This document shows, one piece after another, positions 1 through 64,000 of a DNA stretch of 64,000 bases; positions within the stretch are counted from its first letter, which is position 1; each line of letters begins with the position of its first letter. This DNA is from Psilocybe cubensis (Eukaryota). Where the stretch lies: contig CM039002.1 of NCBI GenBank assembly GCA_017499595.2, positions 868,001 through 932,000 on the forward strand. The letters are read 5' to 3'. A program made the position numbers and the translations under genes. The notes beneath the pieces were generated by a model. That model was given only the letters and a program-made list of their open reading frames with translations, did no database searches and was not told the origin of the DNA.

Positions 1-91
1 GACTGGAGCACAAAAATCAAAAAAATAAAAAGAAGAAAAAAATGGCGATACAGGCGGTGGATACATTATGGGCAGCTCAGTACCCATATCT

Positions 92-808
92 CTAGAAAAA
101 TACGAGAAGGAACAAAGCTAAAGCAAACGTTAAGCTAAAAATATCGGTATGGGTCCTTAATGCTCCAGCGCTGATATTTGCTGTGGAAATTGCCCCGGGC
201 GGTGAGGTAGAAGAAACTGCGATTTCTGTAGAACTGCCACCATTGTTGAGGTCTTCCCAGTCAGGCTCTCCTGTTGTGTTGCAGGAACTCATCAAATCTG
301 TATCAACAATTTCAGCCTTAATGCCAAGAACGTTGTACAAAAGGCATACCCGCTATATTCCCGTCGACTACAGTTTTATTGGCCATATTCGCGTCTACAA
401 CACATTTCTCGCAAGTTTTGAGATCGTTCATGACTCCGGGATTAGTGCATATGCACTCATAATCTGCCCCACACATTGGATCCTGCCAGTGATAAAACAT
501 CTGTATTCAGACATTTTTATAGAGATATAGTTCTATAAATGAACGCACTTGGAGGTACGAAAGGAAGTCTTGACATTTGCAAGAAGCAGGGAGGCTTCCA
601 ATGTCTATCAAACTAGACTGGCGTGGATATAAATTAGTAAGAGATGCGGCAACCTTTACACGAGAAGCGTCCGCTAAAATGAGATGTCCATAATTAAAGC
701 CTAGTTTTTTAGTGGCGAGCAGTCAATTTGGAACCTACCGGCGTCTAATGTGGAGAATAAAGCAGTTGCTAAAGTTGCAACAGCTGACAACTTGCTCCAA
801 GAAGGCAT
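92..808 (-). CDS. Secreted, 8-Cys CFEM-like, probably GPI-anchored cell-surface protein (4 exons)
   Basis: Spliced reading: signal peptide MPSWSKLSAVATLATALFSTLDA; YPRQ; PASCKC..MCGADYECICT..CEKCVVDAN..SSC (8 Cys); Ser/Thr-rich linker; hydrophobic C-terminus FSLTFALALFLLVFF*. Three GT-AG introns. Confidence 0.75.
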
Positions 809-1167
809 CTTTTGATAACTCTGTTGACGACTCGTCGGGGAGTATTGGTGTCACTCATAAGCTATCATTTTGTAGGTTTTATACGCACTGTATTGAAACA
901 CGATGTCATTCAAAAGACCTAGTACGTAACCTTTGAAACGATTGCGATGGATAAAATTTAAAAACCATGTGGAAGGTCTATTTTGTATTCTACGGTGAGG
1001 TACACAGATCACACTGTGGGTTAAAGGCGCACGCTAAAGCGGGGTGCTTCGGCTGGGCCTACTATTGAACATACCGTCCTAGACCATAAAGGAAGACTAT
1101 AAAGAACTGAGCTGAGTTTTGTCGGTAAGGTTGTTTCCAAGTTACCATGCTTGATTGTGTTTGTGAC

Positions 1168-1878
1168 AGGACCCGGGAAGCTCCCGTACAGGCATGTCCG
1201 GATTTTCGCGGATTTGAGGCCAAAAAATGGCAATTTCTTTGTCCAGTTCTCGCGGATTTGAGGGCGCCGCAGGCAAAATTTTGGCCAAACAAAGTCCGGT
1301 TTGGCGGATTTGAGGCCCATATTTTTAAAAAACTTCTGTAGTAATTGTTCAAAGGCGGCATGCCGCAACCATTTTTTCCCAGATGCAGCTAATTGTTGGC
1401 CAAATTTGGGGCCGGGATCCTGCTTAGATTGCAATGATTGGCCAGCGTCTATTATCTAAGAGCGGTAGACGATGGAAATCAACGGAAACGCACAGTAGTA
1501 AATCGAAGCAAGGTTACATTTCCTATATACAGCATATTGGTGAAACTTGAAGACGTCTTTTCTCTGTTACCCTGACATATTTCTTCACTATCCTGATAAC
1601 TAGTAATGGAGGTTCCACCTCCTCAAAATCCTTCCCCTCGAGGCCTGTAACACCTAAATATCTACTCCATATGTTTCTTTTGCAATCAATTAATGACTTG
1701 TCGAGCCGTCGAGTGGTTTTGCAAGCTCGCCCCGCAGGGCTGAAAAAAATTCCTAATCGGGAAAGCCCCTATCGGGCATTGTCCGGTTTCGCGGATTTGA
1801 GCCCCAAAATCTCGCGGATTTGAGGGCAAAAATTGGGATCCCAGGCGGACATGCTTATAGGGGAGCTTCCCGGGTCCT
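1168..1878. mobile_element. Non-autonomous DNA transposon (MITE), 711 bp, 33-bp TIRs, 8-bp TSD
   Basis: Left end AGGACCCGGGAAGCTCCCGTACAGGCATGTCCG versus reverse complement of right end AGGACCCGGGAAGCTCCCCTATAAGCATGTCCG (30/33 identical). Identical TTTGTGAC flanks at 1160-1167 and 1879-1886. No transposase ORF. Confidence 0.9.
1208..1824 (+). repeat. Five subterminal copies of GCGGATTTGAG within the MITE
   Basis: Exact copies at 1208, 1252, 1304, 1791 and 1814, all on the same strand. Confidence 0.9.
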
Positions 1879-2290
1879 TTTGTGACGTCTCCGGTCGGAA
1901 TGAGACCACAGTTCACCACCGCACACCAAAACACATGAATTTTGGTTTTCTGTTCGTATAAGATCCCAAATGGGAAGTGGCCGAGAAATGGAGGAAATAG
2001 GAAGAGATTCAATTCGTTTCTTTCATTTGAGGGAAGAGCTTTTTAAAAATACCGACCAAGTCCCAAACAGGCTCATCAAGGAAATGATGGCACACCATTT
2101 GCCGGGCGCTTGTTGCTTCTCAATTACACCCGAAGGGAGATCTCAACTCAACATGATATTAACATCACATTACTTTCTGGGAGAAGCTAATCATCAAGGA
2201 ATTATGGCAAATGGTATTGGTATATAAGATACTGGTCGTCATATTTGGTGCGTCACTATTTGGAAAGATTGTCCAAGCCTACTGGTAGTT

Positions 2291-3134
2291 CTAAGCAATG
2301 ACCACCATCCCGAGCCCTACCCAAAGGAGAGTTACAAGGGCGATGTTCATAGTTTTATCAACGGCTCCATTAAAGGGATTTGTTTGGGGTCCATTAGTGT
2401 TGCCACCGTTGCCGTTGTCGTTGTCGGTATCTGGGTTTGTACCTGTTGACGGACCGCTTCCACCACCCGGATTGGTGGCAGTAGGCGAAGTTGCAGTTTT
2501 TGTAGAGGTGCTAGTACGACTGGTGGCAGTGCTTCCACTGCCTCCAAGGGAAGTATTGCTTCCGGAGCCCCCACCGACGCCGGAGATAGGGTGGCCAGCG
2601 TCGCTGCAGCCATCCACAAAGTCTAGTAGAAATAAGCAGGAAAATTCGTTGTAAGTGTTAGAAAAAGCATAACTGTGTATTGTATCGCACCTTTAACGGC
2701 TTGGTCAATATCCGACTGTGTTAAACCAGGAATATTTGCATCAACGAGACATTGCTGACAGGCATCGAGTGTTTTAGCCACTTGTGCTGTGCATATGCAC
2801 TCTAGATCCATGCAGTTTTGTTGCTAATGAGCGAGGAGAACATTTCGAATCAGAAAGGTTGAACATGTATTGCTAGAACGATGAAACATACTCCGATTGC
2901 AGCCAAATAGTCGGCGCACGAGCCTGCAAGGCACGATGATGGGATTTGGTCTGGGTCAAATCCGTCGAGTTGTCGAGAGTAGAGTAGTCCAGGGATTCGT
3001 ACTGGCTTAGCACTGACTGGAGAAATCGAATAAATACTCCATGAAAGAAGGAACGCGCAATGAGACAACCTACTGGAGGAAACAGCGAAGGATAATGTCG
3101 CGGCTGCGAGGGCACCGGCAGATGAAAACAACAT
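2291..3134 (-). CDS. Secreted, 8-Cys CFEM-like, probably GPI-anchored protein; paralog of 92-808 (4 exons)
   Basis: MLFSSAGALAAATLSFAVSS signal; YSRQ; PSSCLAGSC..QNCMDLECICT..CQQCLVDAN..DGC; G/S/T/N-rich stalk; hydrophobic end IALVTLLWVGLGMVVIA*. Introns at positions equivalent to those of 92-808. Confidence 0.8.
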
Positions 3135-4762
3135 GACAATATACAAGCGACGTGAGTATGGACTTAAACTAGAGACGTAGGATGCTGGGTGTAGAGCACT
3201 GGAGGAACTCAGGGAAGGAAGAGTCCTATTTATGCGCGTCTGCACTCAGGAACGAGTAATACACCCCAGCCATTTTGGATTTAATGTACCTGCCAACCGC
3301 TCACCATTCGGTAAGCTCAAATTCCCCAAGACAACTTCAATAATTGCCTCAAGACAGACTTGCACAGGTTATTTCCCGATTGAGAAGGCCATTTTACTTT
3401 TTGTAGTCTTCCGGAGACGCTGCGTTCTATATTTCTCTGTCAAGCCTATTCTCATATGATATTTACAGAATACGACTTACAACCTTCAGGCATATACTGT
3501 CTGGTTCTACTGGCTGACCTGGCGCCCAGCCTGCCGCGGGATCAAAGCTGTCAAGAATGAGTAGACCCTGGATCCACGTTCACTAATGATTCCGTCCATT
3601 TGCTAACCGAATGATGGCGGGCACCGCATTGAACAGGTTAATGACCATGCATAAGTACTGAAGTGTCTTCAACGCCTGCCCCAAGTGAGAGCGCCCTCTG
3701 TCATCTGCCATGCCGTGAAGGCGCGCAAACGCAACCCAAGACTCTTGAAAGCTATGCATTTGAAAATGTCGATATGAGAAATTGACGCACAACATGGTTG
3801 AGGTTCAATAAGTAGAGGCGTTCGTCCTTGCAGGGTAAATCGAGAGGCGATGAATCGGAAGGAACAACAAACTTTAGACAACCTGGTCATACTGTGCGCC
3901 CTGCAGTGTGGCGGTTCAGCCAGCAACACATGACTTTCTGGCAAGTTTCTGAAGAGGCGACGCCGAGGATGAAGAGATAAAAAAAGGTCACGTTAAAAAA
4001 TATGATAATACTTAAAGTATATTAACGCCTTCGAGGCAGCTTTATCATATGTCATGAACGACACGATCCGGGGTGTGGCGAGACAAAAAAAGGAATGTGG
4101 TAGAGATCCTGGGCCTCGACCGATTAGCGTAGATGACTTGGACGCCCACATACTACATAGACGCTGGACCAGCGTGACCGGAGACGACCCCAGACGAGGC
4201 GATACATGTCCCAGTGCCAAGTGCTCTTGGGTGCAACGAATTGTACTTTTTTCGCATATTGGGCACCACAGCGGAAAGGCGATGAGGCGTGAGAACAGCA
4301 GACTGCTTCAACCAGCGTGTCAAGACATCTTAAAATTTATCGAGTTCCAGTTGTCTTGTGCGGAGAGCGCCTTTTATTGGTGAACCCCTCATTGAGGCAA
4401 AATCCAATCGACGGTGTTGGCCAAGAGGTCGGTGGCATATTCGGCAGCTTTCGACAAAGAAAAAATTAGACTAGAGTAACAAAGAGCAACAATCACCGTA
4501 CAAAAAGGCACATCAGCAAAACTGACCTCTTAGGCATTATACGAGTCTCGCAACGTGAATCCCCACGACAAAAAGCACCCAGTGCTGTCCGCGTTGCAAG
4601 TGCCAAACTGACGTTTTGCACCAATGACTATTGTGAAAAAAAAAATCCGGAAACCGCCAATTAAAGTCCATTTTAATCAGACATCCACCCCCTCCATTAT
4701 GCACAATTCCAAAGTCCGACGAAAAAAAAATAACCACCACCACATTTAAACCCACCAATTAA

Positions 4763-6353
4763 TTACCCAACGGTTTGCTCTGCATCCTCGCCGTCGTCTT
4801 CACTAACACCTTCTCCATCGGGGTCTTCACATCCTAGCTTGCCCTCGCCGCCCTTCCATTCTCTCTCCCACGGAGGGTCTGACAGGATGGGTGTTAGTGC
4901 CGGGTGTCCTGGTGGCAAAGACGAGCGCGCACGATGCAGACGCGCTAGCAAAGCTGATCGGTCTGAAAGAAGTGCTTGGATATGATCGATTGCTACAAAA
5001 ATGGTTAGAATATGATTGAATGCGGTAATGCGAAGAAGATGAAGAGAAAAGAGGATCAAAGAGGCAAAGCAAAAACGTAATGGAACAATCAGGAAAAGCG
5101 TATCGAAGATATAAACACATACTCTTTGACAGCACCACGTTCTCGCTTCTCGGCCCCGCTCTGCCATCTAGTCTATCCTTATCCTTATCCTCTCCGTCTT
5201 TAGCATTCTTCTTCCTGCTCTTCTTCCTGGGTGCAACCGCGGGGCCATTGCCATTGATAGCACTCCGCAAGTTTCTCTCTGCTTCTTCCTCCTCTCGAAT
5301 CGCCTCTCTTAACGCAGGCACTGTCTCGCATAACGCTTCATACCCTCTCCGAATATTGGCGCGTCGCTTTTGCTCTGACTGTATATGATTTGCCTTCTTC
5401 TGCGACGGCGACAGCAGAGTCTGCTTCGATGGGCCTGATTGCTGCTGTTGTTGCTCGTGTGGCCTCTGACCATGGATAGGAGGAGATGTAGATGATCGTT
5501 GACGCTTGGCCGACGCGTCGTTCATACCATGTGGCAGTCGGGGGTGCGAAGAGGAGGATGCACCAGCGTCGGAGGCGCTTTGTATCGACTGATGGGAGGC
5601 TGTTGATGCTGTGACAGCGGGAGTCGATCGGGAAGCTGATAAGCGTGTATTTCGCGACCCGGAGGGTATTTGTGGCTGCTGCTGATGAGGTATATGGACC
5701 TGTTGAGGGGGATGTACAGAGATGGTCATCGGGTTGTGAGATTGATGAAAACCACCATATGGAGATTGAGGCGAAGTAGGTGAGGAATGGCTAGAAGAAA
5801 CTGTGTTCATGGGAGGCACCTGGTGCCGTAGATGGGAGGGATGCATTGGATATTGCAGTTCCTGGGATTGCTGCGGTTTGTCATTGAGAAAAGGGAAGAC
5901 GTCGCGTGAACTGGAGAAGGAGTTGTGTCTTTGTTGCTCTTGTTGCTGCTGTTGCCGGTGCTGGCGTTGATGCTGCAGCACCTGCTGCTGGTGGACTAGC
6001 AAGCGCTCATGCTCCTCCCGATCATATTGCGACATTGTATGCCCATCTGCTCCATATGTGTGCCGCCGCTGGTGGTGCATAGTGGATTGGTGATCCATCA
6101 TTGAGGATCCATTGTCCCATGAATTGGAATCCAGAGACATAAGGTCCTTTGTCGCCTTTGTCAACGCTTCACGATGTTCTGGATTGGCCTCCGGATCATG
6201 CTGCGAGTCTTGTGGGGAATATATTGATGGATTGGAACTATAGAGTGCCCATTCTGATGATGAGATCGACATGGCTTCTGATTCTGGATAGTCGAGAGAC
6301 GAGAGAAAAGACTGAAAAGCATTGCTCTCGGAAGGAGATAGAAGGGACTGCAT
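4763..6353 (-). CDS. bHLH(-ZIP-like) transcription factor with Q/H/S-rich N-terminus (2 exons)
   Basis: Basic region/helix 1 KKANHIQSEQKRRANIRRGYEALCETVP; helix 2 SENVVLSK|TIDHIQALL joined across an intron at about 5122-4993; acidic C-terminus ending EQTVG*. Confidence 0.85.
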
Positions 6354-9300
6354 GTTGAAGGACGAAGGAGAAAGGGAAAAAAGGGTGTTCGTAGACGTGT
6401 GGTAGCCGTTGCCGCCGCCGTCGTCGTCGTCACCAACAAAGTCGATGTCGTATAATTTTTACAATGCGGGGTAAAGTCAGAAAGCAACGGTAGGGAGAGA
6501 TCGCATGTGAATACTGTGGCGGTGCAATTTTGCCTTATATGGATATGTTGGACGGATGCTTTGTTTTCGTCAGTTTAGCTTCGCCTCCTAACTCTTGAGA
6601 CGAGCAACTAATCGGCCTCCTCTGTCCAAGTGCTCTGATGGACGTGGGTCTCTGTCTGTAGCATGTGCCCAATACTCGCCATACTCTTGCGCGTTTTGAG
6701 CTCATCTACCTTATGCTGCCCTGTTATTCCGAAGGGACTCCATACACGGGCCACCACCGAATCACCAGCCGTCTTTCAGGTTTCCTCTTTTTGCTTCTCA
6801 CCTTAAAAAACCTGTCCACCGGCGGATAGCTCCATTACCACTACCTCTTTGGCAACGCAGATATTTTCTGTCACCGGAAATGTCCAGGTGCTAACAATCG
6901 TGGGTCTGATTGGTTCACATGCCAGCAAAAGATGCGCCCATGCAACTTTAACTCGTTCACCCATTTGCAGATGCCATGCCATATGCTCTCTGAGAATCAC
7001 TGCTCGGTGGATAAGGCTCCGGTTTGAAGACCATGGATGTTTGTGATCACACACTGATTGGATCACTTGTATCGAGTCTGACGAGTCACCCGCTTGCGTT
7101 GCTGAGTTCATACTCTTGGTTGAGACCACGAGACCTGGAAACCCCATCGATTCGTACCCTCTTCGAGCATTTGTTCCAATATTTCATTGGCTAAATTCCC
7201 GACTTGCTAAGTGCCCCGGACCATTTGTATGCATTCAATGATCCCTCAAATTTGATCTTCCTTGGACGACAACGGGACTTTAGGCTGGACTCTACACGCC
7301 TTTGTCGGCCTTCTGGTGGAATATTCTCGCTCAGTAACCCCGAACAGATTCAGTTGTTGTATCGATTTTCTTCCACCTTTTCTACCGATTAAAAGGATTT
7401 TTTTGGCCATTAACCTCGGCGGCCGCGTTAATTAAAGGAACCACACATCGAGGACCTGCGAGCTTAAAATCTTTTCGGCAATCAACCAGCCCAAACGAGC
7501 CTTTATGGGCGTTTACTGCACAGAATTGAACGACCGAGGTTGAACGTTGAAAAGTTGAAAAGGTACAAGTAGTCCCGTGGTGCCATGGAGAATATCCGGG
7601 GGAACTGAACATACCTGTAGACTGTAGACTTCAACATAAAACAATGTGCAACAACCGGTCGATTCATTCGCACATTTTTTTTGCCTTTCTGATTGAACAC
7701 AATGATTGCTCATTTTCATAGCAAGAACCCCGAGAAGTTCGCACACATTCGTTCTCAAGGCTCGAGGTGGAACCAAGACTTCTTCCATGGCGAACAATCG
7801 CTCTTCCTATGGGTCTACGTTGAGCATTTGACACCTGCTGACCATGGTGTTTCAGAAAATTCTATGTCGAGCAAACACATGTTTTCTCGTCCCTAATAAC
7901 ACTCAACACTGAATAGAACATGACAGACCATACGATATTACCAATGATTTTTCTAGCACATGGTTACCCACAATTTTGCTCCATAATCCGTAACGACGTA
8001 TCAAGACACGACCTACAATTATAACAGCTAAGAATTATCGTCGTTTTGACATCATATGAAATAAAAAAACTAAATCTGTAACTCCAGCTACTTGTTCTCG
8101 TTATTGGGTCGTATGGTCTATTTACACTGGTTCCTCTACATACGCAAAACTCAGATAGTAGTGTCTGAAAGTTTCAAACGTGAACGTAAGTCAAATATTA
8201 ATTCATTTTCGGCAGGTTTATATCCCGTCACTGCCACAAGGCCCTCGAACGCATGGAGAAAGGCAGCCAAAATGATATATACTCTCACATTTGAGGTGCT
8301 TTTAACTTGTCGGGATTCGAGAAAAGCTAAACTCAATCTGCATGGCCACATATCTATTTCGATGCTTCTTTTTTCTTATCTCCTGATCTTTCTTTTCACA
8401 TATACTTATTCTGGAAATAGGATTGAACACGCTTGCGTATGACTTGAATGATCATGGCCTTTCCAATCGAAATCTGGGGTATATAGATACCAAAAGCAGT
8501 TACGCGAACACTGCCAGAAGCATTTCCTAATTAAAAACGTCCAACAAGTCCCTTCACGTGCGCCCTGATTCTTTAGCTTTCGGTCTTACCGCATCGGACT
8601 TTTTTGTGAATTCTACAAGGCTTTTGTCTCTGAAAAGAAACTGTAAAAAGGTTGCATATCCACACCTCCAGATATATATTTCTTCGGTGCAAGTCGGCGC
8701 GATCACGTCATATGAATTCTCCTTTCTAAAGGTGGGAGCAACATGAGCTCTGCTGGCATGCGACGTACTGATATTCGAGGTGGGCCAACAGTAGCACATG
8801 TTTCTTGCAAGGATAGAAGCCCGCTCACCTGCCCGACCTCCCGACCTTGTCCGGTATTCTAAAACAGCCTCTAATCAATTGCAGTTACAAGACCTATGCC
8901 CCTTTGGTCGTTATAGAGGATTTTTACAGGCCAACATTCAGAATGAGTCGATGGGTGTTCTCGAACACCTGTTTTTTGCGTACCAAGGTCTTTCCGTCAA
9001 GATTATCTGTTCTATCGCCCCAGGAACATGCCATAATTTTTGACAGGTGAATCACATTAGAGTTGTTCTGTTCTTTCCGGTTTCAAATATTCGGATTTCA
9101 GGCTTCAACGAAAGATGACCCCGTTCCCAAGATCTGTTAGATCTTGGCCAATATTGACTTTGTGATCCTGGATCTTCCTTCATAATTCTTGCGCTGATGC
9201 TCTTGGTAAATGTTGACCCGAACCTGTGAGAGTGTGGAATCTTGAATCAACGAGCCTAGAAATGTATGAACCTTCAAAGATCCCCTTTCCACGGCAAAGT

Positions 9301-11599
9301 ATCTCGGCATTCCTTCGAGATAGCGGAGATAAATTCTGGGAGACGGAGCTCTCTGTTTTTGATTTCTGCATCTTGCTGCCGATAACACTGCCGGTTTATA
9401 TTCTGGAGTGAAGAACTTTGTCAGCAGATAAAGTTGGACCTGCATGGACCTACATATGCCGTTTTGACTGCCCCACACATCGACCCACATTGCCCGACGT
9501 TTTACGGCGGCATTGTTCCGTATCCCAACACTCGTTCTTGCCGCTCCGAATCAGGGTCATCCGCCGAAATGCGCCCCTTTCAACATTTGTTACTCGAGTC
9601 ATCATCCTGTCGAAGTGCTTCTAGTATATAGCGGAAAATAAGGGCGCATTCTGCATATCTCCAAGTAAATATCTAACCGTTCTCACATTGTTGTTTTCTG
9701 ACCCCTCGATGTCTAGTTCTGTGGAGCCTCGACCTCGCTTGTCCTCGCGTCTGGACGCGCAATTCTCAAGAGGACCGCACAAGGCCGCACCGACGCCATC
9801 ACAAGATTTACAATGCTTACCGGTCATCCCTGAGGGAGAAATCAAGGCCCAAGGGCTCTGAAGATCACGCCTTGACATGAACAGAGGTGTTGGCTCCGTT
9901 AAAACGGTGATAGCCGCCGATGTTCTTCAACAACCGGTGGCGCATCACATCACTCACCTCGTATCCTTGTCATATATTCTGCTCTCAAACATATGTTCTT
10001 GGGTGTTGTCGCGTATTTTGGTTACCCTTTCCCCCATTGCATCTACACCACGTTTACTGTCATAGCTCGGGTTTATCCTTACGTACTGATGTCCATTGAA
10101 GATCCATGATAACAGGGCTATCATTTGGGCGATCCTAATCCTTATCACTTTATGCGATGGAACCGCTTGCTCATTATTACGTACTGATTTCTTTCCCCAC
10201 TCGGGCTCAATTACTACAAAATTTGTTAGAGTGTCGCTAGATTAGCGGAAAGAGTTGTGCATAATTACAGACTCATTTATGGAGAGAAATCTGCCCGATT
10301 TCGGAGGCAGACAGAGTATAATCCTGCGATTTCATGGGCTTCAATATGTCATTTTTGCTTTGTCGTGATTCTTGAAGGCTTTATGAAGCATCCGGCTTGA
10401 GCTGCCCAGCTGGACTTTGAGCATTCTGCTCTCCGCACGGTCACAACATGTACCTGTCTGTGTGGAGCTTACAAATTTTGAGCAGTTTGGAAACTCCGTT
10501 GTGGGCTGCCCTGAAGACACCTTTCTATTGGGACGCAGGTTATACACTACCGCATTTTTTTCCCTTTACGTTTATGGTGATATCACAGTACCGAATTCTA
10601 CTTCAAGTTTTGACGTTGAGTTTACGTGTTAGTCTGTTTTTATGTAATATGATCCCAATAACAACAAACCTTTGGAGGTTTCTTAGCTAGAGCACAGCAG
10701 ATAGAACCGATCCTTAATCCAGTTTCATCAAGTTAAACTTCTCCGCGGCGGGGTGCTGGCACAGTTAGGCGTGCGCATGTGAGTATACACACATGAGGCT
10801 ACTCGATTATCACACATCTGGCTCACATGCTCAACTAAGAGACGGTATGTTTCATTGATTTTGCTTATTCTGAATTTCAGGATGATCAAGATATGTCGAT
10901 ATATGATTTTTTGTAAGGCGATGTGCTGATAACTTTGATCAAAGTCTAAACCACGTTGCGTTAGAAACATAAATTGATGATGATAGACCTTCTCACTCAT
11001 AGACCAGAGACATTAGGAGGTCCTTAAAAGCTCTCCCATTGGTATTTAGGGTACTTATTGAGTTTTTCTGATTGACGTTTCTTCGCTTTGTAGGTGTAAG
11101 GTTATATGCCTTTTTAAGATATAAAAAGGCTAGTGGGGTTTGACAGGTTTGATACCTATGATGGTATTGAAAATTTGAAAAGTTATGATAGCCTTTAGGC
11201 TTTAAGCTCTATTCATATTCGCCTTAACTTGCCGTCTCCAATGCAAAATTCATCTGGGTAAGTAGTTGCATCGGGGAAATATCGGGAGATGAAATCAGTT
11301 TGTCAAATGTACGAAGGAAACAAATGATGCAACTTTTCTATCGTTAGAAATTGAAAAAAGACATACAATATATAGTCTCTATAAATTCATTCCGAGTTAT
11401 TATAGGAGTCTCAACAGGCGTCTGAGAGAGAGCGGCAAGTCGATGAATGACATGGCCAGAAGCGCGGGAATTTACATGGCCTGGAATCGTCCTAATTAGG
11501 AAAGCGTACAACCACAACCGCCAACGCCAGTCAAGCCAACATTGATCTATTCATTTCTTTTCCTCACCCAAGTGCTACCACACAGATATCTCTTTAGAC

Positions 11600-12779
11600 A
11601 TGGCGGAAGTAATCGATTCGATGTTAGATCTGATGCGGAGGCTGCCACCTACGCGCACGGAAGAGAATGTCGAGGCACTTGTTGGGATCTGTCCAAACGA
11701 GGCCGACGACCTGCTGCAAAGCGTTGACCAACCCTTGCGGGTCATGGTAGATCGCGCGACTGGCCGAGAGTATCTTGCGTGCGACTATAACAGAGATGGT
11801 CTCAGCTATAGGTGCGTGATTTGGCAACACCATCTCGTTCATCATCATGTATCCCGTACGGACGATGCGTTGCCAGCGTCGCGTGCTAGGAAACGGGATT
11901 GTACTGCAAACATGCTGATTGCGCCATCAGGTCGCCTTGGTCAAATGAGTACGACCCACCCCTTGAAGATGGCACTGTGCCGTCATCAAAGATGCGCAAG
12001 TTAGAAATCCAGGCCAATGAAGCATTTGATACATATCGCGAGATGTACTACGAAGGAGGCGTATCTTCGGTTTATTTGTGGGATCCAGAGGATGCAAGTG
12101 GTAGCAACTTTGCTGGAGTAGTTGTGATCAAGAAGAGTAAGTGCATACACTCCATACCTCCCTCCACACAGTCCAACTGAATGGCTGACGCCACCCTGAA
12201 TATACTTTTTTTTAAGCAATGACACCCGCGTCGCCTCTTGAACCTGCTGGCTCATGGGACTCCATCCACGTTTTTGAGACCGCAGAACGTGGGAGACAGG
12301 CTCACTACAAACTCACATCTACTGTGATGCTTCATCTTATTACCCGGAAGGGGTCTGATAGCGAAAGCAGTAAAATTCCCGCTGACAAGAAAGGATCAGA
12401 GAAATGGAAAAGAGATGGGGAGGTCAGCCTAAGCGGCAGCATGACACGTCAGGTAACTGCTATCCAAGATCATGAATCATACACAACAGCTACATTTCCG
12501 ATGGCAGAACGAACAGGATTGGCCGCTTAACGATGCCTCATCACACATAAGTAACATTGGGAGAATGATTGAGGACATGGAGATCAAGACGCGCAACTTG
12601 CTGCAGGAGGTGTGTTATTCATTCCTGGCCCCTAGCCGTGTGATGTTGATTCGACTTTTTAGGTGTATTTTGGGAAAACTCGGGATATTGTATACGACTT
12701 ACGCAGCGTGGAAGACCTCGAAAAAGCGCGACGACAGAAGGAGCTTCAAAAGGAACTTGTGGGCTTCATCAAGCGCTGA
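11600..12779 (+). CDS. CAP2: F-actin capping protein beta subunit
   Basis: [75 protein letters not shown]; stop at 12777-12779. Confidence 0.97.
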
Positions 12780-13048
12780 CAAGGGACCTAGAAAGTCATT
12801 TATCTACGAACTGTATTATTAACTTTGGGGCGAGGATGAGTTACCGTGGCAAAAACGTGAGTTGGGATCCAATTACGGAACAGCCGGTCCTTCTGGAAGC
12901 TTTACAGTCGTTGAAACGAACTAGTATACACAAGCAGAGGTCCTGTCTGACATTGCTTCTAAGTCTTCTTCCGCGCATTAGAACCTATTAATATCGGCGC
13001 TTAAGAGCATTCTTTTTCCCATTCAAGTTATGGGGATGCCATTCTGTG

Positions 13049-13825
13049 TCATCGTCGACCAGCCAGCTCAGCGTCTGCGATGGGGTTGGAATGAATTGTC
13101 ACCTAAACAGCGAAGTCAGCGGCGTTGTCTCGCGTGAAGCATAGATAGCCTACTCCAGTCAGTTTAATCTCATTTAAAGGTCGATTTTTGTTGGTGACTG
13201 GAACACGTTCCATAGAATCCAGTGTCGAGTCTGCACCGTCAATCACTTTACCAAAGATGGTGTGTTTGCCGTCGAGGTGGGGCTGCTTCGCGTAAGTGAT
13301 AAAGAACTGGGATTTGTTTGAGTCAGTAGCATTCCCTGAATTGGCCATCGCGACAACGCCTCGGTTATTAAACTGGAAGGGAAGTGCGGATCAGAAAACG
13401 AGAGAAGACGCGAAGAAAACCAACCGACCTTGAGGGTTGACCTAATTTCGTCAGAGAAAGGCGCGCCCCAAATGCTTTGGCCGCCCTTGCCTGTGCCAGT
13501 GGGATCACCTGTCTGAATCATGAAACCGCGAATGTTTCGGTGAAATATGCAACCATCATAGTATCCAGAAGCACAGAGGGCCAGAAAATTCTGTTGCGCT
13601 CTGAATGTCAGTGTGGCTGGTGATGGAGATGGAGTAGAACATGCCTCAGCGGCTTTTGGAACAGCCTCACAGAATACTTCAATCTAACGCAGCCATATGA
13701 ATATGCGGACAGCTGTGTGTAGAGCTATGGACGTACTTTGAGGTCACCGTGAGAGGTGTGTAGAGTAACAGACTGTGCATGTGTCAGTCAGTAGTTTGTG
13801 ATGGTGGAACGGAAGACAGTACCAT
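13049..13825 (-). CDS. Cyclophilin-type peptidyl-prolyl isomerase, PPIL3/Cyp10 type
   Basis: [103 protein letters not shown]. Confidence 0.95.
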
Positions 13826-13992
13826 TTTTGTTCAGATTTGGCTGTGTGACAAAGATCAAGTGGATAGGCGTGTGACTGAGAACGTTACTCGGATATGAGA
13901 GGGGCCGCTCTTCGCGTTTATTTAGTGCACTTTCCGTCCAAGATTAGGGCTATTCTTTCCTCACGACCACCACTATCCCCGCGCCCTCAGGA

Positions 13993-15983
13993 ATGCGTTC
14001 TCCATCGTTGTATAGTCAGGATGATCCAATTACTGCAGCTATGAAACCGCCCTCCACAGAGACAGACTCGGAGCGGGCTCTCCGTCTTGAGGCAGAGGCA
14101 GAGGCGAAAAGAGTCTCTGAACAAATAGACGAGGATCTGCGAGAGGAGCGAGAAAGGCTGAAGAAGAAGAAAAGCGATGTTAAGGTACGCACTTGTCTCC
14201 CTTTTTGTGCGCATATACTTTGTCTGAGCGCTTATCTGCAGTTATTACTGTTGGGCCAAGCCGAAAGTGGAAAATCCACGCTTCAGAAGCAGTTCCAACT
14301 CATGTACAAGCCCAATTCTATCGACCAGGAACGCTCTTCGTGGACAGCTGTCATTTATTTCAATGTTGTGCATTCTTTGAAACAGATCTTAAATACATTG
14401 GAGCAGTGGGATGATGTCTTGGACGACGAAAACGGCGACATTCTAGATATCGCCCCTGAACCTTCACACAGAGCCAAAGGCAATGGAATCGCCGACCAAC
14501 CCTCACCCTCGACCTCGTTGATGGGCGGCAATGGCACCGTCAACGGGTCTCCTGGATCTGTCGCTCACTCTGATGCCCCTAGTACTTCAAACGCTGCTGG
14601 TTCATCTAAGGATGCAGGGGCTATCCAGATAGGACAATTACGCCGCCGACTTTCTCCCCTCATGGCTGCCGAATCCCAGTTGGCTGACCGATTAAGTGGG
14701 GGCATCACGGTCTCCGGTTCTGGCAAAGGAGGGGTTTACGTACGTAGTGGGTGGCAAGCACGCACGATCGAAAATGCCCTGACAATGATCAAACGACCAT
14801 CTACTGCTAACGAGAAGAGACCTCGTATAAGCGAGTCACAGGATTTTACCCCAGACCCCATGGTCCAAGAAATCGGTCGCATGCTGGAGGCTTGCGAGGA
14901 AGATATCCATGAGCTTTGGAGCAACCCAACGGTCAAGGGCATGATTGCCAAACGACGTTTGAAGTTGGACGAATGGTCCGAGTTGTACGTCAATATGGTT
15001 TCTATTATCTATATTTCGCTCATATAGTTCTTGTCAGTTTTTTGAGGCATATATCGCGTGTAGCATCGCCGGATTACGTGCCAACCACCGGTATGTTACT
15101 TTTTTCAGTTCGTTCTTAGCGCATATATTGACCTAATTTTCTCAGACGACATCTTGCACGCCCGCATTCAGACAATGGGCGTGGCAGAGCATATATTTGA
15201 TGTTAATATCCATGGAAAGTTGGTGACCTGGCATCTTTTCGACGTTGGCGGTGCTAGGGGCCAGCGACACTCGTGGGTACCATATTTCGACGATGCCAAC
15301 GCGATAATCTTTGTTGCCCCTGTGAGCGCATTTGATCAGGTATGCTCTCTGTTTTTTCTCAGGCGCATTGGGTGCTTAATATCTTGTTCAAGTACTTGGA
15401 GGAAGATCCTCGTGTCAACCGTATCGACGACTCCCTGCAACTTTTCACGCAAGTGTGCTCAAATGCCCTTTTGAAGAGCGTTCATCTTGTCCTTTTCCTA
15501 AGTATGGCACTGCCTCCATCATTGATTGATCTTTCTCATCATTTTCTCATACTATAGATAAGACTGATCTCCTGAAGGCAAAATTAGACAAGGGTCTGAA
15601 AGTTCGCAAATAGTGAGTGTGTCGTGGCGAAATTTCTCCCATTTGCTGACATCATATCTTAGCATCACGTCCTTTGGAGAACGATCCAATGACTACGAAA
15701 CCGTTGTCCAATATTTCCGTGCCCACTTTTTACAAGTACACAGGCGGAACAACGAAAATCGCCGTGTTCTCTATACCCATTTTACCAGTGTAGTGGTGAG
15801 TAACGGCTGTTGATTCTATGAAAGCGGTCTCTAATATCTACTCAAGGATACCAAGGCGACTCAGCGCATTATTGGAAACGGTTGGTTTCACTGCTTTTGA
15901 TTCATGAATAATTGCACTTATCTTCGTATTCAGTTCGCGATTCCATTTTCCGCGGATATCTTCAATCCGCAGCTTTGGTTTAA
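13993..15983 (+). CDS. Atypical heterotrimeric G-protein alpha-like subunit
   Basis: LLLGQAESGKST (G1), DILHARIQTMGV (G2), DVGGARGQRHSW (G3), FLNKTD (G4), HFTSVVDT (G5); multi-exon; ends RGYLQSAALV*. Confidence 0.92.
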
Positions 15984-18577
15984 TGTGCACCTTGTATGAC
16001 CGGTTTATGGCTTTTTGATTGCTATCGGCTCTTCCATTCTCCCGCATTGTTTTCTTGTTATAATTATTGTCTTCAAAAAGAGCTCTCTTTTGTTTTGGTG
16101 CACTTTGTTCAACGTCTATCATCCATTCTCTTTGAATTGTCTCATACCTACCGCCTTCGTCACGCATTTTCCCATTCACCCCCACACATACCAATGTTCT
16201 TGAACTCATGTTATCATGTACCCATCACTGCACCTGCAGCACGAAACACGTTGGAGCTAGCCTTCACTCTTTTTGATATTAACGATTATCCAACGCCTAT
16301 ATGTTATACACCCCTGTCCACGTTTACTTATTATTACCCTCTCTCCACGACCACTTAATACATTTAAATTATTGGCTGTCTTTCCCACTTGCATCATTCT
16401 CTCAATCCTTGACAGGTTTATCTTCGATGTCCGACCAGGCACGTTCGATGGACGAGTTGTGATTGATTAGTCAGTAGCAGGTAGCAATACTACGTCAAGT
16501 ATCTCTCCACTGGGATGACCTCCGGACCCGTCACTGTCCAGAATTCAGTGCAAGGACCGAGTACGGGGGCATTACGCGCGCGCAGATCCAAGATCGTTCA
16601 AATTACCTGGAGCCCAACTGGAATCTTTTCTTCTGGAAAGCCCGCTGCTCCGATTCGGGACTCATCCGAGCTCTGGCGTTTAATGATCTGCTTATGCCTT
16701 TTGACGAGCGTTGCGGAAAATTCTAAGCTCGAAGTTTGAAGCCATCATATCATGACAGGGACTGTAAACCTGGAAGATGCGAATTAAGAACTTGTGGGAG
16801 AAGTCAACGGAACATAATATTATTATTTAGGTAAGCTTTGAATCTTACCCAGTCATTGGTGACTGCCGAACCATTGTTCAGGCTTCATCATAAAGTGACT
16901 GTGAGTATTGGGGATACAAATGATGTACGTATTTAAGACTTCACTGACTGGGGGTAGATTTGGTGGGCGCGCAACACGTACACGGCGGCATATAAATTAT
17001 TTTTGTCAGTCTAGATCAAGGGTCCCGTCCCAGCAGGAGTAAGTTCAAGAATGGGTAAGGATGCGATCACAACAACCCGTCTTCTCTGTATTAAAAATAA
17101 ACATTGTGGATGGTAGGATGTGGAGGAGGACATATCATGATCAAGGAATATATTCCACGCGATAAAGGTGATTTTGACGAGCTCCTAATTCCGACCTTTA
17201 AGCTGATGCAAAATTGTGGGAATGTTTTGGCTGTAGAAAGTCTATTGAGGCTCTGAGATTCGCTCGTACCAGTCGTTGCCTCAATCTACAGTCGGTAAAT
17301 GGTAGCTTATTAGAAGGAATGATTAACCACAGCCTCCCGATAAAACGTCCATGAACTAAGCGACCTGCTCATTCTTTGGCTCGAACGCGGCAAAGGACAA
17401 AAGACAAGATTCATTGAAAACCAAACTTGAAGAAATCCTACCAGTAACCGAGATTAAGGCGTTCTCGCCGCAATGCTCTGTCCATCACAGGCCCTTCGAG
17501 TAAAGGAGCAGTTGCGGATGGAATTGCGTGCGATTTATTGTGGTTTATTCCGCGAATTATGATGTATACCATACTTGTACACAGGAAAGACCGACTCGGA
17601 GAGCCGGAGTCAAAAGAAGTTCAGGGACGTTATTTACGTGTGTTTTATAGCAACATCACCAGTAGATGTCTGTACCTGGTAAGAATCATAAAACTGGGCG
17701 CTTATGATACTATTTCACTTACCAGTGCAGGTATCAGCATAAAGTGTCAGCTACATTAATCTATTAAAAAAGCGCCAAAAAAATACCTGGAACTCTGCAT
17801 AATAATGGAAAGCGAACGGCATGACTCAGTTGCCACATCAAAGTCCGGCATCGCGTCTGAAGGAAGAACGGCTCGAAAACTGAAGATGCAAAACAAAGCA
17901 ACTCAGCACCGGGCTGAGAACAACATTCACTGCCGCTTACCCGGATTGAACGAGTGACCTTTTCATAACGTGACACATGATATGAACATGGGACTACAAG
18001 TGAAACGCGCTACCACTACGCTAAAGCGGCTTACTGGCGTATTTTTCTTCTTTAGTAAACGTTATTATCGAAGAACTTGGGTGCAAACTAGCGCAAAGCA
18101 TGGTCTCTTGTCAATCTCTTGTGGATATTTAGAATACAGAAGCCTTGCATAAACAAGTCAATGGGTTAAAAGATTGTCTACAAAGAGATCTTACAGAAAT
18201 TAAATCTTTTTGTACAATTTTTTGCGCCTTTTTACCATCTCTAAGGGTTACTTCCCAACTTGTATGCTTGCCAGAAAGATGCCAGCGTATTACACAATCT
18301 ACAAAAACTGCTAACCTGAAGGCCGAAATCGTCATTTAATTTTTCTATGTGATAATCAATTAGACAACTGTCTAGCGACCCTGTAAAACTGTTTAAACTC
18401 TGCGAACATTGTTTTGTACAACTACTTCCAAGTTATAGAGTGAAACCCAAAATAGGTTCGTCTCTTAAAATAGATCATTCTGATCGTGACGAGTTGCCCG
18501 GTACCGTGAGAATAAAGGCGATCGGGTATACCGTGCCGATCTGTGCCATCCTCTTGAAAAACATCCATCGAAGTATC

Positions 18578-19889
18578 ATGTCCGAGTCCAAACGCAAGTT
18601 TCAAGGCGACGATAACAAAAGAAAGAAAAAGTATAGATCGGTAAGATCTCTGATACAATGATGTTCACTTCTATTATGTCGTTTGCAGGATGGCACGCCG
18701 ATTTGGGGGAAAAGACACGTCGAAGGACCTGGCGTATGGGTGAGCTGTGCGTACACGATCGTTCTCATAACGCAATGCTTATGATTTTAACTTAGGCGTA
18801 AAGGGAAAAGAAAAACAAACAATTGGAGAAATATATGAACTGTTCGAATCGGTCTGTCTTCGAGACGTGTCGTGGCGCAGAGGCGCTGAAACTTTCATAG
18901 ATAGCTTCGGAATTGTGGCCGTTAGAGCAAGATTCAGAATCAGAAAATGACACCGGCCTCAGTTTAGAGGATCAGATTGCAAACGAGGTTTCTGCTATCA
19001 AGCGTCCTCGCGGTCAACAACTTTTCGGTAAGCATTCTCTTTTTTTTCCTCTCGTTGTATCCCTCATCGTTGTGTGTAGCCAACTGTCAGACAAATACAC
19101 CATGTGGTAAGCATACTCTCTTGGCATTTTTTGCTCAGTCCTCATCAAAGACCTCAGTAATTTTTATATCATGCAAACCGCCTGTGGATCCCGTGGGGCT
19201 CGTTGTCAAGTATATCCAATCTGTACAACAGTCGGGCGTTACCCGCACTCGGTAAGGGGTCCACGAAACTACTTCATATCCTACCCATTGATTCATCAAC
19301 GACGTTAGATACGTTCATCGCTTGGTTCCTGTCTCAGGGTCATGTGCTGCTAATCTTCCTGAAATTCAGTCGCTTTGTCGCAAAGTCTTCAAAGAATTCT
19401 TCGACAAACACCCCGACACACCATTCAAGGTACCTTACTCGGCTCTTTTCCCTCGAAATTTCTCATTTTCCCTCGCCCTGTTAGTTTAAAATTGAATTGC
19501 GCATTCGCAATCATACTACGATTCCTCGGACGGTGTTGATCCAGAATGTAGCGCAATGTGTGCCGGAGGGCCATACCGTTGATTTACAGGATCCTGAGAT
19601 ATTCCTTTTGGTCGAGGTCTTCAAGGTTTGTTGTGCAGCTAATTCCGAAGACGCAGCCTGACGCCTATTTTCTTAGAGCATTTGTGGTGTTTCGGTTGTT
19701 AAAGATTATTACGGTTTACACAAGTTCAATGTCGCAGAAATTGCCAAGCGTAATGATCAGCCACAGGAAGCAAGTCGTTTGACAGTCTCTTCGACTCCCA
19801 CAGATACGCCCGCGGCAGGCACCACTACAGTGGAAACGACACAGGCAGATAAACCGGAAACATCCGTCACATCAACGGAAAACGTGTAA
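18578..19889 (+). CDS. THUMP-domain tRNA-binding protein (Tan1/THUMPD1-like)
   Basis: MSESKRK..GPGVWVSCVKGKEKQ..SLEDQIANEVSAIK..TRTRYVHRLVPV..FKIELRIRNH..HTVDLQDPEIFLLVEVFKSICGVSVVKDYYGLHKFNV; stop at 19887-19889. Confidence 0.88.
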
Positions 19890-20031
19890 TTTTGTGCCCT
19901 ACTAAAGATACAGAAGATAACTGTTAATACAAAAAGAATCTCTATTCGTCCCGTGGTATCCTAGTGTGTGTTGGTCCTGATTCCTGATAACTAAACTGTA
20001 GATGAACGATGAAAGCGAAAGGGAAAAAGTG

Positions 20032-21704
20032 TTATGAATAGGTGCTATATGACGATGGAAGGGAATTTTCAACATTGAATAAGAAATTGGAGTCAAGAGG
20101 CTGGTAGAACGATCCGGCGTCCATTTGCGACATTGATCCCATTCCATCATATTTTGGCATGCCATCCCTGGAGGTGGGAAATCCGCAGCGCTGAGGGGCA
20201 GGCGCATAAGGGGTCATCGGGTTGGCGGGGTAAGCGTCGAAGGTGGAATCCATTTGGTAGGACATTTGCGAATAATTGACACTCAAGTTCTCGTCCTGGG
20301 GGCTTGGCCATTGAGAGTAGAGCAGGCTGGAGTTAGCCTGAGAAGTCATCGGCGCGGGCTGCAAACAATTTATAATCTTATCTGAGTAAGCAAAACCAAT
20401 ACTACGTACCTCGTTAGTCGGTAAGAAATTCATTCCGAAGGTGGAGCTTGAGGACTTCTTTGAAGCCGGCGGTGTGCAAAATTTGAAAATGATAGAGACA
20501 TTACGGTTGGACGACCCTTGCGGTTGTTGAGAGGGCATAGGTTTCAACGTCTGCAGAATTGTGAATTGGGTAATATCTGTCCGTGGGTGAATGTTAGAGG
20601 AACCTGGGATATTAGCCGAACTTTGACATGCCTTGACTGGAGCATAGCTTCCCCCAGAAGCCCGGTACGAGTTCCGAGGAATACAACCACCCTGATCTAT
20701 CCACGGGAGACGAGAGACATTTAATGGGAGCGCTTTCCATATGCATTGGTGAATTAGAACCATTCGCGTAGACAATGAAGGTCGACTGTGGCATGAGAGC
20801 GAAAGGGGATGGGTAATGGATAGTACCACAAAGAAAGGGTAGAACAGATATCGTCCTGTCCTGAGGAACGGCGCCGTGGGGACTGCATGCAGCTGGAGCC
20901 AGCTGAATTATTTGAGGGTTGGGAATGTCTCTGCTAACAAAATCGACGGATGGTAGTCTGGTGGGCCAAAGTTCGTTCTGTAACATTATTTTGACATGTA
21001 CGGGTTTTGTGGGAGACACCGCCGGACAATATTCAGGCTGAGCAGGTGGGGGAGAAGGTGAAACACATGGGCTATAATCTGATTGTGAACCTGTAGATGG
21101 GGCTTCGGAAGGACTTCTATGAGAGATGAGCTGAAGAACTGGTAACGCGTAAACACATGCGGTTATAAAACAATGGGCGTGGGGCATACTTTTGTCCTTT
21201 TTACATGTATCCCGAAGTTGTTGCAAACGACTGCCGACTTGCTTTGGTGTTCTTCTCTTGCCCGTGGTTTCAAAGATATAGTCTGATATGAACCTGTTGC
21301 GCATCGGAAAGCGTCCAAAGGCCTTGTCAGGCTTTGAACCCAGATTTTCGGGTTGGTATTTTTCCAGAGCTGCCAATCGATGTTATTGCTGGTTGAACTC
21401 GAGCAAATCACATTAATAGATACCTTCGAGAAGAGCAGCTTCTCTGTTGACATATCAGCTGATGTGGTTTCACAAACAACGACCATACTTACAACAGTGG
21501 TGGCCATACAGCCTCTCCTTTGCCCTTAAGAGTTTTCCAACTTCTCCGGCCTGTAGCGACGAACTGTGCCTCATCTCTGGACCTTTCCTGTTCTGATGGT
21601 GTATACGAAAGATCGTCGACGGTTGTCGACATACAAATGAACCCATATTCTTTCTTCGAAGAACTAGAAGAGGAGGATCCTGACTGCCAGTCCATGAAGG
21701 GCAT
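20032..21704 (-). CDS. TEA/ATTS-domain transcription factor (Tec1/AbaA family)
   Basis: GRRSWKTLKGKGEAVWPPL|EAALLE|ALEKY..RFPMRNRFISDYIFETTGKRRTPKQVGSRLQQL matches the TEA domain pattern; several introns. Confidence 0.9.
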
Positions 21705-24700
21705 TTGCTGAATGTAGGGATGTAGAAGAGAAGGCGGATAGAAGTGATGACACTGGACAGAAGGTGGGGAGTGTGTCGAGTTACCACTTGAGTCCTGGAC
21801 CTTTAAAAGGGAACGAGTCTGCGGGGATGGTCGATTAAAGGTCGATTGGGAATGAGATATTGAGAAGCAGGGTGGTGGACACGGATAGCTACGGATAATT
21901 TATGAAGACCACAATATGGGTCCAAACGAAATATAAAACGAAACGAGTTCCCGATCGCCAGATTGGCAATCGGGCATTGTAACTGTTGAAATCGTCCGTC
22001 CTTTTTTACGAACTAAACGATTTGCTGCAGGATGTCATGGTTTTCGAGAGACCAGATTTGGGGTCGCATCCACCGTCGATCCTCCCTGTCCACATACACG
22101 ATCGGGCAAGCGAGATCCCCTGGGATTTCACGGAGAATCTGGGTAACCCCATTTGATGGAATGAGTGAATCCTTTTCCCTCGGATTGAGATTTGGTACAC
22201 ATAAGCCTGCCGGTATACTTTTTAGAGTGCACAGGGAACCATTGACAAGGTATTTAGATTCCAGCGAAGGAAGACATTGTCGCGTATTCAGCAATAATTC
22301 AACGGCATCCACGCACGGTTCGCGGCAGTGTTTGTAAAGAACTACATCAGCCTGTTGCACTATGAGTATTCAAGAAAGCAGCTAGTGGTAAAGCCACTAA
22401 CTAGCCGGTTTTGAAAGCAAATCGTTTTGTGTTGAGAGAAACACGAATTGGGACGAGATGAACAACAACAACCAAAACCAATGGCGCGTTATGCTTTGTC
22501 GGTGTTTGAACTACACCAACGCGGTCCCGTCGGCATGTTACGGCATCTGATGAAGTGCATAATCACTCCATCCCGAGTCTCGGTGCCTTCATTCGTTAGT
22601 CGGGACCACACGAAGGCTATCTGTTTCTCTGATTGGAAAATATTTCAGCAACTGAATAACGAGATCTGGGACATACGTCTCTGACAGACCATCCGTATCT
22701 GTCTGAACAGGGGCTAATCTTAGGGCTATAGTATATTAATTGCTAACTGGCGTCAACTTCTCAGTGAAGTGAACTCGTTGTTCGGGAGAATATCTATTGG
22801 AGGATACCTCATCATCAATTTATGCTCATAACCATGTGTACAGTAGCAGTCTCGTTATAGCATTCAATAAGGTTTATCATGGTATGTCGAAAGCGTCTTT
22901 AGTACTACTCACGCGACAAACTTCCAAGTTGCCCAACTCCAGTGGCGGAGTTCTTTTCGCAGCTTGGCCGAGTTGAAGTCGAGCACGGAGTCCTGAGATC
23001 CGTCCGGCATACTTAGTTTTATCGTTCTCAGTTTCTGATGTTTCCGTCTGATATTCTCTAAAGAAATAACCACAGATAGTATGGACAAATGCAAACGACG
23101 CTAAATACAATAACAAATCATGATGATATGAGTGAGCATTTGGATGCCTTCACATATCTTATCACGGCCTACCACCAAGACGTATAAACGTTGACTCCAT
23201 AATTAGAGAAAAATCAGAATATTTGTTGACAATGATCTCAAGAAGCTGGTTGTTGTATTTTGCGCCACAGAACGATTCAGTTGTAAATTACCCATTTGCC
23301 TCGCGCGACTAATCTTGCGAGAAGGTCAACCAATTAACCACACAAACCTCACAGCATCGCCGTACTTGTCAGTAGTCTGTCAAACAAGCTCAAAAAAACA
23401 TGGCCGTAAAGGTTGTCATCTGTGCAAACAATCAACTAAAGTATAACTGGATAAAAGTGCCGTCCTCAGCAGACGTCGGAGATCAGCTGTCAAACATTCG
23501 TCTGAACCTGGGCAAATCACAAGAGTGTGCCGTAAAACGGCTGGAGAGCAGAGACACCATAGTTTCACGATCTCCGGGGAAGCTGGCATCCTGCCAACTA
23601 CTTTTTAGCGTCCCTCATGATACTAACAAAAGTCGCAAAGTAATTAACACATAAACGGCCTGAAATGCTGGTGATTCGGAATGACTTACAATGGTAATGA
23701 TCCGAGTTATCATGAACTTTGTTCCTTTCGATATCAGTGCATTTGAACTCTCTCTGTACGACTTAAATTCGTTGGAGAGAACTAACCATTAAATGTCAAG
23801 GCGTGATGCCCCAAATGCAATAACAAAAGTACCTGTAGCAGATAAGAATTTTAGCCTAGTCCCAGTTCTAGGTAACATTCGTTTAAGCGCTTGCCTTAAT
23901 TATGCTGCACAACTTGAATATTCAATCTGAATCATAGCTGCATTTGACTGGCAGAAAATTTTCAGGTTTACAAGCCTTCGATATCGAAGATCAGAATATA
24001 ATTAGTGTTACGGCTTAAATGTATTGATAAAATGAGATTAAACCTCACCACAAACATGACTTCGCGTGCAGAAATGCATTTCCGCAGTAAAAGCACCGGC
24101 GGGAAATAGAGGCCTTGTTGCCCGAAAGAAGTGTCAGAGTAGTGTCAGCCATCGCCAAAAATTGCCGATAAAATATAGTCATCATATTCATCTACCAGGA
24201 AGACGAGCCGCACAGACACCATGGCCCCATAGACGATTATCCTTGGCATTAAGAAAGGTATCACTTTTACAATGGAACACCATCAGTCAGTCAGGTATTG
24301 ACTTATATAAACCAGTTTGATCAATAAATGGGGTATATAAGCCATTACTGTTGCGGTGTTTTAGAATGTGTAATGAGCAAGAAGGAGCAAGGAAGTGATG
24401 ACTTACAAGTGGGGTTTCTTAAGTATCGTGACCAAACCCTTCAATTAGATTTCGACGTGCCTTTTTGGCGGCCTTTTTTTCCCTGTCCTGACAAGATAAG
24501 GTGCTTAGATGCATACATCAGAAAACATTTCTGGGCGCCTGACCCAGTTGCTGATGAATAGCATTGATGACCGAAGCTCGCCGCTATAATTATCACTTCA
24601 AAATTTTACGGTCAGAAAAAAATGACTCTGGGCCGAACATACCTAAGGTAAGTTTCGGTGGAGACGCAATAACGCACATGGTCAGTGCGCTTCGCCTACC

Positions 24701-25949
24701 CGCAATACAGTTTTGAGAACAATCAAATGAGACATCGTATGGTGGTTCTGAATGTGTGCAGTATCTAGCCGGGATATCAGTCCTTCCCTCCCAAGGGGCC
24801 GTGCAGGTGTAAAGCGGTGTCGGGATCATGTCACCATCACTACAGGTGCCATCAACGCCTCCAACGACCGGAATGGAAGTGAAATCGCTGGGGAGGATTC
24901 GCCAACTGTGCAGATTTCATTTCGCCCACTGCCCTCGCTTACGAGGGAGCAGAATCCTAGCTTTGCGAAAGGCCGTAATGTTATACTTAAACGATGGGTT
25001 GTGTTTAATTATGATGCTTCTGGGGATTTTGGCGTCCCGGAAGGAGGTGCTTCGTCATGATTCCTGAGAGTCGTTTACCCAAAACTGACACCTGGGGCCT
25101 AAGACGACAGAACTTACCAAATCGCCGTGAGAGGACGAGGCACAGGCGACGGATTTGCTTCAGGACATAGACATCCGTGTACGAGCACAGGCGGCTGCAC
25201 CCTTGACTCATTGTTTCATAGACAAGACGAAAGAGGTCCCGAATGAATTCAGAGGCCAAATAATAGATGCGTGAGGGGACCATATGCAAATGAAACAGAC
25301 GCACCGCGCGTTGAGTCAGTCCTTGAGCAAACGAGTCTTCTGAGCATTGTAAGCGCAAGGGAATTCTCCGATGCGGGAGCGCAGCGGAAAATACAGGGCC
25401 GGGTCTCCACTAGTGCAGGGTGCTGACAGTACAGACGAGAAGGACAAAAATTAAATGTTCACGTTCAACAGCTGTGGGTGAAGAAAAAGGGACAAAAAAG
25501 GCAATATATTGCAGGCGACGTCATGCGGTAAGCAAAGAATATAGCGAAAGGTCTGGACTCTGGGGATAAAATTGCGCAATTAGGTCGAAAATCCTGACGC
25601 CTAGGGAAATACCATCGCCAATCAATAGCGCCGATCAAATTCGTTGCAAAAATGTCGAAATTTCACAGCAAATAAAGTACCCGGGGGCTATTAAAAAGGA
25701 CACAAAGGGACAAGTAAACGAGTCAGGCAAGCGGGGAGTATTAGCTTGGTAGGCGCCTCGAAGATATGTGTTCCACGAAGAGAAGGCGAAAAGAACCCGC
25801 GAGATGGGCTGGATGATTACGTCGTTAGCCTGCTTTTTGATCAAGGTGATTCCAATAATGCCGTACGGTTGGGAATCCGTAGAGATAAATTTATATGACC
25901 ATTGTTCCGGTAAAGAATAACAAGTTTCCGAATGGCCACCACCCCCAGG

Positions 25950-27220
25950 TCAGGGTTTAAAAGTAGTTCAAATGAATACATCGCCAGGTCGGTCCGTAAG
26001 GAGTATGGTTGTGGACCAAGTCAGCGCAAACTCCTTGACAATGATCGAAGGTTGTCAAGCGCATCCAAACGCCAATCCCTGAGCTGGTTTGATCAGAACG
26101 GAATGCTGGCTTGTTGAGAGTGGTGAGGCCTATACAAACGAGATATTCATCAGATCTGCCACTGTGATGACAAAGAAAGAAAGACGTAGAATATTACTCA
26201 CGTCTCGGCGGCGGCACGGGAAATCCATAAAAAAACCCTCTAGAAGGCATTTTCTTGCATGTGGTAGATGCTGCAGGCGTAGACGTCAGTCCTGTCCGCT
26301 CATAAAGGATCACAGTGTTTATCTCAATGTCCGGGCCCAGACGGTCAGTCGCTACGAGAGAGATTGAGTGTCCGGAGTGGGGCGTTTGAATAAGCGCCGA
26401 TGACCCGGAGCCATTGACCACGTTTAGTAGAAATCTGGTCTTGAAATAGACAGAGATTTTGTCCGCTCGCTGAATGGGAGATACACCGAGTTTAAACTGC
26501 TCCCAATGAGAGTCTTTAGGTCGGGACGGAAGATCTGCGAATTCAGAAAAACGTGGTTTTAGATAAACTTCCATTGAGATGTCGGCATGGGCGATGAAGA
26601 GCGGGGTATTCACCTATTTTTCCACGTGCCTTTTAGGATCTTAAAACGATCCAGGAACCTTATCGAGAGCTTTTATAGGTGATTAGTGACGTCCTATAAG
26701 CAGATATTATGTGCTGATTGATGATAAAAAGATGTTGAGGAGATAGGGGGTTGGGAAGTTGGAGATATGATCATCACAAAACTGGCACGAAGTTTATTGA
26801 TAGAGGTTGCAATCCAAGAAGAAAAATTACATACCTTGGCCTTAGAGTAGTACCTGGCTCTCCATAGACATGCGCGTAGGTAGCACGACGGCCGACGCGT
26901 AAAGACACCCACAGACCGTCTAGTCGTATCCCACAGTGGCGCTAACCCACACAGCAAAGAACCGTAATGACTCTAGTCGAGAATGAGTAAAGTTGTTCCA
27001 CCGTAGCGTCGTTCGATGACTTGAGAGGAGTAATATGTTCTTTTGTCCGCATAGTTGCAATGGGCCTCGGATACGGCCAATTTTTTGCTCGGGTCTACCT
27101 GGCAGTATAAGCGAATCCTGATGAAGTTCATATATATCCATCGTGAATTGCAAGACGAATAAGAATGCTTACTAGTGGTACAAAAACCGTTTCCTGGAGC
27201 GAGACAGACGTACGACCCAT
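25950..27220 (-). pseudogene. Possible degraded multi-exon gene of unknown family
   Basis: A 139-aa open segment (26194-26613) is bounded by AG/GT splice signals. Neighbouring exon-like segments have canonical splice sites but in-frame stops. No family recognised; boundaries approximate. Confidence 0.3.
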
Positions 27221-27719
27221 CCTCTACTCACAGGCGCACAATTCGAACTTGTCCAAGCAGTTTTAATAAACATGGAGCATAAAGACAATGTTCAAGGAAA
27301 GAATGTTAGTCACCTAAGATGGGTTTAAGTCCGAAAGGCACAGGACACGGTCAGCTTGCCGATTGCCGATCCCTAACTATATGGAGAAATGTTCATGTGG
27401 CGGTGCTGGCAGTGGTAAGCCTTTGGTCAAAATATTTTCGGTCAGCTTCTTTTGTCAGCAAAATCCAACTCTATTTAATTTTTACCCCTACGCCTACGAA
27501 GCAACTCGGCACAAAAAACACAATCGTCGTTACCTCCAATTATTATATGAATCAAAGAAGGCTGTGTTTTTTTTCCTTTTAACAAGGGACCGAAGGATAC
27601 TGTAAGTTAGGATTGGTGTAAACTTGACCACTTTCAGAATAAATTACCGACATATCAGGCAAAATCTGGGCCTGAATTCTAAAATCCGTGCGCAGGATTT
27701 CTCAGAATTTACGGATTTA

Positions 27720-28311
27720 AGATTGGGCTCATCAGAAACCAGCACCCTTACGTAATCAATGGGCTTGGCGCCAAGAGCGGCCAAAATCCAGCTCGAAAAA
27801 AAAATCAAAAGTTATGTTGACGGAAAATGGTTTCAGACAAAAAGTTTAAAAAAAAAAAATTCATAAATGTGCATATACAATCCTTACTACTAGCCTTTAT
27901 GCCCACAATAATAGAATTACACCTCAGAGGTCAAATTGTAGTCTCTGGAAGTCCATAATGAGTCTGAGAGGTATTACTTAGGCGTGACTTATTGTCACGT
28001 GTGGTCACGTGTACCATTATATAAGCGGCCAAAAGAACATTGTCAAATTTTCGAAAATCTCCCAAACTCGAGAAAACACCATTTCTGACGTGTTAGACTA
28101 AAAAAAAAGGAAAAAAATTAAAATCTTTATAACTTCTTGAGATCAAAATTTTTTTGAAAAAAAAAACCACAGATGTGTTCAAAGAAGCATAACCTACATA
28201 TCTGTGGTTCAAAAATGTAGAATAGTGTGAGTGCAGAAGGGTTGAAAAGGTTCGGAGGTAAGCCAACTTTTGCTTACCTAAGGGGGTGCTGGTTCCTGAT
28301 GAGCCCAATCT
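27720..28311. mobile_element. MITE, about 592 bp, about 40-bp imperfect TIRs, TA target-site duplication (Tc1/mariner-like)
   Basis: Left AGATTGGGCTCATCAGAAACCAGCACCC--TTACGTAA versus reverse complement of right end AGATTGGGCTCATCAGGAACCAGCACCCCCTTAGGTAA. TA at 27718-27719 and 28312-28313. AT-rich non-coding interior with poly-A/T runs. Confidence 0.82.
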
Positions 28312-29401
28312 TATAAAGGACACCAGTGAGAAATCTTATTCAACCAGAATTCCACAAATCTGAAAGTCAGCATAACCTAAAAATACAGGGTCAAAGAGAA
28401 TGGGTTATTAGATTGACTGTCTTCTAGGTTACAAACACCTTTACGGCGACTTTGAGATTAAAAGGACCAAAGTGAAGAATACGCACAGAACCTTACCCAT
28501 TCTAGTTGAAATTCAGGTTCTTTTGCTGCGGATTTACGGTAAAAAGACGTAATTTGCGCCCAAGATAACGATTTTTTGGCCTGGATCAGGTCTAGACAGC
28601 TTACTCCGATTTTTACACCCAATACATCATTTGCCTGGGCTTGCTCACGAAGTCAGAACCCTGTGAGAGTACCCATTTCTCGGGTATAAAAAGAGCATCT
28701 TATACAACGAAGTTTAGATGTGGGGCCGAGATTAAAGTGGTCTGTCATTAAAATATGCTACGTCTAAGAAAAGCGATGAAATAAGGTTGCATTGGCAGCA
28801 CAACGACGAGGCAACAAAAATATGATTCGGGCAGGGGGGCAGGGCATAGAAAGCGAAGGGACGGGTCCGGGGAAAAAGAAGCCAGGGGAAAAGAGAATAA
28901 ATTCTATATAAGAACCGTCCAGAATAAAAACACGATCGCTTGCTCTTTCTTTCTTCGCATAACGAAACACTGCCGAGAACTTGAGGATCGGATAGATTAC
29001 GCCTCGCCCGGACATGACGAGCGTCGTGAAAAGAAGTTGTGCATTGATTGAATGATGCCGAATGTTTTTTGAAGGGTTGGTTGAGTGACGTCGTAGTCCG
29101 AGGTGCATGATAATGGAAAAATAGGGAAAGGGTTTCAGATGGCGGTTGCGGGGACGGTGTTGCAATTGGGGGTATGAATGATAAATATTGTGGGGTCGTA
29201 AAGTATGATGCGGGTACGAGATGTGTTAAAAGCCAAACGGTTCTAAATGATAGCCAGCAAAAGATTGGAACCACGAGGTGTTGCTTCCATATCGTCATGG
29301 GCGCGTTATCCTATGTGTACAGTTTCAATTGGCGGTCCTCGAGGCACCAGAGCAGTCGTATAGGAGAGGTAAGAGGAAGGAGCAGGTATCGGCTAAGGCC
29401 T

Positions 29402-30031
29402 TCAATGGGCGATTGACGAGGATCGAAGACCTTGGGCTAGTTCAGCCTTCCACTCAAGACGCTTGACGGCTTCGGCATAATCGACCCATTCTCGGCGTCG
29501 TTCGTTACGTTCGAGCCAATCCTGATCGAGGCCTACAACATCGAGCTCGTAGAAATGATATATAGCCGACGGAGTCGGTATTGTGATGACATAACGTGTG
29601 ATTGTACCACGCACACCCGCTGTTTGGAATGGAGAGAGGGGACAGCAGAGGGGGAGCAGGAAAAGAAGAGGAGACGAGAATCAGGAAGTGAGGAGACGAA
29701 TAGAGGAACAAAGGGTAGGACCTTCTTCCAGAGCCTCCCTGGAGGCTGCGGCTTCCAACTGCACATCCGACGTCTCCCAACCACCCTTTGGCACTGCGTG
29801 TTTCAGAGAAGAAAGGAACAAGGCAAAGTCAGTACATCAAAGGGTAACGAAACGAGAAAAGGCAGGTCGAAGGCAGAGAGTGCAAGAAAGATGTCAAGGA
29901 AGATGAGACTCACAGACCCAATTATTGGGGCGTTTTCGACTAGTGACGACGAGTACTTTGCCAGCAGCTCGTGAAATGGGTATAGCACAGCACACGACAC
30001 GCGGTGTAGCACGACCTTTATTAGGAACCAT
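29402..30031 (-). CDS. Nudix hydrolase, diphosphoinositol polyphosphate phosphohydrolase (Ddp1/Aps1/DIPP) type
   Basis: PRVVCCAIP..VLVVTSRKRPNNWV|LPKGGWETSDVQLEAAASREALEE|AGV (Nudix box)..DWLERNERRREWVDYAEA; 3 coding exons. Confidence 0.9.
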
Positions 30032-30607
30032 GGCACACGACTGGGAGTCGGAAAAGGGTTCTGATTGAAGGATTGAACAAAGAACGACTTTGAGAGAACG
30101 TTCACAAGTTCTTCATGGGCTGAGGGAAAGATCAGAGGGCAGTAATGGACAACCGAGGACAGTCGTGGCGGAATAAGCGCGTTTTGGTGGGAAGATGGAG
30201 GGGAAATGGAGAATTATGGGTTCTTGGACCACAAGAATAGCGTCTAGATGAAATATAAAGCTTGTAAGGCTTGCAAGACTATTAGTGGTGGAGAGGGAGA
30301 TGAGAAAGGACATGTATGAGAAAGAGAGAAGAGCAGACCTGTATTCCTCTGTGAGACGGTTGTGGGAAGAAGAGATATTAGTATATGTAGCAGTGCGTAA
30401 GATTATTTGATGAATACTGGTTGGGGGTTAAGTAGAGAAGGAGAAACTGACCAGGTCCATCCGCCGTAAAATTACGTTGTCCGTCGCCAAATCTGGCCAA
30501 CCCGCCACTTGATAGACTCACGCACGTTCTTCGCTATTTCCCGGTCCGTGCCGTCTCGGCTACATGCTATCATTACTCAAGTTCAAGTGCTACAGACTAC
30601 TATTATT

Positions 30608-32770
30608 CTACTCGTTCCACCTTTAGACCCCGTATTCAGTCAGATATCATATTTATTTCACAGTCAGTCTACTCACGCGACCAATAACATGCACACGACC
30701 CCAAATGCCATCGCAAGGAACTGCAAGATAACAGCCGTTACTCTTCCCGAACCTATCAGAAATAATCTCCACTTGCCTCTCGTATCGCCTGTTTTGCGCT
30801 CTTGCTCTCAGCGAGCAGTCTGCATCAATGCACCATGAGTAAATCGAACCCATTAATCATGACGTCTCCACGCGGCAAATAAACCACCACTCAGAGCGGT
30901 GTTATCAATAAACAAGGGTCATTCGGAGTGTCTAATCCACACGAACACCCAGAACGCGGGAATCCACTCGTCATTACATCATCAAAAACCACTCACGTTG
31001 GTAGAACCGCGACTGCACCAATGTACAAGAATCCGCCTGCGACGAATGGTATAACCTGTGTATCAAAGCCATCGTCAGAAATTCCTCGTTCTAAAACCGC
31101 TAACAAGGGCTTGGCTGACCAGGTCAGATAGTTGAAGTGTTGTGCCGAGCAGACCGGTGGCGTCCTGGCGCACGCCTGCAGCAAGGTCAACCGCATGAGA
31201 TGCTGAATCAGTAGCGGTGGCATTGTGTACCGCAATCCCGATAAAAGTGCTGATCGCATCAGACTATCAGCAGGCACACTCTGGACTCATAGAGTATTCG
31301 ACTTTACTTACCCGACCTATAAACGCGTGCCCAAATGTAGACAGATCAAATGTCAAGCATCGTTCAAGTAAAGTTTAGACGAAAGTCTGGTATAAGACAA
31401 ACGTTGACTTACAAATGCCCCAACAGCAGTCAGGAATTGGGATTGCATGGCCTGCTTTTTCGTGAAGCCGCTTCGAATTAGAATCGAGTAATCGGCAATT
31501 TCATGGGGTATCTCGTGAGCAAAACAGGCCAATGTGGTAGTTGCGCCGATCAAAGGCGAGGCATAAAACGATGCAGCCATTCTGTTAAGCGATGAACGTG
31601 CAGACCAGAGGTTGTAAATGAAATATATCGCGTATCGTTGAATTCAGGTACGCACGCTAATCCGTCCGTACTTTCGAAAAAAAAAATGACTCATTAATTT
31701 AGGTACGCAACAAAGAGCCAATAAAATGCTCACATATTATGCACAAAGTCTCCAAACAAATTAAGGTATGCGGATAATTTAGAAGGGCCACTAATTGATT
31801 GAGGTTCTTGCTGCTCTGAAGATCCATTAGTATCGTCAGATTTTCTTTTGCGGACGCCGTTCTGCGTCGTAGAAGGCGAAGCTACTCCTGATGCTTTCGA
31901 GGCTTCTGGTTCTATATGTGAGTGTGAATGGGAGTGAGAATGGCCCGGTGCGTCTTCTTCGCCGCCCAGGACCCGAAGGGTCTTTTCCATGAAGAAGAAC
32001 GTAGCAAAGCCAATGAATATACCAAGTCTGGAAAGCAGGTGAAAATTCGTAAATCCTTTCAGTAGGAGGGTCCGTGAAAGGAATTTACCCGATGAGAATA
32101 TTGCGCTTTTCTTCGACAATGATGATGTGAACACCATTGCCTGTGTGCTCTCCCATGAATGAGTGTGGGACCAAATGGAGGAAAACATCTGAAAGTAGGC
32201 CTCCCGTCTGCACATGTGCGCTTTCAGAGAGTGTGAAGGAATTCGGGGTGTAGGCAAGCTTACGGCGAAAGCTGTCATGGTATTGAGGGTATTGGCATTG
32301 ATTTCGGCGGGGATAAATGCAAGTATGAAGTTAGGGACACTGTAAAGACGATAGCACGGTCACTAAACTACGCCATGGGATATTTTGCAATATAAATTAC
32401 ACACGAGCTGATGTAGAAGGTGCCTAGAATAGAGTTCCATGCTGGACCGAAGGGAAACAACCAAGAGAATACAGTGCGCATAATTGGCGATTGTTGCTCT
32501 TCCATTGTCTCCTTGAGCAACGCCAACTTTTGTACAGGTGCACACCCTTGAATATCGTCATCCTAAAACACACACGATGTGTTATTTCCCCCGTCGATTC
32601 AAATAGAAAGAAGTAACCAAGAAGTAACGCACATAAACCGATAAGATATGACTGGAACTGTTACTCTCTCCCGTTACTTTTGCATTGGATGCATATACAT
32701 CTAGAGATATTAAAGACAAAAGAGCGACAAGAAATAATAGGTTGTTGGTGCGGGGCGACATCACAGTCAT
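30608..32770 (-). CDS. ZIP-family zinc transporter, Yke4/ZIP7 (KE4) type
   Basis: N-terminal signal-like segment; GGLLSDVFLHLVPH; His-rich loop GHSHSHSHSH; YLNLFGDFVHN|ITDGLA; CFAHEIPHEIADYSILIRSGF; PFVAGGFLYIGAVAVLP; ends LVAWNE*. Confidence 0.93.
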
Positions 32771-32960
32771 AGACGAGTTCAGGCGCGTCCTCACCGCTCG
32801 TCACTCCCCTGAAACGCGTGGTAATTATTTTCCGCTTCCGAGCACCATCAATTCACGGCTTCTGAGAACCATGAATCACGGCACTGCACATTCTCTGACT
32901 TGCTACAACAATCAACTTGTTTATAAAATCTTTTCTATTTCTTGAGACCCAGCACACAGG

Positions 32961-34027
32961 ATGTACCCCAATCTTCAAGAGAAAGCTGTCGTTGACGCCG
33001 CAGAGAAGATCATGATAGAAACAATGAAGAGGTACGACCCTTCACACGACAGACACCATGGTGAGCACATATTCGTAATTGTTATTCAAGCCACCTTGAA
33101 GAGGTTCTTTATTCTCCAGTGGAACGAGTTCGTAAAACTGCCCTGTCGTTAGCACGAAACATAAACCCTACCCCAGATCTGTTGATCGTAGAAATCGGCA
33201 TGTTTTTTTAGCTGGCACTGCCCATATTGTGATCCTCAGAATCATTGACATCTGTCTTCCAGCTGCATTACTGCATGATGTTCTAGACAAAAAATACGTG
33301 TCTCCCGAAGAGGCTGCCGATCCTTATAATTTCTTCCTACCCTTTTTTCAGGAGATGTCTGAACAACATGGACTCGATCTGATCCAGGATGGCAGGGCCA
33401 AAATTATAACTAGGGTAATTGAGAACGTTTCGTGGACAACTGAAAACAAACTCAGAGCTGCCGGTGAATGGTCAACTTGGCACGACCAGTGTGTGGAGCT
33501 TCATTGTGTCCAAGACGCGGATAGACTCGATGCTATAGGCGCTTTTGGTCGGTTTTCATTATTAAGCATTCGATTGAGTTTTGGCTTTAGCTGGTGCTTA
33601 CCAAGTCCCTTGGACTGAATTTCCATAGGTATCATGAGGTGTGCTGCATATGGCACTGTGATAAATCGGTAGGTCTAAAAAGACTTGTATGCTGTCTCCG
33701 TGCCATTCGGTTTAATATTGACTTCGTCACTTTGCTCAAGGCCCCTCCACACGGCTCCCGGCGACCCCGAATATGAGCATGCAACCATACACCATTTCTA
33801 TGATAAGTTAGTGAAAATTCGCGACCGACTCAAAACAGTCCCCGGAAAAAAATTAGGGGTCAAACGGCACCAAGTGGTCAGTGACCGACGCATTTATGGC
33901 CACCCATCCCCATCATTGGCTAATGTGTTCGAAAACCTTTATCGATATCATTATCAATCTATTTTTATCACAGCTCTTGGACTTCCTTGCTTCTGTAGAC
34001 GAAGAGGCTGGCGGAAAAATAGAGTGA
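32961..34027 (+). CDS. HD-superfamily metal-dependent phosphohydrolase (YedJ/YGL101w-like)
   Basis: YDPSHDRHHVERV, ALLHDVLDKKY, CVQDADRLDAIGAFG, HFYDKLVKI motifs across GT-AG introns. Confidence 0.88.
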
Positions 34028-34691
34028 CAACTTCAAACACACCCTACATCTTTTGGAATCTATTGGGAGGAGTCAAGCTGAAAATATAGGCAATTTATCA
34101 CCCTGAAGTATGCAGACTTTGTGAAACGAGGACCTATAAACAATAGATGCGTTTTAGAGTTCTGACGGCCAGGTACATACTCAGCGATTATGGATGAAGT
34201 GTCTCTTGACATTTAGACTGGCGTAGAACAAAATGGTGGCTAGCTTAATCGGTTTAATTCAAAAACGAAGCCTAGAGATGTTTGTTAGCTACACATAACA
34301 CATTAGCAATACTCTTTTATGTACAATGATCGGCGGTCGGTTTTCGGAAAAGACTGATTAGAAGCAGTCACCGTAATCAATGGGGTCATATTTGCAAAAA
34401 TATATAGTCCAGGAACTTGGTCTGTGCCAGTGGCAAGATAGACTGTGCCATGATCTCACAGATCTGGCAGAAGCTTTTGAACGCCATAACAACATACCGA
34501 GCGCTAATATAGTAAAGATGTTTGTCATGACAGAAATCCTACGGTAATATGTATTTCGCGAATCTCATAGAATCCGGATTCATCTGGTAGCAGATGGAAA
34601 TCCCTGTGGTGTCAGGTTGGCTGTAACCGATGATTAGGATGGTAATACAAGAAATACATGTCTGAAAAATTGTAACGGTGTCTGGGAAAGC

Positions 34692-36289
34692 TTAGTCGAA
34701 TTCCGACATATCGATATTATAAAAAAATTGCTGTGCGATAGACTTTTAAGTTGCAAATATTTGCGACCTGACGAATAGGAGCATACCTTGTACAAACTCA
34801 TCACTTTTACCACCCAAGCCTCGAGGTGATATATTTTCTTATTTCCATTTCGCATACGGACTTCCTGGTCTCGGAGTGAGTAAGTTCTATATAAAAGTAC
34901 AATCCCTCACTGACGTAAAACGCTGCCCAATGCATGATATCTGCTTTCAAAGATTCATCAACTTTGTCAACAACTCTTTCGGCCACAGTCTAGAAGGTAT
35001 AAATTAGAATACTATAACGGATCATGGTATTACAATTTACCTTTAGAATGACAGTCGGGGGTATACAATGGCTCAACAATTCATAAAATTTCGTTCTCAC
35101 TTCCATAACCCTGGCCGGGGACTGCTCTGAGACGATCAAATCCGCCACTTTGTGACAATACACTTCCCAATCAGGCTTGGCTATTGATAGAGGTCCAGTC
35201 AAATCTGGTCTAGTATCTCCAATAGTTATTGTATGTAAACAGGGGGAAAGCGGCAAACTCACGACTGCATCTTCAGAGCTTCAAGTACGAGAAGAGCTTT
35301 TCTTAGATTTCCGTTGGAATCTTCCACAATTTTGGTACCGGCCTCAGGGGGAAGATCGAAGCCAACGCGTCTGGCCACGCTCTGCAGTACTGCTAGCATC
35401 TGCAACGCTTGTTAAAAACGTTAATAAACCAAACGAATGTAGCGCATTGCACCTCATCTTCACTGGGAGCAGCTACGCGCATGAGCAAACAACGACTTTT
35501 GATTGGGGCGATTAGACGACTTGTGCTATTCGCACAAAGTATAATCCTCATGTTTGACATGTACTTCTCCATTGTTCGGCGAAGAGCAGCCTGGGCATCT
35601 CTTGAGAGTGAATCAGCTTCGTTGATGATGACCACTACAGATATGGTTAGAGTGATGAGCAAGGAAAGACTGATTTAAATCACCTTTGAAACGTTGCTTT
35701 GCACCCATGTCCACTTGTTGTGTCTGTGCGATTTCTTTGAGCAATTCCTGAATTACAACTCGGTCATAGTTGCCAGCCTCGCTAGATCTTCGCGTCAGGG
35801 TTTCCCATAGGTATAGGCTGGGTGTTATTTACCTCGGTGTAATCTCGATGTGATAGTTGCTCTGTACAATGTTTATTTCAATCTTCCGCTTCGAAGGTGA
35901 GAGAAACACTCGTTGGTCAATTTTAAGCTATTCACAAGGTGAGCAAAGGTCTTCATATATTGGAAAAGCACACACCTTCTCCACCCCAGAACCAAATAGT
36001 TGCTTTAGCGTACAACTGATACGTGTCTTCTTTCCGGCGCCTGAAGGACCATAGAAAAGCATATGTGGAAAGTCGCCTGACGCAGCCTTTTTGAAAATCA
36101 GTTTGAGTTAAGGCCGGCAGCGGGTGTCATACCAAAGCTTTCAGACGCTCTGAGAGACCGTGGTGATAGCTGAGTGCATCCAAGGACCTTGGCCTGTACT
36201 ATAATCGGCACTGTGAGTTGGTGCACGCGACGACTCACGACCATTAGAAGTCGTCAATTTACTCATACCTGATCGACCCACAAAGACAT
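34692..36289 (-). CDS. RFC5: Replication factor C small subunit (yeast Rfc5 / human RFC3 ortholog)
   Basis: MSLWVDQYRP; DFPHMLFYGPSGAGKKTRI; VVIINEADSLSRDAQAALRRTMEKY; IKSRC; YELLSHCIPP; RMRNGNKKIYHLEAWVVK. Confidence 0.95.
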
Positions 36290-36901
36290 GGTAGAAATAA
36301 AAGATGTTGGATGGTATGAGTTGAGTCCACGGGGACAATCTTTTTGGTTTTGTTCGGTAGTGGATTAGTGGATGTGAGAAACTCAAGTTCAACGAAGCTG
36401 GCACGGCCACTGGCACTGGCACCCAGTGACACGATTGGACGTTAGCGTGACACAAAACACGTTACATAACGCGTTGAGACGTCACTATTCACCCCTTTTT
36501 GGTATTACTTGTAGTTCATTCACTAATAAATAACCAATTACTTTCCTCACAAATATGTACTGGCGCCAGCGGTGTTCATTGAATCGCAAACTTGAAGGTC
36601 AATCGCCATTCTAGGATCACTTGAATGATTTGGATACTTGAGTGACTGCTAGTAGGCTGTTGTAAGAACCGTATTCTCTTGAATATCATTGTTAAACGTT
36701 AAATGCCAATACCTGAAAAAATGGCCTACAAAATTTTGACAAAACTAGTTTGGATATGGCGATGAAAATCTTGGTTCTCTACTCTGTATGGAGTATAGCT
36801 ACACTGATATCTATTCTACAGGCTACTAATATGTCATTTACACAATACTTTCCTAGCAGCAAATCTAAGCAATTCTGAAACTTCAATTTTCATGTACAAT
36901 C

Positions 36902-39630
<2,729 letters not shown>

Positions 39631-39945
39631 TCTAGCTAAGTGTGGAATAGTGAGAAGAACAAATGGTAGCAAACCATGGCATCCTACACCGGCTACTATT
39701 TATTAGAAGGGAGCTGCACCCTGAATATTCGATTGGGGCGAATTCAAACCGGCCTTTGCGGTCACGGCACACCAACACGGGTTGATTATCTTCCAAGGGT
39801 CATAAAGTTCCTGCTAGCTTAACGATATAAGGGCATCTTTTATCGGACTCGGCAACTCGGATGGATATCTCGCACGACAGGGTCGCGCTGTGACAAGAAT
39901 TGTAGTTTTATTTGAGCTTACGATAACTAGTGGCACATGCATAAT

Positions 39946-42702
39946 TCAATGCGTGGTCACTCCAGCTATGCCTAGATCTTCTGCTATAATGACAGCCGCC
40001 TTCTCGCCGATGGCAATTGCTGTATTGTAGGTGTTGGCTCCGACATTGCCTGGACAAATGCTACCGTCTAATAAGGTAGTGATTACATGTAAGCACAAAA
40101 AGGCGCTGAAGTCATTTCAACTTGCCTGCAACTTTAAGGCCTTCAATTCCATAAACATTCAAACGCTCGTCGACGACGCCTCCTTGTTCTCTTGGTTTCA
40201 TTGCACATGTACCGAGCTATGTAGGGAATTAGTCAACCCAGGCTTCCTCTAGCAAACATCTGAATCGTACGGAATGCCAAGTGGTCGTAGCTTGATTATC
40301 AAGCGATCAGTCAGACAAGTCGTTATCAGTGTGATAAAAGTGCATACCCTTCTCTCTAGTGAACTGGTCGATAGCGTCATCATCTTCCTTGGTATACACA
40401 ATATCAGGTTCTGTCAATGCTACAGGGTTGGCTGACTGCTTGGTGGCAGCATTGCTTCCCGCCTTGAATTTAGGGTGCTCGCTAATGAGCTCGCCTCTAT
40501 AATGCTTCATCCGGCGGGAGAGTTCTCGAATTTTCTTGTAGCCCCATCTCAAAACAACAAGGTCTGCCGCACTTTGCACGCAGTTAGCTAAATGTAGCGT
40601 TTAAGATGATATTTCAGCGTACTCGTCAAGATAACCTGGATGGAAATCAGATTGGGCATATGGATTATTCCCTGAAGTGATATGGACGCTGCCAACCGAA
40701 GCAGGATAACCCTATTAAACAGTTTCAATGCTTCTTAGCATATGTGAATGTAGTATTGATCCAAATTGCATACCAAAAAATATGCCATGGTGAAATATTT
40801 TCCAGTCGTAATTGAAGGATCCGGGCCGACATATCTATGAGAAAAAGTTGGAAAACCTCCTATGGCAAGAAAATCCAGAGCAGAACACATACGCCACAAC
40901 AGGAAGAAGTAGCAGAACAGGACGATCGGGAACATCTGCATAGTAAGTTGTCCAGATTTTGTCAAATTCTGGTGACATAGCCGCTCTTTCTTCTGCATTG
41001 GGTTTGAACTTGATACCCGAGTCAACAGAGCTACAGATCCCAAGATTGGTTTCATACAAAAACAGGACTGAAGAAAAAAATCACTTGTGTGACATAAGAC
41101 CTTTCCCGTCGTTTAACCATTGTTGGGCATAAACTAAATGAAAAAGATACGCGGTTTGAATCAACAGGAATGCGGAGAAATTTGACTCCGTACCGTTTAT
41201 CTCTTCCTCACTTCCATGAAAGATGGGATCAAGAGTATCAGCATCAGGAGTCGCTGCGAATGGTAAAAATATCCCGAAGTGATCTATAATGGCGTACGAT
41301 AAGCATATAACAATCTCCTCAAACAAAATGACATGTACCAAGGTAATTTTCACCAACACCTGGTAGATCAACCAAAACCTCAACACCGGCTTTCTCCAAA
41401 ACGGATTTTCCACCGATGCCTGATCTTTCGAGAATGGCTGCGGATCCAAAGGCACCTGCTGAAAGAACAACAAGACGGGATGCTCTTGCGGTCAATAGCG
41501 TGGTAAGTCCTCCACTGCGTCCTATAACATCGCTAACGTATTGGACTCCAACAGCACGCTTGTTTCTGGAGAGATCGTGGAATCATCGATAAAAAAGAAT
41601 TGAACTATGTATGTAACTTACTCGAAAATGACACGAACGACTTTGTGTCTGTCCAGGACTGTCAAGTTAGTGTTGGGTTCTTGGTTATAGATGTAATGAT
41701 GCGCAGTATCGGAGCGTCTACCAGTCTCCGCATCAACATATCTAGGGAAGAAATGGTTTGATTTAGACCAGACACTTAGCCATGCACAGCACATTTATAA
41801 TCACCTTGCCCACGGCTAAAGTAGATAGATATACAATGAGTGAGGCACCTCATGGGTCATTGCAATAACAGAACTTACGGCATACTTATCCACTGCCCGG
41901 AATTCATTAGCGTCAGCGGTCAGAGAACGCTGTTTGTCATACGCTCCTGCAACTTCGAGAAAATCATCTGAGACATTCTTGAGATCAGGCGCAAAGGACA
42001 CCTTGATCGGACCGGAGGTGCCATGAGAGTCATTGGTGATCTCCGCCTGATACGTTTCCGCCTGGAAGTGACTTCATTGAAAAACTAGTTTCTACACAAC
42101 AAAATAGGCGAACAACAAACCTTCTTAAGAAGAGGAATGAGATGTTTTGAGCCCCATCCCTTGTTCCCAAATTTAGTTTCCCAGTCGTCATAATCAGATG
42201 CGGCGGCTCGAGTGTATACCACAACTACAATATTTTCTGACATGTTAGAATTTTTATACAATGAATAGGCAAATAACCCGATTCACAATTGACAGCGGAG
42301 CCTCCTCCGACGGCACGGCCACTGGGGACCACTGGTTCGCGACCAAGAAGGGATGGACTGGGTTTTCCTTTATGAAAAGAAAAGACCTCCTTGGCAAGGG
42401 CAAGATTGCTGAAGTAACGTGCAGGTTGTATATGGTCTTGCAATTCTCGAGTATGTGGTCCCGCTTCAATGACCTGAAATAATGCGTTTGGTTTCGTTAA
42501 TTAGTTTGACCTCTGGTGAAGATTACACGCACTAAAATTTTGAGCGATGGATCAGCAGCAGCCAGCCGTCCAGCTGTAATACATGCTGATGCCCCTCCTG
42601 CATCGATGTGTCAGACCTTTAGTATATCTTCAGTAGGTTAAAACGTTGAGCCAAACCTCCTGCAAAGATAATGTCGTAAAGCATCCCTTGAGGTTCCGCC
42701 AT
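39946..42702 (-). CDS. GMC oxidoreductase, alcohol-oxidase-like (AA3_3), copy 2
   Basis: Same motifs as copy 1: YDIIFAGGG, GGGSAVN, TGRRSDTAHHYIY, TTWHSLGTCAMKP, NVGANTYNTAIAIGEKAA; ends GVTTH*. Confidence 0.92.
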
Positions 42703-43654
42703 TGGCAATTAGTAGGCTTGAAAAGAGGTAACAAAGTTTGAGCAAGAAAGCTCTTATCTTAAGTAGATATTCGGATCGATATTAAACTGGTTCTTCAGGC
42801 ATCTGCTTCTTTGGTACACTAATCAAACGACAGGATCGTGGAGTAATCTAAAGCCCACGAAGTAAATATTCACAAGCCTAGCAGCCAGAGGTTATGATTA
42901 GTATGCATTCTCGTGTTGAAAACCGATATTGCTTACCCGTTAATATTGAATTGCGTGTCCAAAAGTACAGGCTGGTGTGGCTTCATACATGTCAGCTGCC
43001 CTTTGTGACAATGCAACCACACGCCTCGTGAGATCCGAATCGTGAAAACAGGGCATATTACATCCCTTCCATCAACCAGGTACTTAAGGGACTTGGGAGG
43101 GGGTTCTTTTAGCGATAATTATTCATGTCTGAGGATAGGACCAAAAGCATTTGCGACTTTTTTCGAGGGGGAACACCAATGCGAACGGGTTTCAAAAATC
43201 GTAGAAAGGTAATTCTGCTGGGCAAATATGATTATGTTGACTTTCGATGCAAAGTAGAATTTGGTAAAGGCAAGGCTGTGAGAAATCAGGTCTTCAGCAA
43301 CTTGACCACATGCGATGCTTGTGTATCGGTGATTACCGAAAGCTCTAAAAAGCGATTTATTAACTCGATCAATGAACAATGTGCTCAAGAATCGGACACG
43401 GCTGAGTTCCGAACAAATACCAGGAGATAGTGTAAAGTAGAAGAGAGGTCAATGAATATTTCTACGGAGCTGTGTACGAGTTCATCTTAACAAATTGCCT
43501 TTCTAAAACACTTTACTGCTAGATCTGACGGCGTGGAATTCAGATGTGGAGCTCATAGGAAAATATGTCTGTTTCAATGCTTGATCTAGCCGACAGCGTA
43601 TAGACGAACAACTCAGAAGAAAAAAACGACACCTAAGCCAGTTATTGAAAGTTT

Positions 43655-46385
43655 TCACGGCCTTGCCACTACTCCTATAATTCCCAGTTCCTCCGCGATT
43701 ATGACGGCGGCTTTCTCCCCAATGGCGATGGCAGTGCTATATGTGTTAGCGGCAACATTTGCAGGGGTAATACTACAGTCTGTTCGAACATGATCATTCA
43801 GGATATGATTCAGGAAAATAAACAATCAAAACATACCGGCAACCTTTAGGTTTTGGGTACCATATACGTTTAGCTTGGAGTCAACCACACCGTTTTGCTC
43901 TCGAGGTTTCATTGCGCACGTTCCAATCTTAAATTATTTACTTAATCCAAAGGCAGAAAAATAATACAGAAGATATCTCACTGAGTGCCAGCATGTCTCA
44001 ACTATTCAATTAGACGATATTAAGCTTTTGAAAAGCAGACAAAGAGAAGTCGACGTACCTGTTGATTTGTGGTACTCGTCAATAGCTAGATCATCCTCTG
44101 TAGTGTACACAATGGGGGGAGCATCAATAGGTAAAGGCTTGGTCTCCTTCCCAACAGCTGCTGCGCTGCCAGCCGGGAATAGTGGGTGTCCGACAGCAAG
44201 CTCGCCGCGGAAGTACTTCATTCGTCGGGCGACTTCGCGGGCTCTCTTGTACCCCCAAGCCAAAACAGCCAGGTCAGCTTGCCTAAGGGGAAGGTGATAA
44301 GTATCTAGTACCGTTAAGGGTCATAAGCTATCCTCTTACTCCTCTAGGAAGCCCGGGTAAAAGTCAAGTGGCGCATAAAGATCAGTTCCAGAGGTGATGT
44401 GGACATGTCCAGTAGCGAGAGGATGTGTCTACATAAATGTATGTTAAACGACTTCATACTTTTAGTATTTTTGAAGGTTTACTGAGAAATACGCCACGCT
44501 GAAATATTTGCCTCGTGGTACTTCAGGGTTAAGTCCGACGTATCTATAAACAAACCAATAAGTCAATTACGGCAACATGGACGAGTGGAAGACGTACGCA
44601 GCCATCGTCGCCATCATTAAAATCGGTTTGTCGGGTTTGTTCGCATAGTAGGACTTCCACCGTTCTTCGAAACTAACAGGTATTTCTTTGAGTTCAGCTT
44701 CTTTGGGCCTCAGCCTGATGCCTCCATCTATGCCACTATAAAGAAAAGAAATTAGTCAACACCATGACAATAACTGGCTGGATTTGAATGCAATCCACAC
44801 ACTTGTTGGCGAACAGTCCTTTCCCTTCTTTGGTCCACTGATCTGCGAAGGCTAGAGACGTGTCAAAAATTAGATATGACACTGGTATTCAATAAAGGTA
44901 CACGCATACTCTGTACTTCGTCTTCGTGACCACGAAATACTAAATCCATTGTGGTGGCATCCTCACTGGCAAGGTAAGGGGTGAAAATTACATTATGGTC
45001 TACAGGCCAAGTCAGTAATTCCCTTTGCTATTTTGGAACTTAGTGTCCTTACCCATATAATTTTTTCCTACACCTGGCAAATTGACAAGTTGTTCGACTC
45101 CATTCTTTTTCAGAATTTCAGGAGAGCCCACACCCGAACGCTCGAGAATGGCAGGCGAACCAAATGCGCCAGAAGAAAGAACCACAAGGCGAGCAGCTCT
45201 GACAGAGATCGGCTTGATAGCACATTTAGCTCTTCCTATTTTGTCATCCACATATTCCACTCCAACAGCTCGAGTACCACTGTCAAACTCAGAAATTAGT
45301 GACTGTACTTTTGATAATTTCGACTGTCGTTCACTGACTCGAATAAAACACGTAGCACCTTGGAGCCCGTCTGTACAGTCAAATTTGGGTGTGCTTTATT
45401 GTAGATGTACCCATGAGCTGCATCAGATCGTTTGCCGGTATTAGAGTCGACATATCTAATAAACATCTCATCAGATGTTGAAATGGAAATCTGGTGGAAT
45501 GTTACCTCTGTATAGGCTATCATTGAATATAATTGACTGTCAAACAAGGCCCTGCCGGATAAACACAATTACTCACACCCCAGGAATTTAGAGACTTGGA
45601 ACTAAAATCGTTGATATCATTAGTCGAGCCACGCCCATCTTTGAGGGCTTGACCAACAGCAATCAATTCTTCACCAACATTGTTTCCTGTAGAGGCGAAC
45701 GATATTTTAATTGGGCCAGATGATCCATGTGCAGGATGAGTGGGATTCGGCTGGTAGGTTTCGGCCTGGGTGTCATTAAGTGGCAAAGGATCAGAATACG
45801 CTCTTTAAACTTTTCTTCTAAACGCGTACTTTTTTCAGAAGGGGAATTATTTCTTTGGAACTCCAACCTTTATTCCCATGAACGGTCTCCCAATCGTCAA
45901 AGTCGGAGGCAGCTGGCCGCGTGTACATGAGGACTACGGCATTACATATTAGCTGCAATATAACAAGAAGTTAAACGTCCATACAATTTATGCTTGATCC
46001 ACCACCTACAGCGCGCCCGGATGGCACAATGTGGAACCGTTCGCCAGTACCTTTGCCACCTTGCCCAACGTGAAAGGACAGCACAGGCTTTCCAGTCAAA
46101 ATGTTGCTGAAGAATCGACCTGGTTGTACGTGATAGAACAAATCCTTCGAATGGGAGCCTGCTTCCAAAACCTAAATTCGTGGTTAAGATATTTAACACA
46201 TCGCAGCTTGAGCGACCGAGCAATCGTACCAATATCCTTAAAGTTGGATCAGCATCTGCGAGACGACCTGCTGTAACACAAGCACTGGCACCGCCTAGAA
46301 AAGAGAGTGAAAAAATGTAAACCCTTCTTAGTAGGCCTTAAGAATACATACCACCAGCAAAAATAACGTCGTAAGTAGCAGACAT
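43655..46385 (-). CDS. GMC oxidoreductase, alcohol-oxidase-like (AA3_3), copy 3
   Basis: [65 protein letters not shown]; ends GVAGP*. Confidence 0.92.
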
Positions 46386-47152
46386 GAGAGTTCGAGATTG
46401 AATGCGTTTGGTGTGGGATATGCTGTAGTATCGGCTGGCCCTGTAGTATTTATCTGAACAGTCCTTCCAGATATGGTTGGCTTGTGGGGTTAGCGATCGT
46501 TTCATTGCTTTGATGTCGCAAATATCACCAAAGCGATAAATGCTACAACCTGGCAAGCCGAGTTCAACTGTGACAAAACGTTTTAGGGGTATGTAATCGT
46601 TAAGGAAAACGAAACAATAAAGTGGTGAAAATTCGTCTTTATATCCGCGTTATAATTAGGTTTCGACACCTCAGATGCTCAAGGGTCGAAGTTGGAAAGG
46701 AATTGCAGTGTGGTCATGATAGTTAATCAAACCACATATACTTGGCTCCTCCTTAATGCACTACGGGATACGAGTTGAATAGATCTTGAGAACTTGACGC
46801 AGCTGATGTACGCATAGACATTCAGGCAAGAACAAAATGACGCCGAGAGGTAATGACTTACTATAGGCCATGATGCTAGATGGGGCAACAATTAGCTCTG
46901 GAACACCCCTTTGGAGTTCGTAGGTCTGATTAATATACAATTGTGTATCAGTCATTCAAATGACGGTTCAACATGGAAAATCAGTAACCGAGGCGGTGAG
47001 CAGAACTAGTCTTCAGGATATGCACCACAACGTCAACCTTTCGCCGAGTATGCTGCCGATCAGCAACCGACTCGACGTCAGTCTCAATAGTCATTCAAAT
47101 AGTTGCCAGTGATGGATAAGATATTGCCGGAGAAATAGCCAACAGTTGCGTG

Positions 47153-48326
47153 TTATGTAGACATATCATAGGGAACAACATTGTCTGCAGTGATATTCGA
47201 TTTTTCCTTCGGCTCCGGGGGTGGAGGGAGTGCAGTGGCATTCCACCCTGTCCTGAAGGATGCAACACCTCCAATGAGTGAGAAGATGGTGACCCAGATC
47301 TGTCAATTATCATCAATAGCTGTGAAAAGACATCATCATCATGAGTCCTTACGTCATTGCCGAAGATGCCCTGTTCCAGTGACCTAAAGGTCCAGTTAGT
47401 TGACTGACCACGATATAAACCACAGTACCGACTCACCAATGAAGTGTTAACGGGAAGTTGCTGAAATTGGTGACAACCTCCGACCAGAATGCATCTCGTC
47501 GCTGATGCATCTCGACTTTTTCTTCCCGTGTTAGGCCTGTGCCTTTGGCTTTGCGAATTGAACTTTGTCTTTGCTTCAAAAGTTTCCAATCTTCTATCAA
47601 GTGAGCAAACTGAAGGACAACATAGATACCCCAAAATCTGCAGGACCACATCCCTAGTTTGGCTGGATCGAGGCGGATGAACTTCTTTTTGGAGGAAAAG
47701 ATTGTCGCAGGTGAAGGAATAGTAGCTGGGATGATGCCATGCGAACCCAGATAGGACAAATGTTCAAGGGGATAATATGCCAGCATTGACCATCCTTGCA
47801 AGCGTTCGATGGTTAAAAGTTTCCTTGTTGCAGGAGGATTGCGTTCCAAGGATATGAGCCATTGGAAGATAGGAAGAAGACCTGCAAAGGACATTTGCAT
47901 CAACAGATTCAACATTGACAAATGAACTTACCCCATAATCGCCAAAGAGTGCGCGAGTCTCCAAGTATACCGGCGAACTTGACACAACTTGCAGCAGTTC
48001 CACTCGTTGGTGTAGCACGTAGGCCAGCGCGATATTGTAAACGGGCACGGAGGTGGAAAAAGGGGGCGAGTAGCTTTAAGGTGTATTGCAGGACCTTCCA
48101 AACGACGTCAAATGCTTGAAAAGAATTCAAGCGTAAAATGGCTCACTGTGAAGAGTTTGCTATAAAGAAATGGGGTTTAGTATGCATACAAGGATCGATA
48201 CAATTCATGACGCAACTCGCTACCGCTCCATGTACTAAGATACCGGATTAAATGATCGAGAGTCTGAGAGGGTTTGACGAGTGAAAAGCACCCTAGGACA
48301 ACATCGTTAAGACGAGCCGCGGTCAT
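47153..48326 (-). CDS. PEX11-family peroxisomal membrane protein (Pex11C-like)
   Basis: LDHLIRYLSTWSGS|DKLFT|VLQYTLKL; LGDSRTLWRLWGLLP; LAYYPLEHLSYL; WSCRFW; NFPLTLHWS; C-terminal hydrophobic segment. Confidence 0.8.
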
Positions 48327-49368
48327 GGGTTTTGAGTAACGGGACATTAGAAGAACAGGTTCGTTGAGGATGTGTTCTGAATTTATTGGTAACTGTTAGC
48401 CAGTGTAATGCTGGTTGTGGCAGTCCATTCGCGTCGCAGAAACTGGCCTGAGCGCGTGATTCCGGGAATTGTAATTGCCGGTCGTGAGAATATGTTACAT
48501 AACTACTATACAGATTCATATATAAGTGGAACTTGACCCTTTTTCGTTCTTTGAACAAACACTGTGGACATAAAAGTTCGGGCTTGGTATAAGCTTTTCC
48601 GCCTCCTTGTCCGCGTTCCCGTCCCCTAGAATAAACCAAGGTACCAAAAGGTGCTGGGCGCTGTTGGCATCGAGGTGTTCTCGCTTCAACGTTTTCTTCT
48701 TCTTGGAGGTGTCGCATTGGCTGATGCCCAGGATGCGAGGTGGAAAGCGAGAGGGTTCATCTTGGTGTCAGCAACCTCTACATCTCTTCGTCTGTACACT
48801 ATGTTTTAACTATTGGAATGTTTAAATCAACTATTCGTTTACCTTACTCCGTGATGATTCATTTCTATTCTAAACTTTTGTGCAATTTTTTCATCTTGTA
48901 CGGTGTGTGCACAACTTCAAAACGCGTATGCATTCTCTTCGGGCAGTCCAAGCATTCCAACTAATATTTCTCTGCGTAGATTCTTGGGATCATAATGGCT
49001 TGAGCCTTACTTCAACCGACAACTTTTTCCGCGCCGCTTTGACTGCCTCTATTTTCCGATAATCTCTTGGTTGCGACGACTGTTCATGCTTTCAAATGAC
49101 TGGACATCGGAAAATCGCAGGAGAAACTTGGTCTAATCATTTCGCTAAGGAGCGCTTGCTGTTTATGAAAGCTCATGACACTTGTCACTCCCTGCCATTG
49201 CATGATTTGTGTTGACAATATGGAGATAATTGTATGCAAATCTTTCATTTTCCATAGGTTCATGTGGGACGTTTTGCTCTCAGGTCTTGAGCACCGGGGT
49301 TAATATTCGAAGTTTCCACCCTTTATAAAGTAGGGTAGTCCATCAGTACACCCTTGTCCATCTTGAAC

Positions 49369-50804
<1,436 letters not shown>

Positions 50805-51411
50805 TGTAGTCTTTCCCTTTTCTGAAGAATGAAAATCTTGTTTGTCTCAATGTTTATTGTGCCAAAATCTCAGTCCTGAGACGAGAACAGCATCAGCACC
50901 ACTTTTACAAACGTACTGCGGTGTGGGTATATTTCTGGTCTTCACCGTCTTCTTTTTGACTCATCCTTTTTCAGGACATATAGAATATTCTACGCGACCT
51001 CATGACCTCATGACCACAGTAATCGGCAAGAAAACATACGGTTGTTTTCTATCTTCGACAATTCCGGCCCGTGCCACGTCGTTTAAGGTGTCAATTCACT
51101 CTACGGCCACTCAAATGCAATACTCATCACTAAGTCTACGCTGCCACGAAGCGTCTTGCGGAGTCGATACGGCGCGATCACTTTTATGCACCAGCAACGC
51201 CCGCCAAGTATCTCACGATTGTGCGAACCAATGAACAGAAATCGGTATAGTGGGCAAGCATCCCTGGCATTTATTTTCAGACTGCTCGCTGAAATCTTTT
51301 ATTAGTATGCTTCATGTGGGGGTGTAGGCGTTTAGGAGAGTGATATAAGGCGACGTTAGGACCCAGAAAGCCACGCCAGAGAGGATACTGCCATTCTGAA
51401 GCACTTTTTCA

Positions 51412-52915
51412 ATGGCGAAGCTTGCTGTGTTTGTGGGCTCCTTACTCATTTCGATTCCATTCTCTGCTGCCCAATTAGATATCCTCGCCCAACTCGCCGG
51501 GAAAAAATACTTTGGAACTGCTACAGACAACCCAGAACTTACTAATGCCTCTTATGTAGCCCAGCTAGGCAACACATTGGATTTCCATCAACTGACCCCG
51601 GTACGTGATACGTTTTATTTCATTCTTTCATGAAACCTGTCTCATGCGATTCGATAGGCCAATAGTATGAAATGGGTCAGCAATATTTCCTCTCTAAGCC
51701 GGCTTGCTTTGACAATTGTCTGGTAGGATGCTACTGAACCTTCTCGAGGAATATTCACATTTAATGGTGGAGATGCTATTGTCGCCCAAGCAAAATCACG
51801 AGGGCAGCTTATGCGAGGTAAATTCAGTGGAAATTATCGTTCATAAGCTGCGTCTCTGAAATCTCTACAACTCTAGGTCATAATTGCGTTTGGCATAGTC
51901 AGCTTCCTGACTGGGTGACGGCTGGAAATTTCGACAATGCCACCCTATTATCAATCGTAGAGAATCACTGCGGCACGCTAGTTGGACACTACAAAGGCCA
52001 AATGTAGGTTTTTGGTCATTTTCCGTCAAATGATACTAACTATTAATTAATAGATGTATGTTTTTGTTATTCTTCAACATATTTGTCCCATCTTTATTAA
52101 CCAGAAAAAATAGATGGTTGGGATGTCATCAATGGTGAGACATTCAGCCATGTCAAGACTTCTTTTTTATCTCATACATCGATTAAGAGGCGATAAATGA
52201 TGATGGGACTTTCCGACAATCCGTCTTTTTCAACACAACTGGTCTTTCCTACATCAAGGCGGCTTTGAGAACTGCTCGAAAAGCAGACCCCAAAGCAAAG
52301 CTATACGTTCGTTGTTTTTCATCGATCGCACATGACTCTGGTTTTACTGAATTTTCATTCAGATCAATGATTTCAACATCGAAGGCACTGGTGCCAAATC
52401 GACTACAATGATCAACCTTGTCAAGGAGTTGAAGTCTGAGGGTGTTCCGATTGATGGGATCGGTGTCCAATCTCATCTTATCGTTGGCGAAGTTCCTACA
52501 ACTATGCAAGAAAATCTTCAAGCCTTCGCCGACCTCGGTGTAGAGGTTGCTATTACCGAACTTGATATCAGAATGACTCTACCAGAGACCCCTGAACTCC
52601 TTGAACAACAGACGAAGGATTACGAATTTGTGATCTCAGCTTGCAAGGCCGTCAAAGGCTGCGTCGGTGTGACTCTATGGGACTGGACTGACAAGGCATG
52701 TTGATTGCAATTTTTCTCATCGGGAATGTTTCTCTGAAGATCATATTTTTCAGTTTTCATGGGTTCCTGGAGCCTTCGCTGGTCAGGGTGGTGCTTGCCC
52801 ATGGGATGAGGTTAGCATTCGGAAGTCTCCCAAGTTGCAAGTAACTAATAGGCATATTCAGAACTTCAAAAAGAAACCAGCTTACCTGGGTATCGTCAAA
52901 GGATGGCTGTCGTGA
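51412..52915 (+). CDS. GH10 endo-1,4-beta-xylanase, secreted, no CBM, copy 2
   Basis: [57 protein letters not shown]. Confidence 0.95.
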
Positions 52916-53804
52916 AAACAGTTAAAAGGACGAAGTAATATTTATATATGAAACCAGCAGTCTGTTTTAGTCTATGCGAATACACGCCATTCATTGGTCT
53001 ATTCTAGGACCATTACTGAATCAAGTAGCTAAGTTTCTTGAACTGTCAAAATTCTGTTTCTCGGTGGTTTTTTCCAGAATTTCATCGACCATTGGCGTGG
53101 AGATGAGGTCAGGTTGTTGTTATAGGTTGCTGCGGCATTCTCACAGTGATTTTCGCCTAGAAATGTGATTTTCATAATAGTCATATTACTGACAATATGA
53201 CCTATATGTGGAGCCTCACTCTCTTGCGTCACAACGTCTTCCAGTGTACCAAATCAATTTTGGAAGACCACAACATTCTTATAGTCTTTACCAACATAAT
53301 TACCACCACTCTTTATGTCGAGGACCGCATCGCCTTTTTGATCAAACGAACCAAGTAGATGGGTCCTACCAGTGATTTCACCCGTATTCTCTCTGCTCAC
53401 TACACATCTTTTGACGGCAGGAGATTGACATTCGAACCTCATGACTGCTCTTTCTATTTTCTTAAACGATAGCTCCGTTCCGTCTGCAAATTTGGGTTCC
53501 GGGCTCCATGCAAGGACCCATGTATCCGGACTTGGACACCATCTAGAGAAAACGGGATACATTTTGAATGTCATGACCTGTGTTTTGGAGCTCGTCTTCC
53601 ATCGGTACTGGGCCAGGACCATACATTGGACTCGCACGAATGTGCGAATCAGTTGTGAATTTAGTCTCCAATGATCAACTGTTAGAGCACCTGGAGCACC
53701 TCCTGGTACATCCTCATACGACGTGCGGGGGCGGCCCTTTTATCTGTGGAGGGTATATTAACGAGGGGTGAAAATGGCTCAGCAACATAATCCTCCTTTC
53801 GAAT

Positions 53805-55273
<1,469 letters not shown>

Positions 55274-55723
55274 AAAGATGAAACCAAGTTTCTTGAATTG
55301 TATCATAGTCACATACCGCGTCCCATTTGTATTCTGTAGTACCTCAAGTTCGGTGAAATGTTGCACACAACCAAACGTGGTAGTTGCTCGAAAGTTGTTA
55401 GTTCGAATCGCTGGCGGCTGTTCCGACCCGGGAAATATTGCTGTCATTGGGTTCCATAAGTAGAATAAACTTTATAGGACGTGATTATACAAACGGTACA
55501 TAATAGCATCATACTTCACGTCCTTTGTTCTGGCCTTGACCAATGTCCTTTTAGCCAAAAGCTTTCGATTCGACATTCAAGGATCCTCAAAATCGTCTCT
55601 TCTCCTAACTGTCATATACCTTTATACGCTCAGACGCTGATTGAGCCGAAGATTGAGCTCTAGGGTGTAACACTCCACATCTGCACCCAATCTGCACCTT
55701 TAGTACATGATCACGAATCAAAG

Positions 55724-57534
55724 ATGGACATGATCCACGAATCAGATAACGCGCAAGAGCTCAACGTGAAGTTTTACCCGGAACTTTTCTTGCAGCGCCG
55801 GATATGGATACTAGATATCTTACGGAGGGAGAACATCACACGAGTATGTCATTCAACAAATTTTTTTGAATCAAAACCGTTTCACAGAAGAGGACTTTAT
55901 TTTTGCAATGACATAGGTGCTAGATGTTGGTTGCGGTGAAGGTCAGATACTAGGCGTGCTGTGCCAGCCAGCGCCATGGCTTACACCACCACCATCATCA
56001 ATTTTGCCCCCGATCAAACCCTCGACGTCACCCGACGACATTGTGCCTCCATCCCCTATTTACAACGACGATGAGGTACCCACCCTGCATATTCGTGAAG
56101 TCCATGGACTCGATATCTCAGCTGAAGACCTTACCTTCGCTGTAGCGGCAATTACACCTCCTCAAGAAGAGGATGAACCCGCAGAGGGTCTGGGATTCCG
56201 ACCATTCTATCGTGGTGTGCAACGGTGGGAAGAGCTCCTCGCTAAGGTTTGGAAAGGTGGGCTGGAAGTCATAAATGAAGAGTTTATAGACATTGAATGT
56301 ATCGTCAGCACCGAGGTGTAGGTCCGAACACAAACTGTATCATTTCATACATAACTGACGACCCTTTCCCAACAGAATCGAACATCTCCCAGAGCCCATA
56401 TTCTCAGCGTTCACACCCATGCTATTGGGAGTATACCACCCAAAATTTCTGCTCGTTACTACGCCTTCATACACATTTAACGCTCGCTTTACCCCACCGG
56501 ATGCACCAAGGTCTGCTAGGAAAGGATATCCTGATCCGACAGGAAGAACGGATCGCATTTTCCGACACGATGACCACAAATTCGAATGGACAAGAGATGA
56601 ATTCGAAACTTGGTGTAATGAAACAGCCAAAGAATGGGGATATGATGTCGAGTGGTCAAGCATCGGTAGACCATTGGAATATGACCCCTGGGGAAGAGAT
56701 GAAGAACTCCAAGGAGCATCTTTCGTTGCTACGTTTCGCAGACGGAACGATGTCGACAATGAAGAGAGAGAGAAAAAAGGCCGAGCCAAGTTAGGTGATT
56801 TGGCGTTAAATCAGGAACCACACGAAGCCTTGGCCATATACAACCATGTTACAAGCTCAGTTGCAAAGAAACCCAAACCTCTATCAGATATAGCAGCTCT
56901 CGTCAAGGGGAAAATGGAAGAATTTCGAGAGGCCTTTATGAGGGTGGAAGAAATGTGGTTTGAACCAAGTATTTCTAGGGCATGCGGTGGTTGGATCGAG
57001 CTCTTAGTTAGGGCAGTTGAAGAGAGTTCTGATCTGAACATGAAGAGGGATGTTGACGGCGTCGTGATGAAACAAAGTAGTATGTGGAGTATTGAACTCA
57101 TTGGAGCGGTTGCTTTCCCCACAAATCCGTGGACAGATACAGCCAACACTAGTGTTGACTATATCCCATTAGACTGGACCCCTGGAGAAGGTCCCCATGA
57201 CAGTTGGGATGATAGCGATGCCGAAGGTTCGACGGGTATAGAAGGCGACGTTTCTGCGTTTACGTCGGATAACGATGCAGACGAGGAATCTGACAATGAA
57301 ACAACTACTGGGATAGAACGATCTGCCTGGAAAGAATTGTCAGATATTCAAGCGAAGACCCGGTCACAAAACAACTGGGCAAGTTCAGGAAGTGATTGGG
57401 CAGCTAGCGATACTAGTGGGTGGGGAGAACACGATAGAGATGACACAGACATAGGTTGGGGAAATCCTGCTGCTAGTTCAAGTTCGACTGCTGGATGGGA
57501 TGGAGATGAAAGTGGTGATACTACTTCATATTAA
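55724..57534 (+). CDS. HEN1: Small RNA 2'-O-methyltransferase (HEN1/HENMT1) with long acidic Trp-rich C-terminal extension (3 exons)
   Basis: FYPELFLQRR (FxPP-like motif); VLDVGCGEG (SAM-binding motif I); STEV|IEHL; VTTPSYTFN; FRHDDHKFEWTRDEF. Introns at about 55844-55916 and 56318-56376. Confidence 0.93.
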
Positions 57535-60500
57535 CCTTATTCATACTGGAAAGATCGTTTTGGGTAACCAGTGATATATTAGAGTGGAACTGTCCGCGAG
57601 GTAAACTGGTACAATACTGCATATATCCACGTAAGTTAAATCCATGAATGTAGGACATATTGACCCTTACCTGGTATAAATACTCTTCCCGATTCTGACA
57701 TCTAAAAGATAACTCGATTCTACTTCTTCCCTGACCGAACTGGGACTGCATAGATTTATTGTCAATTTCAAACAGAGTGGAATGAATAGCCAAATTCACC
57801 AATAAGGGGATGTAGCTGAGCCATGTATGTCACTGCCCACATAAGATAGCAACATGTTAGCGTCAGTAGCAGCGCCGTTCGTATCGTCCTATATGCACGC
57901 AATAATTAAAATGACACACAAGCACCATTCACGAAGATGAGTACTTGCACTTGTTGGGGTCCTTTTGGCACAAAAAGCGCGGCTGCTGTCATCAGCGCAG
58001 CTGTAACGACGAACATGAAGAGAACAGGAAGAACTGTCGCCATGATGGTTGACTCGCAAGACGGTGAGCAAGGTCATTCCAACGTTGGCGCAGTTCCGCT
58101 CAATTTCAGGGATGTGGGAATATATTACGTCATCAATACTGTTCAATCTGTTGACGTGCCAGCGTCAGTGCTTGCAAAGTTATCCAAAGCTGGAAACTTA
58201 GTCGAAAACGTACTTTATACCAGATGCATACTCCATGTCGTTGAGCTGCATCCTCGAGATATCCATGCCCTACAAAACTTCACCGGATCCAGTAGTATGG
58301 GCGAAACAATCAAATTCAAATTCACCACTGTAGGTGAATCTCTGTGAATTTGCGCAGGCGGTTCAAGGATCAAAATTGACAGCGATTTACCGTTGTCATA
58401 CGTTGGATTTCACGAGGCGTCATTCTTGATTCCACAAAGGGTATTCATTTGGTTTCACTGCCCTTTTATTTTGTGCTGACCGATGAATTCAGTAGTAGAT
58501 ACAACACTCCGGGAGAAATCTCGGAGGACCACACGGATCCACAATCAAAGTCAACCAATACAAATAGGAGTCTTTTTATGAGACCTCAAAGCTTCAACTC
58601 GCGGTACAACTTACTGGCAAAGAACCGGCAGCTTGTGCGACCGCCGACGGACAATACTCGGGCATTTTTTAACTGGACGGTACAGTCGGCCTGTTTGATG
58701 TGTGTCGTTCAACAAATCCCGCACAACACCACTTTCATGCTCAAATTTTCTCCTTTTACCAGTCATTTTTACGGAAACATTTTCCATATCCATCTTGATA
58801 TACGTCGAGGCAATACATGAATCTTGGCCTCGTATATTTATTCGCCTCTACTCTACAGCTGAAGATGTATCGGTGCCGGGAACTTGAAACGATGGTTGCA
58901 TCCTCCTTCACTTTCTGAAGCGTGCATATGCATGTTCCAACATCAATTTGTCAGGGCCTTGTCAGAACTTTATTGCATCGTAAAAAGCAGTGTCTTAATC
59001 GAAAGGGACTATCCTGTGCCCTAGGTTCAGTAGTCGCACGCTCAGGCAGATTTGGGTCGCACTCTATCGGTTGTCATACATACCGTAAAGCGGGCTCAAT
59101 CGCCGTCTACGAGTCACGGTGAACGGAGACTAATTGTACTTACAAGTAGTCTTCCTAACTCTTCCTACCGCTCCGGAATCAAACGCATTAGGATCTGCAA
59201 GCAATTCAGGCATCACAGGACTATTTACCTGCACCATTATTACAGCGACCCTGCCCCTCCTGCCCACATTTAAACACATAGCATGGATGCCGCGTGGCCA
59301 ACTGCCCATGACTCTCGCGTGGAAAGAAGACCCTTACCAGTTTCCTTTTATCGAGTTTATTGGATGCGCGTCGTGTCATGAAGCTTAGAAGCCGTAGAGC
59401 TCGCGGTTTGGATAGGCAGTCCAAGTACCGTGGTGACAAATTCTGACCATTATTCCTCCATGCTTTTTACAATCATTCCCCGACACTACTTTTTTTCCAA
59501 ACTCATCTAGGCGAGACCTCGAGCCCAGTTCCAGTGACTTTTAATGCCCCTAAATGAAAGGCTGCGAACTAAATGGATCTGTACAGGTCCATCTGCATTG
59601 CATCTCCTTTCAGGTCCCAGTTACATGGTCCGTGATTGTAATATTATGTCAAGTGTTCAAGATTTCGTCCACGATAAGCGAACACAAAATGCTCAGCGTG
59701 GCGCGGCGGCGCTGTTGTCTTTTTTGCCTAGAGCCCGCCGGCATCCATCCTTTCTTTCGGGCTTATGGGACTTTTCTGTGGCTACACTGACCGCTCCGAA
59801 TCTATGTCCAGAAGGAAGCGAAACTCCCACTGCCTAGTGAAGCTGATGAAGCATCTACAGTGGCGACTCAAAAATTTTCAGGTCGTCCGACGTAAAATGG
59901 TATGGGTGCCATACTTCGATCTTCCTCGTTATTTCAAAGGCTCTTACTCCTTGTCCTGACTAGATCCTGATTCCTCCTAGATCTCAAAATGTTATGATGA
60001 CTTTAATTTCTATTAATTGATCTTTGAAAAAAAATACAGGCCCGTAATTTGCTCATTTTGCTTTTTTTTTAATATTTGCAATCCGATATGCAAAAAGCAG
60101 GTTGTACCAGGATGTACCTTCCCGCTGGAACGTTTCTCAAAACCGAATTTCATGTCCGATTAAACAACCTTTCCTGCTCTCAGCAGCAGCAACTCCTCTT
60201 CTCTTTCGGCTGTTCTCCTGTCGCCTGAGGCCTCGCCATTCTCTAGAATTTCTATGGACATATGAGGCAACTACATCCCCGGACTCCGGATTGCGGAGGT
60301 GCGCGGGGCAGCGCGGGGCGACTTGGCACTGGGAGTTTCCTGAAAACAAAAGGGTATGCGGGATTCACAAGGTCTCTGTGGACCGACTATGCGCATCATC
60401 GGATCGTTCGGAGTTTGGCGCGGGATGGCTCAGATGTAGAATTCTACCGCGGGTGTAATGCAATTGGTATGTACATATAATAATGTATGTAGTACTGGTT

Positions 60501-60667
60501 GGTTGCATAAAAGAGGCAGAAATGATACAAATACAGAGAGCAAAAAAGAAATTGCATAATGTCCCTTATTACATTACTGACTTGACATGGATAATAGAGA
60601 GGATAGATGAAAAAAATGGTAAAGGAATGACAGACGATTAAGACAATCGTGTTGGGTAAATAAGCAG

Positions 60668-62356
60668 TCAAGGACTAACTTTACTGTACTCATCGAGCAC
60701 TTCTGAATTTGAGTCAGGTCGTGCCTGAAGCTCGATCTGTGAGGTTTGAGTGTCGTATTCTCTCGTTACTGCAATCTAAAAATCGAAAAATGTGAATAAT
60801 CCACGGCGCCGCGGTGTACATTGTGCACTACGAACCTTCAGATGTCGCTCGTTTGGTTGTTTCTCTCGTGTAAACAACCGACCAACCCATGAAGTGTTAG
60901 TTTTTGGGAAGTGACCCGGTCTGCCATTTTCGATATCACCGTTGTGGTAGCCTGGGAACGAGCCTGTAGTGTCTGAATCATGGAGCACAGGAGGAGCGTT
61001 GGAAAGTGTGGTTTTCAACCCGGGACTAAAATGTACACTGTCGGGGTTATTGCCGGTGCTGAAGGTGGGGTTCTCGCCGTGGTGGACGTGGTTGTTAAGG
61101 TGTCTGCCACGGTGTCGCTGTTCGGGAGGTAGCCCGGAAGAGGTGGATTGTTGTTGACTCGCTTTACTCCCTGACACCCAGAAGATTGCGGCCGCATTGA
61201 TGATGATCTTTATTAAAAGACATTAGCCAAGAGGGGAGAAAGAGACCATAATTTTTTAAACTTACATCGGCGCTGCAAATGGAGAGATTTACCCAACCCA
61301 TTTCACGTCCGTCCAAGTGGATGAGAACGGCAACGTTGACCGTTGAAGTCGACAAAGCAACGATACCGGCACTGAGAAAGGAGGTGAATACATCAATGGA
61401 TGGTTTAGTATGTTGCGAATGTCAAAAACGTACATGCCAGTTCGAACGGCCAACCTTCGAATCGCACTGCTCTTCACTTTGGCGCCGATGAGAGGATAGA
61501 GGAACATGAACGTGAGGAATAAATTGATATATCTTCAATCCGATGTTCAGTCATTAAAGTTATCTAATAAAAGCAATAGGAACTCACAGGTCATAAACCA
61601 GTAATGGGATAGATGCCCGTGGTTTCAGGCCTATTACGCACTGCCCATTCTCCTTGGTCTCGTATATGGGACCTTTATGATATGGTTTAGGGTCCAGGTG
61701 AAAATCATTGAGGTTAAGTACCCACCGCCGAGCATGAGAGTCATGACAATGCAGTATAGAGAAACGGACACCAGGCAGCATAGATATACGGACGATTCAA
61801 GGCGTCGTTCGCCTTTGGTGGGTGACCATACTATGTGGGCCTTTTCAGCTTGATTATCGTGTCAGCATAAGCGCGATCGACGCGAAAAAGTAAAGTGATG
61901 GACCCACCAAGGAAGGCGTATACGAAAAACTTGGCCGTGGAGTAGAAAACAACACAAAGGTAGGCAGCCGTGATACAAATTGCCTCTGAATGTTCGAGTC
62001 CCAAACCGAAGGTTAAAATGGCGCCTGCTATGGGTAAGAAGGAATTCTTTACAAACTCTTGCGATGCGACTCACTTCCGAGGATGAAAAGCCATGAATCA
62101 AGATACATCAGCACCACCGCCATTCTCGGCCAAGGCATCGACCGTATGCCCTGTATCGACAAGTTCTCATGTTGAAGTCGTCTTGAAATGCAGTGGGTGA
62201 TGGTGGTTAACCCTGAAAGATCAAGTATAAGGTAAAATGAGCCATGCTAAAGCAGTAGGTAGTAAAATCGATGAACTCACCCAGAAAGTAAATGAGGGCG
62301 GTCATGACCTGTAAACCCGGGGACGGGAAGAACACAGGGCGCGGGGCAACCGCCAT
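60668..62356 (-). CDS. Uncharacterised seven-transmembrane, GPCR-like membrane protein (about 9 exons)
   Basis: Spliced reading from MAVAPRPVFFPSPG gives seven hydrophobic segments (LIYFLGLTTITHCI; MAVVLMYLDSWLFIL; AAYLCVVFYSTAKFFVYAFL; VYLCCLVSVSLYCIVMTLML; IPLLVYDLYINLFLTFMFLYPL; GIAGIVALSTSTVNVAVLI; WVNLSICSADVIINAAAIFWV) and a hydrophilic tail. The 3' end is less certain. Confidence 0.8.
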
Positions 62357-64000
62357 GACTGGAGCCTGGAAGACGGGAACAAGGCTGGCAGTGAGGCGGA
62401 GGGAGAGTTAAGCCAGCGGTGAGTAAATGGCGACGGGAACTTTTATTGCACCCTTATATCCAGGATCTTTGGCCCGCTACGGCGATCTACCAGGAGCTCA
62501 TCTCCCCTGTTTAGAGATGAACAGGTGGCGCATATCCAGGAGTAGCAGACCGATATCGACACACGGACCACGGCCATCCGGCCAGTACTGTTTTTTCAAG
62601 ATCAGGGCAGTGATGTTTGAATTTGAATACCAGAACATGTGGACGAGCCAGAGCCTGCCAGAGCGCTCAAACGCACAACACAGTGCGATAATTTGTCTTG
62701 ATCCTCCTTTTCAGATTCTAAAGATTAAGTCCCTGAGTACATTCTTTACAATCCTATTGAGAAAACTCTACCAATTGGCAGAGATAAAGATAAATTTTAC
62801 CCAAGTCAACCTGGTAAATATCGTCGGCAGACGACCAAATGCGACCCCGATGATCACGAGTTGGTCCCATCATGTGTAACTTCAAATTGCCCCATTATGA
62901 TCATGGTGGAGTATGGTACCAATAAACTTGGCCCTGGAGACCTGGAGAAATCGGGCGAAATAGTACAGCGTCAATTTTCAAAAATGAACATCAGTATCTT
63001 GATTCGTAGACTCTATATTCGGAACCGATGTTCAGGAGGATTGGTGGCTTTAATGGACTTAGACGGCTTGAGTACTGGAATCGATTAAATTCTACAGTCA
63101 ATAGGAGAGAACAACTACTCACTTTCTTCTCGCACCGGAGAGGTGAGAACCCAATGTTGCCTTGCCATGTGAAATGTGTCAAAACCGGATGTCATAAGAG
63201 TTATCATGCTTTTCAGAGTCCGGTTTGGACTCTTTTGGACGATAGTCGAACTGGGGACCACCCGAAGATGACCAAGATTTAAAAGGGGCCACCACTCTAG
63301 ATTCCAGCTCATAATTGACCAAACAACTTGCCCTCAATAGGCATCCAGGACAGAAAATGATTTCGAAATTGCCGCTAATTCAGAGACGGACCTAAACCGA
63401 TAGCCAAGCTGCAGCCAGTCGGTAGAAGTCGTTAAAGACCGGCAAGAGGTATAACGCTAAGATCAAGTCGATTTATTCTTCACGCAAAAGGAGGCAGCTC
63501 CAGGCTTAGTCATCGAACAAACGTAAGCATTGCACTGCATCGCAATCGTCTCAGGGGTCAGTTCCGTTGGACGTCGAGGAGCGTTAAACGCCAGTTGCGA
63601 TCATGTTTTCTCAACAGGGAAAATTAAACACGGTCAGGTGGACAGATAGCTAGATTAGACTTTAATTTTTAAGGTACTTTCATTCGTGGTTATTCAAATA
63701 TAACCTCCTGTCTCATTCACCAACAACTGGGATTAGCGCCTAGGATGCCAGCAAGTATGTACCAACATATCTTCAAGCCCGTTATTTTCCGATAAATGTT
63801 GCAAGCCTATAATCTGATTTTGTCGACGTGGTTAAACAGTACTTGCGGGGGGTACTCAGCCCCACGCCCATCATCGTTGATTGTACCCCAGCTGGGCGTC
63901 TGGGGAATTTCCAATCCAAGGTCGCTCGACAGTATCATTCCCCCGAGTATCGTGTACATAGGGGAAATGCAGAAACAACGGGCATGAAATGCTTCTAACA

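What the first reader, a model, noticed from the sequence alone, without database searches (positions are those of the whole stretch)
57110..57534. HEN1 with an acidic GW/WG-rich C-terminal tail: putative Argonaute hook on a fungal small-RNA methyltransferase
Seen: after the folded region there is a tail of about 140 aa rich in D/E/S/G/T with nine spaced Trp residues, ending NNWASSGSDWAASDTSGWGEHDRDDTDIGWGNPAASSSSTAGWDGDESG (GWG at 57418-57426 and 57454-57462, GW at 57493-57498). No plant-type dsRNA-binding domains are evident. Known: GW/WG motifs in disordered G/S/D-rich context bind Argonaute Trp pockets (GW182, Tas3, NRPE1), and animal and ciliate HEN1 methylate single-stranded RNAs already loaded in PIWI/AGO. 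Inference: this HEN1 may dock directly on Argonaute to methylate loaded siRNAs. I am not aware of this being described in fungi.
Basis: partly seen in the sequence, partly recalled or inferred. Interest (0 to 1): 0.72.

Follow-up and report, generated by a model that had tools for sequence, protein, structure and literature searches.

The report
Mushroom HEN1 with Argonaute-hook-like tail
The enzyme that adds a protective methyl group to small silencing RNAs in mushroom-forming fungi ends in a floppy tail of glycine-tryptophan motifs like the hooks that grip Argonaute proteins, which suggests it docks on Argonaute to modify the RNA already held there; this has not been tested at the bench.

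Summary
Observation confirmed. Contigs spliced at both introns run unbroken through the tail. In this protein alone G-next-to-W is not above chance (3 of 9, p=0.23; two GWG, p=0.002). The comparative signal is strong. In 122 usable tails of 145 divergent homologues, Trp is 6.4%, G-flanked Trp 370 against 159±10 shuffled, and GWG 103 against 9±3. The signal holds with one sequence per lineage (Agaricomycetes, Dacrymycetes) and is weak or absent in smut and Pucciniomycotina homologues. Other Trp motifs (AIM/LIR, W-acidic, clathrin box) are not enriched. Agaricomycete Argonautes mostly keep pocket-3 residues but lose K660 of pocket 1. Best reading (~0.6): a GW hook tethers HEN1 to loaded Argonaute, where it methylates the single-stranded guide. 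Rivals: granule targeting by Trp stickers, or another Trp-pocket partner. No listing from seven literature searches described it. New variant of a known kind.

The parts
55724..55843 (+). HEN1 exon 1 (aa 1-40): start codon, F-x-P-x-L motif (aa 17-21) and RR (aa 25-26)
   Evidence: Gene model; in-frame stop upstream; F17 52/54, P19 53/53, L21 52/52, R26 54/55 of covering rows in A1
55844..55916 (+). Intron 1 (73 nt, GT..AG)
   Evidence: Skipped by contigs of X1 and X2, present in X3 and X4
55917..56317 (+). HEN1 exon 2: SAM-binding DVGCGEG motif and Pro-rich insertion
   Evidence: G45/G47/G49 54/54 and D106 58/58 of covering rows
56318..56375 (+). Intron 2 (58 nt, GT..AG)
   Evidence: Skipped by contigs of X1 and X2
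56376..57534 (+). HEN1 exon 3 (aa 174-559 and stop): second half of the methyltransferase, winged-helix-like domain, tail
   Evidence: one unbroken contig piece 56376-57616 in X1 and X2
56377..56742 (+). Catalytic half of the HEN1 methyltransferase (IEH and RHDDHKFEW motifs)
56872..57105 (+). Small folded domain (aa 340-417), winged-helix-like, with invariant W368, C377-G-G and W411; no Pfam family
   Evidence: pLDDT mostly >90; Atlas structure hits TM 0.70 to a La-motif protein, 0.67 to ESCRT-II, 0.58 to ScpA, all under the tool's bar for naming a family; invariant columns; no Pfam hit
57115..57531 (+). Disordered acidic tail (aa 421-559) with nine Trp (codons at 57130, 57175, 57205, 57328, 57376, 57397, 57421, 57457, 57496)
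57157..57192 (+). Agaricales-conserved motif D-Y-I-P-x-D-W-x-P-G-E-G
   Evidence: P438 101, W441 104, P443 100 of 106 rows
57229..57255 (+). Agaricales-conserved motif S-T-G-x-E-G-D-V-S
   Evidence: S459 94, G464 99, D465 103, S467 103 of 106 rows
57364..57528 (+). GW/WG-rich segment (aa 504-558; W508, W515, GWG 523, GWG 535, GW 548): the putative Argonaute hook
   Evidence: Best segment score 40.3 half-bits with the WG/GW matrix of PMC2910046; next best among 103 window ORFs 10.9
57481..57528 (+). Agaricales-conserved terminal motif S-S-T-A-G-W-D-G-D-E-S-x-D-T-T-S
   Evidence: G547 94, W548 104, G550 96, D551 98 of 106 rows; GW[DE][GAV][DE] in the last 30 aa of 95/118 close and 15/122 distant homologues

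Best explanation
This is an animal-style (single-strand) small-RNA 2'-O-methyltransferase that carries its own Argonaute hook. SHOWN: HEN1 catalytic motifs intact; no dsRNA-binding domains; a long disordered tail whose Trp and GW/WG/GWG content is kept across mushroom-forming fungi while the sequence around it turns over. INFERRED: (1) pairs of tail Trp 10-16 residues apart (here W523/W535/W548) insert into Trp pockets on the outside of the PIWI domain, most likely pocket 3 and an altered pocket 1 or 2; (2) because GW partners prefer guide-loaded Argonaute, the hook selects mature RISC; (3) the ~85 acidic residues before the hook act as a leash that lets the catalytic domain reach the guide 3' end at the PAZ domain; (4) the guide's last nucleotide is 2'-O-methylated and so protected from tailing and trimming. 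The winged-helix-like domain may help hold the RNA end or the Argonaute; that step is the weakest.
For: HEN1 identity and intact sites. Single copy found in a genome with about 8 Piwi-domain loci. Tail in spliced contigs of two runs from one study. Close homologues (118 usable of 120): W 6.1%, G-flanked W 431 of 878 vs 211±12 shuffled, GWG 88 vs 14±4. 50%-cluster representatives (122 usable of 145): W 6.4% against F 1.4% and Y 1.4%, G-flanked W 370 of 800 vs 159±10, GWG 103 vs 9±3, at least 4 W in 114 of 122. One sequence per lineage, 13 named taxa: 35 G-flanked of 85 W vs 16.6 expected, 0 of 5000 shuffles; GWG 9 vs 0.9. Controls: W is 0.1-0.2% in HEN1's own disordered loops and 3 of 8055 residues in the 22%-Gly N-termini of Agaricomycete Argonautes. 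Distal tail composition correlates r=0.84-0.87 with the WG/GW-domain frequencies of PMC2910046. A W pair 10-16 apart with at least one G-flanked W occurs in 111/118 and 98/122 tails; TNRC6 sites are two Trp ten or more residues apart and prefer loaded RISC (PMC9262622 passages). Pocket-3 positions in 112 Agaricomycete Argonautes: R688 as K/R 78, C691 109, P700 100; also L694 89, F653 as Y 100, P590 111. The C-terminal region of animal Hen1 appears to mediate PIWI contact and nuage anchoring (PMC6158503 passage). Argonaute-loaded, 2'-O-methylated small RNAs exist in a fungus, Rhizophagus (PMC8647823 passages).
Against: K660, a key pocket-1 residue (preprint 10.1101/2025.10.18.683247 passages), is K in only 3 of 112 Agaricomycete Argonautes, and Y698 is mostly I. 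The one full-length Argonaute retrieved for this species (P0392) has N and Q at K660 and R688. PMC12477606 (section 35) concludes that GW pockets are 'remarkably variable' in fungi, although TRP3 is conserved. Many conserved pocket positions are also structural core, so their conservation is weak proof. About half the tail Trp are not next to Gly, and the tails are more acidic and less Gly/Asn-rich than the reference domains (whole-tail r 0.71-0.77). Some members have no G-flanked Trp (Fomitiporia 0 of 5). In this protein alone G-adjacency has p=0.23. TGG is one base from GGG, so some G-W adjacency could be mutational (my reasoning; not tested). The Argonautes sampled are one clade only; the five divergent loci of this genome were seen only as exon fragments.
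Confidence: 0.6

Rival explanations
1. The tail is a sticker-and-spacer region that carries HEN1 into RNA-silencing granules (P-body or nuage-like). Trp residues drive partitioning, and meeting Argonaute is indirect, without pocket insertion.
For: Zebrafish Hen1's C-terminal domain directs it to nuage (passages in PMC3330095, and PMC6158503). Aromatic residues in disordered regions drive condensation, and Trp-dependent co-IP alone is not proof of pocket binding (preprint passage). Trp are evenly spaced, with close pairs under-represented (W.{1,6}W ratio 0.77-0.89). Pocket 1 is degenerate.
Against: Only Trp is enriched; Phe and Tyr stay near 1%, whereas known sticker regions usually use Tyr or Phe (recalled). 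Gly is favoured on both sides 2-3-fold and GWG 6-11-fold. The tail is strongly acidic with few Arg/Lys. The terminal AGWDGD motif is position-conserved in Agaricales, which suggests a defined binding site.
Confidence: 0.2
2. The Trp motifs bind a different Trp-pocket protein, such as CCR4-NOT/PAN3-type decay factors, a Dicer or RdRP partner, or an Argonaute chaperone. HEN1 would then act at siRNA production or loading, possibly on duplexes, with the winged-helix-like domain taking the place of plant RNA-binding domains.
For: GW182 also uses Trp motifs for CNOT9/CNOT1 (reference title seen; preprint listing). Three Agaricales motifs are conserved letter by letter, two sharing [DE]GDxS (199 vs 7 expected), which is unlike the loose sequence of typical hooks. 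The extra domain resembles a La motif by fold, and plant HEN1 has a La-like domain (PMC1397878 passage).
Against: Trafficking and autophagy Trp motifs are not enriched: AIM ratio 0.94-1.01, [DE]W[DE] 0.6-0.7, PWxxW 0-1.3, DPW 0.2-1.5. The letter-conserved motifs are rare outside Agaricales while GW content persists. No sequence-level link to La was found. No dsRNA-binding domain is present.
Confidence: 0.15
3. The tail is neutral low-complexity sequence, a read-through or annotation artefact, or a by-product of an overlapping antisense gene.
For: G-adjacency is not significant in this one protein. The spliced contigs merge with a convergent gene, so strand is unknown over the tail.
Against: Trp at about 6% in more than 110 distant homologues against 0.04-0.2% in control disordered regions; near-invariant tail columns; the neighbour's reading frame stops at 57720, outside the tail.
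Confidence: 0.02

Closest known systems
Animal/ciliate Hen1 (DmHen1/Pimet, HENMT1, zebrafish Hen1, HENN-1)
   Same: Methyltransferase domain at the N-terminus, no dsRNA-binding domains, and a C-terminal extension. In animals that region appears to mediate PIWI contact and nuage anchoring, and the enzyme acts on single strands (PMC6158503, PMC3330095, passages).
   Different: The animal C-terminal region is described as lacking predicted motifs. Here it is a winged-helix-like domain plus a GW/WG-rich tail. Fungi have no PIWI-clade proteins (PMC12477606 passage), so the partner would be an AGO-clade protein.
Plant HEN1 (Arabidopsis, PDB 3htx)
   Different: Plant HEN1 has about 700 N-terminal residues with two dsRBDs, a La-like and an FKBP-like domain, and acts on duplexes. 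Here these are absent, and the winged-helix-like domain follows the methyltransferase, with no sequence link to La detected.
WG/GW Argonaute-hook proteins (GW182/TNRC6, NRPE1, SPT5L, SDE3, S. pombe Tas3)
   Same: Disordered G/S/W/D-rich region with spaced GW/WG pairs and fast turnover around them; Trp frequency 6.1-6.4% against 6.3% in the reference set.
   Different: Fewer repeats than NRPE1, more acidic, less Gly and Asn, and attached to a small-RNA methyltransferase, for which I found no precedent in the listings searched. Binding is proven for those proteins only.
Fungal HEN1 homologues already noted (S. pombe SPBC336.05c, U. maydis, C. neoformans, P. chrysosporium; Rhizophagus HEN1)
   Same: Same family; noted as short forms of unknown molecular function (PMC1397878 passages). 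Rhizophagus HEN1 is expressed and methylated loaded small RNAs exist.
   Different: The passages read analyse only the catalytic domain and mention no Trp-rich tail (0 hits for 'tryptophan' in PMC1397878). Smut and Pucciniomycotina homologues sampled here lack the GW run.
Cryptococcus Gwo1
   Same: A basidiomycete P-body protein reported to bind Ago1 and needed for silencing (PMC10402008 passages). That it is a GW protein is recalled, not seen in the passages.
   Different: Not a methyltransferase; its sequence was not compared here.

Membership tests
HEN1 small-RNA 2'-O-methyltransferases | HEN1-type Rossmann methyltransferase domain | tested here: met
HEN1 small-RNA 2'-O-methyltransferases | SAM motif and metal/RNA-binding residues (E-x-x-E-H, R-H-x-D-H) | tested here: met
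   Present and 99-100% conserved in covering rows, except E173 at 60/72 next to the exon junction; their catalytic roles are recalled
HEN1 small-RNA 2'-O-methyltransferases | Methylates small-RNA 3' ends | not testable with these tools
   Needs an enzyme assay or periodate sequencing
Plant-type (duplex) HEN1 | N-terminal dsRBDs, La-like and FKBP-like domains | tested here: not met
   The methyltransferase starts near residue 15; in-frame stop upstream; no dsRBD family among 106 members scanned
WG/GW Argonaute-binding domains | Intrinsically disordered context | tested here: met
   pLDDT <50 over 446-559
WG/GW Argonaute-binding domains | Enrichment of W and of GW/WG dipeptides, with G/S/D-rich and F/Y/C/H/M-poor composition | tested here: met
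   Score 40.3 half-bits by my own best-segment use of the published matrix; the paper's ics score and thresholds were not applied
WG/GW Argonaute-binding domains | Two Trp ten or more residues apart | tested here: met
   W523-W535-W548; such a pair in 111/118 and 98/122 tails; no shuffle control was run for this count
WG/GW Argonaute-binding domains | Partner Argonaute with Trp pockets | tested here: inconclusive
   Pocket 3 mostly kept, K660 lost (3/112), Y698 changed; sequence only, one clade
WG/GW Argonaute-binding domains | Trp-dependent, pocket-dependent binding | not testable with these tools
   Needs pull-down or calorimetry with W-to-A and pocket mutants
La motif (PF05383) for aa 340-417 | Winged-helix fold | tested here: inconclusive
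   TM 0.70 to a La-motif model, but 0.67 to ESCRT-II and under the tool's naming bar; my single-domain model failed
La motif (PF05383) for aa 340-417 | Sequence profile match | tested here: not met
   No Pfam La hit, no La chain in a PDB profile search to E=10, hhalign probability 0.4% against one La exon of this genome (a weak test)

The most novel reading that the evidence does not exclude
Mushroom-forming fungi solved 'which small RNAs get methylated' by building an Argonaute hook into HEN1. The tail would read both loading state and pocket type, so that only some of the genome's roughly eight Argonautes get their guides methylated. The winged-helix-like domain would lift the guide 3' end out of PAZ, and HEN1 would compete with other GW proteins for the same pockets. 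This would be the first HEN1 with a defined, portable Argonaute-docking motif, gained near the base of Agaricomycotina and perhaps grown from the single terminal S-W-[DE] motif seen in smut-fungus homologues.
Probability: 0.3. Interest if true: 0.85.

Novelty: new variant of a known kind. Interest (0 to 1): 0.68.

Why it matters
How single-strand HEN1 enzymes find Argonaute-bound RNA, and why only some Argonautes' cargo is methylated, is an open question: the animal C-terminal region has no recognised motif. A conserved GW hook would give a direct, mutable handle on this with a few W-to-A changes. It would also show that mushroom-forming fungi methylate small RNAs the animal way without having PIWI proteins. 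It supplies a lineage-wide probe for whether fungal Argonaute Trp pockets, which a recent survey calls variable, actually work. Coprinopsis cinerea, a laboratory mushroom, has the same tail (P0078).

Tried and rejected
Complex prediction of Argonaute P0392 (aa 48-905) with tail aa 500-559: verdict 'no answer', ipSAE 0.00 in both runs. Alignments were not used, controls were not folded, and the tool is untested on peptides and disordered chains, so it counts neither way. Single-sequence fold of aa 330-420: pTM 0.37, all-helical, disagrees with the full model; discarded and not searched. Whole-model fold searches were filled by methyltransferases and did not test the small domain. Atlas search of the tail: nothing usable. 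hhalign against a La exon: no match. Run search: no holder on record as RNA; X1 and X2 are RNA by guess, supported only by intron skipping, come from one study, and give no strand or level; X3 and X4 are near-identical and may be the source DNA. Rival Trp motifs and CK2 sites were not enriched. My first splice model of the neighbour gene was in the wrong frame and was corrected. In one search, 24 of 119 Argonautes were dropped for lack of an anchor, so the count was redone on all 112 rows of alignment A2. Rows dropped from tail counts: 2 of 120 and 23 of 145 (tail under 50 aa or domain not aligned; many are fragments). The tree (126 of 145 rows, FastTree) was used only to place unnamed rows. 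No search for longer or fused HEN1 forms was run. Ascomycete, Mucoromycota and chytrid HEN1 tails were not seen, because only the best 150 of 890 hits were listed. Earlier findings by sequence and by words: none. Literature searches for a fungal HEN1 GW tail (listings only) showed none. A recalled Bioinformatics 2015 paper on Argonaute-binding motifs is not held, and the supplements of PMC8647823 were not seen; either could mention fungal HEN1.

Full report
OBSERVATION. The finding lies in the last exon of a three-exon gene on the + strand (55724-55843, 55917-56317, 56376-57534) that gives 559 aa. The tail holds nine Trp in 141 residues and is rich in D, S, T, G and E. Contigs from two runs of one study (RNA by guess) skip both predicted GT..AG introns and cover 56376-57616 in one piece, so no intron removes the tail; two other runs hold the unspliced DNA. 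These contigs also join a convergent gene, so strand over the tail is not shown. That gene's frame ends at 57720 and cannot explain the tail. Taken alone the tail is only modestly odd: 3 of 9 Trp touch Gly (p=0.23 by shuffle) and two are GWG (p=0.002).

WHAT THE GENE IS. It is HEN1. The top sequence and fold matches are plant, bacterial and human HEN1, and the identical database protein is named small RNA 2'-O-methyltransferase of Psilocybe cubensis. SAM-binding and IEH/RHxDH motifs are intact and nearly invariant. One copy was found in the genome, beside about eight Piwi-domain loci: three close to the canonical Agaricomycete clade and five divergent. An in-frame stop precedes the ATG, so plant-type dsRNA-binding domains are absent. 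AlphaFold2 on a 106-sequence alignment shows three parts: the methyltransferase (about 15-330), a second confidently folded domain (340-417) and a disordered tail (pLDDT <50 from 446). The middle domain has a winged-helix-like fold. Its nearest named Atlas matches are a La-motif protein (TM 0.70) and ESCRT-II (0.67), both under the bar for naming, and sequence tests for La were negative. I call it winged-helix-like and no more.

CONSERVATION OF THE TAIL. Among the 120 best homologues (of 427 found), 118 had a usable tail: Trp 6.1%, G-flanked Trp 431 of 878 against 211±12 in shuffles, GWG 88 against 14±4. Among 145 sequences (this protein plus the 144 new ids among the 150 listed of 890 representatives at 50% identity), 122 were usable: Trp 6.4% while Phe and Tyr are 1.4% each, G-flanked Trp 370 of 800 against 159±10, GWG 103 against 9±3; 114 of 122 have four or more Trp and 97 have two or more G-flanked. 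The distant tails do not align with each other, so composition and dipeptides are kept while sequence turns over, as described for WG/GW domains (PMC2910046 passages). To limit relatedness I took 13 named taxa spread over Agaricomycetes and Dacrymycetes (names; order assignments recalled): 35 of 85 Trp G-flanked against 16.6 expected, 0 of 5000 shuffles, with Fomitiporia an exception at 0 of 5. Six homologues from smuts, Pucciniomycotina and Phaffia show no enrichment as a group (3 vs 2.5, p=0.48), though their tail boundaries align poorly and Phaffia ends in a short GWG...GWE. Controls are clean: Trp is 0.1-0.2% in HEN1's internal loops and 3 of 8055 in the Gly-rich Argonaute N-termini. With the published WG/GW matrix (section 5 of PMC2910046) the segment 504-558 scores 40.3 half-bits; the next best of 103 window ORFs scores 10.9; 1 of 184 Argonautes reaches 15, against 91 of 120 and 74 of 144 HEN1 homologues. 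This is my own best-segment scoring, not the paper's pipeline. Within Agaricales three motifs are conserved letter by letter: DYIPxDWxPGEG, STGxEGDVS and the terminal SSTAGWDGDESxDTTS.

WHICH TRP MOTIF. GW, WG and GWG are enriched 2-3, 2-3 and 6-11-fold; Atg8-binding WxxL, acidic [DE]W[DE], DPW, PWxxW and closely paired Trp are at or below chance (the motif definitions are recalled). A Trp pair 10-16 residues apart with at least one G neighbour occurs in 111 of 118 and 98 of 122 tails. This fits the TNRC6 pattern of two Trp ten or more residues apart; TNRC6 prefers guide-loaded Argonaute (PMC9262622 passages).

THE PARTNER SIDE. I mapped human AGO2 pocket positions through a pairwise alignment onto 112 Agaricomycete Argonautes of one clade. 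Pocket 3 is mostly kept (R688 as K/R in 78, C691 109, P700 100). L694 (89), F653 as Tyr (100) and P590 (111) are kept, but K660 is Lys in only 3 and Y698 is mostly Ile. K660, L694, F653 and R688 are named in a preprint (passages), C691 and P700 in PMC9262622; the other positions are recalled. The one full-length Argonaute retrieved for this species, P0392 (locus L021), has Asn and Gln at K660 and R688, while locus L014 keeps Arg at R688. A 2025 survey finds TRP3 conserved in fungi but the pockets overall 'remarkably variable' (PMC12477606 section 35). The partner side is therefore compatible with a hook but does not prove one.

MECHANISM. Most likely (0.6) the tail hooks HEN1 onto loaded Argonaute and the acidic stretch before it acts as a leash to the guide 3' end, giving methylation of single strands in RISC as in animals. 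Animal Hen1 modifies only single strands (PMC3330095 passages); its C-terminal region, with no predicted motif, appears to mediate PIWI contact and nuage anchoring (PMC6158503 passages). Methylated, Argonaute-loaded small RNAs are known in Rhizophagus (PMC8647823 passages). Shown here: enzyme identity, architecture, a spliced contig through the tail, and conservation of the motif type. Inferred: binding, partner, pocket, substrate. Rivals are granule targeting by Trp stickers (0.2), a caution made explicit in the preprint, and another Trp-pocket partner (0.15), which the letter-conserved Agaricales motifs could serve. Neutral sequence is excluded (0.02).

NOVELTY. HEN1 and GW hooks are each well known, and fungal HEN1 homologues were catalogued in 2006 by their catalytic domain (PMC1397878 passages). 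A 2026 review of fungal small RNA mentions HEN1 only for plants and flies (PMC13136243 passages). Seven searches (listings only) showed no paper on a GW tail in HEN1, but most subscription journals are not in the library and I saw no supplements. I rate it a new variant of a known kind, with a cheap decisive test.

Noticed in passing
window 57720-58043 (-): V-ATPase subunit e gene (PF05493, E=2.6e-13 on exon 2; 69 aa) convergent with HEN1, with a GC-AG first intron (57889-57948) and an intron in its 3' UTR (57617-57670). Spliced contigs of both genes merge, which suggests overlapping 3' ends and possible sense-antisense RNA next to an RNAi gene.
   Followed up: partly
window 56872-57105 (+): Winged-helix-like domain with invariant W368, C377-G-G and W411, present in basidiomycete HEN1s including those without the GW tail; no Pfam family.
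   Followed up: partly
P0253, P0257, P0259, P0266 (smut-fungus clade HEN1s): These end in S-W-D or S-W-E as the last three residues, a single terminal Trp motif in place of the GW run.
   Followed up: no
window 57229-57255 and 57496-57513: Two Agaricales motifs share [DE]-G-D-x-S (199 against 7 expected in 118 tails); it looks like a repeated binding site or phosphodegron (resemblance recalled).
   Followed up: no
window about 49600-55270 (+): Three tandem GH10 xylanase-like genes directly upstream (ITELDI motif at 50436, 52552, 54902; PF00331 E=1.7e-37 for the third).
   Followed up: partly
L014-L021 (G000 C3, C4, C13): About eight Argonaute loci; three on C3 (L015-L017, two of them in tandem) are only 30-36% identical to the sampled Agaricomycete Argonautes and differ around the pocket helices.
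   Followed up: partly
alignment A2 (112 Argonautes): The fourth catalytic position (human H807) is Asp in 109 of 112, a DEDD tetrad.
   Followed up: no
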